A stretch of 64,000 bases of DNA from a virus: IMG/VR virus record IMGVR_UViG_3300030202_003282, positions 1-64,000 of that record. One strand, 5' to 3'. Below are positions 1 through 64,000 of the stretch, piece by piece (the stretch's first letter is position 1; each line of letters opens with the position of its first letter). Below the pieces are notes generated by a model that was not told the DNA's origin, made no database searches, and saw nothing but the letters and a program-made list of their open reading frames with translations. Made by a program: the position numbers and the translations under genes.

Positions 1-2
1 AC

Positions 3-320
3 TTACACACTAATGATATTGAGAATCCATTAATTGATGGAAGACCATTAAGCTCATTTAGCTTTATCATTTTTGATGTTACAGATGAAGGAAATGACAA
101 CATTTTCTTATTAAAACTTAACTGGGATAATCAACTTAAATGGTTCTACCAAAATGGTACTATGGACTATATGGGAAGAACGCAAGGTTTTGCATCAACT
201 GGACAGTTTAATGGATATAGAGTTTATATGACTCAAACCATGCCAGCTGTATGGGTGAAGGATCCAACTAAAGTGTTAAAAATTGTAATGAGAAATCCAG
301 TTACTGGAGGATCATTCTAA
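3..320 (+). CDS. Major capsid protein, C-terminal fragment (runs off the window start)
   Basis: Manual translation of frame 3: LHTNDIENPLIDGRPLSSFSFIIFDVTD...GYRVYMTQTMPAVWVKDPTKVLKIVMRNPVTGGSF*. The terminal WVKDPTK motif resembles crAss-like MCP C-termini. It is followed by a strong terminator and the usual post-capsid gene block. Confidence 0.75.
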   Translation, partial: LHTNDIENPLIDGRPLSSFSFIIFDVTDEGNDNIFLLKLNWDNQLKWFYQNGTMDYMGRTQGFASTGQFNGYRVYMTQTMPAVWVKDPTKVLKIVMRNPVTGGSF

Positions 321-329
321 ATAATTAAC

Positions 330-358
330 GGGAGGGGATTATTCTCCTCCCATTTTTT
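330..358 (+). terminator. Intrinsic terminator after the capsid gene
   Basis: GGGAGGGGA-ttat-TCTCCTCCC stem (one G:U) followed by ATTTTTT. Confidence 0.85.
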
Positions 359-378
359 AACCCTTTAAATAAAATAAA

Positions 379-1164
379 ATGGCAGAATCATGTAAAAAAA
401 GTCCAAGTAACTCAATTAAGGGTGGTGGACGTGGAAGAATAAAAAGAGGTGCTGGTGCAGCATTATCCAGAATACAGTTTACCAATGAAACAAGATTGGG
501 TGTTTGGGATTTAATTGTAGCATCAAGTTCTCAAGACGCATATAATAAAGGTGTTAGACCAGGTCAAGCTTGGCAGCTAGGAGTTGATATAGCATCAATT
601 TGTGAAGATCAATCAGGAGTATATTGCGATTTACAACCAATACCAGGAAATGTTAGTGTAATGGCTGATATTGAAGGTGATATTTATGCAGGAATGGCTT
701 TATCTCAAATTCTTGATGCTGAAGTAAAAGCATTAGGTGAAAAAATAAAAGCAATTATGGCACAAATAGAGGCTTGTGAAAAAGCAGAATGTTCTAAAGA
801 AGAAGTTGATGCTTTGAATAAAGAAAAAACAGAACTAGAAGAAGAACTGGATGTAGTTAAAGACAGAGCCGGTAATGTAAGTGATGTAGTTACACAAAAG
901 CAAAATTGTTGGGATGGAGTTTTATCCTTATACACGGCAGAAGCTCCTGGATTTCCAGGAGAACCTAAACGTGCTGGAACAATAAAACTTTTTCAACCAG
1001 CAGAAGAGGTGGAAAGTAAAGCTGCAGAGTCAGCAAAAGCTGCTCAAAGAATTGCAAAGAAAAAAGCAATGGGTGAAGATAAAGGTGAATTACCAATTTT
1101 TGGTGAACCAAGTGGACCAGGAGAAGCATTTGCAGAAGAAGAGGTGGTTAAAAAACCGTCTTAA
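379..1164 (+). CDS. Hypothetical protein (261 aa) with basic Gly-rich N-terminus and central coiled coil
   Basis: ORF track, A-rich leader, heptad-like region around ACEKAEC, acidic C-terminus. No family recognised. Confidence 0.75.
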   Translation: MAESCKKSPSNSIKGGGRGRIKRGAGAALSRIQFTNETRLGVWDLIVASSSQDAYNKGVRPGQAWQLGVDIASICEDQSGVYCDLQPIPGNVSVMADIEGDIYAGMALSQILDAEVKALGEKIKAIMAQIEACEKAECSKEEVDALNKEKTELEEELDVVKDRAGNVSDVVTQKQNCWDGVLSLYTAEAPGFPGEPKRAGTIKLFQPAEEVESKAAESAKAAQRIAKKKAMGEDKGELPIFGEPSGPGEAFAEEEVVKKPS

Positions 1165-1185
1165 TTTTTGAATCTTAAACACTTT

Positions 1186-1207
1186 AGCTGGGGTAAAACC
1201 CAGCTTT
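1186..1207 (+). terminator. Hairpin, possible terminator or processing site
   Basis: AGCTGGG-gtaaaa-CCCAGCT perfect 7-bp stem with only a short T run. Confidence 0.5.
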
Positions 1208-1262
1208 AGAAATATTTTACAAATAAATTGCATAAATTTGCAAGTATTAAGTTTCACTAATA

Positions 1263-1274
1263 AAAACCAATAAA
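1263..1274 (+). promoter_or_regulatory. AAAACCAATAAA leader element, copy 1
   Basis: Ends 2 nt before ATG 1277. Identical 12-mer at 5228-5239. Complementary to the loop at 10744-10755. Confidence 0.5.
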
Positions 1275-1276
1275 TT

Positions 1277-2290
1277 ATGAGTTATACAATTGTAGAAAAA
1301 TATAATAGCAGTAAAAAGAAAACCGTTGCTATTAGACCCTATTTTAATAAAAATAGAAATAATATGGGATTAGAAAATTATGGTATGTCTTTACATGAAG
1401 GTGTATACCATGAAGAATCTCTAGCATGTCTGGAAATAAATGGAATAAAAAGATATGTAACAGGATTAAATGAATTTGCTCCTGATGTTAAATTGTTACC
1501 TCCTGGTGAACAAGAAATAAAAGTAAAAGAAATTAGAAAAGCTGTTTGTCAACTTGAAAAAGAATTAGCAGCTAACGTTATTGATCCAGAAGATAAAGAT
1601 TTTTGGAATAAAGTAGAATTACTTAAACCAAATAATGATAAATTTTGGAGTAAAATTAGTTTAAGATGTGGAAATGATCCAGTTTATTTAGATCCAAGTA
1701 CAGATCCTTATGATCTTGTAAAATTATATGCAATTCATGCAGGAGGATTTTCAATGGTTGCTAAATCATTACAAGCAGCAAAAGATAAAAGTGTTCCTCC
1801 TAAATTTTATTTAGATCAATTAGAAGAAACTATTTCAACAAGAACTGAATATAGTAAATTAAGAAACAAAGCCCTTGTAGAATTACAAAATCTATATGAT
1901 ACAAATACAACAAAATTATTATATGTTGCTAAAATTGTAGATACAGACAGCACACAATATATTAAGTCTACACCAAATGACATTCTATATGAGAATATGG
2001 ATCTTTTTATTAATGGAGATGGATCTGAGGGAAATAAAAAAAGAGCAGCTAAATCTTTCTTAGAAGTTTCTAAAGATACTATGGAAAATATTAAAATAAG
2101 AGCTTTAGTAAAAGATGCTTTATTTTATAGATATATTACTACTAAATCAAATGGTTGGATTGAAACAACTGATGGTAGTATAAAATTAGGAAAAAAGCCA
2201 ACAGAAGTTTTAGAATTTTTAAAAAATCCTGAAAATGAAGAAACCTTAATGACTTTAATGTCAAAAGTAGAACAATACTGGAAAGCTTAA
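1277..2290 (+). CDS. Conserved crAss-like protein of the capsid gene block (337 aa)
   Basis: ORF track. Position just downstream of MCP and C-terminal IKLGKKPTEVLEFLKNPEN segment resemble the conserved post-MCP gene of Crassvirales. Confidence 0.65.
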   Translation: MSYTIVEKYNSSKKKTVAIRPYFNKNRNNMGLENYGMSLHEGVYHEESLACLEINGIKRYVTGLNEFAPDVKLLPPGEQEIKVKEIRKAVCQLEKELAANVIDPEDKDFWNKVELLKPNNDKFWSKISLRCGNDPVYLDPSTDPYDLVKLYAIHAGGFSMVAKSLQAAKDKSVPPKFYLDQLEETISTRTEYSKLRNKALVELQNLYDTNTTKLLYVAKIVDTDSTQYIKSTPNDILYENMDLFINGDGSEGNKKRAAKSFLEVSKDTMENIKIRALVKDALFYRYITTKSNGWIETTDGSIKLGKKPTEVLEFLKNPENEETLMTLMSKVEQYWKA

Positions 2291-2293
2291 GAT

Positions 2294-2995
2294 ATGACTA
2301 ATGATGCACTACAAATAAAATTAAAGCAACGTCTAAATAAATTAGATAGTCAAGATTATGATAATATTGAATGTTGGCAAATAGTTGAAGCATTTAATAA
2401 AACTCAGCTTGAGTGGTGCAGAAGACAACTTCATGGTGGAAATCCATATAAAGAAGGAGATGAAATGTCAAAAAGAAGAATTGATGATTTACAAATTCTT
2501 CTTAATGAATTATCATTAACTGGAGTTGTTGAAGATAAATATTTTGAAGCAACAAATTTTCCTGCTAATTATTTAGAATATAAAAGAATAAGTACAGGAG
2601 CTGTTACAGATTGTTGTACTGATCCAAGATCAATGACTGTTTATTTAGCTGAAGAAGCAAATGTTAATTTGATTTTAAGAGATCCTTTAAAAAACCCAAG
2701 TTTTGATTGGGGAGAAACCTTTTGTACTCTTATAGATAATAATATAAGAATATATAAAACAGATTTTGATATAGCTAATCCTATTTTAACATATTATAGA
2801 AAACCTGTTTATATACAAATTTTAGGATGTGTAGATCCTTATACCGGACAACAAAGTCTCTTTGATATTGAATGTGAATTTAAAGATGACATTGTTGAAT
2901 TAATGTTAGATGAATGTGCTTCACTTATTGCTGGTGATATTAATGAAGTTAATCAATATTACCGTGGTACACAAAGTGCAGATAGATCTAACTAA
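2294..2995 (+). CDS. Putative neck/ring structural protein (233 aa)
   Basis: MTNDALQIKLKQRLNKLDSQ...AFNKTQ N-terminus, LTYYRKP and CEF..DIVEL motifs typical of crAss-like ring (head-tail connector) proteins. Confidence 0.6.
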   Translation: MTNDALQIKLKQRLNKLDSQDYDNIECWQIVEAFNKTQLEWCRRQLHGGNPYKEGDEMSKRRIDDLQILLNELSLTGVVEDKYFEATNFPANYLEYKRISTGAVTDCCTDPRSMTVYLAEEANVNLILRDPLKNPSFDWGETFCTLIDNNIRIYKTDFDIANPILTYYRKPVYIQILGCVDPYTGQQSLFDIECEFKDDIVELMLDECASLIAGDINEVNQYYRGTQSADRSN

Positions 2996-3016
2996 TATTA
3001 ATTTAAAATAACAAAA

Positions 3017-3181
3017 ATGGAAAAAGAACAATTAAATGGTTTAATTAGACATGCCTTAACTGTTGTTGGTGGTGCACTAGTAGCAAAAGGTATTTTAGAA
3101 GAAGAAATTATGTTAGATTGCATAGGCGCAGCAATGTCAGTTATTGGTATTGTTTGGTCTTTTGTAGCAAAGAAAAAATAA
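3017..3181 (+). CDS. Small two-helix membrane protein, putative holin (54 aa; absent from the ORF track)
   Basis: MEKEQLNGLIRHALTVVGGALVAKGILEEEIMLDCIGAAMSVIGIVWSFVAKKK*: two hydrophobic helices, GLIRHALT motif, basic C-terminus. Confidence 0.7.
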   Translation: MEKEQLNGLIRHALTVVGGALVAKGILEEEIMLDCIGAAMSVIGIVWSFVAKKK

Positions 3182-3209
3182 TATAATATTATTCTTTTAT
3201 TTACAAAAA

Positions 3210-3223
3210 TTTTTGTATATTAT
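3210..3223 (+). promoter_or_regulatory. TTTTGTATATT promoter-like motif
   Basis: TTTTTGTATATTAT, about 60 nt upstream of ATG 3283; recurs in other intergenic gaps. Confidence 0.55.
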
Positions 3224-3282
3224 TACTGTAACAATATGTTACACAAACTTTTATTTATTTATAACAATTAAAAACAAAAAAA

Positions 3283-4536
3283 ATGGCTTATTTTAATCAT
3301 GCTTTTAAAAAAGCATTTCTAGCAAAAAAAGTGGCTTCAGATGGTTTGCTTAGTGCAGACGTACCTGCAGGTCAAATTGCTTTTGCTAAGCAATTACCGG
3401 CTGGTTTAACTACCTCCGGAATTAGTAGTTCAATGATGACTATAGTACAAGGATCTTATGCTCCTGCTGACAAGATTGGAAACAATCCTGGTCACGGTGG
3501 ATATAAAGAATCTGTAAAATCTAAAGGTATTAATCCAAAATATATCAGCAGATTGTGGAAATCAGAATGTTGTGATGCAGCTCCTTCTACAATTGTAGTT
3601 GATGCATGCGGTGCATGCTTTAAATGTGACGAAACATATTTTGGAAGAATGGATGTTAAAGGTTCACCTGCATTAAGATTTTTAAATCACAATGCTTATG
3701 GAGATACTGACAGTGGAGGAGTTTGCTGTGATGCTTCTAATTCAACAACAGTAGCTCTAGTTGATTACGTTGATCCTAGTTTAGTATTAGCTAAATTAGC
3801 TTTAGGATTAGTAGAAAATCCAGTTTTAGCTCCATTTATTTCTGTAGTAGTTGAATACTCTATTGATGGTGGTACTACTTATGTAGCAATTCCAAATGAA
3901 GATTTAGCTACATATGCTGGTCAAACTTTTGGATCAAATGTAGATGATAACTGTGGTAGAATTACTATTACCGGTGCATATGTAGATACTAAATTTGGTA
4001 ACTGTTCATTTGATACTAGAGATCATTACAATGTTGAACCAGTTCAATTATACTTTGATCTTAAAGATGAAAGTGGAAATCCTTGTGATGTTAAATGTGC
4101 AAGTATTACAAGAACAAACGGAACAACTCAACAAACTCATGGTGATACTGTATTAAGAGATATCTTAATGACAGAATCTTACAGACAATCTCCTTACAAC
4201 CAAGGAAATAAAGACTCTGCAAGAATCCGTGAAATTGAAGGGTCTTCTGCAATAGTAGATGCAGTTCCTAGGTTTGATGCTAATGGAGATGCAATTCTTT
4301 ATACATCATATAATATCTTACATTCTATTCCAAGGTTAAACAACCCTACTGGAGTATTTGATAATGATCAATATCACTTAGTAATTTACGTTGCATGTGA
4401 TGATACTGCACTTCAAACACAATTAGATGAAATGTTTGATGAGTTATCAAATACTATTACACTAGGAGAATTTCCAGTAAAGTTTGAAAAAGGAATTGAT
4501 GCTTGTGCAACCTCTTACACACCAGGTCCAGCATAA
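3283..4536 (+). CDS. Conserved virion structural protein (417 aa), possibly auxiliary capsid protein
   Basis: MAYFNHAF N-terminus, beta-rich composition, own promoter-like motif and terminator, position in the conserved capsid block. Confidence 0.6.
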   Translation: MAYFNHAFKKAFLAKKVASDGLLSADVPAGQIAFAKQLPAGLTTSGISSSMMTIVQGSYAPADKIGNNPGHGGYKESVKSKGINPKYISRLWKSECCDAAPSTIVVDACGACFKCDETYFGRMDVKGSPALRFLNHNAYGDTDSGGVCCDASNSTTVALVDYVDPSLVLAKLALGLVENPVLAPFISVVVEYSIDGGTTYVAIPNEDLATYAGQTFGSNVDDNCGRITITGAYVDTKFGNCSFDTRDHYNVEPVQLYFDLKDESGNPCDVKCASITRTNGTTQQTHGDTVLRDILMTESYRQSPYNQGNKDSARIREIEGSSAIVDAVPRFDANGDAILYTSYNILHSIPRLNNPTGVFDNDQYHLVIYVACDDTALQTQLDEMFDELSNTITLGEFPVKFEKGIDACATSYTPGPA

Positions 4537-4565
4537 GTAATTGAATACAATTAACTTTAAATAAT

Positions 4566-4600
4566 AAAGGGTGGGATTTTTTTCCTGCCCTTTTTATTTT
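4566..4600 (+). terminator. Intrinsic terminator
   Basis: AAAGGGTGGGA-tttttt-TCCTGCCCTTT followed by TTATTTT. Confidence 0.85.
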
Positions 4601-4613
4601 CTATTCTTCAGTA

Positions 4614-4628
4614 TTTTTTGTATATTAT
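4614..4628 (+). promoter_or_regulatory. TTTTGTATATT promoter-like motif
   Basis: TTTTTTGTATATTAT directly after a terminator and upstream of ATG 4667. Confidence 0.55.
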
Positions 4629-4666
4629 TTATGTAATATATTATTACCTACAAAAAATTTTATAAA

Positions 4667-5221
4667 ATGGCAAATAAACATATTTTAAGCTTGGAGGTTC
4701 AACCAGTTGCCAATTGTGAAATATTAAGTATAAAAGATACTTCACAATATACAGATGATTTGGCCATTGATTGTCCTGAATTATTAATTACTACTCCCGG
4801 TTTTAATTCTCCAACATTAATAAAAGTTCAACCATATTTTGATTTAAATTTAAGTTCTTGTGCATTAGCATTACAAACAGAACAATGTGGAACAACAAGA
4901 ACACATATCCCTGATGGTGTATATATAATTAGATATAGTGTTTCACCAAATGATAAAGCATATGTAGAATACAATCATTTAAGAGTAACAACTCTTTTAT
5001 CTTCTTATTATTCAAAATTATGTGAAATAGATGCATTACAATGTGAACCAGACAGAAGCAAAAGAGAAATTGTTTTAGAAATGAACTACATAAAAACTCT
5101 TATTGATGCTGCAGTAGCAAAAGTTGAATATTGTCAAAGCCCAGATGCTGGAATGGATATTTATAATTTTGCAAAAAAGAAATTAGAAAAAATAACATGT
5201 TCTACAGCATCATGTTGTTAA
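4667..5221 (+). CDS. Cys-rich structural protein (184 aa), possible tail hub/collar component
   Basis: ORF track. IPDGVYIIRYSVSP motif and C-terminal helical Cys region resemble crAss-like hub proteins. Confidence 0.55.
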   Translation: MANKHILSLEVQPVANCEILSIKDTSQYTDDLAIDCPELLITTPGFNSPTLIKVQPYFDLNLSSCALALQTEQCGTTRTHIPDGVYIIRYSVSPNDKAYVEYNHLRVTTLLSSYYSKLCEIDALQCEPDRSKREIVLEMNYIKTLIDAAVAKVEYCQSPDAGMDIYNFAKKKLEKITCSTASCC

Positions 5222-5227
5222 ATTTTT

Positions 5228-5239
5228 AAAACCAATAAA
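5228..5239 (+). promoter_or_regulatory. AAAACCAATAAA leader element, copy 2
   Basis: Directly abuts ATG 5240; identical to 1263-1274. Confidence 0.5.
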
Positions 5240-5455
5240 ATGAAAAGCGGTACTAGTTGTGCAAGTTGTGGAAAAAAGTTTACATGCAATTGTCAAAAAG
5301 CAGTAGCTACAAATGGAAAAACAGTATGTAAAAGTTGCAAAAATAAGTATAACAGTAAAAAAATTATGGTGCAAAAAGGTAGTAATGGAAGAAACAGAAC
5401 ACGTAATTTACAAAACACTATTAATAAAGCACAAAGAAATCTAAACAGATCTTAG
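5240..5455 (+). CDS. Small basic Cys-motif protein (71 aa), possible Zn-binding
   Basis: CASC...CNC...CKSC pattern followed by a K/R/N-rich tail. Confidence 0.65.
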   Translation: MKSGTSCASCGKKFTCNCQKAVATNGKTVCKSCKNKYNSKKIMVQKGSNGRNRTRNLQNTINKAQRNLNRS

Positions 5456-5465
5456 ATAAAAAGTA

Positions 5466-6572
5466 ATGGAAGAAGAAAAATTAATTAAGCAAATTAAAAC
5501 TGAACAAAAGTTTGCAGATGTTGCTCATAAAAGCTTTAGAGAAAGTAAATATGGAATAACATCTTGTTGCCCATTTGATTTAGATAACATTGCAATTAAA
5601 AAATATTTATGCAATTGGCAACTATTAAAAAATAATGTACCAGCTGCAATTATTTCTTTATCCAGTGAGATTTTTGAACCGTCTGGACCCATTGATCCAT
5701 GTACAGATACTAACGCCCCATATTGGTGTGTAGAATGTGGATATGTTGAACCACCAAATGCTGAAAAATTATTAAATGAACTTAAAGAATTACAAAATAA
5801 ACTTATTGATCTTGAATCAGAAATCTCTGTTTTAACTTTAAATTTAGAAGAAAAAAATAAAGAATTAGAAGTATTTATTCAATTACAAAATGAATTGCAA
5901 GCTCAACAAGATGCTTTGCAAACTGAATTAAATGTTTTACAACAATCTCAAGCTATATTAGTTGAACAATATAATAATTTAAATTGTGAAGAGGATCCTA
6001 AAAACCCAGCATGTCAAGCATTAATGGTACAAATAAAAGATTTAGATGCACAAATACAAGCTTTAACTGATCAATTAAAAGATATACAGTCAGAAATTAA
6101 AAAGATAAATGAATCTATTAACAATCTTCAATTAGATATTCAAGAAATAATAAATAATTTAGCAGAATTAAATGCAACACTAAGTACTGTACTATTACAA
6201 ATTCAACTTATAGAGGAACAATTTTGTGATGATTCAGAATGCATTATAATAGAAGTTTTAGATACTAATGGAAATCCTGTAAGTAATTATCCTTTAGTAA
6301 TTAATGGGGGAAATGTAGGTGTAACAGATATTGATGGAATGTTGGTTTATTCAATACCTAATGCATCAATAGAAACTAATCATACATTACAAATATGTTA
6401 TTGTTTTACAACTGAAGGAAATTGTAGACAACAACATATAACAATAACAGTTCAAGCAGATGACTGTGCTCCAACATGCACTAAACCAACACCTGTATGT
6501 ACAGATGTAATAATATCTGAAACAATTATAGGAATAATGAAAGCTCCAACAGGTAAACCTCCAAGAGCATAA
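5466..6572 (+). CDS. Structural protein with long coiled coil and C-terminal beta-sandwich (368 aa)
   Basis: N-terminal KYGITSCC, about 150 aa of heptad repeats, then IEVLDTNGNPV...GVTDIDG (prealbumin/carboxypeptidase-regulatory-like fold motif). Confidence 0.65.
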   Translation: MEEEKLIKQIKTEQKFADVAHKSFRESKYGITSCCPFDLDNIAIKKYLCNWQLLKNNVPAAIISLSSEIFEPSGPIDPCTDTNAPYWCVECGYVEPPNAEKLLNELKELQNKLIDLESEISVLTLNLEEKNKELEVFIQLQNELQAQQDALQTELNVLQQSQAILVEQYNNLNCEEDPKNPACQALMVQIKDLDAQIQALTDQLKDIQSEIKKINESINNLQLDIQEIINNLAELNATLSTVLLQIQLIEEQFCDDSECIIIEVLDTNGNPVSNYPLVINGGNVGVTDIDGMLVYSIPNASIETNHTLQICYCFTTEGNCRQQHITITVQADDCAPTCTKPTPVCTDVIISETIIGIMKAPTGKPPRA

Positions 6573-6622
6573 AAAATGAAAAGATTAATACTACATATAG
6601 TAACTTGCTTGTTTGATAAAAC

Positions 6623-6635
6623 TTTTGTATATTAT
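6623..6635 (+). promoter_or_regulatory. TTTTGTATATT promoter-like motif
   Basis: TTTTGTATATTAT upstream of ATG 6679. Confidence 0.55.
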
Positions 6636-6678
6636 AATAGTGGTATGATAGAAAAAATAACTACAAAAAATTAAATAT

Positions 6679-9600
6679 ATGTTACCAGTTTCCGGAAATA
6701 ATAAACCTTGTTCACCAATTTCATCAAATTGTGTGGTTTGGCAAGGACCAGATTTACCTTGTATAGATTTATGTAATGGAGATACCATCAGTGATGTAAT
6801 AGCTAAATTAGCTGAAAAATTATGTGACCTTATTGATAGTAGTTGTTTATGTGAACCAGACATGTCCGATATTAAACTGGAATGTTTAGTAAATGTAAAT
6901 CCAAATGCAGAAACTGTACAAGAGATTATACAAGCTATTATAGATTATTTATGTACGTTAGGGCCCGGAGATGATAGCAAAATAACAGTACAATTACCCG
7001 CATGTTTACAATATACTGATGAAGCTGGAAATCCAGTAACTGTTCTTCCAATAGACCAATATGCTTTTTTACTTGCAAATAGAATATGTGATATCTTAAC
7101 TTCTATTGCAATTATTAATGAGCAACTTGCTGATCATGAAAATAGAATTGTTATACTAGAAAATTGTGTTTTGCCATGTGATGGTAGTGGTGGATCATCT
7201 TCTCAAATAATGTCTGTATGTATTAATGCTGGTAACTTAATTGATGCAGATGTTTTATTAGCAGGATTAGAGTCAGCATTTTGTTCTATAGTTGCTGCAC
7301 TAGGTGATGTTAATTTAATAGAAAATGCATATAATGCTCAATGTATATTTGCTAATACAGATCTTTTATCTGGTCAAGGTACATATGGTGGATTAACAGG
7401 ATGGCAAGCAAATAGTACATTAGCACAAACTACTCAAAACCAATGGTTAGTAATTTGTGATCTTTATAATGCAATAGAAAATATTCAAAATAATTGTTGT
7501 GATTCAAATTGTGATAGTATAATTTATGGATTTGTACCAAGTTCTACTGGTGGTGGCGGTGGAGCAAATTCAATACTTGTTAATTTTACTAGTACAACAA
7601 TTCCAGCAGGATGGACAGATTGTGGATCAACTGTAACAATTACAGATTCTAATGGTCAAAGCATTAGTCAAGGATTTAATGCATTAGTAGAACAAAATAA
7701 TAATGCTGGTTTATCAATTACTATATCATCATTAAATGTTGCAACAGCAGTGCAAGTAACTGTTGATTTTTGCTTAACAGATGGAACAGATACATGTCAA
7801 AATAGTTCTTCACAAACTGTAGCATTAGGATATGCTTGTCCACCTGTAACAATAGTTCCAGCCGGTGCAGGAACTAGTGCAGTTGCTACATGGAATAATC
7901 AAATAGGTGCAACAGCAAGTTATAATTTAACGGTAGAAACAACTACGGGAACACAAATTTGGACTTCAGGTCAACTAACCAGTCAACCACCAAATGTTTC
8001 AATTACAATTCCAAATTTAACACCCGCAACAAATTATGTAGCTGTATTAACATTAACAGTTAATGGTGTTGGTCAAACATGCCCTGGAGTAACATTTACA
8101 ACTGCAGGAAATGCTTGTACAGTTGTTCAAACAGATACTGTAGCAACAGGAGCATTTGGAGTAGGATATGTATATTTAGGAAGAGTATGTTTTGGAGATG
8201 CTTTTGATACTTATTATTATGATTCAGGATCAAATCAAATTATTAAAGAAAGTATTGCAGGACCATGTCCAGGAGGCTTTCCAAATGATATACAATTACC
8301 AATTAATGGTGCATCTGCTGCAGTTATTTATTCACCAGGTACATTAATGGCTGGAGCTCAGGATAAATTTATATATCCTGATCTAGATTGTGAAGGTACA
8401 ATATATACTTTTCCTGCAGTTGGAGTTCAAGGCTGTTGGATATATATAGGACAACAAGTTATAGGAACCACTACATATTATGCGTATACATATTGGGATA
8501 TTGCTGGTGGTAATGCACATAACGGCCCAGGAGCTATAGTATATTGTTGTGAATGTCCATTATCATTATTAGGTCCACAAACTTTAAGATCAGTAAACGG
8601 AGCAGCAACTAATTTTACATTACCATTTATTTCAGGAGCTGTTAATCCTACATTTACAATCACTGTACCACCTACGCATGGAACATTAACACAACCAAAT
8701 GGCGTTAATGTACCAGATTTTATATATACACCAAATACTCCAAACTATAATGGTGTAGATACATTTACAATTGAATTAACAGATAGCTCTGGATTCTGTG
8801 TAGGAAATGATATATTACAATATGGTATTTATTTATTGGGTGGAACATCTGCAGGTAATAAAAGATTAGATACAAGTGTATATTCATTTATTGATACAAA
8901 CACAAAATCTCTAGCAGAAGCAACAAGTATTAAAGCAGGTTTAGAAACATGGTATGCAGAATATCAAGCATCATGTCCAAATAATACAGGTAATTTATAT
9001 ATTATTCCTGTAACTGATTCAAATTGGGTAAGTGCATATACAAAAGCTGTATGGGATGTTAATGCATCAGGAATTTTAGCAGCAGGTCCAGAATGGAATG
9101 AAATAAAAGTTTTACCTGATTCATGGACAGGTGCAGGTCCTGCAACCCCTCCAGATTCAGCATGGATTATAGCATTTTCAGATACACAGGCTGCAATACC
9201 ATTTCATCCAAATACATTAATAGAAGGATGGGGCTTTTTAAATACACTGCAACCTACACCTGAATATAAGACAGCATATGTAGAAGCATATGATCTTAAA
9301 AATAATACAGAAAATTCTGCTTGGGCAACAGCTCAAAATTTATCTGGAACACCAGCGTTTCCTGATGGTTATAATCTTACTTATTATCCAACAACTGTAG
9401 GAACAACAGGAAGTGATGCAGCTGCTTTATTAATGGCATTAGGTGCTTTAGAAGCAAGAATGATACCTCCAACTCAATGGGGATGGAATACAGCTGTTGA
9501 TTTAACTCCTTGGTTAATGCAAGGTATAGGAATATTAAACCCATATGAAGGTGCTGAAACAGGTGTGGTAGGTTTACAAATTGACCGTTTATTAGATTTA

Positions 9601-10131
9601 AATGTATGGGCTTATTTAGATCAAACCTCATTTAATGTAACTCAATTAAAAGATGATTTAAATAGTCAAATTATACCGCTAGAAGGATGTGGAGATCCTG
9701 TAGGACCAAGTTATTATACTGCAACTCCTTGTGGTGAACCAGCTCCAGTTCAAAATATTCAAACTGCTGGAGAACATGCCGTAGGAGAAGCGTTAAAAAT
9801 AGATGGTGTATGTCATTCAATAACTGGTCCAGCTGAAGAAAATGAAAATATTCAAGAAGTACCATATGAAAATTGTGATACGTGTTTAGCTGATGAAACT
9901 TATTATTATGAAATAGAACAATGTGAAGGTGATCTTACTACTTCTATTCAATCAGCAACTGCATTAGTTGTAGGAGAAGCTGTTGAATTTGAAGATTCTT
10001 GTTGGGAAGTAATAGGTGGTGCAGAAGAAAATGAAAATGTAGCAGTTAATACTTTTGAAAATTGTGACTTATGTATAAAAGCTCTTGAAGAAGCTGCTGA
10101 AGAAGAAGATGAAGCAGAAGATGAAAGTTAA
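6679..10131 (+). CDS. Cys-rich fibre/adhesin-like virion protein (1150 aa) with FN3 and Ig/cadherin-like domains
   Basis: N-terminal PCSPISSNCVVWQGPDLPCIDLC module; FN3 signature (TSAVATWN...IPNLTPATNYVAVL); Big_9-like PTHGTLT...FIYTPN..YNGVDTFT; tandem C-terminal Cys repeat; acidic tail. Confidence 0.7.
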   Translation: MLPVSGNNKPCSPISSNCVVWQGPDLPCIDLCNGDTISDVIAKLAEKLCDLIDSSCLCEPDMSDIKLECLVNVNPNAETVQEIIQAIIDYLCTLGPGDDSKITVQLPACLQYTDEAGNPVTVLPIDQYAFLLANRICDILTSIAIINEQLADHENRIVILENCVLPCDGSGGSSSQIMSVCINAGNLIDADVLLAGLESAFCSIVAALGDVNLIENAYNAQCIFANTDLLSGQGTYGGLTGWQANSTLAQTTQNQWLVICDLYNAIENIQNNCCDSNCDSIIYGFVPSSTGGGGGANSILVNFTSTTIPAGWTDCGSTVTITDSNGQSISQGFNALVEQNNNAGLSITISSLNVATAVQVTVDFCLTDGTDTCQNSSSQTVALGYACPPVTIVPAGAGTSAVATWNNQIGATASYNLTVETTTGTQIWTSGQLTSQPPNVSITIPNLTPATNYVAVLTLTVNGVGQTCPGVTFTTAGNACTVVQTDTVATGAFGVGYVYLGRVCFGDAFDTYYYDSGSNQIIKESIAGPCPGGFPNDIQLPINGASAAVIYSPGTLMAGAQDKFIYPDLDCEGTIYTFPAVGVQGCWIYIGQQVIGTTTYYAYTYWDIAGGNAHNGPGAIVYCCECPLSLLGPQTLRSVNGAATNFTLPFISGAVNPTFTITVPPTHGTLTQPNGVNVPDFIYTPNTPNYNGVDTFTIELTDSSGFCVGNDILQYGIYLLGGTSAGNKRLDTSVYSFIDTNTKSLAEATSIKAGLETWYAEYQASCPNNTGNLYIIPVTDSNWVSAYTKAVWDVNASGILAAGPEWNEIKVLPDSWTGAGPATPPDSAWIIAFSDTQAAIPFHPNTLIEGWGFLNTLQPTPEYKTAYVEAYDLKNNTENSAWATAQNLSGTPAFPDGYNLTYYPTTVGTTGSDAAALLMALGALEARMIPPTQWGWNTAVDLTPWLMQGIGILNPYEGAETGVVGLQIDRLLDLNVWAYLDQTSFNVTQLKDDLNSQIIPLEGCGDPVGPSYYTATPCGEPAPVQNIQTAGEHAVGEALKIDGVCHSITGPAEENENIQEVPYENCDTCLADETYYYEIEQCEGDLTTSIQSATALVVGEAVEFEDSCWEVIGGAEENENVAVNTFENCDLCIKALEEAAEEEDEAEDES
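9709..10080 (+). repeat. Two tandem ~60-aa Cys-containing repeats at the C-terminus of the 1150-aa protein
   Basis: YY...C...IQ.A...VGEA....C..I.G.AEENEN......ENCD.C occurs twice. Confidence 0.8.
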
Positions 10132-10157
10132 ACATGAATAAATTAAAAAAATAAATT

Positions 10158-10727
10158 ATGGCTTGTGGAAATTGTAATACATGTAATAGTTCTGATCCTT
10201 GCGGATGTCAAGATCATGGCTTAACAACACCTTGTTCATATACTGATTGCATTGATCCTACTACAGAAAGATGTGATGAAGTAACATGTGCAGAATGTGT
10301 ATCATGGTGTGGTCCAACAACTGAAGTAATAAATTCAGAGGGAGAAAATTTTGTAATACAATCAGGTGAAAGACTTGATTCAATATTACAAAGAATGATT
10401 CATGTATTAGCTCAAGGTTTAAATCCATGTACATCAAGTAATTCTTCTTTACATGCAGTTCAAAATGTTTATGTTGGTGCAATTACTACTAACTCTATAA
10501 CTATTGTATGGGGTGGAGAATCAAGTGGTACAACAGGACTTGAAATATTACATGATACAGCAATAACACCTACGGGTTGGATAACTAGTTCTACACCAAC
10601 TGCTCCAGGAGTATTTAATTATACAGTAACAGGATTAGTTCCTGCTACTGAATATAAATTTAGAGTAGATGCTCTAGATGGTGTAGGAAGTTGTGAAAGC
10701 GTTATAGTTTATGCAAAAACATTATAA
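10158..10727 (+). CDS. Cys-rich N-terminal plus fibronectin type III domain protein (189 aa)
   Basis: MACGNCNTC...CGC...CAECVSWC; FN3 pattern ITTNSITIVW...YTVTGLVPATEYKFRVDA. Confidence 0.75.
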   Translation: MACGNCNTCNSSDPCGCQDHGLTTPCSYTDCIDPTTERCDEVTCAECVSWCGPTTEVINSEGENFVIQSGERLDSILQRMIHVLAQGLNPCTSSNSSLHAVQNVYVGAITTNSITIVWGGESSGTTGLEILHDTAITPTGWITSSTPTAPGVFNYTVTGLVPATEYKFRVDALDGVGSCESVIVYAKTL

Positions 10728-10729
10728 AA

Positions 10730-10805
10730 ACAACAAGTGATGGTTTGTTGGTTTTCTATCACAAACGTTGGGGGAGCTTTAATTATTTAGAGCTCCCTTT
10801 TTTTT
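10730..10805 (+). ncRNA. Candidate small structured RNA (hairpin with exposed 12-nt loop plus terminator hairpin)
   Basis: Stem GTGATGG(10737-10743)/CTATCAC(10756-10762) with loop TTTGTTGGTTTT, then a terminator. The loop is complementary to leader elements at 1263 and 5228. Confidence 0.4.
10772..10805 (+). terminator. Intrinsic terminator
   Basis: GGGAGCT...AGCTCCC stem followed by a T8 tract. Confidence 0.85.
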
Positions 10806-10833
10806 GAAAAGATATTAACAGGCAATCAACATC

Positions 10834-10846
10834 TTTTTTGTATATT
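10834..10846 (+). promoter_or_regulatory. TTTTGTATATT promoter-like motif
   Basis: TTTTTTGTATATT after the terminator and upstream of ATG 10875. Confidence 0.55.
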
Positions 10847-10874
10847 GCCATACTTTAAATAATACTTAAACCCA

Positions 10875-12080
10875 ATGGATGGATTAAAAAAATTAGTTTT
10901 AGATTCACTAAAACAAAAAAAATCTCCTGAAATTTCTGCTAAAAGATGTGGCATTAGTGTTGAAGAATGGTTGGAAGTTAGAAGGCAAATACGTGAAGAA
11001 GATTCTAGAAAAAGAGAAATAGAAAAATTTGAAGATGATGGAAATTACAGTCAAGCAATAAATCTTGAATCTGGTGAAGCCAGGTTTAATGCTAAAACAG
11101 ATATAGAACCTAAAAGTGCAAATGAAATAATAAAACTTTTAAAAATTGATACTAATGTTTGGAAACTTTCCAGTTATTGGAATAAACAAATGGGGGATCA
11201 TTGGAGAGTTTCTGCATTAGTTTCAAGAAAAAAATTTGATACAGAAACTGTTTTAGAAGATTTATTAAAAACTTGGAAGCCTGAAACTTATAGAATTCCT
11301 AAAGTCAAAATTAATCAAGGTAAAAGACAAAAAGTTTGTGGTGTATTATCTTTACAAGATATACATTTTGGAAAAGAAGGTAATTATACTATAGATAAAG
11401 ATTTTGAAGATACCATAATTAATCTTATTACAAGAGCATCTGCTTCTCATTATATAGAGAATTTATTTTATGTAGTAGGGGGAGATCTTATTAATATGGA
11501 TACATGGAATGGTACAACAACAAGTGGCACTTTTGTGGATAATAGTTGTACCGCCACTCAAGCCTATGTAACAGCATTTAATGCAATTCATTGGTCTATA
11601 AATTATTTAGCTCAGTATTGTGAAAAATTAACAATTGTATATATACCTGGTAATCATGATAGATTATCATCATTTCATCTTGCCCATGCATTATCTAAAA
11701 CTATAAAGAGTAAAAAGATAATATGGGATGTAGAATATGAAGAAAGAAAGGTTCATATGTATGGAGTTAACTTTAATGCATTTGAACATGGAGATGTTAA
11801 TAAAAAAAATACTCCATTAGTTTATGCAACTGAATTTTCAATAGAGTGGGGGAAATGTAAAAATAGAACATTATTTACAGGACATTTTCACAGCAATAAA
11901 AGAGTTGAATATATTACAGCAAATGAAGATACTGGATTTATTCACAAAACATTACCAAGCCTTTCAAGATCAGATTACTGGCATAAACATAATAAATTTG
12001 TTGGCAATAAAAGATCTGGAAAATTAGAACTGCAGGATCCAATAAAAGGAAATATATGTGAATTAACATTTTCACCATGA
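10875..12080 (+). CDS. Calcineurin-like metallophosphoesterase with possible N-terminal HTH (401 aa)
   Basis: Full motif set in order: DIHFG, GGDLI, PGNHD, EHGD, TGHFH. Confidence 0.85.
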   Translation: MDGLKKLVLDSLKQKKSPEISAKRCGISVEEWLEVRRQIREEDSRKREIEKFEDDGNYSQAINLESGEARFNAKTDIEPKSANEIIKLLKIDTNVWKLSSYWNKQMGDHWRVSALVSRKKFDTETVLEDLLKTWKPETYRIPKVKINQGKRQKVCGVLSLQDIHFGKEGNYTIDKDFEDTIINLITRASASHYIENLFYVVGGDLINMDTWNGTTTSGTFVDNSCTATQAYVTAFNAIHWSINYLAQYCEKLTIVYIPGNHDRLSSFHLAHALSKTIKSKKIIWDVEYEERKVHMYGVNFNAFEHGDVNKKNTPLVYATEFSIEWGKCKNRTLFTGHFHSNKRVEYITANEDTGFIHKTLPSLSRSDYWHKHNKFVGNKRSGKLELQDPIKGNICELTFSP

Positions 12081-12089
12081 TAAAACAGT

Positions 12090-12122
12090 AGCACTTTAAC
12101 TTTTATAAGTGCTCTTTTTTTT
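12090..12122 (+). terminator. Probable intrinsic terminator overlapping a promoter-like motif
   Basis: AGCACTT...AAGTGCT stem, then C and T8. The T tract continues as TTTTGTAAATTAT (12119-12131). Confidence 0.6.
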
Positions 12123-12141
12123 GTAAATTATAAATGTAGCT

Positions 12142-12702
12142 ATGATAAATAATTTTAAAAAACCTAATTTAAATGCCCCTAGATACAGAGAAAAAAGAAA
12201 CGGGCTCTTAAATAAAGAAATAATTGAAGAATTTAAAAGCAAAAAACCAGCTTATGCTAATATAGATAATGAAAAATTAAAAAAAATAATTGTCATGTAT
12301 AATAAAAATCTTTGGAATGGTGTAATAGAACACAGAGACGGTGTGGAATTACCTGATTTTTTAGGTTATTTATTTATTGGTACATGCCCTCCTGCTAAAA
12401 GCATTAATACAAATTATTCATTGTCAAAACAATATGGTAAAGTTTTACAAAATAAAAATTGGGAAACAGACGGCAATATAGGTAAAATATTTTATACTAA
12501 TTATAGCACAAGATATAGATTTAAAAATAGAGAGTTATGGAAGTTTACAGCAGTTAGAGATTTTAAAAGAGCCGTAGCTTCTAAATATCCAAAGAGTTGG
12601 ACAAAGTATATTGTGATGAAGAATAAATATAGAATAGCCGATCTATATAAAAATAATAAATCCAATAAGGATAAAGTAATTGATTATGACAACAATAAGT
12701 GA
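12142..12702 (+). CDS. IHF/HU-like DNA-binding protein of the crAss-like tail block (186 aa)
   Basis: Basic protein. Helix plus GVELPDFLGYLFIG resembles the HU/IHF V.L..FG.F motif. Location before ring and muzzle genes matches Crassvirales. Confidence 0.55.
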   Translation: MINNFKKPNLNAPRYREKRNGLLNKEIIEEFKSKKPAYANIDNEKLKKIIVMYNKNLWNGVIEHRDGVELPDFLGYLFIGTCPPAKSINTNYSLSKQYGKVLQNKNWETDGNIGKIFYTNYSTRYRFKNRELWKFTAVRDFKRAVASKYPKSWTKYIVMKNKYRIADLYKNNKSNKDKVIDYDNNK

Positions 12703-13357
12703 AGTAATATCAAGAATTAGAGGTCAGTTAAAAGCTGAGTACCAGGATTCTTTTGTAACAGATAGGTATATATACAGTCTGATAACTAAGTATGCCCAAT
12801 TCTTAATGAGAAGACAAGACAGCACTAATAAACTAATGAAGTTTAATTCAGTTTGGAAAACACTACCTTTTGTTGAATTAATAGAAGTAGATAAAATTGA
12901 AGCTGAATGTACAGGAATACAATCTGGATGTACTATAAAACGCACTAAAGATAAATTACCTGACATGATAGAAGGTTATTGGGGCCCATTAATTAGAACA
13001 GTAAGTTCTATTGATGGTTCTATTGAATTACAACCAACGCAACCAGGAACGTACACCTCTATGACTAAAACCACATCTTTTAAATATAACACTAAACAAT
13101 ATTTTTGGTTTTTAAACAACTACCTGTATTTTCCAGATTTACTTTGGGACGCTGTTAAATTAGAAGGAATTTTTGATGATGATATATCAGGATGGTTATG
13201 TGGAGAAAAAGAAAAGTGTGTTCCTAGATATGAACAAGCAATTAATATACCTGAAGCTTTATTTGCTGAAATTGAACAACAAGTATTACAAGTAATGATG
13301 AACACTCTTCAAATACCTGCTGAAGATTCAGATAACAAACAAAATGTTAATAGATAA
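12686..13357 (+). CDS. Putative ring/tail tubular structural protein (likely start ATG 12686, not TTG 12680)
   Basis: MTTISEVISRIR...DRYIYSLI, YFWFLNNYLYF, VKLEGIF motifs resembling crAss-like ring proteins. Confidence 0.6.
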   Translation: MTTISEVISRIRGQLKAEYQDSFVTDRYIYSLITKYAQFLMRRQDSTNKLMKFNSVWKTLPFVELIEVDKIEAECTGIQSGCTIKRTKDKLPDMIEGYWGPLIRTVSSIDGSIELQPTQPGTYTSMTKTTSFKYNTKQYFWFLNNYLYFPDLLWDAVKLEGIFDDDISGWLCGEKEKCVPRYEQAINIPEALFAEIEQQVLQVMMNTLQIPAEDSDNKQNVNR

Positions 13358-13360
13358 ATT

Positions 13361-13498
13361 ATGGCGGGTAAAAAAAATACATGTTGGAAAGGCTATGTAG
13401 CTAAAGGCAAAAAAAAATCACCTAGTGGTAAAAAAACTAAAAGTGGTAAAATAAAAATGGTTAATAATTGTGTACCTAAAAGAAAAAAGAAAAAATAA
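13361..13498 (+). CDS. Tiny Lys-rich protein with CWKGY...NCVP motif (45 aa; absent from the ORF track)
   Basis: MAGKKNTCWKGYVAKGKKKSPSGKKTKSGKIKMVNNCVPKRKKKK*; fills the gap exactly; motif familiar from marine phage microproteins. Confidence 0.7.
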   Translation: MAGKKNTCWKGYVAKGKKKSPSGKKTKSGKIKMVNNCVPKRKKKK

Positions 13499-13500
13499 TT

Positions 13501-13656
13501 ATGGCAACTAAAAAAGTAAAAGCTCCTGCAGGTTTTCATTGGATGAAAAAAGGAACGGGTTCTCCTAAATTAATGAAACATACAGGTAAATTTGTACCAC
13601 ATAAAGGTGCAAGTTTATATGCAAATTTTAATGTTCAAAAAGTTCATAAGAAATAA
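13501..13656 (+). CDS. Tiny Lys/His-rich protein (51 aa; absent from the ORF track)
   Basis: MATKKVKAPAGFHWMKKGTGSPKLMKHTGKFVPHKGASLYANFNVQKVHKK*; TAATG overlap with the next gene. Confidence 0.7.
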   Translation: MATKKVKAPAGFHWMKKGTGSPKLMKHTGKFVPHKGASLYANFNVQKVHKK

Positions 13657-13922
13657 TGGCTAAAAAGAAAGATAGTAGATTAACTAAAGCAGGAGTATCA
13701 GGTTATAATAAACCTAAGCGTACTCCTAGTCATAAAACTAAATCACATGTTGTTGTGGCTAAAGTTGGTGATAAAGTTAAAACTATACGTTTTGGTCAAC
13801 AAGGTGTAACTGGTGATAGAAAGAAAACAAAGAGGTCAGATGCATTTAAAGCTAGACATGGTAAAAACATAGCTAAAGGAAAAATGTCAGCTGCATATTG
13901 GGCTAATAAAGTTAAATGGTAA
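13656..13922 (+). CDS. Small basic marine-phage protein (88 aa; DUF6321-like)
   Basis: KTIRFGQQG...AFKARH...SAAYWANKVKW motif. Confidence 0.7.
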   Translation: MAKKKDSRLTKAGVSGYNKPKRTPSHKTKSHVVVAKVGDKVKTIRFGQQGVTGDRKKTKRSDAFKARHGKNIAKGKMSAAYWANKVKW

Positions 13923-13933
13923 ATTAAAATAAA

Positions 13934-14830
13934 ATGAGTGTATCACATAAATATAGAACTTTTGATCAATTACTAGAAGACGTATCTATTGATTTTAATA
14001 CATATGCTTTAGAAGGAATGATTGATCCGCAACAATTAATTAAAGTTGCTACCAGAATAAATTATGATTTAGGATTAAAAATTCATAGAACTAAACAAAC
14101 TGTTTTAAATGTTGAACATAATAAAGTTAAATTACCTGCAGATTTTGCATATATGAATTATGCATTTATTTGTGGTGATTATACTATTTCACAAAAAATG
14201 CCATCTGGCACACATGTAGATACAACTAATCCTGTACCTTATGTTCCAGATCCAGGTTATACTGGACCATGTGAAGATCCAACATGCAATGATGTATGTG
14301 TTGTTCAACCTTGTGATGATCCAAATACAGCTTATCAAGTAATTCATAAAATAGGTTCATCTGAATATAGAACTTATACTATGTTTAGAAAATTAAGAAT
14401 TCAAGATGTTAATTCTGTTCAATGTGAATGTCCTAATATTACAGAACAAGCTGCAGATATTGCTGAAATAAGAGATGGTTGGTTAATAACTAATTTTAAA
14501 TCAGGTAAAATATACATTAGCTATCAAGGAGCAATGGAAGATGCAAATGGTAATTTACTTGTATTAGATCATCCATATTGTAATGAGTATTATGAATATG
14601 GATTAAAGCAAAGAATTTTAGAAAATATGATTTTTGCAGGAGAGCCTGTACAAAATCAATTAGCAATGATAGAAAATAGATATAGAGCATCAAGAAATAA
14701 TGCTTTAAGTTTTGTTAATACTCCAGATTTTAAAGAATTACAACGTGTATGGTGGATGAATAGAAATGCAATGTATCATAAATATTATGACATGTTTTCT
14801 AGCTCTCCTGTTTTAAGACCAACAAGATAA
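13934..14830 (+). CDS. Putative tail tubular/ring protein (298 aa, P22 gp4-like position)
   Basis: KVKLPADF and ITNFKSGKIYISYQG motifs; immediately precedes the muzzle gene. Confidence 0.6.
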   Translation: MSVSHKYRTFDQLLEDVSIDFNTYALEGMIDPQQLIKVATRINYDLGLKIHRTKQTVLNVEHNKVKLPADFAYMNYAFICGDYTISQKMPSGTHVDTTNPVPYVPDPGYTGPCEDPTCNDVCVVQPCDDPNTAYQVIHKIGSSEYRTYTMFRKLRIQDVNSVQCECPNITEQAADIAEIRDGWLITNFKSGKIYISYQGAMEDANGNLLVLDHPYCNEYYEYGLKQRILENMIFAGEPVQNQLAMIENRYRASRNNALSFVNTPDFKELQRVWWMNRNAMYHKYYDMFSSSPVLRPTR

Positions 14831-14840
14831 TATATTACTT

Positions 14841-17800
14841 ATGGCAAAGCGTAGGAAACAAAAAGAACAGCCACCGTTTGAATCTAATAAACCCAAACTT
14901 GGAAATACATCCTCAATAGAAAGCAATAGCTTTGTAAAAGGGATGGTAAAAGATCCTTTTCCTAGTTTTGAAGATAAACAAAATTGGACTCATGCAAGAA
15001 ATGCTGCAAATAACTCTATTGATGGTGACTTAGGTGTAATAGGAAATGAACCCTCTAACTTGCATTGTGTAAATGTTACTTATACAGTAATAGGAGCTAT
15101 ACATTTATATCAAGATAAATGGGCAATATTTTCTACAGATGATGATAATTCTGAAATAGGTTTATTTGATGATAGTGAATGTACATATGAAGTTCTTGTT
15201 AATGATGAATGTTTAAATTTTAATAGACTGCATTTAATTAAAGGAGCAGCCAAAGAAAATTATGATTGCACATGGCAATTATATTGGGATGATGGAAACA
15301 ATCCATCACGTTCTATGAATATTAATGATATTCCTTGGAAGCAAATTGTAACTTCACCTATTGGTGCTGATTGTGTTATATATGAAGATACAACAGATTT
15401 AAATTGTGAAAAAATTAGATTAGCTCCATTGGTAGATACACCTTGTATAAAAATATCAAAAGGAGAAGATGGAGGTCAATTAAGAAACGGTTCATATCAA
15501 GTCTTTATTGCATATACAGAAAATGAACAAAAAACAACCGATTATATAGGTGTATCTAATATTCAAAGTTTATGGGATCATATGGATACTGCTTGTTCAT
15601 TAAATATTGAAATAAGCAACTTAGATAAAGATTTTGAATATTATGAAGTAGTTTTATTATCTATATATGCTCAGCAAACTCAAGCTAAGAAAATTGGTTT
15701 ATATAGTACTGAAACAACTAAAATAAATATTGATTATGTTGATCAAGCATTAGCTAATGTTTCATTAAAATTATTACCATTACAAAACCCAGCATATGAA
15801 AGATCAGATGATATGTTTGTGGTTAATGATTATTTAATAAGAAAAGGTCCTAGAGAACAGTTTGATTTTAACTACCAACCTTTAGCAAATCAAATTACTG
15901 CACATTGGGTATCTGCTGCATATGACGCAGATTATTATTATAAAGGTGGTAGCAAACCTACTTTTTTAAGAGATGAACAATATGCATTTTTTATTAGATT
16001 TATTTATAATACTGGAGAAAGATCAGCATCATACCATATACCAGGAAGACCTCCTAGAAATGCAACTACTTTTCCGCAAGGTGTAGATCAATATAATAAT
16101 GTAATAGATGAAATTGGAATAGGCACAGGTCCAAATCAATTATCATCTACAGAAAGAAATTTTGAAATATTTAATACAGCAGTAGAAACATCAAGTGGTT
16201 TATTAGGTCCAACAGATGATGGTGGTATGATAATTGCCAAAGGAGATATGGCATATTGGGAATCTACTGAAAAATATCCTTCAACAAGACCTGATATATG
16301 GGATGATTTATGTGGAAAGCACATTAGACATCATAAATTTCCTACTGAAGAAACAAGTAACCTTGTACATTTATCTAGTCCTGGTAATACAAAAATAAGA
16401 TTATTAGGTGTAGAATTTAAAAATGTAGCAAGACCTTTATTTAATGATGGTACAGTTATACCAAACATTGTTGGTTTTGAATTTTTAAGAGGCACAAGAG
16501 AAGGAAATAAATCTATATTAGGAAAAGGTATTTTCAGAAATATGAGAAAATATGTAATTCCTGAAGGAGCTAACAATGCTAATACAGGAATGGAAGGATT
16601 ATATCCTAATTATCCATATAATGATTTAAGATCTGATCCATACTTTATACAACCAAACGCTAACTTTGATAATCAATCTAAAGGTAAAGATCATTATGGT
16701 AATACATTCAGTTCATTTCCTGCATTAGATGGATATAAACAAAATGTATTTACTTTTCATTCACCTGAATTAAGTTTTAGAAATCCTTTTTTAAATGCTT
16801 ATGAAACAAGAATGTATGGTTCAGTGGGTGGTAAATCTACAGGTCATTGGGTAAAATCTGAGAAACATCCACAACATAAGCTATTAAGGAATTCAGGTAT
16901 TCTTGTTTCAGCTATATTTGGTATAGGTTATGGTCTTGAAAAAATGAGAGGCCGTAAGAAAAAAGTTTATGATCCAGTAAAAGCTCTTGATATAGGTTTG
17001 AATGGAACTTTTGCTGCTGGTACTGGATATGTTATTGCCCCTCTTACGCCAGGTGGTAGTCAGGTAGCTTCAGGTCTAACAGGAATAGCACAATCAGCAG
17101 CAGATATAGCATTAAGCGCATTTGTAGATGGTCTTATAGATACAATAGCATTTCCATTAGATATAGTTAGTGGTGGTGCTGCTACTTATTTTACAATGGA
17201 AGCTGCGCAAGGAGCATCTGATGTAATTTTAGGTGCTATGCCAGGAACAACGGGAGGTGGTAGTCATTTTGAAATAGGAGGTTCTGAATTAAAAGAAGTG
17301 CCGCCATTGTTTTATGCTATAAGTTCAGTAATGCAATTTTTGCAACAATCATCTATTGGAGCACAAAAAATAATTGATTTTATATATGAATTAATTAGTG
17401 TACAAGATTATGCTTTAAAATATAATTCACATGGATTTTATAGACAGTATTTTGAAGGACAATCAGGAAGTTTGTTTAGAACAAAAAATACTGCCTCTAA
17501 TTATATAAATAACACATTTACATCATTTGCAGAAGGAAAATATAAAATTAATAATTTACAAAGACCTAAAACTGTAGCAATTGAAACATTAAAAAATATT
17601 CCAGATCCAATTCAAAATGATTATTCAAGAATTGTATTGGGTCAATATGGTTGGGATAATGGATTATTAAAACCCGGTAAAGATAGACTAACTAATATAT
17701 CTGCACACTATGGAGCAATAAAATTTAATCAAGATAATCAATATGGTCAATTAGAAGGTGTTAGGCAAATTCAAATGAGAGGATGTGTTGAATTATTTCC

Positions 17801-20800
17801 TGAGAAAAATACACCTGATCCACAAGAAAGATATGACGCAACACCAATTTTTGGTGGAGACAATTATGTAAATAGATTTACAGAAAAAGTCATTATGCCA
17901 ATATTTTCAAACTTTCAATATGATCAACCGGATGAAACACCATTTGATTACTTAAGATATCAAAATATTCCATTGCCAAGATATTGGATGGATACTCAAA
18001 AATATAATGTTAGTAAAGTATTAGAAACATTTACTCAATTTACAGCTACATTAACACCTGGATCTGTAACTAATGCTGGTTCTGATGCATTACCTGGCGG
18101 AATGTTTTATTTAGATAGACCAAGCAATAGTGATTATAATGCATGGGATGCTGTATTTGGTAATTTTGATGCTGATAGAATGCCAATATTTAACATGAAA
18201 AATACATATATGTATACTCATATTAATGGTATTTTAGATTTTTATGTTGAATCTGAAATTAATTTGGCACAAAGAGATTGGGAAGATAATAAATTTAAAA
18301 CTTATCATTATGATAAGGCACTTACTACAGACGTAGATAGTCTGTTTGATGCAGAATTTATTAGAGAAAGTAATTATTATAAATATGATTACTCATTAAG
18401 TGCTGCTAAATTTATAACTAATCTTAGTAGTTTTGGGACAGTACAACCAAGAGATTATGATCCATTAGTAGCAGAAAAATGTTTTCAATATTATCCTAAA
18501 AGATTAATATATTCATTACGAGCTCAACAAGAATCTAAAAAAGATTTTTGGAGAGTTTTTTTACCAGCTAATTATAAAGATTTTAAATCTATAGTTAATA
18601 CTATAAAACCTATAAATCAAACAGGAGCTATTATGTTATTTCCATATGAATCTCCTAAATTATTTAAAGGTGTAGATACTTTACAAACAAGTTTAGATAC
18701 TAAAATTATTATAGGTGATGGTGGATTATTTAATCAAGACCCACAAAACATAGTTAATTCAGATTTATCAAATGAATATGGTTCTTGTGAAAGTGCAAGA
18801 AGTGTTATAAATACACCATTGGGTGTTTTCTTTATATCTCAAGAACAAGGCAAAATATTTCAAACATCAGGTCAAGGTTTAGCACCTATTTCTGATGCAG
18901 GTATGAAATGGTGGTTTAATAAATATTTACCATGTCAATTATTAAAAGAAGTTCCAGAAATAGAAGGTAAACCTATTGTTGATAATCCAGTAATTGGTGT
19001 AGGTTGTCAAACAATTTTTGATCCAACAGATGGAATTGTATATTTCTGTAAAAGAGATTATGCTGTTGTAGAGGAATTTAGTGGTCATATACTATATGAT
19101 GAAGAAGATGGATTTCAATTAAATCTTACCACATATAGTGGTCAATCAGGAGTTCAAAGTTGTCCAGATGGTTATTCATTTAATAGTCAAACAGGAAAAT
19201 GTGAAAAAGCAACATACTCTATGCCAACATTAATAGGAGATAATCAATATGAATGTAATGAGGGAGAAACATTAATTCAAAATTCAGCAGGTCAATGGCT
19301 ATGTGAATTTTTAGATATAATAGATCCAATTATTGATCCCCGTACAATAAGCATTTCATTAGGTGATTCTACTTATTTTACAGATAGTTCATGGACAGTT
19401 AGTTATGATCCTAAAGTTAAAGCTTGGATTTCTTTTCATGATTGGCATCCTGAGTTATGCTTACCAAGCATTAATCATTTTTTAACAACAAAATCAGAAG
19501 ATTTAGAAATTAAATGTGATGAAGGATATACATATAATCCTGCAACAGGAGCATGCGAAAAAGGCACAACATTAGAAGAAGATAAAGATGCAGAAATAAT
19601 AATAGATGAAGTACCTACTGAAGGTGCAACAATAATAGGTTGTCCTGCAGGAGATTTAATATTTACTAAAGATGATGATATAGAAGCTTTAGTAGCAAAT
19701 TGGGATAGATGGTGTCAAACCGCATTTGCAGGAAGAAGAGTACCTGCAGGAGGTGGAACTGTTACATATAGTGATGTAGATCAAACCACTGGTATACCGT
19801 CCGGTGCACCAGGAACATATTTTGATCCTACAAGTTTCTATAATTTAGGAACTTTTAATGTTCCTATGCAAGAAGGTGATAACGTTACTGTAGCTGATGG
19901 TGCCCCTCAAGATGCAGCTAATGCAAATCAAGATTATTGGTGGTATAATTCAGCAATAAATAAATATCTTATTTCTATAAATGTTAGAGGTTTTTCTGCT
20001 ATTGACGCATGGCAATGGGTTACTTTTGATCCAACAGAAAATTCTGGAACTGAAGGAAATCCAACATCTGCAGAATATTTAAGTACAAATCAAACATGGA
20101 ATACAGAACCATTAGGTGGCACTGATTATACTATTGATTCACAAGGAAATGTGATATTAGCAAATATTAAAAATGCAGCATTTCCTAGAAAAGTTAGAAT
20201 GCTAACTAATAGTGGTCTTGTAAATGGATATTGGAGTAAATGTGAATTTGGTAATTATACACATGAAGTAACAGTTAGAAGTAGTAATAGTGATAATGAC
20301 TTTTTAGGTGTAGTGTTAGGAGCTGTTAAAGATATAGATAGTTTATATGGCCCAGAAAATGAAACACATAATTTAATTCTATTGTTTTCAAATGCTTCTG
20401 CAGGTCCTACAGGTAAAGGAACATTAAGTATATATTATAATTATCCAAATAGTGCTTACGGATTTTTAGATCCTGCAGATCCATCAGGAGCCAGAGGTTC
20501 ATTAGTTCATAGAGTAGATTCTCCATTTGATGGTGGTCCTCAAACAGGTCCTGGACAATATCAGACTCAAGGTTCTGTAAGAGTAAAAATAGTAAAAACA
20601 GGAAATGTTTTGGATATTTATCATACAGAGACAATGGGGTCACAATCAAATGCAGCAGTAGCTCCGGGAGGAGTTAATCAATATCCTACAACTCCACAAA
20701 TATCAATTGATTTAACTAATTCTTCAACATGGAATCAAGCTCCTGCATATGCTACAGGAAATGAATTATTAAAATTTCAAAATAATTGTAAAATAGGTTT

Positions 20801-21773
20801 CTTTTCTTTTTCACAGCCATCTTCATTCTTTTATGATATAGCTTTTGAAGGAGAAGTGCAAGGTAGACCTGGATGTGATTGTCCACAAGGATATACTAAA
20901 GTTTGGGAAAATCCTGCAACAGGTTATTATACTGAATCAACAGGATCTTGTCCGGGAGAAATTCCATTAATTTGCAGAAAAGTAGATTGTGATTGTCCTC
21001 CAGATCCATTTGCAAGTGGTGATCCAGGTACTCCTTCAGGATCTTGTGATGATTTATTTCAAGTTGGAGATCCTTCATATGTAAATCCATCACCAAGAAT
21101 TTGTACATATACAAAGGATGATTATGAAAGTTATTTTCCACCTAAATCTGCAGGAAGTATTTGGAGGCATAATGATAGATGTGATGATTTTGCAGGTTAC
21201 TATGGAGTAAGTTATCCTTGGGAAATAGAGTTTGTAGAAAATACTGGTCAAATGGTTAATACATTAAGAAGTATTGAATACCAATTAGAAAGCTTTGTTT
21301 ATAAAGGAGATTTAAGAAATGGTTGTGGAGATGATAGATACCATGATTTATTTTGGAATTTTGATGAAGCTGTAATATATAACACTGAGCAAGTATCTGG
21401 ATTATTAAAATTAAATCTTCAGCCGCAATTAGATCCAATTGGAGCATTAGATTATCCAATATTTAATGCAGCCGATATAGATATTATTTTTAATAAAGTG
21501 GAACAAAAATATAGATTTAATATGTTCTGGGATATTACTAATGATAGAGGTGAATTTTCTAATGCAGAACAGCAAATATGGAATACTCAATTAAACGGGT
21601 ATATAAAAGATTTAAATTTCTTAAATTTAGATTATAATAAACCTGCAGCACAACGTAAAAAGTTTAGACACTATTATAATAAACTTATTTTAAGACGTAG
21701 TACAGAAGGTGAAAGAAACAGAAAAATGCTATTGAAAGTAGCTAATACTAAACTTAATCAATCTTTTAGATAA
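14841..21773 (+). CDS. Tail stabilisation/muzzle protein (P22 gp10-like) with large insertions (2310 aa)
   Basis: NSFVKGMVKD...NAANN...GNEPSN start, LYWDDGNNPSRSMNI, FLRDEQYAFFI, IRHHKFP, PIFGGDNYVNRF, SWTVSYDP..KAWISFHDWHP. Confidence 0.8.
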   Translation: MAKRRKQKEQPPFESNKPKLGNTSSIESNSFVKGMVKDPFPSFEDKQNWTHARNAANNSIDGDLGVIGNEPSNLHCVNVTYTVIGAIHLYQDKWAIFSTDDDNSEIGLFDDSECTYEVLVNDECLNFNRLHLIKGAAKENYDCTWQLYWDDGNNPSRSMNINDIPWKQIVTSPIGADCVIYEDTTDLNCEKIRLAPLVDTPCIKISKGEDGGQLRNGSYQVFIAYTENEQKTTDYIGVSNIQSLWDHMDTACSLNIEISNLDKDFEYYEVVLLSIYAQQTQAKKIGLYSTETTKINIDYVDQALANVSLKLLPLQNPAYERSDDMFVVNDYLIRKGPREQFDFNYQPLANQITAHWVSAAYDADYYYKGGSKPTFLRDEQYAFFIRFIYNTGERSASYHIPGRPPRNATTFPQGVDQYNNVIDEIGIGTGPNQLSSTERNFEIFNTAVETSSGLLGPTDDGGMIIAKGDMAYWESTEKYPSTRPDIWDDLCGKHIRHHKFPTEETSNLVHLSSPGNTKIRLLGVEFKNVARPLFNDGTVIPNIVGFEFLRGTREGNKSILGKGIFRNMRKYVIPEGANNANTGMEGLYPNYPYNDLRSDPYFIQPNANFDNQSKGKDHYGNTFSSFPALDGYKQNVFTFHSPELSFRNPFLNAYETRMYGSVGGKSTGHWVKSEKHPQHKLLRNSGILVSAIFGIGYGLEKMRGRKKKVYDPVKALDIGLNGTFAAGTGYVIAPLTPGGSQVASGLTGIAQSAADIALSAFVDGLIDTIAFPLDIVSGGAATYFTMEAAQGASDVILGAMPGTTGGGSHFEIGGSELKEVPPLFYAISSVMQFLQQSSIGAQKIIDFIYELISVQDYALKYNSHGFYRQYFEGQSGSLFRTKNTASNYINNTFTSFAEGKYKINNLQRPKTVAIETLKNIPDPIQNDYSRIVLGQYGWDNGLLKPGKDRLTNISAHYGAIKFNQDNQYGQLEGVRQIQMRGCVELFPEKNTPDPQERYDATPIFGGDNYVNRFTEKVIMPIFSNFQYDQPDETPFDYLRYQNIPLPRYWMDTQKYNVSKVLETFTQFTATLTPGSVTNAGSDALPGGMFYLDRPSNSDYNAWDAVFGNFDADRMPIFNMKNTYMYTHINGILDFYVESEINLAQRDWEDNKFKTYHYDKALTTDVDSLFDAEFIRESNYYKYDYSLSAAKFITNLSSFGTVQPRDYDPLVAEKCFQYYPKRLIYSLRAQQESKKDFWRVFLPANYKDFKSIVNTIKPINQTGAIMLFPYESPKLFKGVDTLQTSLDTKIIIGDGGLFNQDPQNIVNSDLSNEYGSCESARSVINTPLGVFFISQEQGKIFQTSGQGLAPISDAGMKWWFNKYLPCQLLKEVPEIEGKPIVDNPVIGVGCQTIFDPTDGIVYFCKRDYAVVEEFSGHILYDEEDGFQLNLTTYSGQSGVQSCPDGYSFNSQTGKCEKATYSMPTLIGDNQYECNEGETLIQNSAGQWLCEFLDIIDPIIDPRTISISLGDSTYFTDSSWTVSYDPKVKAWISFHDWHPELCLPSINHFLTTKSEDLEIKCDEGYTYNPATGACEKGTTLEEDKDAEIIIDEVPTEGATIIGCPAGDLIFTKDDDIEALVANWDRWCQTAFAGRRVPAGGGTVTYSDVDQTTGIPSGAPGTYFDPTSFYNLGTFNVPMQEGDNVTVADGAPQDAANANQDYWWYNSAINKYLISINVRGFSAIDAWQWVTFDPTENSGTEGNPTSAEYLSTNQTWNTEPLGGTDYTIDSQGNVILANIKNAAFPRKVRMLTNSGLVNGYWSKCEFGNYTHEVTVRSSNSDNDFLGVVLGAVKDIDSLYGPENETHNLILLFSNASAGPTGKGTLSIYYNYPNSAYGFLDPADPSGARGSLVHRVDSPFDGGPQTGPGQYQTQGSVRVKIVKTGNVLDIYHTETMGSQSNAAVAPGGVNQYPTTPQISIDLTNSSTWNQAPAYATGNELLKFQNNCKIGFFSFSQPSSFFYDIAFEGEVQGRPGCDCPQGYTKVWENPATGYYTESTGSCPGEIPLICRKVDCDCPPDPFASGDPGTPSGSCDDLFQVGDPSYVNPSPRICTYTKDDYESYFPPKSAGSIWRHNDRCDDFAGYYGVSYPWEIEFVENTGQMVNTLRSIEYQLESFVYKGDLRNGCGDDRYHDLFWNFDEAVIYNTEQVSGLLKLNLQPQLDPIGALDYPIFNAADIDIIFNKVEQKYRFNMFWDITNDRGEFSNAEQQIWNTQLNGYIKDLNFLNLDYNKPAAQRKKFRHYYNKLILRRSTEGERNRKMLLKVANTKLNQSFR

Positions 21774-24700
21774 TGGGAAAAAGAATAGGATTAAAAGGAG
21801 GACCAAATTACATGGTCAAAGATCAACAAGGTCAATGGAAATACCCTGGTCAAAATACACGTATAGAAGGTAATGATGTTACAATGAAAGGTGTGCCATA
21901 TCCTGTATGGGCTCAACCAAATGTAGGACCACCAACATTAATGAATCCCGGTAAAGATTATTATTTTCCTAATGCAGACTATGTAGATGAATTTCCAATA
22001 CCCTCATATCAAACTAAAGGAGAAGTAAACAATGAACCTACTAGGGTAGAAACAGGTACGTACAATTATAACTTTGATAAGTCTCCTGCAGAAATGGAAG
22101 CAGAATTTTTTGCTAATGTTAATAGTTATGATGATCAAGGTAATCCTTTAGACAAAAGTGGAAATCCTATAACACATAGTAATTCTCAATACTTGCGTTA
22201 TATTGCTGCTCAAAATTTAAAAGATAAAAATACACAAGCAACTCAAGATAAAGAAAGTTATGTTCAAGAAAAAAGATTCCAAGAAGCTGCACCTAATTGG
22301 ATGGCAGATAAAGGTATAAATCCTAACACTGGCAAACCTTATACAGTAGAAGAATTTAGAGCATTAAATGAATCAGGGCAATTAAGAAATTATATTATAG
22401 GTGATAATGGAGAACGTATATTTGTAGGAAATAATCTTGATGAAGTTGAAATAGAACACGTTACTAAAGAAACACAGAAAGAAAGAGACAGAAAACAAAA
22501 TTCTTTTAATTGGCTAGAAAGAAAAGAAAAAGACGGATTCTTTGAAGATAAATATAAAGCATGGAATACTTTAAGTAACAGTACAAAAGAAACTTTAATA
22601 GAATTTCATAACCCATATAGTGGTTTTTATGGTAATTCTGCAAGACATAACCAAAACCCTATTTATAAGCAAGCTATATTAAAAGGTGTTAATGGAGAAG
22701 ATTATATGGATAATTATGGACAACAAATAACTGATGCCATAGTTAAACCAGGCATGGCTGTTGCAGCTCTTCCATTAATTGCATCTACATTACCTTATGT
22801 GGGAGCTGTAGGTAGTGAACTATATGGTGGTGTAGTAAGTCCACTTTTAAATACTAAAATAGCAGGAGATATAACTGTAGGAGGTGCAATGGATGCTTAT
22901 GGTTTATATCACGGAGCTACACATTTACCGGGGGATGTTCAAAAGATGTATAATGATCCAAGTTGGGGTAATGCATTAGATATAGGAATAGATGCATTAG
23001 GTATAGGTGCTGGTGCATATACAACAGGTAAACAAATTATACCAAGTATTAAAAAAGGATATAATACAGTTGCTACTGGAAACTCTCCGTTACCTATTGC
23101 ATGGAAATCTGGATTAAATGAAGGAAATATTAATGCAGCTTATCAAGGTTCTAAAAACTTTGATGCTTTAAAAGGTGCTAATTTAACTGATGATGAAGCA
23201 GCAATTGTCCGTCAATATTTACATAGTCCACAGAAAATGTCTGAAATAGATAGAGCTGCGTTTAATAAAATAGTTCAAGATAATAAGTTAACAGATCAAA
23301 TGATAAACAGTCCTGTATCTAGAATACAAAATTATCATATACCAGGGGATGATGTTCCAACTTCATGGGGAAGTAAATTTAATTTTGATAGACCTGTATC
23401 ATGGAGTGTTGGATCTAAATGGGATGGAGCAGGGTATAATGGTGTTGGCAATCAAAGAATAGTTATACCTGAAAAATATGCTAATCAACTAGGATCAGAG
23501 TTTTTTAAAGTACCTATTTCTGAAAATAAAAATTTACAACATTTAATAGAAAATACTAATGTTGGAAGTTTTAAAGATCCACGTTTTCAAAAAGTAAACC
23601 GTCTTTTAGATGAAAAAGAATTAATTGGAAATCCAAATTTTAAAGTTATTGGTACAGATAATACAGGACACTTTAATGATATTATTGTAAAACCAATTAA
23701 AACAAATAAAACTAAAACTAATTGGACAAAACCTACTAAAGATTATTTAAAAAAGGAGTATGATATAGAAATACGCAAAAAAGGATTAACTGATTTAATC
23801 AGTGAAGAAGAATTTATTACACAAGGTTTAAATGCTCCTGTACAAAGTATTAATAATACATCATCTATACGTAACCGTACTTTTAATAAAACTAGAGAAG
23901 AAATTATTAATCAATCACAAAATTATAAATCATGGCCAGAATTTAGAAATGAAGGAACAATAGATGATATTTATACAGGTTTTAAAAAAGGCAATCCAAT
24001 GAAACCTATAATATTAATGGATCAAGGTACAGACGGTACTAGAATAATTTCTGGAAATACTAGATTAAATGTTGCTGAACAATTAAATAAATCTCCTTTT
24101 GCTATAACTCTTAAAGGCAATAAGCCTAAAGGTGTAAGTGATCTTATTACAGACAAATCAGATGAATTTGGAGATATTGTTGAAGTTCTTACAGCAGATG
24201 GTAGTAAAAAATTAATGAGTAAAAAAGATGCATTAAAATTTTCAAGAATAGAAGATGCTAATTTAAATCAAAATCTTATAAATAAATCAAATGAATATGA
24301 AATGGGTAACTGGTTTAATATAGGTTTAGATGATGCTAGCAGTCAAATGTATTATTTAAGAAATACTAAAGATGCTTTAAAAGGTCCCGGTAATTCATTA
24401 ACCCCAGAAGCTAATAGAAGACTTATAAGTGGTTTTATAGATCCTGCAGATGCAGAAATGCTTAATGTTGCAAATAGTACTGAAAGAGCTAAAACTCTTA
24501 GTGGGGGTATTGATAATACACCATTATCAAATGAATATATTTTTCCACCTACTTTAGTAGAAAAAATGAGAAAAGGTGTAGGTTCTGGATATACAACAAC
24601 AACTGGTGATTTTAAGACAATATTAAAAAATTTATCTGATTTTGAAAATCTTAAAAATGGTGGACAATTACCAAAAGCACAAAACGGTAAAGAGCCTATT

Positions 24701-27700
24701 AGAGTAAAAGATGCATTAGATCCAAGATATATAGAATATATGGATAGGCTAGCTCTATCTAAAAAATTTACAGGAGATGAAGGTTTTGTAAAAGATCCTA
24801 ATTCTAATTTTTTTATAAAAAATGATATTAAATATGAAATAACGGATCAAGCAGGTATTGATGAAGCTATAGAATATTCAAAAAATCAACCTCAATGGTG
24901 GTTTGATGAAGCAGCTCATAAAAAAGATAAAGCTGCTGGAAATGCAAAGTCTTTAAATGATTATGTACAGGATAAAGGTTCTCAATATGCACATTTTGGA
25001 AGAAATAGATATGGCTATTCAGATAAGATACATCCTTCTATAAAACCTACGGATACAACACTCTATAGAGCTGTAGAACCAAACGAAATGTATGTATACA
25101 AAACAACTAAGGGAAAAAATAAAAAAGATTTTACCACAATGCAATGGCCTAATCATCATGTTTATAAATATGCAGCTCCTGAAAGAGAAGTGATAATTGA
25201 TCCAGAATATATACCTGAAGGATATTCATATAAAGTAGATAATAGTAGAGATGGGGATGTAAATGATTACTTCAAAGAAAATAAAAGAATTACTAGAGAA
25301 GACTGGATAAAAGCTACTGAATATAATCCTGCAAAACATAAACAAATACAAAGAGAAGAAGAAAGACGTGTAGAGATTCCTGAGTTTGTATACGGAGGAC
25401 AATTACCAAAAGCTCAAGATGGAAAGTTTATAAAAAACGCATCTGAAATATTATCTAAAGCAGTTCCACCTGCACCAGCAACAACAAAAGCAATGGAGGA
25501 AATGAAACTCATTCAAAGAATGATAGAACAAAGAGATAATACTATACCTCAAGAAATGCTGGTAAGACAAGCTTTTAAAGAATCTACATTTAATCCAGAT
25601 GCAGTTTCTTCAGCAGGTTATAAAGGAATGAGTCAATTAGGAGATGCTGTTATTAGTGATTATAAAAATGCTACAGGGGCAACAGAAATTGATCCTTTTG
25701 ATCCTGAAGATGCCGCTAAAGTACAAAAGTGGTATATGGATAATTTATATAATTCTAGTTTTGTAAATAAACCCAATCAATCTGCTGTAGTAAGAAAGGC
25801 AAAAGCATTTGGTGCTTATAATTGGGGAAGGGGTAATATGGCTGACTTTTTAAATGAGCAAAAGGAAAAAGGTGTAGATATATATAGTGATGATATGAAA
25901 TGGTTAGAATCATTACCAACAGAAACTAAAGATTACATTAACAAGATAGTTTTAGAAAATAATGAAAAGTTTGAAAAAGAATATTTAGATTCTAAACATG
26001 ATAGTATTAACAAAACATATTATAATTCATTATTTGAATTTCCAAAAAGACAATTTGGAGGAGAAGAAAAATCAGATAGTGTATATGTTTCACAAGGTGA
26101 AATAGGACCTAGAATAGCTTCTAAATTTGGAATTACAATACAAGAATTATTAGATGCTAATCCTGGAATTAATCCAATGATGATTGCTAAAGGTACTTCA
26201 ATAAATATTCCTGGAATGGGATCATCAATTCAACAACCAATTGTTGAAGAGGTAGTAACACCAGTTGCACAACCTGTTGTAACACCATCTGTTCAGCCTG
26301 CAGCACCTGTTGTAACACCTGTTGTAACACCGCCTGTACAACAAACTGTACAAAAACCTATTGTAAAAAGTAAACCACAACCTGTTGTAAATACCCAAAA
26401 TAAAATCACTTCAGTAAATACACCAATAGAACCTGTAATTACTCAACAACAAAATAAACCTGTAAATCCAAAAGCAATAATAAAAGCAGGAACAATAGGA
26501 CCAGTAGAAACAAATGAAATAGAAACAAATGAAGCAACATCAGTAATAAAAGGTGGGCTAACGGCAGGTTCAGGAAAACTTTTACCTGAAATAGATTTTA
26601 CACAATATGAATATAAAGCATTTCCATCAAGTACTGGTGTAGTTGCAGCATCTGCACCCACAGAACTATATAATCCATTTGCATCTGTTTATGATTCAAA
26701 TCCAGTAACAGGAGATAATACAACAGTTTTTATAAATGACAGTTTAACTTTAGGAGAGCAACATAATGCATATAATCCTAATAAATTGGAATCTGATCAT
26801 AAAAAAGAACAAGGCTGGTTTGAAAAGATGGGACATTGGTATGATGATAAGATGGATAATTTACATAGAGGTTGGGTACAACATATGGATGGTGATGTTT
26901 ATAATACAGAAGAAGTTAATGTTAACATTGATCTTGAAGAAGAACCAGAAGGATTTGGAGTACTTAAATCTAGTACAAACAAAGGAGGTGTTGATGGAAT
27001 ATCAGGAGCAGCAGCTTCAACAGTATCAGCAGCAATTGAAGAAACTAAACCGACTACTACAGTAGATAATATAAAACCTGTATTTAAAAATTTAGGAACT
27101 GTTAATGATAGTAAAGGAAAATTAATGATGTTTCAAAATTCATTTAATGCAAAAAAAGGTTTTAATTATGTTCCTATAATGAATTATGGTAAATCAACAA
27201 ATAGTACTCAATATGATAATGTTAAAGGAATTGCACATTTTTTATTAGATTCTGATTTAACAGATGGATATAAACATGAGTATGCTTCAAATATGATTAA
27301 AAATCAATTAGATGGAATTTCTGTAGCACCAGGATCAACCGTAAAAGATGGTTATTATCCTATATATGAAAAGTTAGATAATGGTCAAGTTAATATAAAA
27401 TATTTAAAAAAAGATGAAATAAAAGATTATACTTCTATTGCTTCACCATTACGTCAATATAGATGGTCTGATTTAGATTGGGAAGGTAAAACAACAGCTC
27501 AAGGATTTAAAACAACAGTATCATCAATACCTACTGTTAAAAGTTATACTGCAAATGGAAAAAAATCTAATTCAACTCACTTAATATTTCCTACAAGTAA
27601 AGATAGAGGGGGTAAAGGAGCATACGGTAGATTTGGTGGAACAGGTGTTATTTTCTTTATAGAAAAACCCAATGGTCAAAGAGAAGCTATAGAAATGGCT

Positions 27701-28129
27701 GGTTCAATTAATATGATAAAAGAAACAGCTAATGAAATAATGAAAAAATATAAATTAAAACCTGAACAACTTATATTTGGATATCATGATGTAGGAAGTT
27801 TTAGTGCAAGACCTCAAGCTAAAAATGGTAAATTAAACTTTAATCAATGGAGTGGATTTAATCAAGCTAGCAATCCACACGTTGGTGGTGCATTAGCATT
27901 TCCTCTTGTTAGTGGAAATAATGTAGAGTTAAAATTTGGAGGTCAAATAAACAAAAATGAAGTTTATAAGAACTACATTAAAGGTAAATATGATAATACT
28001 GATAAGTTAGCTTTTGGTAAAGAGGTTTATGATAAACTTAATAGACTGCATTATAAAGATGCTAAAAAATTAGGAATGCATATTCCTAATTATGTAATGA
28101 CGCACGTTGTTGGAAAAGGTAATAAGTAA
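21773..28129 (+). CDS. Polyvalent putative ejected protein (2118 aa): TM region, ART-like, ParB-like, lytic transglycosylase (SLT), LysM
   Basis: SLT motifs KESTFNPDAVSSAGYKGMSQL / AYNWG / ETKDYI; LysM VSQGE...IASKFGITIQELLDANPGI; ParB-like PIIL...IISGNTR; R...SWS...EKE ART-like pattern; TAATG coupling to the muzzle gene. Confidence 0.8.
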   Translation: MGKRIGLKGGPNYMVKDQQGQWKYPGQNTRIEGNDVTMKGVPYPVWAQPNVGPPTLMNPGKDYYFPNADYVDEFPIPSYQTKGEVNNEPTRVETGTYNYNFDKSPAEMEAEFFANVNSYDDQGNPLDKSGNPITHSNSQYLRYIAAQNLKDKNTQATQDKESYVQEKRFQEAAPNWMADKGINPNTGKPYTVEEFRALNESGQLRNYIIGDNGERIFVGNNLDEVEIEHVTKETQKERDRKQNSFNWLERKEKDGFFEDKYKAWNTLSNSTKETLIEFHNPYSGFYGNSARHNQNPIYKQAILKGVNGEDYMDNYGQQITDAIVKPGMAVAALPLIASTLPYVGAVGSELYGGVVSPLLNTKIAGDITVGGAMDAYGLYHGATHLPGDVQKMYNDPSWGNALDIGIDALGIGAGAYTTGKQIIPSIKKGYNTVATGNSPLPIAWKSGLNEGNINAAYQGSKNFDALKGANLTDDEAAIVRQYLHSPQKMSEIDRAAFNKIVQDNKLTDQMINSPVSRIQNYHIPGDDVPTSWGSKFNFDRPVSWSVGSKWDGAGYNGVGNQRIVIPEKYANQLGSEFFKVPISENKNLQHLIENTNVGSFKDPRFQKVNRLLDEKELIGNPNFKVIGTDNTGHFNDIIVKPIKTNKTKTNWTKPTKDYLKKEYDIEIRKKGLTDLISEEEFITQGLNAPVQSINNTSSIRNRTFNKTREEIINQSQNYKSWPEFRNEGTIDDIYTGFKKGNPMKPIILMDQGTDGTRIISGNTRLNVAEQLNKSPFAITLKGNKPKGVSDLITDKSDEFGDIVEVLTADGSKKLMSKKDALKFSRIEDANLNQNLINKSNEYEMGNWFNIGLDDASSQMYYLRNTKDALKGPGNSLTPEANRRLISGFIDPADAEMLNVANSTERAKTLSGGIDNTPLSNEYIFPPTLVEKMRKGVGSGYTTTTGDFKTILKNLSDFENLKNGGQLPKAQNGKEPIRVKDALDPRYIEYMDRLALSKKFTGDEGFVKDPNSNFFIKNDIKYEITDQAGIDEAIEYSKNQPQWWFDEAAHKKDKAAGNAKSLNDYVQDKGSQYAHFGRNRYGYSDKIHPSIKPTDTTLYRAVEPNEMYVYKTTKGKNKKDFTTMQWPNHHVYKYAAPEREVIIDPEYIPEGYSYKVDNSRDGDVNDYFKENKRITREDWIKATEYNPAKHKQIQREEERRVEIPEFVYGGQLPKAQDGKFIKNASEILSKAVPPAPATTKAMEEMKLIQRMIEQRDNTIPQEMLVRQAFKESTFNPDAVSSAGYKGMSQLGDAVISDYKNATGATEIDPFDPEDAAKVQKWYMDNLYNSSFVNKPNQSAVVRKAKAFGAYNWGRGNMADFLNEQKEKGVDIYSDDMKWLESLPTETKDYINKIVLENNEKFEKEYLDSKHDSINKTYYNSLFEFPKRQFGGEEKSDSVYVSQGEIGPRIASKFGITIQELLDANPGINPMMIAKGTSINIPGMGSSIQQPIVEEVVTPVAQPVVTPSVQPAAPVVTPVVTPPVQQTVQKPIVKSKPQPVVNTQNKITSVNTPIEPVITQQQNKPVNPKAIIKAGTIGPVETNEIETNEATSVIKGGLTAGSGKLLPEIDFTQYEYKAFPSSTGVVAASAPTELYNPFASVYDSNPVTGDNTTVFINDSLTLGEQHNAYNPNKLESDHKKEQGWFEKMGHWYDDKMDNLHRGWVQHMDGDVYNTEEVNVNIDLEEEPEGFGVLKSSTNKGGVDGISGAAASTVSAAIEETKPTTTVDNIKPVFKNLGTVNDSKGKLMMFQNSFNAKKGFNYVPIMNYGKSTNSTQYDNVKGIAHFLLDSDLTDGYKHEYASNMIKNQLDGISVAPGSTVKDGYYPIYEKLDNGQVNIKYLKKDEIKDYTSIASPLRQYRWSDLDWEGKTTAQGFKTTVSSIPTVKSYTANGKKSNSTHLIFPTSKDRGGKGAYGRFGGTGVIFFIEKPNGQREAIEMAGSINMIKETANEIMKKYKLKPEQLIFGYHDVGSFSARPQAKNGKLNFNQWSGFNQASNPHVGGALAFPLVSGNNVELKFGGQINKNEVYKNYIKGKYDNTDKLAFGKEVYDKLNRLHYKDAKKLGMHIPNYVMTHVVGKGNK
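24659..25423 (+). repeat. Direct repeat pair encoding GGQLPKAQxG (24659-24688 and 25394-25423)
   Basis: Identical 17-mer GGACAATTACCAAAAGC in both copies, 735 nt (245 codons) apart. Confidence 0.85.
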
Positions 28130-28153
28130 TAATTTAGGCAATCTGCATAAATA

Positions 28154-28166
28154 TTTGTATATTAAT
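28154..28166 (+). promoter_or_regulatory. TTTGTATATT promoter-like motif
   Basis: TTTGTATATTAAT in the 45-nt gap before ATG 28175. Confidence 0.5.
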
Positions 28167-28174
28167 ATAGTATA

Positions 28175-31100
28175 ATGGATACAATGGAAACTAAAAAATA
28201 TCAACAGGGAGGAGAAGCAAATATGCCTTCTTCAACAGAATTGCAACAAGAAATTTCAAAGCAATTAAAAGAAGGTGTTAAACCTATTGAAATAATTGCT
28301 GCATTATTACAAGCTCAAATTCCAGAACAAGAAATAGTAATTGCTTTTGAACGTTTAGGAATACCTGAAAATCAGACAGTTAATATGATTGGTGAAGTTT
28401 CTGCTCAATCAGAAAGCCAACCATCTCCAGAAGAAATGTCTATGATGGAGCAACAACAAATGCCCATTGATCCAAATAGCATGCCTGAAGGAATGATGCC
28501 TCCACAAGCACCAATGGCAGAACAAGAAGCACCAGCAACTCCAGAACAAATAGCTCAATTAGAACAACAATTACCTCAAGCACAATTTGGTGTTGAAAAT
28601 TTTAACATCCCTGGAGTAAATACAACTGGCAATGAATGGATGGGTCAAGGTCATCATTTTAGTAGACCAAAAAATCAATCTAATAATTTTGGTTATGCAG
28701 GGCGTGTAGATTCAGAAGGAAATCCAAGAGAACTTTTAAGTCAAGATATTATTGATAGATTTCAATCTAATAGACAAGAAACTGATCCATATGTAGTTCC
28801 TGAATATGAAACAATTAGAGAACTTCCAGAATTTGGCATAAAAGATAAACTTAAAAATTTTATAGGTAATTTATCTAATAAAAGATCTAATAAAAAAAAT
28901 AAAAATTATGCTCCTCCTATGTTTAGAAGCTATGCTGCTTATGGTGGAGATACTGAATTTATACCTAAAGCACAAAACGGAAATTTTATTCCTCCGCATC
29001 AAAGAGGTATTGGACAAGGTGGTGGTTCATTGTATTTACCAGATTATGGTACAGATCAACAAACTGAAAGTGACATTTTAAATTTACCTAAAATGCCAAG
29101 ACCATTGTATAATAATGTAATGATGCATCAAAATCCATTGGCTAATCTTGTTACATCTATAGCTGATTTTGGACAAACCATGTTTAGCAAAGAAGATAAT
29201 GACGGTGATGGTCATTCTGACGGCATTTTTAGAAGAGATACAAAAGAACAAAAAAGTGCTCCAGGTTATAGAACACGAAAACAAGAATGGAGAGATAATA
29301 AAGGAGCTTACCAAAAACATAGAATAAATGCAGGATTAAATGCAGATGGAACTCCAAGAAGTGAAGCTGACTTTAAAGAGAATTATGTATTTGATCAAAC
29401 AAATAGAGAGGTTCTTAGTAAAGACCAAATGAAACAAAGATTTATTGATAATTCAAGTGTATCTTTTGATGAGAAAAAAGGTAGATATAAGCTATATGCT
29501 GCTGACAACAAAAAAGATCATAGAAGAAATATTAGAAAGCAAGATGCAACAGATTTTCAAGAGTTTAGTCAAAGAATAAAAGATAATCCTGATCAAGCAA
29601 ATATGCTTTATGATTATTATGGTCAAACAGAAAAACAAACTGGAATACCAAAAGGAACAACATTTGGTGTAGATGAAGATGGATATGGTACATCTTATGC
29701 ACCAAATACAGTTAATCCAGATTTTTATGAAACAGCAATGTATGAAAATCTCCTTAAAAAATCACATGGAGGTGAAAATCTTATGGATCATGATTCTATG
29801 CAAAAAGATTTACAAAAAGCAGGTCCTGAATTTTTACAAGCGTTTATGCAAGTTGTTGATCAAGGTATGCCTATGCAACCACAAGTAATGTCTGAGAATC
29901 AAGGTATGCCATCATACCAATACAGAGGTGAAATAAATCTTAATTTACCAAAACTTACTAATGCAGAAAAAATAGGATTGGGAACAGGAGCATTATTAGG
30001 ATTTGGTTCAAGCTTTATAAATCCTAAGTCTAGTATAAGCAAAAATGCTAATGTTAAAAATACTGCACAACAAATGTGTACAGATAATACATGTCCTGCT
30101 GGTTCAAATGATTGGAAAGATTATACTAACCGTGCAAATATGCAATTAGGATATGGAGAAGATCCAAATAGACCTGGTTATTTTAGCACAGATGAATATG
30201 CTACAGGAAATGTAGGAAAGGCTGCTTTAAACACCTTTGGTAGAACTGCATTAGGTGCAGGAACGGGATGGTTAGCAGGATATGGTAGTCAATGGTTAGG
30301 AAATAAAATAGCTCCAAGAGTATTTGGAAAACCGGGACCACTTTTTAGACAAGATGGTGGAGGATTACCTTCATTTCAATCTCAGGGTGAAGTTTTAGAT
30401 GAGTTGGAAATAGTAGCAGAAGGAGAACCTAGAATACAACCAAGACCGCAAAAACTAGTTGAAATTAACTCACCATTTCCCGAACTTAGATTGCCTGACT
30501 CAGATCAATCTATATTTAACCCAAATAACCCTAGTAGTATTTTTTATAATCCTGCAAGTGAAGAAGAAATAGAAGAAACAGCAACTGAAAATTCAATGAT
30601 TGGACCAACAAATAATAATGTTGGACCTATTAATAATAGCAATTTAACAAATGATTCAACTCAACTTACTGCTAATATTTTAGATAATCAATCTAATCCA
30701 AACACTAATTTTAATCAAGTTGCTAATATGGGCAATAAACAAAATAGTAGAAATAATGTATTGAGTATGCCTCCACTTGAAGATGATGATTTACCTATAA
30801 GCACAATTGATTATGATGGAGATGGCGTAAATGATTTATACCCAAAAGCTCCAATAGCAAATGACCCTCCTGGAGATGATCCAGAAGAAGATTTATCTGT
30901 AGATCCATTTGTAGAAAAATCAACTTATGGTGATAGTCCTGGACAAAAAGTAAGAAATTGGACAAACCGTCAACTTGATAGACCCGGTGTACAAAAGTTT
31001 GGTAAATTTTCTGAAGGTGTTGTTAATGTTGCAGATGCAGGTACAGATTTTATAAGATATGGTAAATTTCTTAATGAAAAGAATGATAAAATGCGTACAC

Positions 31101-31321
31101 AAGCTGATAAAACATATGGAATGGTTGCAGCTTCAGATAGAGGAGATCAAGATGAAAACACTGGATATTTTATTGATAATAAAGTAGTTCAAATGGGTGG
31201 AGATCCATTTAATAATTTACAACAAATGCTACCCCCTACCCCAACCACAGGAGAAGCAGATGTAAATTATAATACATTATTAAAACTAATAGCAGCAGGT
31301 GCTGACATTGAAATTTTATAG
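28175..31321 (+). CDS. Putative ejected/cargo protein (1048 aa), low complexity with Gly-zipper hydrophobic segments
   Basis: Q/M/P-rich and N-rich tracts; IGLGTGALLGFG and ALGAGTGWLAGYG segments; xxGG linkers. Confidence 0.65.
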   Translation: MDTMETKKYQQGGEANMPSSTELQQEISKQLKEGVKPIEIIAALLQAQIPEQEIVIAFERLGIPENQTVNMIGEVSAQSESQPSPEEMSMMEQQQMPIDPNSMPEGMMPPQAPMAEQEAPATPEQIAQLEQQLPQAQFGVENFNIPGVNTTGNEWMGQGHHFSRPKNQSNNFGYAGRVDSEGNPRELLSQDIIDRFQSNRQETDPYVVPEYETIRELPEFGIKDKLKNFIGNLSNKRSNKKNKNYAPPMFRSYAAYGGDTEFIPKAQNGNFIPPHQRGIGQGGGSLYLPDYGTDQQTESDILNLPKMPRPLYNNVMMHQNPLANLVTSIADFGQTMFSKEDNDGDGHSDGIFRRDTKEQKSAPGYRTRKQEWRDNKGAYQKHRINAGLNADGTPRSEADFKENYVFDQTNREVLSKDQMKQRFIDNSSVSFDEKKGRYKLYAADNKKDHRRNIRKQDATDFQEFSQRIKDNPDQANMLYDYYGQTEKQTGIPKGTTFGVDEDGYGTSYAPNTVNPDFYETAMYENLLKKSHGGENLMDHDSMQKDLQKAGPEFLQAFMQVVDQGMPMQPQVMSENQGMPSYQYRGEINLNLPKLTNAEKIGLGTGALLGFGSSFINPKSSISKNANVKNTAQQMCTDNTCPAGSNDWKDYTNRANMQLGYGEDPNRPGYFSTDEYATGNVGKAALNTFGRTALGAGTGWLAGYGSQWLGNKIAPRVFGKPGPLFRQDGGGLPSFQSQGEVLDELEIVAEGEPRIQPRPQKLVEINSPFPELRLPDSDQSIFNPNNPSSIFYNPASEEEIEETATENSMIGPTNNNVGPINNSNLTNDSTQLTANILDNQSNPNTNFNQVANMGNKQNSRNNVLSMPPLEDDDLPISTIDYDGDGVNDLYPKAPIANDPPGDDPEEDLSVDPFVEKSTYGDSPGQKVRNWTNRQLDRPGVQKFGKFSEGVVNVADAGTDFIRYGKFLNEKNDKMRTQADKTYGMVAASDRGDQDENTGYFIDNKVVQMGGDPFNNLQQMLPPTPTTGEADVNYNTLLKLIAAGADIEIL

Positions 31322-31323
31322 AT

Positions 31324-34300
31324 ATGGCAAAAATTAAAATAAATAACTTACCTGAAGGTTTTATATTAGAAAACGGTAAAGTAGTAGAACAAAAAAAAGA
31401 CGGTGGAAGTTTAACTACTGGAGATCAATTTGATTGGGGTCTTGTTACAGTTCCTACTAATGCTGCGTATGGTGTAGAAATGAATGATTCTGATTCAACT
31501 GATGTAAGATATAGTTTATCATCTGTTCCTAAAGATGAAGCTAATATAGAAGCTGAAGGTGGTGAAACTGTTTTAACTGATTTGAATAATGATGGTATGT
31601 TTGGTCTATATGATATTGTAGGACCTAGACATGGTAGTGGTGGAGTACCAATGTTTTTACCAGAACAATCTTTTGTATTTTCAGATACAAGTAAGATGAA
31701 ATTTAATAAATCAGAAATGTCTGAGTTTGGTATTGACTCTAAAAAGAAACAAACGCCTGCAAAAATATCTAAGAAATTTGAATTAAATAAATATTATAAA
31801 GATGTTGTAGATCCTTATACAGATAGTATTGGCTTACGTAGTGCAGAATTAATGTTAGATAAAAATAAAAGAAGCTTATCTAAACTTGCATTTGGACAAG
31901 AAGCTAAAAAAGATTGGGAAGATGGAGTTCCTTTAGCTGCTCATCCTTATATAGTAGAGCAGGGAATGGATCCTATAGAATTTACTGCTAAAGTAGAAGA
32001 GTTGAGTATGCAACAAGCTCAAAATAGAGTATTACAACAATTACCTCCAGAACAAAGAGAACAAGTTGCAATGATTGAACAAATGTTGCAACAACAAGCA
32101 ATGCAACAACAAGCTGCAACTAATCAAGATCCTTCACAACAACCTGAACAAATGGGAATGCCACCTATGGAAGGAATGCAGGAAATGGCTCCTATGCCAC
32201 AAGAAGAAATGCCTCCGCAGCAAATGATGCCACCTATGGATCAAGGAGCTATGCCTCCTCCAATGCCAATGGCTCAATATGGATATGAACTACCTGAATT
32301 TCAACTTAGGGGGGAAATGGCTGGTCCTTTAGCTACTGAACAACCTATACCTTCAGCAGAAGGAATTGATTTAATAGATAATATACAACCATATATTGAT
32401 GGGGCAGCATCAATGGGATTAACTGCAATAGTAGTAGATGCAAGAGGTCAACAAATAGATCCAAACAATGCAGGAGATGGAATGTATGAAATTAAATTTG
32501 TAGATCAATATGGAAATGCTCAACAGTTTGGAAATCAACCGCCTATGTTATTTGGAATCCAACAAGGACAAATGATGATGAGTGATCCTTCTTTAAGACA
32601 AGCTACTTCTAATGATATAGCTGGTATGATACAAAGTAATGTATTTAGTCAAGAAGATTTAGCGGATATACAAAATACAATGGAAATTCAAGATAGCGTA
32701 GATCCAATGGAACAACCTATTATTGAAAATTTAGATCCAGTTGCTCAAACTGAAGGTGCTCCATTAATGTCAGCAATTAATCCAGTTTCAGGTGAAGAAA
32801 TGCAATTATCACAAAATTTAATGAATCTTGCAGATACGGATGTAAATGTAGATCCATTAACTGCTCAAATTTTAGATCAAACTGATATTACTACTGAAGA
32901 AACAATAGAGACAGTTGAAGAACCAGAATCAGATGCATATTCTAATTCTGCAGTATCAGATGTACAAAGAACAAATCTTAATAATGCTGTTAAGTTGGAT
33001 AACTTTGCAGAGGTACAAAAAGTATTAGAAGCAAATATAGGAAAAGTAGGAGATGATGGTAAAGCTGCAGGAACACCACAAGCTGCAGGAACATTTGCAT
33101 TATTTGATGGAGAAGGTGAGTTAGAAGGTCAAGAACCTATGAGAAGTGGTTATCCAAAAGTGGGAGTACAATCTTTATTTCCTGAATTAAAAACCAATCC
33201 AAATTTAATGGGTACTGCTAATGGGGAATTAATGAGAATGTTTAATGTAAACAGTCGTTTTGATCCTAGAGTAGCTGCTGGTATTGCACAAGGTTTAATA
33301 CCTTCTGAAGATAGAAAAAAATATTGGTTAGATAAAACTGATCCAGATTATTTAGATATTAATGATGTAAAAGGAATTAATCTAGCTGAAATTGATCCAG
33401 GTAGATTATTAGAAGAAGTTACTGATATTTATAAAGGTACGTACAGTGATGCATATCCAATTGATTCAGCTACTGGTATGTCAACAAACTATCCTGTATG
33501 GCAAGAAAGAATTAAATTTTTATCAGAAAGACATGGGTTAGATTATCCTGAAGGATTTACAGAAAAAGGGGATTTTAGAACGCAAACTATAAGAGAAGTA
33601 GATGATCAAGGAAATGTTACATTTAGTTCAACTAAACCAAAAAATACATCAGATAAAGTCTTTACATATGATAAAGGATCTGTTAGTAAATATGACGCAT
33701 ATGATCCTGATGAATATAATGGTGCACAAATTATTACTAATTTAGATAATCAAGAATTAATTGAAGAAGAAAACATTGAAAGTGCAGATGATGTTATTTC
33801 TAAAATAGAAGAGACAACTGAAGAGCTTAAAGAAGAAACAGATCCTGAAGTTAAACAAAAATTATGGGAAGAGCTTAATAATTATAAAAAGCTTGAAAAA
33901 GTATTTGCTAGTGAAAATAAACAATGGACTAACTATTTAGATAAAGCATATGCCGGATATAAATATATAATAGGTAGTGAAGACTTAAATCCAAAAAGTG
34001 CTGAACTAACAAATCCTGAAGATTTTCAAAAAAATGTATTGATGGGTAATGCCATTAATTTATCATTAAAAGATTTAAAAAATCAAGATAGTGATTTAGG
34101 AAGAAAAGTTAAAGCTGCTTTAGAAAATCCATCTGATGCTAAGTATTGGCAAAATCTTCTTGAAGATCCTGATATTCAAAAATATTTAGAAGAAGAAACC
34201 GGTGTAAATGGAGCAGAAGCACTAGCTTGGGCAAGCAATAAAGACAATGTAATGCAATTCCAAGCAGGAATGCAGGGATTCAGAAAAGCTGATGCTGAAG

Positions 34301-35604
34301 ATGAAACTGGAATGGAATTTTTAGGCAGTGAGTTTGCTGGTACCCAAGGAGGCAATGAAAAAGTTTATGATTCAGATTCATATCATCCATCTAAAATAGA
34401 TGGTATTGTAGGAGATCATACAGCAACTAGCGTATTGTTGGCTAATCAATTACCTGAAGAACCAGAACCAGAAATAGAAATAGAGCCGTGTGGAGCATGT
34501 CCTGATGGAACTGTTCCTGAAAGATTGGATGATGGTACTTGCCCTTGTGAAGAACCAACACCAGAAAAGAAAAAGAAAAAAGGATGTCCATGTAGTGATG
34601 GATCAGTATCTTATTTATGTTGTGCAAAAGCACCGGAAGCAAGATGGGAACCTTGGTTACAAGATGAAATACTTCTCAATACAAATCCTAGAAGGGATAT
34701 GTTTATGCCTTGGCAACCTGATCCTGAAAGAATAGATTTAGATTATGTTTTAGATGATCCAACAACACAAATTGCAGCAAACAATGCAGCAAAAGCTATA
34801 AGTGATCAAGCAGCAGGAGCATTTGGTGGCCGTCAAGGATTGGCAGCATTTACTGGTAAATCAGCTGGAGAAGCAATGGATGGTAATGCTAAAGCTTTAC
34901 AAAGGGTACAAACAAATAATGTAAATATTAAAAATAAATATTTTAGAGATCAAGCTCAATTAGATGCAGGTATTAATTTAGAGAGAAGAAACAGAAATGT
35001 AAAATATGTTGATGATGTTAACAGAACTCTTCAAAATTATCAGAATGAAAGAAATGCAGATGATTGGAACTATGCTCAAAAATTAGCTAACTATTACACA
35101 AATGCTGGTAAAACACAAGCAAGAAATAGTCAAGAACCTTATTTTCACATGATGCCTGGAGAAGGTGGTACAGTTAGGCAAGTAGGATACCGTAGTATGA
35201 CTGGAGATAAACCTACATCTGATAAAGGTGCATGGCAAGAAAATTATAAAACTGCTTATGCAGATTTACAACAAATAGCTGGACCTGATGGTAAAGTAAC
35301 TAATAAAATGATTACTGATTACATGAGAGGAGCACCTGCACCAACTAAAGCAAATACAAATAATCAAGGTTATCCAGGTAATAATAATTATTATAATTAT
35401 AATACTCATCCTAATATGATGTATAGTGGATATGGACCTACAGGATTTAATCAAGGATATCCAGGAGGGATGCCTGGTGGAAATATTAGAGGGCAAAGAC
35501 AACCAATATATAATAATGCAGGTCAAATAGTTGGTTATGCAAAAAAAGGAAAAGAGTTAAAAAAGTGGGCTAGACCTTTTTATACAGGAAAAATGGGAGT
35601 ATAA
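31324..35604 (+). CDS. crAss-like cargo protein (1426 aa)
   Basis: ANIEAEGGETV...GPRHGSGGVP...FVFSD...TPAKISKK N-terminal domain typical of the cargo gene upstream of the Crassvirales virion RNAP. Confidence 0.7.
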   Translation: MAKIKINNLPEGFILENGKVVEQKKDGGSLTTGDQFDWGLVTVPTNAAYGVEMNDSDSTDVRYSLSSVPKDEANIEAEGGETVLTDLNNDGMFGLYDIVGPRHGSGGVPMFLPEQSFVFSDTSKMKFNKSEMSEFGIDSKKKQTPAKISKKFELNKYYKDVVDPYTDSIGLRSAELMLDKNKRSLSKLAFGQEAKKDWEDGVPLAAHPYIVEQGMDPIEFTAKVEELSMQQAQNRVLQQLPPEQREQVAMIEQMLQQQAMQQQAATNQDPSQQPEQMGMPPMEGMQEMAPMPQEEMPPQQMMPPMDQGAMPPPMPMAQYGYELPEFQLRGEMAGPLATEQPIPSAEGIDLIDNIQPYIDGAASMGLTAIVVDARGQQIDPNNAGDGMYEIKFVDQYGNAQQFGNQPPMLFGIQQGQMMMSDPSLRQATSNDIAGMIQSNVFSQEDLADIQNTMEIQDSVDPMEQPIIENLDPVAQTEGAPLMSAINPVSGEEMQLSQNLMNLADTDVNVDPLTAQILDQTDITTEETIETVEEPESDAYSNSAVSDVQRTNLNNAVKLDNFAEVQKVLEANIGKVGDDGKAAGTPQAAGTFALFDGEGELEGQEPMRSGYPKVGVQSLFPELKTNPNLMGTANGELMRMFNVNSRFDPRVAAGIAQGLIPSEDRKKYWLDKTDPDYLDINDVKGINLAEIDPGRLLEEVTDIYKGTYSDAYPIDSATGMSTNYPVWQERIKFLSERHGLDYPEGFTEKGDFRTQTIREVDDQGNVTFSSTKPKNTSDKVFTYDKGSVSKYDAYDPDEYNGAQIITNLDNQELIEEENIESADDVISKIEETTEELKEETDPEVKQKLWEELNNYKKLEKVFASENKQWTNYLDKAYAGYKYIIGSEDLNPKSAELTNPEDFQKNVLMGNAINLSLKDLKNQDSDLGRKVKAALENPSDAKYWQNLLEDPDIQKYLEEETGVNGAEALAWASNKDNVMQFQAGMQGFRKADAEDETGMEFLGSEFAGTQGGNEKVYDSDSYHPSKIDGIVGDHTATSVLLANQLPEEPEPEIEIEPCGACPDGTVPERLDDGTCPCEEPTPEKKKKKGCPCSDGSVSYLCCAKAPEARWEPWLQDEILLNTNPRRDMFMPWQPDPERIDLDYVLDDPTTQIAANNAAKAISDQAAGAFGGRQGLAAFTGKSAGEAMDGNAKALQRVQTNNVNIKNKYFRDQAQLDAGINLERRNRNVKYVDDVNRTLQNYQNERNADDWNYAQKLANYYTNAGKTQARNSQEPYFHMMPGEGGTVRQVGYRSMTGDKPTSDKGAWQENYKTAYADLQQIAGPDGKVTNKMITDYMRGAPAPTKANTNNQGYPGNNNYYNYNTHPNMMYSGYGPTGFNQGYPGGMPGGNIRGQRQPIYNNAGQIVGYAKKGKELKKWARPFYTGKMGV

Positions 35605-35666
35605 TAAACTTTAAAAGTGTGAAAAGAAAAGCAAGCAAACTTAAAAAATTTTAGTAATTTAGTATT

Positions 35667-38600
35667 ATGGCAACTTATATACCAGGAACGCAAACATTTA
35701 TGCCTACGTTTCAACCGTTTACACCAGATTATAAATTTTTATCTGATGTAATCAATACGAAAACAAATAGGTATGAAACTAATTATAAAGCAATTAATGA
35801 TACCTATGGTAGATTAATTCATTCTGATTTATCTAGATTAGATACTCAAGAACAAAGAGATCAGTATGTTAATGAATTAGCACCTAGATTAGAACAAATT
35901 GCAAGTACAGATTTATCATTAGTTCAAAATGCAGATCAAGCTAATGCATTATTTAAACCTTTTTATGAAGATAAATTAATTGTTGGAGATTTAGTTAGAA
36001 CTGCAGCTCTTAGAAGAGAAACTGCAAAAGCTGAAAGATATCATTATTCTGATAATCCAGAAGAAAGAGATTTATATGGTAATGGACAAGGTGTTAAAAG
36101 AATGAATTATGAAATGCAAGATTTTATAAATGCATCTCCTGAAGAAGCATTAAATATGCCTATTCCTAAATTTGTTCCTAATGCAGATGTTCATACAATG
36201 TCTATGGATTTATTAAAAAATGCTTGGGGTGAAGGAAAAGGAATGACATTAACACAAGATTTTTTACAAAACGGTTGGAAAATTAAAAAAACAAATGGTG
36301 ATTTATTAACTAATAGAGTAGTAGGGTATGCACCTACTGGACAAAAAGATAAAAATGGCCAAGAAATATTACAACCTATTACAGAGAATATAGCCGCTGC
36401 ATTTGTTCAAAAAGAATTATTAAATGATCCAAGGGTATTGGATTCTGAATGGACTAAAGCTTATGTAAGTTCAAGAGAAGCAGCTGATAGAGGAGTTATA
36501 ATTAATGGACAAACTGTATATGGGGATGAAGCCAAAAGAGCATGGGCACTTGAAAGAATTAATTTTGCAAAAGCAGCAAATAGTAAAAGAGTTGCTATGG
36601 CAAAAAATCATCAACAAAAAACTGTTCAAAGTGGAAAAGATTGGCAAAGCTATAAAGATGAGTATGGTATAGTTAAAGAATCACCGGCAGAAGTAGAATT
36701 TTTGAAAACAATTATGGCACTAGAAGCTTCTAATCAAGAAGTAGAAGTAGCTGAAGAAGTGGCCAATGTATCAGAAAATGTAAATACTGAAAATGCAGAT
36801 TTGAAAGGTTTATTAAATGAAGCATATGGAATAGTAATTTCAAGCAATTTAATGGGAGAAATCAGTGATGCTTCAATATTATATGCTGCTTCCACATCTC
36901 AAATGGAAATGGAAATAGATCAAAAATGGAAAATGTATAAGGAACAAGAATTTGATCTTCAAAAAATAAGCATAAACTATCAAAATGATATAAGAAAAAT
37001 TAGAGAAAAAGGTATAGTTGATGATGCTGTAAATAAAGCAAAATTTGAAAGAGAGCAAAATGTAAAACTAGAAGAAAATGCTAAGTTAGATGCTCTTGAA
37101 GCACTGATAAATGGAACAAGTTATGACGGTGACAACAACTATAGATATGAAAGAAATGAAGATGGTGAACCTGATCCAAATACAAATATAGTAACGGATG
37201 ATGAAAGATCTACATGGAATACATATTTTGGTTCTAATGGTGTTATACCTACAGAAAAATTTAACGCTATTAAAGCATTTATGCAAGAAAAAGCGGTAAT
37301 ATCTGGTGGTGATCAAGCAACATTTGCATGGTCAAATAAAAAAATGTCATGGGATGATGCACAAAAATATTTACTGAATACTGAAAAGGGCCGTGCTGAA
37401 TTAAACCAATTATTTAATTGGACAAATAAAGAACAAAGCCTTGTTGGTAAAAAAGAAGGTGTAATGATTAATCTAAATGATAAAGATCAAGTAGCATATG
37501 GTTATTCACCTAAAATGGCACAAAATCAAAATTTTCCTGCTATAAGAAATATGTTTAAAAAAGCAGAAGGACATGAACAGATGTTTGCTGATGGTAGTTG
37601 GAAAAAAATGAAGAATGATTATGGTAATCTAGTAGCAAATGCTGGTGTTGAAATAAATGGTAAACCAAGTTTAATTACAACTTATGATAAGTCTGGATTA
37701 CCATCTCCTTATATAAGTCCATTTGAACAAGTTTTACTTAATGCGGTTTACGCACAAAAATCATCAGGATTAAAATATATAGATAAAGCTGGTGGTGAAC
37801 ATATATTAAATCAAAATTCAGCAAATTTAGCAAGTGATATTGCTAGAATTTATGGAATAAATGTTGGTCAATTAAAAAAAGATGATCAAGATGTGCCTTT
37901 AAATACTTGGGAGGCTATAGAATATAGTAAAAATTTAATCTCTGAAGATAGCTGGAATACATTAGTATCTCGCAGCCCTCTTACAAAAAGGTATGGATAT
38001 GCCACTACTAGTAAGGATACCCGTGAAGGAGAATATAGATGGCCTACAGATAGAGCAGGGGGAGAACCAGAAGATGTTTATGCTTCTTATAGAGCAGCTA
38101 TTAATAAGCCTTATATTTCAGCATTTGCTGGAGCAAAAAGTAAAGAAGGTACAGCATTAGAACAACCTATTTTTGATTTAGGACAATATATGCAAGGTAA
38201 TAGTGCAGATGATATGACAGCAGTAGGTGGAGCTAAATATCCAATACACACAGAGTATATTGATCCATTAAATTTAGGAGAGAGAGATATAACAATGATG
38301 AGTGAAATAATAAAAATATTAAATGGTCCTCAATCAACTTACGCTGTTGGTTTTGGCACACCTCAAACATTTGAATTTATTAAAACAGATGGTTCTGAAG
38401 AAGCTAAAAATACTGTAATAACTACAATAAACAATGTTATAAAAGATGCAAAAACTGGAACAAAAGCACAATCAAGAAACGCTTTTCAAATCAAATATTA
38501 TACTGGTTATGGGCAAGGTGATGCAGATGAATATGCAGCATATCAAGTTCAAGTAAGTAAAAAAGAAGCTTTAGCTTTACAAAAATATTTAACCGGTGAA

Positions 38601-39263
38601 ACATCAGGTTTAATAACTGATTCAGAAAAACAACTAGTAACAATAAGGTTTAAAAAATCTATGGACAATAATCCTTTGGGAATGTCTGATACAAGATTTT
38701 CTCAAGTTGATTATGACATTCAAAGAAATGATGGTGTATATAATTGGAATGTACCTAATGGATTAGGTTTAAAAATTTGGAAAGAAGATGGTGCATATAT
38801 GAGATCATATACTCCAGTAATGTTTAATGATAAATCTGGAACAATACAAGTAAATCCAAATACTGGTCCAGGTAGAGCAGCTCCTATTACATATCTAAAC
38901 GGAAACCCTATTAGAAAAAAAGATTTAGATGTTTGGTTAAATAATTTTCAATCTACTGCATTACAAATGCATCAAGAACGTATTTTAATTCCAGAACAAA
39001 CATGGAAAAAAAATAATCCTGGAAAAATGGTTACATACGATATCCCTAAAAATTTATTACTTTCAAATTCTAATCCTGTTTTTCAACGTAATGTTTTGGA
39101 TTATGATCTTACAACAGATGTTGTTAAAGGTTTAACAGCAGGAGAAATTATGACGGATAATATTCTTAATCCACAAAATAGAAGGCCTAAAAATGCACCA
39201 AAAATGAATTCATCTGAAGATTTTTGGGAACAAGCATCAGATGCTTTTTCTTTTGATTGGTAA
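35667..39263 (+). CDS. crAss-like cargo protein preceding the virion RNAP (1198 aa)
   Basis: MATYIPG...FQPFTPDY N-terminus, helical body, position directly upstream of the RNAP. Confidence 0.65.
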   Translation: MATYIPGTQTFMPTFQPFTPDYKFLSDVINTKTNRYETNYKAINDTYGRLIHSDLSRLDTQEQRDQYVNELAPRLEQIASTDLSLVQNADQANALFKPFYEDKLIVGDLVRTAALRRETAKAERYHYSDNPEERDLYGNGQGVKRMNYEMQDFINASPEEALNMPIPKFVPNADVHTMSMDLLKNAWGEGKGMTLTQDFLQNGWKIKKTNGDLLTNRVVGYAPTGQKDKNGQEILQPITENIAAAFVQKELLNDPRVLDSEWTKAYVSSREAADRGVIINGQTVYGDEAKRAWALERINFAKAANSKRVAMAKNHQQKTVQSGKDWQSYKDEYGIVKESPAEVEFLKTIMALEASNQEVEVAEEVANVSENVNTENADLKGLLNEAYGIVISSNLMGEISDASILYAASTSQMEMEIDQKWKMYKEQEFDLQKISINYQNDIRKIREKGIVDDAVNKAKFEREQNVKLEENAKLDALEALINGTSYDGDNNYRYERNEDGEPDPNTNIVTDDERSTWNTYFGSNGVIPTEKFNAIKAFMQEKAVISGGDQATFAWSNKKMSWDDAQKYLLNTEKGRAELNQLFNWTNKEQSLVGKKEGVMINLNDKDQVAYGYSPKMAQNQNFPAIRNMFKKAEGHEQMFADGSWKKMKNDYGNLVANAGVEINGKPSLITTYDKSGLPSPYISPFEQVLLNAVYAQKSSGLKYIDKAGGEHILNQNSANLASDIARIYGINVGQLKKDDQDVPLNTWEAIEYSKNLISEDSWNTLVSRSPLTKRYGYATTSKDTREGEYRWPTDRAGGEPEDVYASYRAAINKPYISAFAGAKSKEGTALEQPIFDLGQYMQGNSADDMTAVGGAKYPIHTEYIDPLNLGERDITMMSEIIKILNGPQSTYAVGFGTPQTFEFIKTDGSEEAKNTVITTINNVIKDAKTGTKAQSRNAFQIKYYTGYGQGDADEYAAYQVQVSKKEALALQKYLTGETSGLITDSEKQLVTIRFKKSMDNNPLGMSDTRFSQVDYDIQRNDGVYNWNVPNGLGLKIWKEDGAYMRSYTPVMFNDKSGTIQVNPNTGPGRAAPITYLNGNPIRKKDLDVWLNNFQSTALQMHQERILIPEQTWKKNNPGKMVTYDIPKNLLLSNSNPVFQRNVLDYDLTTDVVKGLTAGEIMTDNILNPQNRRPKNAPKMNSSEDFWEQASDAFSFDW

Positions 39264-39286
39264 ATAAAAATAATTAAAGTAAAAAA

Positions 39287-42200
39287 ATGGAAGATTTTAA
39301 TCAACTAGATCCTCAATTACCTGATCCAACTGATCCAAATGGAGAATTTAATAATTTATTAGATCCTAATTTAAATTATGGAAAACCAGGTGCTCCTGAC
39401 ATGCCTGTAATAGATCCCAATTTTGCTGATGAAGTTGCAAATAGAGGTCTTCATACTGATTTAGGTTATCAAATGAGACAAGAATTTGATTATAAACCAA
39501 TTCAAGAATATTTAGCACCTGATATTCATGAAGGCTGGACAAATGCTGTAAATATGGAAACAGCTAATATGATTCAAGCAAATGCTCCAATGATTAACGC
39601 ATCATCTATAGGTGGTGTAAGTAATACTTTAGGAAGTAAGCCTGGACCTGCAGGCCTTGATTGGAATCCTTCTGGACCAACAGAAGATGATAGATGGCTT
39701 AATCAATTAAGTAATACTACAATTTCTGAAGATCAAACACAACCTGAAATGTTAGGGGATCCTATGGAGTTTGGTATAAGATCTAGCAATTTTGAAAGAT
39801 ATTATAATCATCCTAATTTTCAAAAGTTAGGATTTAACCCTTATGTAGATAATGAATCTTATTATAATGCTAACTCTAGTGCGTGGGATGATTCATTAAG
39901 AATGTGGCCACAATTTGGAGGACAATATGCAACAGGATTTAGTTCTATATTTAGATCAATAGGAGATTTATTTGATGATGATCCATATTTTACAGCTGCA
40001 GATATAGAAAGTGCACAAGAAATGCAAGATCAGATGAGAATTGGAATGAGTTCAAGAGGTGGTGCATCTGGATTCATGAATAACCTTACATTAAATTTGG
40101 GTTATACTGCAGGTATAGTTTCAGAAATGGCATTAGAAGAACTTGTATTATGGGGTGCTGCTGCTTTACAAGGTGGTATGAATCCAGCATCAGATGCAAT
40201 GGCTGTAGCATCAGGAGCAAATGTTATTAGAAGATTTGGAAACTTAGTAAAAGGTGGATTTGGATTTGTTAAAATGGCAGAAACAGCTAAACTTTTAAAA
40301 GCAATGACTGCTTCACAAACGGCTAAAGCTGTGTGGAATACTACTAAAGGTATTGGCAAAGGAGCTGGAAAATTCTTTACTCCTAATACTTTATATGCAA
40401 TGAAGTATTGGAGAACAACTGGAAAAGCAGCTGAAGGTTTAACTAATATGGCAAAAGTTTCAAGAACTGCCGGAGCATTTTATAGGGATGTTAGAGCAGT
40501 TAATCTTGCAGTTTCAGAATCTAAATTAGAAGGTGGATTAGTTTATAATGAAAGAATGAGTGCTGGTTTAGCACAATGGTATGCAAAACCTGAAAATAAA
40601 GGAAAACAACCTACAGCTCAAGATTTACAAGAAATACAAGTAAATGCTGCAAATGCTGCAAGTAGCACTGCTTTATGGAACATACCTTTTATATATGCTA
40701 CAAATAAACTTGTTTTAGATGGTGCATTAACAGGGTTTAAACCTATTAGTAGATTAATGGATGAAAGTTTAAGTGGTTGGCAAAGAAGAGTGATGCGTCA
40801 AGCAGCTACTAAAGGAGGTATGCCTCAAAAAAATATTTGGAAAAAAATATCAAAAGGAAAATTAGGAGGATGGTTGCCTAGCACACAAATGATGAAACAG
40901 TGGACTATAAAAGGTTCAATGAAAAGAGGAGCTGCAGGATCTTTAAGATATTTTTCTGGAAATTTAGGAGAAGGTGTTCAAGAGCTTTATCAAGAAGCTG
41001 TATCACATGGAATAAAAGATTATTACTCAGCTATATTTGATGATCCTGCAATGGCAGGTAGTGACGCTATGTTGGCATCAGCAGGTGAAGGCATTAAAAG
41101 TCAATGGGGTGCTCAAGGTGGTGAAGTGTTTTTATCAGGATTTTTAATGGGAGGACTGATACAAGGTCCTCAAAAATTATTTTTTGAAGGTGTTCCAGCA
41201 TTATATCAGTCTAAATTTCAAAAAGAAAAATGGAATGAATATCAAAAAAATAAAGAAGATTATATTGATTTAGCTGTTGAAAATCTTAACAATGTTCATA
41301 ATAGTCAAGTAGATAATCCAGATAAATTTATGGATTTTGATAAAATGAATTTTGTAGCTCAAAAACAAGCAGCAGAAGAAATGATGAAATCTGCTTATGA
41401 AAATGATGTTTATGGTTTTTATAATCATAAAGATGATTTAAAATATAGAGCTTTATATTCTGTACTTGGAGAATATAAAATGAAGGGTTATCTTAAAGAT
41501 CAATTAAAAGATTATTTAAAATTAGATGATAAAATGTTAGCTGAAGCTTTTCCAGGAAATCAAGCTGATATTAAAAACGGAAAATTTAGAGAAAGAATTC
41601 AAGATATGATTGGTCAAATTGATCAACATGATAAAATTGTAAGAAAAGACATGAGGCAAAATAAAAATCCTTATGACAGAACGCAATTTGAAGACGGAAG
41701 TACAGAATGGAAAAGAGAACTTTTAAGAGAAAGAGCTTGGGAACACGCACGTTTTTTAAAATTATTTACTAGAAATAAATGGAAAAGAGCAGGGGAAAGA
41801 ATACAAGAAATTGATAAAGAATTAGAATCACATCCAGTTCTTAGTAAGTTAGCAGCTAATGACTTAATTGCATTATCTGACGTAGAAACTTTAGATAGAG
41901 AAATAACTTTACTTAGAGAGGATTTAAAACTGACTAAAGGGGAAACTAAAAAAGAAAAAGAATTACTTAAATCTAAAACTGATAGATTACGTTTATTAGA
42001 AAATGTAAATAAAGTTTTAAATGATGAAACTAATTATAATAAAACTGGTCAAAGAAGAGGTCATTTTAACAAAAAGAAATTAAACAGTTTAGAAAAACCA
42101 GTTGTTAAATATTTGGAATATTTAGCAAAAGAAAGAAATCAGAATATAGAATGGGGTGAAGTTAAAGGTCTTATTGGCTTATTAGTAGACCGCACAAACT

Positions 42201-45200
42201 TAAAAGATGATTCTTTAAAATATGGCAGATCTGTAAGATTTATGGAAAACCCAAAAGAATTTGAAAAAATAGTTGATAAAACATTTGAGTATTTAGAAAA
42301 AAGATTTAAAAATGCTAAGTCTGAGTTGAGAAAAAGAATGAAAAAATATGCAGCTCAACAAGAAGGTATTGGTTTAGTAAAAGCATTTGAAAACTTAAAT
42401 GAAGGTAGTGGTGTAATTCCTACTCCAGAAGCTTTAGACTATTTCTTTAAAAGTGAAGATGCTACTGTATTTTTACAACAAACTGAAGATGGAACTTTAG
42501 TAAACTTAGTTACTGAATCTGGTGGTATTAATAAAGAATCAAGCCCATTAGTTTATAATGAAATTGTAAGACTTGTAGGTCAGTATAATAGAGCTCAAGG
42601 TCAAACAGAATCAGAGTCTGCTGAAGATATGTCAATGGGTGATGAATTTGATGTAGAATATGAAACAGATGAAACTAGTGAAAAAGCAACTGATGATCAA
42701 GTAAAAAAACCAAAAAGAAAAGTTGAAATATTAAAACCACAGGCTGAAGAAGTACTTAATAAAAAACATAAAAGTCATGTTAGTAAAACAATAACTGAAG
42801 GTGGTAAAAAACCTTTATCACCAGAAGGTTTTAGAAAAAGTAAAGAAGGTCAAAATATTATTAAAACTTTTATAAGGTTAGAAGAAAAATATCAAAACTA
42901 TTTAAACAGTGTACCTGAAGGACAAAACCAATTGCAATTTGAACAATGGCTAGCTTCTAATGAAACAAATCCAGAAATTGCTGACATTGTAAATAATGCA
43001 GGTTTAGCATTTTCAGATTTATCTGGAAAAGAAAATCCTCAAAATTTACCTGCTGATAAACTACAACCTTCTGATAAAGAAGTAAAAGATTATCAAATTC
43101 CTGGGTTACATCTTATAGAAAGAACTGGAGAAAGTGGAGACACAACAATAACTTATTATGTTATTCTTGATGAAAATGGTAATAATACATATAACACATA
43201 TAAAGGATTATCCACAGCTAAAACAAAAATTAATGACACATATACCACATTAGATGATGCCAAAAAAGCTTGGAGAAAAATTGAAGAAAATATGCCTGAT
43301 GATACTCCATTTGAATTTGATGGAGAACAACTATTTCATGGAGCTATAGTAAACAATAAAAAAACTAAAGATAAATATGTTGTTATATCTACACCAAAAG
43401 GATTAGCAAAAGGAAAACAAATGGGTAAAAGAAAATTATTTCTATTACCTCTTAATCTTGTTGATGCTCCAAAAGCACAAAAAAATAAAGGAACATTAAA
43501 GTTAAATGCAGGAGAATTTAAAAATAAATATGAATTAATTGATGAAACGTTTGAACCAGCACTTACAAATACAAGTAAGTTAAATCCAAATGAGTTTACT
43601 ACATTCTATGCTTGGGAAAATAAAATAGCTGGTGAATCAAAAGCTGATGCTCAAATGAGAATGGATTATATTTTAAATAATTTAACTAATGAAGAGTTAA
43701 ATAATTTAGAATTTGAAATAATTAGAAATAAAGAAGTAACTGCACCAGAACCTTTTCAAATTAAACAATCTAAAGATGGTAAAACATATGAGCCAAATAA
43801 TCAAGTTTTAATTGGTAGTGAACGTTACGGTATTGCTTTAGTTATAAAAGATCCTGCAGTAAGAGTTAAAGTAGAAACTATATTAGCAGAATCTAAAGCT
43901 TTTGCTGAGTTATTAGATAGCACTGGAAATCCATCCGGTAAATATTTAAATGAAAATGGAACAGTAGCATTTTATGGTGCAGCTAAACAAAGAGTTTTTA
44001 AAGATTCTTCTGGAAATACTATAGAAGTTCCTAATATGACATCTGCTCAAATAAGACAAATATTTAGACCATCATATAGTGGAACAGCACTTTACTTAGA
44101 TAAATCTATTAAAGATGGTTATGCTAAACAGCAATATATTTTAGAGCAATTATTAAAAGCTAAAGAAGCTGGGGCAGTTAGTGTTCCTGTTTCAAATTTA
44201 GATGGAGGAATAATATTAAAATCAAGTCCTGGAAGATTAGCATATGTATCAAAAGGTTCTGCTTTAGTTCCATTATCAGAATTATCAAACTATAGTGCGG
44301 ATAATAATGGTAATGTATTAATTTTAGACAATCAACGTGTAGACACTGAGTACACTAAAAAGGATCTGGAACAGTTAGAAAAAGATAATCCAGATACTAT
44401 ATATAAAGTAGATAATCAAGGCAAGGTTTATAAAGTTGCAGGAAATCCAATAAGTAATTTAAAAGGAAAAGCTTTAACTAAACTTTATAATGAGGTTAAA
44501 GCAGGTATGGGTAATTATTTAAATTCTGCAATGGCTGCTGGTAGATATGTGGCTATAATTAAATTACCAAATGGTGTATATACTTATGCAGAGCTGCAAT
44601 CACAAAAACTTAATGAAGAAGAAATATCAGATGTATTAGTAGATATTAAAGAAAGAGCTACTAAAACTATAAAAGATAATGTAGTTAAAGAAGAAAATGA
44701 ACCATGGTCAGATGCTACTGTAAAGGATGAATTTTACAACACTAAAATAAGTAAAACATATCCTGAAGGTTATAACAATGAATTAAATAAGAAATTTTAC
44801 ATATACAGTTTACCTGGTTATACTGTTAGTATGAAAGTAAGTTCTTATGGTTATGTTCAGATTGAATTTTATAATCAAAAAAATTCTGATAAAACATTTA
44901 CAATTAAAATTAATCAGGATCAGATTAGTGAAATGAAACCTGATATTGCAAATTTTAATGCTCTTGTTGGTGAAATTGCTACAGATTTTATAACTGGAAA
45001 TGAAAATTTATCTAAGTCTCAGAAACAAGCTTTAGAAACATTAGTTGCTGGAGGTACCATTTTTTCAACAGATAATTTCCGTAAATCTATTGATAGAAAA
45101 ATAACAAATGTTGATGATATAATAAATAATGTTGATTCAAAAATTGATAGTAGAATTAGATATGATGTTGGTTTATTAATTGATGTTACAGATTCTTCAG

Positions 45201-48200
45201 TAATACAAGCTTTAAAAGTTAAAGAAAATATTACTGATACACCAGTAGAAGAAACAGAAGAACCAGGTGGTAGTATAGATCTAAAAGATTTACAAAATCA
45301 AGATCCAACTATAAAATTAATTGATGATTTAACTGATGAAGAATTTAATGAAAGTAGAGAATTAGGATTTGAAGATATTAGTAATGAACAATTACAAGCT
45401 ATTGCTGATAAAGATCAAAACAAACTTTCTTCAAAAGAATCATTAGTTATTAAAGTATTAGATAGTAGATATCAACCAATGATAGCTGCTAAAGCTGTGG
45501 AAATGAGTACAGCTGCAAATAAAAGAACTGAGCTTCAAAATAAAAGAAAGGAAGTTATTGATGAAATAAAGCTTATCAAAGCAGAAAATAGAACTGCTGC
45601 AGGAGAATTATATCCTGAAGATAATGTTAAGATGAATAAAGAAAGAATGGCTCTTAACGAAAAATCTAAAAGGCTTAAAGCTTTAGAAAAAGAACAAAAA
45701 TCTATAGAAAGTCAATTAGCTAAAGGAGCTCTTAAAGTTGTTAGTGAATCAGCAGAGGTAAATAATCCTGAAGATTTAGATGTATTTATTGAATGGGTTC
45801 AAACTGTATTGCCAGACTTTGTAACTATTGGGGATATTAATACATTAAGAGAGCGTATAATAACAAATGGTTATACTGTAGGTGCATTTGTAATGAATTT
45901 AAAACAAATGTCAGGAGGTATAGATATTAACGGTACAATATTTACTGGAGAAAATATGCCTTCTAGATATCATGAAGCATTTCATGCAGTATTTAGAATG
46001 TTGCTTACAGAAGAAGAACAAAAAGTTTATTATGATATAGCAGCAAAAGAGGTTAGAGAAAAACTTAGAAAAGAAGGTAAAGTATTTAATGAGGAGTTAC
46101 AAAAACTTAAAAACTCATCAGTTATATATTCTAACTTATCTACTGAACAATTAAAGAAAGAATACTATGAAGAGTATATGGCGGATGAATTTGAAAAATT
46201 TAAAAAAGATCCAAAAAGTACTAAGACTAATTCTTTAATTAAATCATTATTTAACAGATTTGTTGAATGGATTAAAAGCATACTTGGAAATAAAAACAGA
46301 ACTGAACTAACAAGTTTCTTTAAAGCTATTAATGAAGGAAAATATAAAAATGCAACTATTCAAAACAATGCATTTACAGACAAGCCGTCATTAATGAATG
46401 GAGCTAATATTGCATTAGCACAAATTCCAATTGATTTTGTTGAGTATGAAACTTATAATCCATTTACAAAACAAGATGAAACTCAGTTTCAAACTGTATA
46501 TATGCCATCAAGAGATGTAGATAAAATACTGCATAGTATGGCAGCAATATATCTCAATAGAAAGATGAATGCTACTGGGGTTTGGATAGGTGCTGATCAG
46601 TTAGAAGATGTAATGGATCAATTTGCACTTATGTTTAATCCAGAGTCAGAAACTAATTTAATGAAGCCTGATTTAGATCAAATGGAAGATCAATTAGCAT
46701 TGTATAATGAAGCATTTGAGAATTCAATTACTAGAATGGAAATAAGAAATGCTGTAGAAAAAGTATTAAGTTTAGCTGATATTCAAATATCAGAAGAGGA
46801 AGAAATTATTGATGCCCAAGAAGAAACAAACGGTTTAAGAGATACTTCTCAATGGGATCTAGATGCAAGTATGATAGGAGGTTATTCATCATTAGCTTCT
46901 AGTTTAAGACAGTTTATAATGACAACTGCTGTTGAGACTTCTGATTCTTTTGGAAACACTGAATTACCTTCTGGAGAAAAACTTATTGTGCCTGTAAATT
47001 TTGTTGAAGCATATAATTTATTATTAAAAGCATCTGCTAATAGAACTAGTTCACAAGATGTATTAAAAGCCATGAATGCATTTACATTAAATGGCAATCA
47101 TGAAGGTGCTGCAGTAGTTGATAGAATTTTTACAGAAATAGGAATATCTAGAGATGATGTTTTAGCAGGAGATTTTGATAATGTTAAAAATCCATATTTT
47201 TATACATCAGTAATAAAAGCGTTTGATCAAGTTAGATTAGATTATATTTTTGTACATAGAGATGAAGACGGGAATGTATTATTATATGATGCTGCTTCTA
47301 GAGATGATGCTAAATCTCAGTTTAATCATTGGAATGATGCATATGATATGCAATTTGATAAACTAAGATTTGATTCAAAATTAAGAGAAGAAATCATAGA
47401 AAAACTAAGAGAACTACAAACTGAATACTTTGGAGAAAGTATGGCATCTCTTGATGGAAAAGCGGCTGATACTTTAATACAAGATTCTGAAGAATATTCT
47501 AATTTTATTCAAGATAAGTTAGGTATTTCACTTAGTCCCACATATATACAATATAGTATTCTTGATAATGTAGTAACTAAAAATGAAAGTCAACAAGCAT
47601 TGATGGATGTTTATACTGCTGAAGTATTAGATTTTGAAGATCTAGAACAAATGATGCTTCATTTAAGCCTTAATCAAAATCTTTTTGTACAAGAAGAAGG
47701 TGAAGGTATAAGAGGACGTTTAGAAAAATTAGCAAGAGGTAATGCAGCATTTGATGAAAGAATTGGTGCATCTGTTTTTAGAAATCCAAATGGAGATTTA
47801 GTTTATGCACATCAGTTACCTACAATGCATACGGTTAAAATTAATGAGTTAAATGATATAAATAACTTAGAAGATTTAAAAGATGGTGCATATTTAGAAA
47901 GAAATGCTTTATTAAATGATCCATATTTTTATCAATTAGCTACTGAAAAAAGAATAAAAGTTTTAAGAATAGCAGGTAGTAAAGAAGGAGGAACAATAGA
48001 TGAAGATACTTTAGTTGAAACAAGTGGTATGTCAAATGATGTTTCTGGTGTTACATATGGTGATTCAACTCCACAAGAATTTATAGTTGATTTAATAAAT
48101 GTGTATACTTATTTTTATAACACTAATAAAAAAGAAGTTGAAGGTGTTTCAATAGGTGATGATATTCCTAGAGCATTAGCTCCATCTTTAATAAGAGTTA

Positions 48201-51200
48201 TTGAAGCAAGTAATCAAGGTGATTTTATTGGACTACCTGTAATTAAATCTGTAGTTAAAAATGAAGATGGTGAAACAGCTATTAGTGAAGAAGCATTAAA
48301 TAAATTTGTAAATGAATTAGAAAACGAATATAATAGAATTAAACGTGAGTCAAATACAGATACAGCAACTGAGGATCTTATAGTAGGATATAATGCCCGT
48401 GAAGCAAATGGTACAATTATACCGGATGAATCAGGTAGAGCATTTAAATTATCTAATACCGGAAATTTAGTTTCACCTAAAAAAGCTAGAAGTATAGATA
48501 GAAGTAGATCTGTAGATGAAATATATGTAGCTCCAGAACAAGCAGAGTTATTATATGATGAAAAAAATCCAACCAATTTAATAATTAGAACACCAGCTAC
48601 TGCAATTAAATTAGGAATACGTAATGGAGAAACTGCTACAGTTGACATAACTAAAAAAGGTAATAAAAAAACACAAGATGAAATAGAAAAATTTACATTA
48701 AGAAGTAGAGGTAAAATAACAGTTGATGAAACTAATATTGATTCTATTATTAAAGCATTTGGAAGTTCTGTAAGTACTACAGAAGTAAAAGATTGGTTTG
48801 ATTTAAAAATAGGTGATAAAAAATGGTGGGTTCAAAACTATAAAATTTTACAATTTTTACAAGGTAAGAAAGCAATGGTTGCTTATGATATTACTAAGGG
48901 AGAAACAGCACCGGTTGATACTCAATCAACACAACCAACTAGTGATGTTGAAACTTATAAAGGTCTTGTTGATATCAAAAACTTAAAAGATAATGAAGAT
49001 ACTGCATTTGGATCTAATCAATTTGGATTTCATGGTGGTGGTACGGCAGGAATACTTTATGCAAATGATCCAAGAGCTTACAAAAAACAAGAGATTGAAG
49101 GCAAAGGTCTTAGAGTAGAAGTAGGTAAAGCTAGAGGATTTCAAACGGGTATAGAAGGTTCATCTTATGCATTACAAACTGTAACTGATTGGAAACTTAA
49201 AATGAATGATCCTAAAAGACAAGTTTCTAAATCTGAAATTACAAGTCAGATAAAAGACATGTATGATTACTATAGAAAAAACTCTGATAGAAAAGTATAT
49301 GTACTTTATACAACAGGTGGTAAAAACTTAAACGGGTATAGTTCTTTAGAGATGGCAAAAATGTTTGCATCTGCAGGTCCAATACCGTCTAATGTTGTTT
49401 TCAATGAAGACTTAATAGCTTTAGTAGACACCGCTTCTCAACCAATAGAACAAACTAGTGAGGTTGAAGCAGAAGAAGGTAGTGAAGCAATTCAACAAAC
49501 TAAATTATCAGAATCTCAGATTTTTGAAGATTTAAAAACTAAATTAGAAGAAAAAGCTAAAGCAGGAAGATCATTTAAACAAGCTCTTAATGAAATACCA
49601 GGTATTGATCAAAATATACTTAAGAGTTTAATGGAAGAAAGATTGATGGAGGAGTTTCAAGATTTTAGAATTACACTAGATGAAATTAATGCAACTAATT
49701 CTATATCCTCTAAGATTTTAGATGGCTTCTTTAATGAGAATAATAAAGTTGGACCTCTTGAAAATGATGCAATGAATGCATTAAATTTAAGAACAGAAGA
49801 CCCTGATTTTAACTTAATGCAAATTTATTTTAATGATTGGCTTAATTCAAAATCCTTTAATGATGTTATATTAGGAGATCAAGCAATGTCATTAAAAGAT
49901 GCTGTAGAAAAAATTAAAAGAGCTAAAGCTAATAATGCAGCTGGATATAGTGCACAAACAGATATATATAATGAAGATATAGATATACTACATCCTGTTG
50001 AAAATATTTCTTTGTTTACTATAACAGATCCTAAATACAAACAATTGTTTGATTTTGGAAAAGAAGGAGAAGGAGATAAAGCTGATGCTCAGATGTGGAT
50101 GACAATTAAAGCATTTCAATATATGTGGTTTGGTTTTGGTAAATTAAATGCAAAACAAAATGCCATTATACAAAAATTAAAGAAAGGTGAAAAATTAACT
50201 TCTGAAGATATATTTGGTAATCCAGAAACAGGAGCTGAAGGTTTAAAATCATTTAATGCATTTATAAATTCTAAAAAACTAGTATATGCAGATGGAAATA
50301 CTTTCTTAAAAATGTCAGCATTTGTTCTTACTAAACAATTAACATCTAGAAAAAATTCACAAGGACAGTGGGTTGCTAAAGAAAATAGAAAAGAGCTGCA
50401 TAGTCTTAGAGAAAACTTAGAATCTTTTGAAGAAAGAGAATGGAATGAAAATGGTAATGGAACATTAGCAATTGCTACACCAATGTCAGCTAGCAAAATG
50501 TTTAAGTCAAGTGTACTTAATGAAGAAAAGTTATTTTCAAGTTCAGAAAATTTAGCTGTAGATCAATCTACAACACTTAGTGCAAAATGGATGAGACTTC
50601 AAATGATAAATCCATCTGGTAAAGTAACTATTACTGATCCTACACAAATGAAAAGTTTAGTTACTAGTGAACAAAATGATGCAACAGAAGTTTGGATTAA
50701 TGGTGAAAAAACTGATTTAGGAACTATAAGAAAAGCTTATCAAAAATCTACTTCAAATAGAGCTCAGTTAAAATTTATTAATCAAAGAAATTTATTACTT
50801 GATTTTAATGTAGAAACTGCAATGCGGGAATTAGAAACAAGTAAAATAGAAGGAGATTTTACAGTAGATTTACATTCATTTTTAGAATATGCAATAGAAG
50901 GATTAGAATCTTCTCAATCATCTGCAAGTATAATAGAGTATTTTAGACAAGATGCGGATGGACAATCAAGAAATTTAAATAACCCTATTACAATAAATAA
51001 ATTTGAACAATTATTTTTATCATATTTTAGTAAGCAAGTATTTAGAGAAAAAATTCCAGGACATAAAGTTTCTTTACTTTCTGGAAAGGGATTTAAAGTA
51101 TATAGAAAAGTATTAAGTGTTGATGAAAATGGTCAACCAGAAAGATCTGAAATAATAAGAGATGATCAATGGGAAGCAATGTCTGAAAATGAAAGACCAG

Positions 51201-54200
51201 CTCTTTTTAAAACAGAATATGATGATGTAAAAAATAAAACTTTTGTAGGATTAGAGCAAGCATTAAAAAGTAATATAAAAGGTGGAGTTGTTGTTTTAGA
51301 TGAACTTAAATTTAATGTAAAAGAGTTTGATGAAAATGGTAATGAAACTGGACAAAGATATGCTGAATATATAATGCCTCCTCATTTTAAATCAATAATG
51401 GATAAAATTATTGCAACAGGTGGAGAAACAATTACAGCTTCTGAAATTCAAAAGAAATGGAAAACTTGGGCTAATACAAAATCTTATTCTCCTAAAGCTG
51501 ATGATTATATAGTAAGATCAAAAATAGAAGGATTTGATGCAAATAGATCTAAAAAAGAATATGCTGTTGCATTTGGTTATGCAACAACAACAAACAAAAA
51601 AGGAGACATTGTATTTTTATCAAAAAATGGTAAAGGTCTTGCTAATATTCCAGAAACTGTTGCTAAAGCATTTGGTGTACGTATTCCATCACAAGATATG
51701 CATTCATCTATTAATTTAAAATTAGTTGATTTTATGCCTGCATATTATGGTTCAACTGCTGTATTTCCGGATTCATTAATTGAAGTATCTGGTGCGGATT
51801 TTGATATTGATGCTCTATACATGCAGATAAAAGACTTTTATGAAGATGGGAATTCTTTTAAATCTTACGGTAGTGCAACTACTAAAATAGGAAAGTATAG
51901 AGAATATATTGACTATCAAATGAAAGATGCTTATAAAGGAGGATCTTCATTAGATGCAGCAAGAAAAAAATATTTAGCAAAAGGAGTTAACCGTAATACT
52001 TCATTAACGGATAAACAAAAAGCTAAAGCTAAAGAAGAAGGTTTGAGTGATGATGTTATAGGAGCATTAATGGTGTTAGGATTACCTATAACTCAAAAAC
52101 AATATGAAACTTATAAAGCAGAGCGTTCTTATACAGTTGGAAAAGGAGAAAATAAAATAGAGTTTGAACAAGAACCATATGCAGCTCCTATAAATAATGA
52201 TGTGTTAGATCAAAAATTTGCATTGTTAGGAAATGAAGCAATGACACTTACAAAAGATGGAAGACAAGTTCCTATTGCATATGAATCAGCTGTATTAGAT
52301 CCATTACTAGAAGAATGGGATTGGATTCAAGAAAACTTACCAGAATTAGCAGAATTAACACAAGAAGATGATGTAGATGTAGATAATTTAAGCGGTAAAT
52401 TAAAAGCATGGACAAACAATAAAGAAGGTGCAAGAGGAATTGGTGCTGCAGTATTACCAAATGTTATTCTTAATTTACTTAAAGAAGCCCGTGTAAAATA
52501 TAGAAGTATTAAAGTTGATGGTAGAGAAACATATCCTCAAATAAGATATAATGGAGTAACCTTTAATGAATTTGGTACAGAAATAGAAATTGATCCAATA
52601 ACTAAAAAAGAAAAGGTTGGTGGAGAAAGAACTCAATTTGTTATATCTGCACTTATTACAGCAATGACTGATAATGCTAAAGAAAGATTAGCTGCAAAAT
52701 TAGGATTAAACAAAGATGCATTAGCAACTGTTGTTAATCTTACTGCATTAGGTGTTCCAATAAGAACATCAATTTTATTAATTAATAACCCAATGATAAA
52801 AAGATTTTATTGGGAAAATTCAAATAAAGAAAATCCAGAAGATGCTGGAATTTTTAAAAGAGTTAAAGATATGTTAACTGGACCTGGCGGATTAGAAGAC
52901 GTGTATTTAAGTTTATATGGAAAAGATCTTGCTACTGATGCTAAACTAGAAGTAACTGATGCAAAGTTATCAGAAGCAATTAAAGAAATGAATGACTTTA
53001 ATTCAGATGAAAGAAAGTCAGGTACTATGTTTAGTTCAAAAAACGCTGAATCAAGAAGGTATAGTAAATCAATGTTTCAAAGAGATTATAAAATTTTAAA
53101 ACAATGGCAAAGTGCTCATAGACTTAAAAAGTTTACAGGTGAGCTTCAAAGTGTAGTTAATCTTGCAAAAACATTAGGTCAAAACTTTCAAAATGTTCAA
53201 GATAGAAATAATGCTGTTGAAAATTTAGGATTGTTTTATGAAGGACCGTATTCTTCTTTAACAATGTCAAATATAACTAATGAACCAATTGGTTTACCAT
53301 TAGAAAATGGATGGCAAAAAATATTTAAAGGTGATGATCAAACATTCCATGGAAACAATCTTAATATGGATAGACAATTGCAAGATCTTTTACCTAAAAT
53401 CTTTTTATCTAAAACTGAAAAATTCCAAGATATATTAAATGTTACACTTAGTAATATGAATCAAAGAGTTTTACAAGATAGATATAAGGGTTCAAAATTA
53501 TATGATAAAATAAGTACAGATCTTATTTCATATGTAACAATTAAAGCTTATATCCAAGGACTAAGAAAAGCGGGTAAACCTGTAAGTTTATCATCATTGA
53601 ATAATGGGCTTATCTATAAAGAGAATGGAAGCCCGGTTCAAATAGATGATGTAATAAATAGACTTAGAAAGGTATATGAAGGTAAAGAAAATTATTTTTT
53701 AAATAGATTTATTTTTAATGATTCACAATATAAACCTACAAATACTACTGGTATTAATCAGTTAAAATCTACTACCTGGACAAAAGTATCACCAGCACAA
53801 GTAGAAAAAATTCAAAATGGATTTGCAGATATATTTAGTAATATAGATACTAGATCAGATGCAATACATATAGCTCATTATTTAATGGTTAAAGATGGAT
53901 TGCAGTTTAAAAGCGGAAGTATTTTATCAGCAATGGCTCCTTTTATTTATGATCTTTATTTAGATTATGTTGATATAGCACATGAAGCATTTCAAACAGA
54001 AGAAGATAATAAAGCATTTGCAGATATATTTGGTATGAGCCATAAAGAAATGATAGGAGACTTTACATTAGGTTATCTTAAAGCTAACCCAATAAACTGG
54101 ATGTTAAATACTGTTGGTAATAGTGGAAGAAAAAATGGAAGAAATATAGGTGTATATGCACCAGGTGAAAACAAATATCAAATTGGATCATTTAAAATTG

Positions 54201-55621
54201 AAAATGTTGAAGCAGATCAAGATAATGCATATGTATTTTCAGAATCTCAAGGTTATAAAGGGAATGCAAAAATTAAAGATCTTGATAATGCATTTGGTAT
54301 TCAGTTTAAAAAAGATGCTGGAATAACTGAAGAAAGTTATTTTACTAATGATGATTTAGCAGATTTTCAAGAATTGATTGATGCTCAAATTGATGCTATA
54401 TTAGATGACGGAAGAAATGTTATTTTTCCTAGAACATTTTTAAGCAAAACTGAAAAAACAAATATTGCTAAATATGGTCCTGAAATTTTTAATTACATGC
54501 AACAAAGAATGCAAGATGTATTTAATTATAATATAAAAACTAATGATATAACAGCTGAAGGAAAAATAAGTGAAAAAGCTGCTGCTAATAGACCTGCATT
54601 AATATTAGAAACTGAAGAAGGAAATGGATTAATAGTAGATGTATATAATGGTGTAATAGCAAGACCTTCTGAAACAACATCAAAAAATGAAATTAATGAA
54701 AGATTTTATAGTAATGTAAGTAAAAAAGCTAATAAACAAGTAAGTATTAATCTATCAACTTTAGAAAGAACTCATGGTTTTAAAACAGTTAGAGTAGACA
54801 CTAAAGATGGATTAAGAACAGAAATAATTTTTCCTGCAGAGCTTAGAGTAAAAGAAATGATTGCAGAAAAAAATGAAAATGGAAGATTAATTAAAACACC
54901 TTTTATTAGAACGTTTGAATTAAAAAAGATTTGGAGTGGGACTAAAACAGGATCAACAGAATTATTGACTACAAATCAACCAGTAGCTATTGGCAATAGA
55001 GCTGAATATATAGAAACTACTCCGGTTGGTTCAAATCAAGCAACTCCAATTGCATTTTCATTTGATGGTGAAGTTCCAACATATGAAAACATTAGAAGAG
55101 GAGTGCTTGAAAGAGAAGAAGGAGATAATGATAATGAAGACAGCAATCCATTTAGTGCTGGTGTTATAGGCAATAAAAAATTTATAACTAAAGAAGATTT
55201 AGCTAAAGAACAAGCAGTACAAAATGGAAATATTAAAGCAGATGAAAATGAAATACTTGTAAATGGTGAAAATATTGCAGGTATTAATAAACAAGAAGAA
55301 ATTGAACCTACTATAGAAGATAATGGGTTAAATGAAACTACAGTTGTAGATCCTACAGATAGTGGACCTAGTATTGATATAGAAGCTTTAGGTTATACAT
55401 TTCCTGGTTCTGTTGATGAATCTTTTGTATTAATAGATAACTTTATTGAAACTGAAATAAAATCTAAATCTAAAGCTGAACAAACAGAACTTTGGAAAAA
55501 GATGAAAGAAAATAGTGAAGGTATAATTAAAGATGAAGAATCAACTATAGAGGCATATCAAGACAGTGTGTTTGAAACTGAAGAAGAATTCATTGATTAT
55601 CTAAAAAAATGTATAATTTAG
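39287..55621 (+). CDS. Giant virion-packaged RNA polymerase (5444 aa) with zincin-like and accessory domains
   Basis: GVRIPSQ...SGADFDIDALY catalytic motif (DFDID at 51797-51811) as in phi14:2 gp66; AMTDNAKE; KIKRAK; HEAFH...EEYMADEF zincin motif at 45971. Confidence 0.9.
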   Translation: MEDFNQLDPQLPDPTDPNGEFNNLLDPNLNYGKPGAPDMPVIDPNFADEVANRGLHTDLGYQMRQEFDYKPIQEYLAPDIHEGWTNAVNMETANMIQANAPMINASSIGGVSNTLGSKPGPAGLDWNPSGPTEDDRWLNQLSNTTISEDQTQPEMLGDPMEFGIRSSNFERYYNHPNFQKLGFNPYVDNESYYNANSSAWDDSLRMWPQFGGQYATGFSSIFRSIGDLFDDDPYFTAADIESAQEMQDQMRIGMSSRGGASGFMNNLTLNLGYTAGIVSEMALEELVLWGAAALQGGMNPASDAMAVASGANVIRRFGNLVKGGFGFVKMAETAKLLKAMTASQTAKAVWNTTKGIGKGAGKFFTPNTLYAMKYWRTTGKAAEGLTNMAKVSRTAGAFYRDVRAVNLAVSESKLEGGLVYNERMSAGLAQWYAKPENKGKQPTAQDLQEIQVNAANAASSTALWNIPFIYATNKLVLDGALTGFKPISRLMDESLSGWQRRVMRQAATKGGMPQKNIWKKISKGKLGGWLPSTQMMKQWTIKGSMKRGAAGSLRYFSGNLGEGVQELYQEAVSHGIKDYYSAIFDDPAMAGSDAMLASAGEGIKSQWGAQGGEVFLSGFLMGGLIQGPQKLFFEGVPALYQSKFQKEKWNEYQKNKEDYIDLAVENLNNVHNSQVDNPDKFMDFDKMNFVAQKQAAEEMMKSAYENDVYGFYNHKDDLKYRALYSVLGEYKMKGYLKDQLKDYLKLDDKMLAEAFPGNQADIKNGKFRERIQDMIGQIDQHDKIVRKDMRQNKNPYDRTQFEDGSTEWKRELLRERAWEHARFLKLFTRNKWKRAGERIQEIDKELESHPVLSKLAANDLIALSDVETLDREITLLREDLKLTKGETKKEKELLKSKTDRLRLLENVNKVLNDETNYNKTGQRRGHFNKKKLNSLEKPVVKYLEYLAKERNQNIEWGEVKGLIGLLVDRTNLKDDSLKYGRSVRFMENPKEFEKIVDKTFEYLEKRFKNAKSELRKRMKKYAAQQEGIGLVKAFENLNEGSGVIPTPEALDYFFKSEDATVFLQQTEDGTLVNLVTESGGINKESSPLVYNEIVRLVGQYNRAQGQTESESAEDMSMGDEFDVEYETDETSEKATDDQVKKPKRKVEILKPQAEEVLNKKHKSHVSKTITEGGKKPLSPEGFRKSKEGQNIIKTFIRLEEKYQNYLNSVPEGQNQLQFEQWLASNETNPEIADIVNNAGLAFSDLSGKENPQNLPADKLQPSDKEVKDYQIPGLHLIERTGESGDTTITYYVILDENGNNTYNTYKGLSTAKTKINDTYTTLDDAKKAWRKIEENMPDDTPFEFDGEQLFHGAIVNNKKTKDKYVVISTPKGLAKGKQMGKRKLFLLPLNLVDAPKAQKNKGTLKLNAGEFKNKYELIDETFEPALTNTSKLNPNEFTTFYAWENKIAGESKADAQMRMDYILNNLTNEELNNLEFEIIRNKEVTAPEPFQIKQSKDGKTYEPNNQVLIGSERYGIALVIKDPAVRVKVETILAESKAFAELLDSTGNPSGKYLNENGTVAFYGAAKQRVFKDSSGNTIEVPNMTSAQIRQIFRPSYSGTALYLDKSIKDGYAKQQYILEQLLKAKEAGAVSVPVSNLDGGIILKSSPGRLAYVSKGSALVPLSELSNYSADNNGNVLILDNQRVDTEYTKKDLEQLEKDNPDTIYKVDNQGKVYKVAGNPISNLKGKALTKLYNEVKAGMGNYLNSAMAAGRYVAIIKLPNGVYTYAELQSQKLNEEEISDVLVDIKERATKTIKDNVVKEENEPWSDATVKDEFYNTKISKTYPEGYNNELNKKFYIYSLPGYTVSMKVSSYGYVQIEFYNQKNSDKTFTIKINQDQISEMKPDIANFNALVGEIATDFITGNENLSKSQKQALETLVAGGTIFSTDNFRKSIDRKITNVDDIINNVDSKIDSRIRYDVGLLIDVTDSSVIQALKVKENITDTPVEETEEPGGSIDLKDLQNQDPTIKLIDDLTDEEFNESRELGFEDISNEQLQAIADKDQNKLSSKESLVIKVLDSRYQPMIAAKAVEMSTAANKRTELQNKRKEVIDEIKLIKAENRTAAGELYPEDNVKMNKERMALNEKSKRLKALEKEQKSIESQLAKGALKVVSESAEVNNPEDLDVFIEWVQTVLPDFVTIGDINTLRERIITNGYTVGAFVMNLKQMSGGIDINGTIFTGENMPSRYHEAFHAVFRMLLTEEEQKVYYDIAAKEVREKLRKEGKVFNEELQKLKNSSVIYSNLSTEQLKKEYYEEYMADEFEKFKKDPKSTKTNSLIKSLFNRFVEWIKSILGNKNRTELTSFFKAINEGKYKNATIQNNAFTDKPSLMNGANIALAQIPIDFVEYETYNPFTKQDETQFQTVYMPSRDVDKILHSMAAIYLNRKMNATGVWIGADQLEDVMDQFALMFNPESETNLMKPDLDQMEDQLALYNEAFENSITRMEIRNAVEKVLSLADIQISEEEEIIDAQEETNGLRDTSQWDLDASMIGGYSSLASSLRQFIMTTAVETSDSFGNTELPSGEKLIVPVNFVEAYNLLLKASANRTSSQDVLKAMNAFTLNGNHEGAAVVDRIFTEIGISRDDVLAGDFDNVKNPYFYTSVIKAFDQVRLDYIFVHRDEDGNVLLYDAASRDDAKSQFNHWNDAYDMQFDKLRFDSKLREEIIEKLRELQTEYFGESMASLDGKAADTLIQDSEEYSNFIQDKLGISLSPTYIQYSILDNVVTKNESQQALMDVYTAEVLDFEDLEQMMLHLSLNQNLFVQEEGEGIRGRLEKLARGNAAFDERIGASVFRNPNGDLVYAHQLPTMHTVKINELNDINNLEDLKDGAYLERNALLNDPYFYQLATEKRIKVLRIAGSKEGGTIDEDTLVETSGMSNDVSGVTYGDSTPQEFIVDLINVYTYFYNTNKKEVEGVSIGDDIPRALAPSLIRVIEASNQGDFIGLPVIKSVVKNEDGETAISEEALNKFVNELENEYNRIKRESNTDTATEDLIVGYNAREANGTIIPDESGRAFKLSNTGNLVSPKKARSIDRSRSVDEIYVAPEQAELLYDEKNPTNLIIRTPATAIKLGIRNGETATVDITKKGNKKTQDEIEKFTLRSRGKITVDETNIDSIIKAFGSSVSTTEVKDWFDLKIGDKKWWVQNYKILQFLQGKKAMVAYDITKGETAPVDTQSTQPTSDVETYKGLVDIKNLKDNEDTAFGSNQFGFHGGGTAGILYANDPRAYKKQEIEGKGLRVEVGKARGFQTGIEGSSYALQTVTDWKLKMNDPKRQVSKSEITSQIKDMYDYYRKNSDRKVYVLYTTGGKNLNGYSSLEMAKMFASAGPIPSNVVFNEDLIALVDTASQPIEQTSEVEAEEGSEAIQQTKLSESQIFEDLKTKLEEKAKAGRSFKQALNEIPGIDQNILKSLMEERLMEEFQDFRITLDEINATNSISSKILDGFFNENNKVGPLENDAMNALNLRTEDPDFNLMQIYFNDWLNSKSFNDVILGDQAMSLKDAVEKIKRAKANNAAGYSAQTDIYNEDIDILHPVENISLFTITDPKYKQLFDFGKEGEGDKADAQMWMTIKAFQYMWFGFGKLNAKQNAIIQKLKKGEKLTSEDIFGNPETGAEGLKSFNAFINSKKLVYADGNTFLKMSAFVLTKQLTSRKNSQGQWVAKENRKELHSLRENLESFEEREWNENGNGTLAIATPMSASKMFKSSVLNEEKLFSSSENLAVDQSTTLSAKWMRLQMINPSGKVTITDPTQMKSLVTSEQNDATEVWINGEKTDLGTIRKAYQKSTSNRAQLKFINQRNLLLDFNVETAMRELETSKIEGDFTVDLHSFLEYAIEGLESSQSSASIIEYFRQDADGQSRNLNNPITINKFEQLFLSYFSKQVFREKIPGHKVSLLSGKGFKVYRKVLSVDENGQPERSEIIRDDQWEAMSENERPALFKTEYDDVKNKTFVGLEQALKSNIKGGVVVLDELKFNVKEFDENGNETGQRYAEYIMPPHFKSIMDKIIATGGETITASEIQKKWKTWANTKSYSPKADDYIVRSKIEGFDANRSKKEYAVAFGYATTTNKKGDIVFLSKNGKGLANIPETVAKAFGVRIPSQDMHSSINLKLVDFMPAYYGSTAVFPDSLIEVSGADFDIDALYMQIKDFYEDGNSFKSYGSATTKIGKYREYIDYQMKDAYKGGSSLDAARKKYLAKGVNRNTSLTDKQKAKAKEEGLSDDVIGALMVLGLPITQKQYETYKAERSYTVGKGENKIEFEQEPYAAPINNDVLDQKFALLGNEAMTLTKDGRQVPIAYESAVLDPLLEEWDWIQENLPELAELTQEDDVDVDNLSGKLKAWTNNKEGARGIGAAVLPNVILNLLKEARVKYRSIKVDGRETYPQIRYNGVTFNEFGTEIEIDPITKKEKVGGERTQFVISALITAMTDNAKERLAAKLGLNKDALATVVNLTALGVPIRTSILLINNPMIKRFYWENSNKENPEDAGIFKRVKDMLTGPGGLEDVYLSLYGKDLATDAKLEVTDAKLSEAIKEMNDFNSDERKSGTMFSSKNAESRRYSKSMFQRDYKILKQWQSAHRLKKFTGELQSVVNLAKTLGQNFQNVQDRNNAVENLGLFYEGPYSSLTMSNITNEPIGLPLENGWQKIFKGDDQTFHGNNLNMDRQLQDLLPKIFLSKTEKFQDILNVTLSNMNQRVLQDRYKGSKLYDKISTDLISYVTIKAYIQGLRKAGKPVSLSSLNNGLIYKENGSPVQIDDVINRLRKVYEGKENYFLNRFIFNDSQYKPTNTTGINQLKSTTWTKVSPAQVEKIQNGFADIFSNIDTRSDAIHIAHYLMVKDGLQFKSGSILSAMAPFIYDLYLDYVDIAHEAFQTEEDNKAFADIFGMSHKEMIGDFTLGYLKANPINWMLNTVGNSGRKNGRNIGVYAPGENKYQIGSFKIENVEADQDNAYVFSESQGYKGNAKIKDLDNAFGIQFKKDAGITEESYFTNDDLADFQELIDAQIDAILDDGRNVIFPRTFLSKTEKTNIAKYGPEIFNYMQQRMQDVFNYNIKTNDITAEGKISEKAAANRPALILETEEGNGLIVDVYNGVIARPSETTSKNEINERFYSNVSKKANKQVSINLSTLERTHGFKTVRVDTKDGLRTEIIFPAELRVKEMIAEKNENGRLIKTPFIRTFELKKIWSGTKTGSTELLTTNQPVAIGNRAEYIETTPVGSNQATPIAFSFDGEVPTYENIRRGVLEREEGDNDNEDSNPFSAGVIGNKKFITKEDLAKEQAVQNGNIKADENEILVNGENIAGINKQEEIEPTIEDNGLNETTVVDPTDSGPSIDIEALGYTFPGSVDESFVLIDNFIETEIKSKSKAEQTELWKKMKENSEGIIKDEESTIEAYQDSVFETEEEFIDYLKKCII
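48937..49468 (+). repeat. 16-bp direct repeat AACTAGTGA(T/G)GTTGAA flanking an inserted domain
   Basis: Copies at 48937-48952 and 49453-49468; one mismatch; 516 nt (172 codons) apart. Confidence 0.8.
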
Positions 55622-55635
55622 AATAAAAAAAAAAG

Positions 55636-58600
55636 ATGGCTAAATGTATAAATAGAAGTGCTCCAGAATATGCTCCTTTATTAAAGAAGTATAAGTCTGT
55701 AATTACAGTAGATAGTATTATAAATAAATGGCAAGATTTTAATTTTGGTACAGATTTATTTCCTACAGTAGCACAAGCGGAAGAATATCTTAATAATAAA
55801 AAAGCAGTATATTCATTAAAACAAAGAGAATTTGATGAAGCGTTAGTTGCTAATTTAAGAAAATTAGGTTTAGTGCAAAGAAGAAATGTAAATGGTCAAT
55901 TAACTATTTATGTGCAGAATACGCCTAAAGAAGGAGCCCCTTATATATTTAGAGCAGAAAAAGATCAGCTGTTAAATAATGAGCAATCTAAAAAAGTTGC
56001 AGATGAAAATTTTAATAAAGTTTTAAAATATCTGCAAGTTCACGGAATGCCTTTAGATTATTTTATTCCTACGTATACAAAAAGAACTATAAGATTAGAT
56101 GTTAATCCTTCTGCAGTTAAACCAAAAGATATAATAGAAATAGCTAAAAAAGCTACTAGAAAAATTTCTCCTAATACTACTGCAATATTAGAGCATTTAG
56201 GACAAATGTTTCCTCAATTAAATATTAATGTAGTTAATAAAGAACAAGCACGTAGATATTGGGAATCATTACCACAAGCAATAAGAGGGTTAAATAAAAA
56301 TAAATTTGACCAGGTAAACTCATTTTACTATAGAGGAAATGTAATATTAATTGAAGGAAGAATTAATAGTGAAACAGCAATAGAAGAAGTATTACACCCA
56401 TTTATGGATGCAGTATATGCACAAAATAAAAGTTTATTTGAAGGTTTATTGTCAGAAGCTAAAGAAAACTTTCCTGAATTAGTTGTTAAAATTGAAAATG
56501 CATATAAAACTAGTGATGATGTATTTTTTGATCAAACTCAAATAGATAAAGAAATAGTAACACAAGCTTTATCTAGACATTTTAATAGAGAATATGAAAA
56601 TAATCCAACAGAAAGTTGGACAACAATGATAAAAGATTTGTTTGATTTTTTTATGACAATTTTAAAAGATCTACATAAATATATAAGTGGTAAAAATTTA
56701 AAAGGAGTTAGAGTTGAATCTATAGTTGGCTTTGCAAAATTATCTGATATTGCTAAACTTTTAAATACTTCAAATATTTCATTTGATTTATCATTAGCAA
56801 ATAAAGATAAAATAAATAAAGTTCAGTATTCTTTATCTCCAGGTAAAATGGCTATTATAAATGCTGCAATAGCACAAGGAAATCCGCTTCAACAAAAAAT
56901 TGTAGCACAATTATTTCATACACCTGGAAATGTACCTATGGATAAAGATAGTGCTTTTACAGATGAAGATGGTAATTATGATTTTTTAACTGCTACAGGA
57001 GTACAGGATGGTGAAACTATAATAGTATTAAATGCAAAAGATCATGTATACTATAATGTAAAGACGGGAGAAGCATATACATCAGCTACTACTGTTATAA
57101 AAGGTACAATGCCTGAATCAGTGAGAAAAGATAAAAGAATAGCTCTTGAATTAGGAAATGATTTTGATGCAATTACAGACGGTATAGCTGCAGGATTAAC
57201 TTTAGATCAAATTAAAGATAATATGACAATATTAGATCCTGAAGTAATTAGAGATGCATATAATCAAATATTTGCAACAGTTAATAATATTGAAATGGAA
57301 CCTACAATGGTGGGTAAACCAGAAAGAAATATTGTTTTACCACAAGTAATTTTATATGATGAAAAGACAAAAACTGCTGGTACAGTAGATTTAATGGTTA
57401 TTACACCAACAGGACAAATAAGAATTATAGATTTAAAAACTAGTAAAAATTCAATTAACAAAATTGATAGATTTTCTAAAAGTCCTGCATATAGTACAAA
57501 TAGTTTTCCTTTAGGAGAAGATTCTAAATTATTATATGAAACTGAAGATGGTCAATATTTATTAGATTCAAAAGGTAATAAAATTAGAAAAACAGAATTA
57601 TCTGGAAAAAGAAAAGGTTTGCCTTTACGTATAGAAATGACTACAAAGCAACAACATGATATGCAAGTTAATCTTTATAGAAGAATGGCTGAAAACATGG
57701 GGTTAGAAATTGAGCATGGTAGGTTAGGTACAATGACTTATCATATTCATGTTCCTTGGACTACAAAAGATTTTAATAAAGATGGTAAATATACAGGAAC
57801 ATTTAGATTAGAAGGTTTCCAAGTTCAACAAGATCAACAAAATGAACTTTATATTGATCAATTAGTACCTGAAGATAGAAATAGTTGGAGTGCTGAAAAA
57901 ATGCAAAGAACGGTTGAGCAAGATGAAAATTCTCCTTTAAAGGATAATTATTTAAATGATAACGAAGCATTGCCAGAAGATATTACTGATGCAAATGGGC
58001 TTACAGAATACAATACTATTTTTACTGCATTGCAAGATTTTAAACAAGGATTGTTAGATAGAAAAACTGCATTATTACAATTAAGATCAGCAATTACATT
58101 AGACAAAACAAGAGCTGAAGCTGTTGAAATGATTGATGATAAAATAGCTGCTATTGAAGTTGCAACTTTAATAGGTGATGGTAAAAAAATGGCAGCTGAA
58201 TATACTAGACTTATGACATCTTCTATTAAAGAAATGGATAAGTTTATAGAATACATGAATAATCCTAAAAATTATAATTCTCAAAAGTATATTAATTATG
58301 CTTTAAATTTTGACAAGTTTATTGCAACATATTCTGGATTAAGAAATATAAAAAAATCTGGAGATTTGAATAATACTCAGATGAAATTATTATTGACTTT
58401 AGAAGATAAACTTAAAGAAATTGGTGGTTATCAAAAATCAGGTGGAGAAGTAGTAGAAGGACTTGTAGATAAAGCTATTTCAAATTATGTTAGAACATAT
58501 GTTAAAGAAAATAGTAACAGAGAAGATTTAGATGATGCTACATTAGATAGTATAATGAAGTTAGGTGAAGACATAGGCATGTTTGAATTTGGAACTTATG

Positions 58601-61521
58601 ATATATCTACATCAAGAGATACCCTTCTTGCATTGATGGATAAGGTTTTTAAAGCTAAACAACAAGAAGTATTAGATAAAATTTCTAATAGAGAATATAG
58701 AATAAGACAATCTGCTTCAACTTTAGCTAAATTATCTTCAGGAAATGATCAAAATGAATTCTATAATTATATGTTAGAATTTGATGAAGAAGGTGTTCCA
58801 ACAGGAATGGTTGTTCAGAAAATTGGAAAGCAATATTGGAATAAAAAGAAAACTTTTTATGATAAACTATCTGATGCTAGTGGTGTGCCATTACAATACA
58901 GACATATTGATAGTATAGAAGAAGCTAAAAAAACAAAACAAGGAAGAGAAGATATTGCATATAACATAGCATTACATAAAAGAAAAATGGAGTTTGCTGT
59001 TTTTATGAGAGCTGAATATACGCAAGATGGTACTTTAAGAGATGGTAGATATCACAGGTATAATGATGAATTTATTAAAGCACGTTTAATACATGAAACT
59101 TATGTACAAGTAGGAGATAATCATGGTCATTGGGAACAAAAGAAAGGTATGACTGATGCTGCATATCAAAAATATTTAGTTAAGTATTATGATCAAAAAG
59201 ATAATGTAACTAAATCTGAATACATTGGTGGTGAATTTACCGGTAAAGTATATGAAGTACCAACTAGATTTTATGTTAAAAAAGATTATGTAATTATAAA
59301 TGAAACTGCAAAAAATGATAAGGGTGGATTAGAGTCTATGGTTAGTGAAAAATGGGATAAAATAATGAATCCTACTGATGCACTAGGAGAAGCTCAAAAA
59401 GATTTTTATAACACTTACATGGAGATTTACAATGACATGTTGGAAAAATTACCTATGACAACTAGAGATAAGATGTTAGGTAAAATGCCTTTAATTAAAA
59501 ATACATTTTTTGAAAGCTTAAAAGATAAACCAAATGCAGTGGCTAACTTATGGACTAAAATGACCAGAGGTACTAAAGATTTCTTTACAAGTACTGCTCA
59601 TAGTAAAAGAGTTGTTTTAGATGAACAAGGTAATCTTACAGATCAATTGCCAATATTTTATGTTGGTTCTCCAAGAACAGAAGAACAATTGAAAAAAATT
59701 CTTGATGATATAGAAGCTTTAGAAATAAGATATAAAGAAGGAGGACCTAATGCAATAAGTTTTGAAGAGTATAAAAAACAGTTACAAGTTCTTAAAGGAG
59801 AAGAAGCTAAAATAAGACAAGTTCCTACAAGATCAGAAATAAGTAAAGATATGGCTGATAGTTTATTAAGATTTACTGCAATGGCTGAAAATTATGAAGT
59901 CATGGGACAAGCAGAAGATACTATAAATGCCATGTTAAAAATAATAGAAAAAAGAACTTATACAACATCTGAGAATGTTGTTACAGCATATATAAAAGGT
60001 AAAAAAGAACAAGTAGGAGAAGTTAAAGGTTCAGATTCAAATGTTTATAAAAGAGCTAAAAAATGGATGAACATGGTTTATTATAACAATGATTCAATGA
60101 GCAAATCTGTGGCAGATAAAATGGTATCTAAAGTAATAAGATATTCTTCTTTATCTTATGTTGCTTGGAATCCATTTGGTAATATAAACAACTATGTAAT
60201 AGCAAGATTAAATAATGGTATAGAAGTAGCAGGACAAAGATTTTTTTCTGCTAAATCATATGCAAGAGCAACGGCAGAATTTAATAAAAGAGTTATGCCA
60301 GACTTAGTAAGAAAAACAGCTTTTGCTGGTGGACAATTTGCATCAGGTCAATATGATCAATATGAGGCACAATCAAAATATGAAGCTTTTGTTGAATTAT
60401 TTAGAATGATGGATAATACTGCTGATATCCGTGAATCTGGTTATAATGGAAAAAAAGGTTTGTTTTCTAAATTTATGGATTTAGGTTATTTACTACAAGA
60501 TGGTGCAGAATATAATGTTCAAACTAAAGTAGGAATGGCCATGATTATGGATGTTCAAGTTAGAAAAAGTAAAGAGGGCAATGGAGGAGAAACATTGAGT
60601 TTATGGGATGCTATGGAATTTAACTCAGTTACTCATAAATTAACTTTAAAAGAAGGTTTTGATGAAGTAGCAGAAAGAAATAGTGCTGATCCTAAAAGTG
60701 GAGAAAGAAATTGGACAAAATATGATGATCAGTGGAGATATCAATATAGAAATAAAATACGTGAAGTAAACAAACAAATACACGGTAACTATGCTCATGA
60801 AGATAGAATGGTAATTCAATCACATTGGGGTGGTGAATTAATAGCTCAATTTCACAAGTGGGTTGTCCCTGCTATTAAGGCAAGATATAGAAAAGAATAT
60901 TTTGATGAAAATGTAGGTTACTTAGAAGGTAGATATAGAAGTTTATTTCAATTAACAAAATGGGCTTGGAAAAATAAAGCCAATATAAAAAATCTTAAAG
61001 AACAATTTAAACAAGATTTTGGTGAAGGAAATAGAGCTAAAATGAAAGTTTTAAATCTTTATAGAGCAGCTGGTGAAACAGCTATAATGTTTACTACACT
61101 TGCAGTAGCAAGTTTATTAAAAGGTTTATTTGAAGATGATGATGATGACTCACCAGGAATGAGAAGGCTTAAAAATGCTATGGTGTATCAAGCAGATAGA
61201 GCATATAAAGAATTAATACAATTTGCTTGGTTTACACCAGATGGAGTAAAACAAATATGGCAGATGGTAGGATCTCCTATAGCTTCTACAAGAACATTAG
61301 GAGAATTAACAGAAGCTTTTGTTGCAACTGCAGATTATGCATATTATGGATTAACTCAACCACCAGAAGAATTTTATAAAAATTCAGATATTTATTATCA
61401 AAGAAGGCCACGTAAAGGTCAGCTTAAATTAGCAAAGGAATGGAAAGATGTAGTTCCAATAATATATGGTATTCAAAGATGGGCTGATTTTGAAAATCAA
61501 AAAGATTTTTATATTAAATAA
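55636..61521 (+). CDS. Large putative ejected protein with degenerate zincin and PD-(D/E)XK nuclease domains (1961 aa)
   Basis: EEVLHPF...KEIVTQ; AGTVDLMV...IRIIDLKTS...QVNLY; C-terminal KQIHGNY...QFHKW..P...GYLEGRYRS and a hydrophobic helix; follows the RNAP as in Crassvirales. Confidence 0.8.
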   Translation: MAKCINRSAPEYAPLLKKYKSVITVDSIINKWQDFNFGTDLFPTVAQAEEYLNNKKAVYSLKQREFDEALVANLRKLGLVQRRNVNGQLTIYVQNTPKEGAPYIFRAEKDQLLNNEQSKKVADENFNKVLKYLQVHGMPLDYFIPTYTKRTIRLDVNPSAVKPKDIIEIAKKATRKISPNTTAILEHLGQMFPQLNINVVNKEQARRYWESLPQAIRGLNKNKFDQVNSFYYRGNVILIEGRINSETAIEEVLHPFMDAVYAQNKSLFEGLLSEAKENFPELVVKIENAYKTSDDVFFDQTQIDKEIVTQALSRHFNREYENNPTESWTTMIKDLFDFFMTILKDLHKYISGKNLKGVRVESIVGFAKLSDIAKLLNTSNISFDLSLANKDKINKVQYSLSPGKMAIINAAIAQGNPLQQKIVAQLFHTPGNVPMDKDSAFTDEDGNYDFLTATGVQDGETIIVLNAKDHVYYNVKTGEAYTSATTVIKGTMPESVRKDKRIALELGNDFDAITDGIAAGLTLDQIKDNMTILDPEVIRDAYNQIFATVNNIEMEPTMVGKPERNIVLPQVILYDEKTKTAGTVDLMVITPTGQIRIIDLKTSKNSINKIDRFSKSPAYSTNSFPLGEDSKLLYETEDGQYLLDSKGNKIRKTELSGKRKGLPLRIEMTTKQQHDMQVNLYRRMAENMGLEIEHGRLGTMTYHIHVPWTTKDFNKDGKYTGTFRLEGFQVQQDQQNELYIDQLVPEDRNSWSAEKMQRTVEQDENSPLKDNYLNDNEALPEDITDANGLTEYNTIFTALQDFKQGLLDRKTALLQLRSAITLDKTRAEAVEMIDDKIAAIEVATLIGDGKKMAAEYTRLMTSSIKEMDKFIEYMNNPKNYNSQKYINYALNFDKFIATYSGLRNIKKSGDLNNTQMKLLLTLEDKLKEIGGYQKSGGEVVEGLVDKAISNYVRTYVKENSNREDLDDATLDSIMKLGEDIGMFEFGTYDISTSRDTLLALMDKVFKAKQQEVLDKISNREYRIRQSASTLAKLSSGNDQNEFYNYMLEFDEEGVPTGMVVQKIGKQYWNKKKTFYDKLSDASGVPLQYRHIDSIEEAKKTKQGREDIAYNIALHKRKMEFAVFMRAEYTQDGTLRDGRYHRYNDEFIKARLIHETYVQVGDNHGHWEQKKGMTDAAYQKYLVKYYDQKDNVTKSEYIGGEFTGKVYEVPTRFYVKKDYVIINETAKNDKGGLESMVSEKWDKIMNPTDALGEAQKDFYNTYMEIYNDMLEKLPMTTRDKMLGKMPLIKNTFFESLKDKPNAVANLWTKMTRGTKDFFTSTAHSKRVVLDEQGNLTDQLPIFYVGSPRTEEQLKKILDDIEALEIRYKEGGPNAISFEEYKKQLQVLKGEEAKIRQVPTRSEISKDMADSLLRFTAMAENYEVMGQAEDTINAMLKIIEKRTYTTSENVVTAYIKGKKEQVGEVKGSDSNVYKRAKKWMNMVYYNNDSMSKSVADKMVSKVIRYSSLSYVAWNPFGNINNYVIARLNNGIEVAGQRFFSAKSYARATAEFNKRVMPDLVRKTAFAGGQFASGQYDQYEAQSKYEAFVELFRMMDNTADIRESGYNGKKGLFSKFMDLGYLLQDGAEYNVQTKVGMAMIMDVQVRKSKEGNGGETLSLWDAMEFNSVTHKLTLKEGFDEVAERNSADPKSGERNWTKYDDQWRYQYRNKIREVNKQIHGNYAHEDRMVIQSHWGGELIAQFHKWVVPAIKARYRKEYFDENVGYLEGRYRSLFQLTKWAWKNKANIKNLKEQFKQDFGEGNRAKMKVLNLYRAAGETAIMFTTLAVASLLKGLFEDDDDDSPGMRRLKNAMVYQADRAYKELIQFAWFTPDGVKQIWQMVGSPIASTRTLGELTEAFVATADYAYYGLTQPPEEFYKNSDIYYQRRPRKGQLKLAKEWKDVVPIIYGIQRWADFENQKDFYIK

Positions 61522-61574
61522 TATTCTTATAAATTTTTTGCTAGCAATAAGATTTTTGTTAGATTATAAGAGTA

Positions 61575-61814
61575 ATGAATTGGACAAACATAATCAACAG
61601 AAAAAGAAAGCTAACTCCAACAGAAAGAATAGCTAGTAGAATAGGGTATTTAGGTGCTGGACTTTTAATAGCTGGACAATGGACGTTAGAACCAATTTTA
61701 TTTATAATTGGATTTATATTTGTTATTGTACAAGTTGTTGTACGTAAACAATGGAATTTGGTAGCACTAAATATAAATGGTTTATTAGCTTGGTTAAAGC
61801 ATTTGCTTTTATAA
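61575..61814 (+). CDS. Small membrane protein (79 aa, 2-3 TM helices)
   Basis: IGYLGAGLLIAG, ILFIIGFIFVIVQV, WNLVALNINGLLAWL. Confidence 0.65.
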   Translation: MNWTNIINRKRKLTPTERIASRIGYLGAGLLIAGQWTLEPILFIIGFIFVIVQVVVRKQWNLVALNINGLLAWLKHLLL

Positions 61815-61842
61815 ATAAAGGGCAGTATCTCTACCACCCTCT
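61812..61842 (-). terminator. Intrinsic terminator for the minus-strand nrdJ transcript
   Basis: Minus strand AGGGUGGUA-GAGA-UACUGCCCU (9 bp with two G:U, GNRA loop) followed by UUAUUUA; it pairs poorly on the plus strand. Confidence 0.7.
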
Positions 61843-61916
61843 ATTTAACCTTTATATAAATATGAACGAAACTTATAAAGGTATTCCATAATATAATTTT
61901 TCAATCCAACACATAA

Positions 61917-63776
61917 CTATTGAATTTCACAAGCTCCACCAGCACAAGCCAGTTCACCTGTTAGATTTGTTTCATCTTTTTCTTCAATTACTTTAGAAAG
62001 ATCTATTTCTTGTAAATGTATTAACATTTTTTCATATTCTTTTTTAGTAATATCTTGAAAAGGTGCTTGTTTGTATGTACCTCCATTATAAGGTAGTACA
62101 GATAATCCATTATAATATTTACGATTATCCCACATCCATTCACCTGCAGCTTCCCACTCATGTTCTTTTAAGCTAATTGTTGCAGAAACATTGTGTGTAT
62201 TAGATCCAGTTCTATGACCTGGTTTAATCCACTCTTGTGCTATACGCTTAACTCTATCTAACAATTGAAATGGAGATTCAGTTCTCATTATAGCTCCAGA
62301 AGGAGCTTTTTGAGGAATACTGATTACAGCTGTAGTATGAGGACTAAAATACTCATCTTCAACTAGTTCAGGGATATTCTTAGAGAGATACTCATAAATA
62401 GCTTCATTTTTACCTACACGTAAAGTACGTATATAATAATCATTATGCCAAGCATGAATACCAGAAGAAGTACCTAAAGTAAGAGATGTAGTTCCAGCAG
62501 GTTTTACAGTTGTTGTTCTAGCTGACTTGTTAATATCAATTAACTTTGCAATTCTAGAGTTTTCTCTCTTTACAAGATCTGCAGCTTTAGTCATGTCATA
62601 ACCTAATACAGCTCCGGATCCAATTCCTGTCATTGATACACCAATAAGTGCATCTTTTTCAGTTGTTTCTCTCCAGATATCTCTTAAATAATGAAAGTCA
62701 GTGTAACCAGCTTGCAATGTTCCAATAAAAGCTGCAGCTTTAACTCTTTCATTAAGATCTTCTTGAGATGTAATATTAGATACATTAACTTCACAAAGAT
62801 TACAGAATTGATATGGACGCAATGCAATTTCACAACAAGGATTAGTTCCCCAATCTTTATCATTATTAAAGTAAATACCAGGTTCACCAGCACCACTCTT
62901 TTCTACACGCTCCCAAAGTTTCATAAAAAATTCTTTAGTAATTTTATGTCTCATCAGGACAGCAGAATTATTAGCACGGCCACGTTGTGGATTTAATTCC
63001 CACCAATCACCAGATTTAGATGCAATCATATCATTATCATCAGCAGAAAATAAACTAATAAGTGCAGCTCTACGTATACCACCTGCTAATACAGCATCAG
63101 CAATATGACAAACAATATCATGAACTTCTAATGTTGTTAATTGATCACCATCCTCTTTACTTTCTAAAATACCTGTTAATTTAACAATGCATTCTTTAAG
63201 TGGTTGAGGTCCAGGTGCTTTACCACCAGATGTTACAAGTCTTGCACCTTTAGCACGAATATCTGAATAATCAAATTCAATACGAGATCCTTTACCATTA
63301 AGATAAGACTTCATAAGTACTTTAATAGAATCAGCCCAACCTTCAATTGAATCACCAATTAAAAATCTTCTGCTTCTTTTTACATAAGGTTTATTTATAG
63401 GAGGTAATTTAGCTACATGATGTTTTTGTACAGAATAACCTACACCAGTTCCTCCCAATAATAAGAACATAATCTCACTAAATGAGTCAATATGATCTAA
63501 TGGTAAATATGCACAGTTATAAATTCTATTAGGAGATATTTCAATTGGTTTACCACCAAATTGCATACTTCTCATAGAAGGAAGAACTTTTTTATCATAT
63601 ACCATTTTATAAACTTCTTTAATTTCAGAAGAAAGTTTAGGATACTTTTTAATATGCATGTTTTTATTTCTAGTAACTAATTCATGCCAGGTTTCCCTGC
63701 GGTTTAGTTCTGGAACAAATCTTGCATATTTCATATAGACAGTGATTTCACTTAGAATTTGATTGCTTAATTCCAT
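61917..63776 (-). CDS. nrdJ: Class II (adenosylcobalamin-dependent) ribonucleotide reductase
   Basis: IYNCAY, GGTGVGYSV, AGGIRRAALI, GTNPCCEI (radical Cys), TTVKPAGT and C-terminal CAGGAC redox pair. Confidence 0.9.
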   Translation of the reverse strand: MELSNQILSEITVYMKYARFVPELNRRETWHELVTRNKNMHIKKYPKLSSEIKEVYKMVYDKKVLPSMRSMQFGGKPIEISPNRIYNCAYLPLDHIDSFSEIMFLLLGGTGVGYSVQKHHVAKLPPINKPYVKRSRRFLIGDSIEGWADSIKVLMKSYLNGKGSRIEFDYSDIRAKGARLVTSGGKAPGPQPLKECIVKLTGILESKEDGDQLTTLEVHDIVCHIADAVLAGGIRRAALISLFSADDNDMIASKSGDWWELNPQRGRANNSAVLMRHKITKEFFMKLWERVEKSGAGEPGIYFNNDKDWGTNPCCEIALRPYQFCNLCEVNVSNITSQEDLNERVKAAAFIGTLQAGYTDFHYLRDIWRETTEKDALIGVSMTGIGSGAVLGYDMTKAADLVKRENSRIAKLIDINKSARTTTVKPAGTTSLTLGTSSGIHAWHNDYYIRTLRVGKNEAIYEYLSKNIPELVEDEYFSPHTTAVISIPQKAPSGAIMRTESPFQLLDRVKRIAQEWIKPGHRTGSNTHNVSATISLKEHEWEAAGEWMWDNRKYYNGLSVLPYNGGTYKQAPFQDITKKEYEKMLIHLQEIDLSKVIEEKDETNLTGELACAGGACEIQ

Positions 63777-63879
63777 ATTGATTGTTTTAAAATGTTAATA
63801 ATTAATACATAATTGATTACTTCATCAATTATTTGGTTTTTGTTGTGATGTGTATTATAAGATATAAAAATTTAATTTA

Positions 63880-64000
63880 TTAAACAACACGTTCATATCT
63901 AAAAGTAATAAAAAAAATACCTAAATGTATTCCAGTACAACTTTTAAAATTTTCTTTATCATTGCTTACTTCACAATTTTTGATTTTTATTCCTATCAAT
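63880..64000 (-). CDS. C-terminal fragment of a hypothetical protein running off the window end
   Basis: Open minus-strand frame LIGIKIKNCEVSNDKENFKSCTGIHLGIFFITFRYERVV*. Confidence 0.45.
   Translation of the reverse strand, partial: LIGIKIKNCEVSNDKENFKSCTGIHLGIFFITFRYERVV

Follow-up and report, generated by a model that had tools for sequence, protein, structure and literature searches.

A conserved 3′-UTR hairpin and a matching start-codon box in a probable crAss-like marine phage: a candidate RNA for control of translation by base pairing

The closest described parallels to the element reported here are RNAs that pair with short sites near start codons. CpxQ, SroC, DapZ and MicL, 3′UTR-derived sRNAs of Proteobacteria, are located at mRNA 3′ ends, use the terminator of the mRNA and carry a conserved seed upstream of the terminator hairpin. 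The enterobacterial sRNA GcvB directs a G/U-rich single-stranded seed (R1) against C/A-rich sites at or just upstream of the ribosome-binding regions of many mRNAs. The processed c4 antisense RNA of the temperate coliphages P1 and P7 is phage-encoded and structured; its loops pair with two short boxes before phage genes of a single operon, icd-ant, to block translation. Bacteroidota, the likely hosts of the phage considered here, to our knowledge lack Hfq. In this phylum, which does not use Shine-Dalgarno pairing, GibS and other sRNAs of Bacteroides thetaiotaomicron present a conserved single-stranded seed to translation initiation regions. Catalogued sRNAs of the same species include 3′UTR-derived ones that share the terminator of the parent mRNA (PMC7366714).

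At 10731-10805 (+), a hairpin and the intrinsic terminator behind it form the end of the tail-fibre operon in an uncultured marine phage that is probably crAss-like (Table 1); positions are those of the window, the whole 64,000-nt stretch of DNA analysed, which belongs to a 116,753-bp genome. The element is the 3′ UTR of the 189-aa gene because the stop codon of this gene, at 10725-10727, lies 3 nt upstream; with its start at 10731 and the terminator ending at 10805, it is placed as a 3′UTR-derived base-pairing sRNA is, downstream of the stop codon and sharing the terminator of its parent. The same layout of stop codon, element and shared terminator is found in relatives. A 7-bp stem presenting a 12-nt loop ahead of a strong terminator had been proposed in a first-pass annotation of this DNA, and both the letters and RNAfold bear it out, at 10737-10762 for the hairpin and 10770-10805 for the terminator, where a G+C-rich stem-loop directly precedes a U-run on the transcribed strand, the hallmark of intrinsic (Rho-independent) termination. 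The inner stem, P2, consists of six Watson-Crick pairs and G10742:U10757. RNAfold assigns 10728-10808 a free energy of -28 kcal/mol (z -5.69; none of 200 shuffles is equally good); the loop has an unpaired probability of 0.89. The loop sequence, UUUGUUGGUUUU, occurs once in the genome. Strong terminators are absent between 4593 and 10770, and the two further terminators of the window, at 330-351 and 4566-4593, have no companion hairpin of this kind.

Table 1. Coordinates of the hairpin element, its parent gene and the predicted pairing sites in the window.
Feature	Position	Strand	Basis or remarks
Last gene of the tail-fibre transcription unit	10158..10727	+	189 aa, FN3 domain; Pfam fn3 1.6e-07; ORF list
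Outer helix P1, 5′ strand (CAAC)	10731..10734	+	RNAfold MFE
Hairpin stem P2, 5′ strand (GUGAUGG)	10737..10743	+	letters and RNAfold
Exposed G/U-rich loop UUUGUUGGUUUU (DNA letters TTTGTTGGTTTT), proposed antisense seed	10744..10755	+	
Hairpin stem P2, 3′ strand (CUAUCAC)	10756..10762	+	
Outer helix P1, 3′ strand (GUUG)	10767..10770	+	RNAfold MFE
Intrinsic terminator	10770..10805	+	12-13-bp stem 10770-10799, then 8 T to 10805
Leader box AAAACCAAUAAA	1263..1274	+	2 nt before ATG of 337-aa ORF (1277-2290); predicted loop duplex -11.2 kcal/mol
Leader box AAAACCAAUAAA	5228..5239	+	abuts ATG of 71-aa Cys-rich ORF (5240-5455); predicted loop duplex -11.3 kcal/mol
Weaker candidate site ACCAACAA	14818..14825	+	15 nt before ATG of 2310-aa ORF (14841); RNAduplex -12.0 kcal/mol, rank 2 of 105 leaders
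Looser box AAAAACCAAAUAA	63829..63841	-	52 nt before ribonucleotide-reductase ATG (63776); 3 nt before a two-codon mini-ORF

In relatives the stem covaries around a nearly fixed loop, the combination that the first-pass annotation had proposed to look for. The loop is identical in 54 of 57 distinct relatives, in which the flanking exonuclease is 57-91% identical, and about 16 nt (GGUUUGUUGGUUUUCU) are invariant across relatives. Among 58 sequences, 97% of P2 cells are paired, with double-sided changes at five of the seven pairs, and 84% of P1 cells, with double changes at two of four (e.g., ACGA/UCGU in relative L050); in the terminator stem, all nine counted pairs show double-sided changes. 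None of 500 shuffles reaches any of the five measures applied, and paired cells amount to 90.6% vs 43-57% in slid controls. P2 also reveals which strand folds: 94 of its 406 cells are G:U or U:G and 12 are non-pairs, and it is the + strand, the operon sense, that folds because the G:U cells would be A-C mismatches on the other strand.

The element extends to distant loci, defined by an exonuclease 44-58% identical to one representative that is itself 48% identical to that of the window. In 61 of 71 distinct upstream regions from these loci, compared with 2 of 79 control slices, a TTGGT loop is enclosed by an inverted repeat and a T-run comes next; the UUGGU loop core is kept inside 22 different stems, and a covariance model built on the window clade matches 44 of 80 distant loci. 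Minimum-free-energy folding by two scripts leaves the UUGG loop free in just 24 and 26 of the 71 regions, low counts that may be due to predicted competing folds with the terminator arm.

Over all 12 nt, through 11 Watson-Crick pairs and one G:U, the loop is complementary to the 12-mer AAAACCAATAAA, exact copies of which end 2 nt ahead of the ATG at 1277 and immediately (0 nt) ahead of the one at 5240, just as the first-pass annotation had it. The count of this 12-mer is by itself within chance: with at most one mismatch it has 6 matches vs 3.43 expected, a count that 14 of 100 shuffles attain. Its 8-nt core, AAAACCAA, is beyond chance, being found in 7 of 105 leaders (23 copies genome-wide) where 0.19 leaders are expected. 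The complementarity noted in the first-pass annotation is real, and the motif is enriched at starts, as core and not as 12-mer; the conserved candidate partner of the loop is the 8-9-nt AAAACCAA(C). The two structural-block genes named as targets both carry the box and belong to a wider set of at least seven leaders on both strands: ORF 1277 and ORF 5240 in the window and five outside it, namely a 441-aa ORF at 113960, a 104-aa ORF at 102293 and three minus-strand ORFs. A looser copy ascribed to the leader of nrdJ does exist on the minus strand at 63841-63829, but it is not at that start because 52 nt separate it from the ATG at 63776. Only 18 nt separate the ORFs between which the box of ORF 5240 lies, too few to house a promoter, and this box shares one predicted transcript with the hairpin.

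Inside this genome alone, the enrichment of the box over the AT-rich background is modest. An 8-nt complement in at least seven leaders is found for 2.2% of sampled genomic and 4.3% of intergenic 12-mers, a share that falls to 0.3% for 12-mers with at least three G/C, and 5 of 300 shuffled loops match the observed six leaders at -9 kcal/mol or better. The predicted loop-leader duplexes are weak (-7.6 to -12.3 kcal/mol). In four scored leaders the box is unpaired with a probability of 0.59-0.82, figures that leave out the leaders without AAACCAA (14841, 68928 and 89734).

Conservation among orthologs also supports the box. AAACCAA is present in all 47 distinct leaders of ORF 1277 orthologs, compared with 4 of 1909 background windows, at 0-8 nt from the ATG (mode 6-7), and in all 32 distinct leaders of the 441-aa gene; it is found in none of 60 distinct leaders of the exonuclease gene, used as a control. 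In the ortholog leaders of the two target genes the box mostly lies 4-8 nt upstream of the ATG. For the 441-aa gene, 29 of the 32 leaders contain the longer AAAACCAAC, and the next nucleotide is a purine in 29/29; both A and G at this position pair with a loop U. The box of ORF 5240 is retained in five of six ortholog loci, the sixth having no such small ORF at the site, and one ortholog box, AAAGCCAACAAA, still forms 12 pairs including one G:U. For most targets, just 8-9 nt are conserved. A conserved, accessible seed is accompanied by conserved complementary sites at initiation regions.

Where the loop has changed, the complementarity is kept. Four relatives have variant loops, L026 (UUUGUUGGUAUAU), L369 (UUGUUGGUUCU), L378 (UUGUUGGUAGC) and L357 (UUGGUUGGUACU), to which their cognate ORF 1277-ortholog leaders offer 9, 9, 8 and 9 Watson-Crick pairs, respectively; matched against 46 leaders of the window clade, the same loops find at least 8 pairs in just 5, 6, 5 and 0. 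The cases of compensation are few, and L369 and L378 count as one event because they are sisters. CCAA-repeat leaders in the trio L357, L366 and L405 fit all three loops equally, and a G-to-C change in the L334 loop has no mirrored change in the L334 leader. Within the window clade, the mean longest run is 8.06 for cognate and 8.03 for non-cognate loop-leader pairs, a comparison without power because the loops barely vary.

Set beside the known systems, the locus resembles each in part. Like CpxQ, SroC, DapZ and MicL, the seed precedes a shared terminator at an mRNA 3′ end, but one predicted target is on the transcript of the hairpin itself. Rfam 15 offers no relative: none of seven cmscan matches up to E 10 in 10000-11500 passes its gathering threshold (the best, RF00519 suhB/mmgR, scores 22.4 bits vs 41, E 0.07). 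GcvB (RF00022) is not among the seven, and the locus has no sequence or structure relation to it; the GcvB seed is in a linear region of a free-standing gene, whereas the present one is phage-encoded, in a hairpin loop of a 3′ UTR, with predicted targets that are the phage's own genes. No c4 homology was found in the same cmscan of 10000-11500, and the likeness to c4 lies in the proposed action, which would here concern at least seven leaders across both genome arms. GibS is an intergenic host sRNA with an extended 30-50-nt 5′ seed; its counterpart here is a 12-nt loop on a predicted phage transcript. The arrangement also recalls the Shine-Dalgarno/anti-Shine-Dalgarno pair, a short box 4-8 nt before the ATG with an exact complement in a conserved RNA, except that the complement is in a phage RNA hairpin and not in 16S rRNA: that of one Flavobacteriaceae (Winogradskyella) genome contains neither UUGGUU nor AACCAA.

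Searches for relatives and functions returned little. No cultured relative was found by blastn, tblastn or exonuclease searches of phage records: blastn gave no match for 10100-12100 and only five chance-level matches (E 2-8) for the 76-nt element, tblastn gave none for ORF 1277, and no exonuclease match reaches 32% identity. Cellulophaga phage phi14:2 has a partly similar gene order; over positions 50001-100000 of its record both elements are absent, the hairpin from the interval g076-g075 and the box from its 338-aa gene (no copy before g088), and the model scores best there, at 24.4 bits, on an ordinary terminator region. When bacterial and archaeal genomes were scanned for the 16-nt word of loop plus closing pairs, at least 120 stretches matched, and one (L204) of the 120 listed has the hairpin context. 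A search of this genome for a phage-encoded ribosomal protein S21 gave no match. Sequence searches of PHROGs, Pfam and PDB with ORF 1277 and the 441-aa gene were empty save for one sub-threshold Pfam match of the latter (GRDB, 16.9 bits, cut-off 22); the AlphaFold model of ORF 1277, from a 12-row alignment, is poor (mean pLDDT 56.7), and Foldseek found nothing in PDB at E 0.001 or better. Six RNA runs have small shares (0.05-0.12 of sampled words). Contigs of four runs on 9000-12200 are short, of low depth and 90-99% alike, and cover only scattered coding parts of relatives; none spans 10712-10925, a gap that is uninformative rather than negative, since such contigs cannot show transcript ends or levels.

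Our preferred explanation, to which we give a probability of roughly 55%, is that a 3′UTR-borne antisense RNA pairs with the boxes and tunes, probably represses, translation. We infer that the 3′ end of the tail-fibre operon transcript exists as a structured regulatory RNA, possibly released as a piece of ~75 nt. Its two-tier stem (P1 and P2) would keep the G/U-rich loop single-stranded directly before the operon terminator, free to meet the A/C-rich box AAAACCAA(C), which mostly occupies the place of a Shine-Dalgarno sequence, 4-8 nt before the start codon. A duplex of 8-12 bp would cover the ribosome landing site, and translation of the box genes would be tuned, most likely lowered, once tail-fibre transcripts accumulate. 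The logic of repression is not obvious, because the hairpin and the structural genes with a box are probably expressed in the same phase. The interpretation in the first-pass annotation, a regulatory RNA or mRNA contact tuning selected phage genes, is partly supported.

Other explanations separate the hairpin from the box, or keep the pairing and change its meaning. A phage or host protein could read the G/U-rich loop, stabilizing, localizing or autoregulating the mRNA, with the box an independent translation signal and the complementarity incidental. The roughly 16 invariant nucleotides do exceed the need of any one 8-9-nt box, the box has SD-like spacing and could act alone as an unstructured A/C-rich enhancer, and the transcription unit of the hairpin also codes for a small Cys-rich basic protein (ORF 5240). 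Yet composition is unlikely to yield two motifs, each conserved independently, that match as exact complements through a GG/CC core (for an 8-mer in a loop of 16 nt at 30% GC, the estimated chance is ~4e-4), and a protein would leave unexplained both the leaders that, clade by clade, bring altered loops back to 8-9 bp and the purine-only position after AAAACCAAC; we consider this account unlikely. If the pairing is real, it may instead be positive or architectural: the 3′ hairpin could dock on 5′ boxes, joining mRNA ends for ribosome hand-over, or a small RNA could serve as an adaptor by which SD-less host ribosomes choose box-tagged mRNAs. This would suit the position of the box, mostly 6-7 nt before the ATG, its presence at conserved virion-block genes, the sharing of one predicted transcript by the hairpin and one target, and Bacteroidia ribosomes that work without SD pairing, as two studies describe (PMC7797042, PMC9976891). 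The 75-nt element shows no part that looks ribosome-binding, a duplex spanning -16 to -5 is expected to hinder 30S binding, and the scheme has no known precedent in bacteria or phages; we regard it as a distinctly unlikely alternative. More speculative still is a phage-private system of translation addressing, in which AAAACCAA(C) would be a tag at SD distance and the phage hairpin RNA, not 16S rRNA, its dedicated partner, a gate or adaptor deciding when or whether ribosomes use the tagged starts, the pair being maintained across a family-level crAss-like group.

The hairpin adjoins a strong terminator and could be its accessory, adjusting pausing or termination efficiency, with the match to A-rich leaders a product of chance in an AT-rich genome; U-rich 12-mers do often find complements in such leaders (2-4% in the controls). 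An accessory of this kind needs a stem, not an invariant 12-16-nt loop, whereas here the stem drifts freely through 22 versions round a fixed loop core; the other two terminators of the window manage without such a companion, and we hold this explanation to be very unlikely. Least credible is an element acting as DNA: a cruciform or single-stranded hairpin promoter for a virion RNA polymerase, a signal for replication origin or packaging, or a site at which a protein recognizes double-stranded DNA both here and in the boxes. Phage N4 virion RNA polymerase initiates at hairpin promoters, short-stemmed DNA hairpins with a 3-nt loop that precede early genes. The present phage carries a 5444-aa ORF whose giant product may be related to virion RNA polymerases of the crAss type: 800 aa of it match 62 phage records, those listed all being crAss-type "putative RNA polymerase"; the match is weak, with 25.6% identity over 25% of the query (E 6e-7). 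Box and loop can also be seen as one double-stranded motif in opposite orientations. A promoter of the N4 type does not fit the 12-nt loop, the G:U cells of the stem (94/406) or the position at the 3′ end of a late operon before a terminator on the same strand. For DNA-level function in general, the mismatches implied by these 94 cells would weaken a hairpin in DNA; the boxes are strictly sense and mostly 4-8 nt before ATGs, one of them within the 18-nt inter-ORF spacer; and the phi14:2 study reports no common motif upstream of early transcripts.

The antisense reading, in which loop and box meet as RNA, is the one we carry forward, and literature searches found no description of either hairpin or box in crAss-like phages, in agreement with the first-pass annotation. 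The hairpin, its loop mirrored in the box, is a strong candidate for an RNA that would pair with mRNAs to control protein synthesis. Few viruses of Bacteroidota are as abundant as the crAss-like phages, and we know of no post-transcriptional control described in them. Their hosts initiate without Shine-Dalgarno pairing, which lends interest to how phage mRNAs are selected or timed. One conserved candidate RNA, its seed exposed and its tag placed at start codons, makes the hypothesis concrete and open to mutational testing, with compensatory controls built into the loop-box pair, and the hairpin gives viromes a new RNA family to be searched for. Should the pairing be confirmed, this would be, as far as the literature searches show, the first regulatory RNA of this phage order and a rare example of a phage sRNA whose regulon consists of genes of the phage itself.

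The phage genome, 116,753 bp at 29.8% G+C, of which the window forms the first 64 kb, is rated complete in its IMG/VR record, and the genome search found no ribosomal protein S21 gene in it. Part of a 5444-aa ORF matches, among the matches listed (62 records), solely putative RNA polymerases of crAss-type phages, at a distance (25.6% identity, E 6e-7). Searches of phage records with the locus, the element, ORF 1277 and the exonuclease found no cultured relative. The hairpin directly follows the stop codon of an FN3-domain gene and precedes a 401-aa exonuclease-like gene (phrog_704 match, 4.3e-41). Given the strong plus-strand terminators listed in the table, it is predicted to close a transcription unit of ~4600-10805 that includes ORF 5240, a 71-aa Cys-rich ORF; ORF 1277 (337 aa) is predicted to lie in the preceding unit.

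Features of the hairpin, its transcription unit and the leaders carrying the complementary 8-mer
Feature	Position	Strand	Remark
Outer helix P1	CAAC 10731-10734 / GUUG 10767-10770	+	from folding
Stem P2, 7 bp	10737-10743 / 10756-10762	+	one G:U among pairs
Loop, 12 nt, UUUGUUGGUUUU	10744-10755	+	followed by strong terminator
Intrinsic terminator	stem 10770-10799, T-run up to 10805	+
Strong terminators	330-351; 4566-4593; 10770-10799	+	terminator search
189-aa FN3-domain gene	10158-10727	+	stop codon directly 5' of element
AAAACCAA leaders in window	ORF 1277; ORF 5240	+
AAAACCAA leaders outside window	104-aa ORF at 102293; 441-aa ORF at 113960
AAAACCAA leaders, three ORFs	starts 94052, 97347, 97987	-	one an HNH endonuclease

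The first-pass annotation had described a hairpin with a 12-nt loop and a strong terminator behind it, and coordinates, folding and a terminator search agree with that description. Folding of 81 nt gives -28 kcal/mol (z -5.69), a value equalled by 0 of 200 shuffles. From 160 exonuclease relatives in viral contigs the best 80 (57-91% identity) were fetched; leaving out two cut at the contig end, 78 loci gave 57 distinct 92-nt slices. The loop is exact in 54 of these and carries one or two changes in the other three. Around it the stem covaries: in the alignment of the window with the 57 slices, 97% of inner-stem cells are paired and five of seven pairs are altered on both sides, as are all nine counted terminator pairs, and the outer helix is 84% paired. 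Each of five whole-structure measures was matched by 0 of 500 shuffles, and sliding the partners as a control lowered pairing from 90.6% to 43-57%. The 406 inner-stem cells include 12 non-pairs and 94 G:U or U:G pairs; since the latter would be A-C mismatches on the opposite strand, the alignment points to a structure of the plus strand, in the sense of the operon, and so to RNA. The genome holds a single copy of the loop word. When the window is searched with a covariance model of the alignment, one site scores as a copy (97.2 bits), and the runner-up (23.5 bits) is just the terminator at 4542-4609. No Rfam family reaches its threshold (best suhB/mmgR, 22.4 vs 41 bits). That the element is a functional RNA structure is very probable.

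More distant loci were collected with a representative exonuclease 48% identical to that of the window and then with a second, more distant one (80 and 80 further loci, 10-kb flanks). Of 71 distinct upstream regions in the first set, 61 hold an inverted repeat of 5 bp or more, free of interruptions, that encloses a loop of at most 22 nt with TTGGT and is followed by a T-run, vs 2 of 79 control slices taken 2 kb off. The ten misses include four with bulge-interrupted stems (L303, L330, L331, L355) and two without a T-run (L369, L370); in the genome of L309, an inserted gene has moved hairpin and terminator, which were recovered elsewhere in the record. With hits counted below an E-value of 0.01, the window-clade model matches 44 of the 80 first-set loci, the site being identical throughout, and one locus has an additional weak second match. 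There are 22 different stems, two or three perhaps spurious (e.g., GTCAG/CTGAC, GGAGG/CCTCC, AGAGGG/CCCTCT, GTAGAG/CTCTAC), around the retained TTGGT; thus the stem is free to vary while the loop core (U)UGUUGGU(U) is retained across a family-level range.

Several further features of these loci deserve mention. At L446 (record G009, ~16661), hairpin and terminator are retained with an inserted gene between them and the exonuclease gene. In many elements of the distant clade A (L292-L371), the terminator A-tract and 5' arm (AAAACCCC...) can pair with the loop GGUUU in MFE folds, which is why MFE scripts report a free loop in just 26 of 71 regions; either an artefact or a competing fold could be behind this. 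In L292-L320, the exonuclease ATG is preceded at ~20-40 nt by a conserved word, TTTATACACCATATACCAA, which may be a promoter or leader element of the clade. In prokaryote genomes, a scan with the loop word gave one true copy among the 120 matches listed. This copy, L204, comprises the full hairpin and terminator; its contig of 62 kb is assigned to a Gammaproteobacteria MAG but is probably a phage contig mis-binned with the bacterium. Neither UUGGUU nor AACCAA was found in the 16S rRNA of one Flavobacteriaceae genome.

The loop is complementary to a short A/C-rich box in leaders. As the first-pass annotation stated, ORF 1277 and ORF 5240 each have an exact copy of the 12-mer AAAACCAATAAA ahead of the ATG, at distances of 2 and 0 nt (1263-1274 and 5228-5239), and this 12-mer can form 11 Watson-Crick pairs and one G:U with the loop. 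The looser copy that it placed in the nrdJ leader exists (63841-63829, minus strand) but does not stand at the start of that ribonucleotide-reductase gene, whose ATG is 52 nt downstream. Its two proposed targets both carry the box, yet the set is wider: the complementary 8-mer AAAACCAA is present in 7 of 105 leaders, in line with the enrichment at starts for which it had proposed a count (0.19 leaders expected; 23 copies genome-wide), and has the top enrichment ratio among 8-mers present in at least 7 leaders. The core AAACCAA has 47 genomic copies on both strands, seven of them 4-12 nt before a called start.

Other box-like sites were seen. Upstream of the ribonucleotide-reductase gene, a mini-ORF (ATG AAG TAA, 63817-63825, minus strand) begins 3 nt after box-like AAAAACCAAATAA and is followed by a second (ATG TAT TAA). 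ACCAACAA at 14818-14825, 15 nt before the ATG of a 2310-aa ORF, has a predicted duplex with the loop of -12.0 kcal/mol, second best of the 105 leaders. In many of the relatives' loci L001-L080 (among them L007, L008, L015 and L021), the upstream CDS ends in TGTAAACCAATAGAAAT (Cys-Lys-Pro-Ile-Glu) ~50-70 nt before the loop, which puts a box-like AAACCAA near the loop on one RNA; this word is absent in the window.

Counts in a single genome are exposed to chance. An 8-nt complement in at least 7 leaders is found for 2.2% of sampled genomic 12-mers, 4.3% of intergenic ones and 0.3% of those with at least three G/C; RNAduplex puts 6 of 105 leaders at or below -9 kcal/mol, vs a mean of 1.24 for shuffled loops, 5 of 300 shuffles reaching 6. 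On these controls the single-genome match is suggestive only, and conservation of the box is the stronger argument. Orthologs of ORF 1277 (66-93% identical) carry AAACCAA in 47 of 47 distinct leaders, vs 4 of 1909 background windows of 50 nt from these loci, with 0-8 nt (mode 6-7) between box end and ATG. Orthologs of the 441-aa gene carry it in 32 of 32, with the conserved box AAAACCAAC in 29, each time followed by A or G (29/29), either of which pairs with the loop U. The box of ORF 5240 is retained in five of six loci, one of which reads AAAGCCAACAAA and still forms 12 pairs thanks to a G:U. By way of negative control, AAACCAA occurs in 0 of 60 distinct exonuclease-gene leaders. In front of ORF 1277 orthologs a TAnnTTTG-like element comes first and the box follows it, hence in the 5' UTR; the box of ORF 5240 lies in an 18-nt spacer separating two ORFs. 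Both positions suggest a box that works at the RNA level. A palindrome, TTGCA..TGCAA (1228-1243), overlaps the promoter-like element of ORF 1277 and recurs in L081-L160 ~35-60 nt before the ATG with differing arms that keep their complementarity (GTACA..TGTAC, GACA..TGTC, GGCCAATTGGCC, TGCA..TGCA); it may serve as an operator or form a hairpin.

The weight of the case lies in the exact complementarity of the two conserved cores, AAAACCAA or AAAACCAAC in the box and (G)UUGGUUUU in the loop; by our own estimate from base composition, the chance of such an 8-mer match within a 16-nt loop is ~4e-4. Across 16 window-clade genomes, the mean longest run is 8.06 for cognate and 8.03 for non-cognate combinations, because the loops hardly vary. 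Four variant loops have lost the 3' U-run and face leaders complementary to the remaining part.

Variant loops and the leaders of the ORF 1277 orthologs in the same genomes
Locus	Loop	Cognate leader	Run	Window-clade leaders reaching 8+ nt
L026	UUUGUUGGUAUAU	ACCAACAAA	9 nt	5/46
L369	UUGUUGGUUCU	AACCAACAA, x2	9 nt	6/46
L378	UUGUUGGUAGC	ACCAACAA, x2	8 nt	5/46
L357	UUGGUUGGUACU	ACCAACCAA, adjoining ATG	9 nt	0/46

Of these loci, L369 and L378 are sisters; canonical-loop relatives of L357 have leaders with similar CCAA repeats, and a G-to-C change in the loop of L334 has no counterpart in its leader. Clade-A genomes have the hairpin, and in all five that yielded a match the ORF 1277 ortholog is preceded by the box in doubled form, AAACCAAA(c)AAACCAAA; one of five clade-A records of one search, 69% complete, gave no match to the ortholog. 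Hairpin and box are both absent from the stretch searched of Cellulophaga phage phi14:2 (50001-100000 of its record). Variant loops, doubled box and co-absence lend moderate support, short of proof, to direct loop-box pairing.

Most economically, the element can be read as a regulatory RNA that lies at the 3' end of the tail-fibre operon and works by base pairing; for pairing with the boxes as its mode of action we put the probability at about 0.55-0.6. The element would stay part of the operon mRNA or be freed as a ~75-nt piece; on selected phage mRNAs its loop would mask the box, at about -16 to -5, and the duplex would modulate initiation, repression being the default expectation at that position. 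It might act in trans, or in cis in the case of ORF 5240. The product of ORF 5240 (several CxxC/CxC motifs, a very basic tail) has a weak, sub-threshold zf-dskA_traR match (19.2 bits vs a cut-off of 24.9); box-tagged and encoded in the hairpin's own unit, it is a possible nucleic-acid-binding partner.

Pairing explains the strand-specific stem covariation and the loop invariance as well as the position and orientation of the boxes and the clade-specific loop-box matches; it does not account for the purpose of a virion operon regulating virion genes. Its rivals see in the hairpin a protein-binding element, a positive or adaptor role or a mere accessory of the terminator, or have the element act at the DNA level, a reading against which the plus-strand signature of the stem and the placement of the boxes speak. 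The regulatory RNA proposed in the first-pass annotation is thus upheld in part, by the covarying stem, the invariant loop and the conserved boxes, with a conserved partner that is an 8-9-nt core and not the 12-mer.

Among working systems, GcvB comes closest: its G/U-rich seed is described as targeting C/A-rich 5'-UTR elements, and one of these doubles as a translation enhancer (PMC4474525). In the host phylum, translation initiation regions are reported as pairing targets of GibS, and a catalogue of 3'UTR-derived sRNAs exists (PMC7366714). In phi14:2, two long intergenic regions, at the g004-g005 and g005-g006 junctions, are reported as transcribed above most genes (10.1101/2020.03.07.982082) and are possible non-coding RNAs of a cultured crAss-like phage; the words 'hairpin', 'terminator' and 'leader' do not occur in the preprint's text. 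Full-text literature searches found no description of such a hairpin/box element in crAss-like phages, in agreement with the initial claim of novelty. The element is best classed as a new RNA family among base-pairing regulatory RNAs, a known class. Its setting is unusual: a phage-encoded RNA and a phage-private box at Shine-Dalgarno distance, in a host phylum without Shine-Dalgarno pairing, which ribosomes of Bacteroidia are reported not to use (PMC7797042, PMC9976891).
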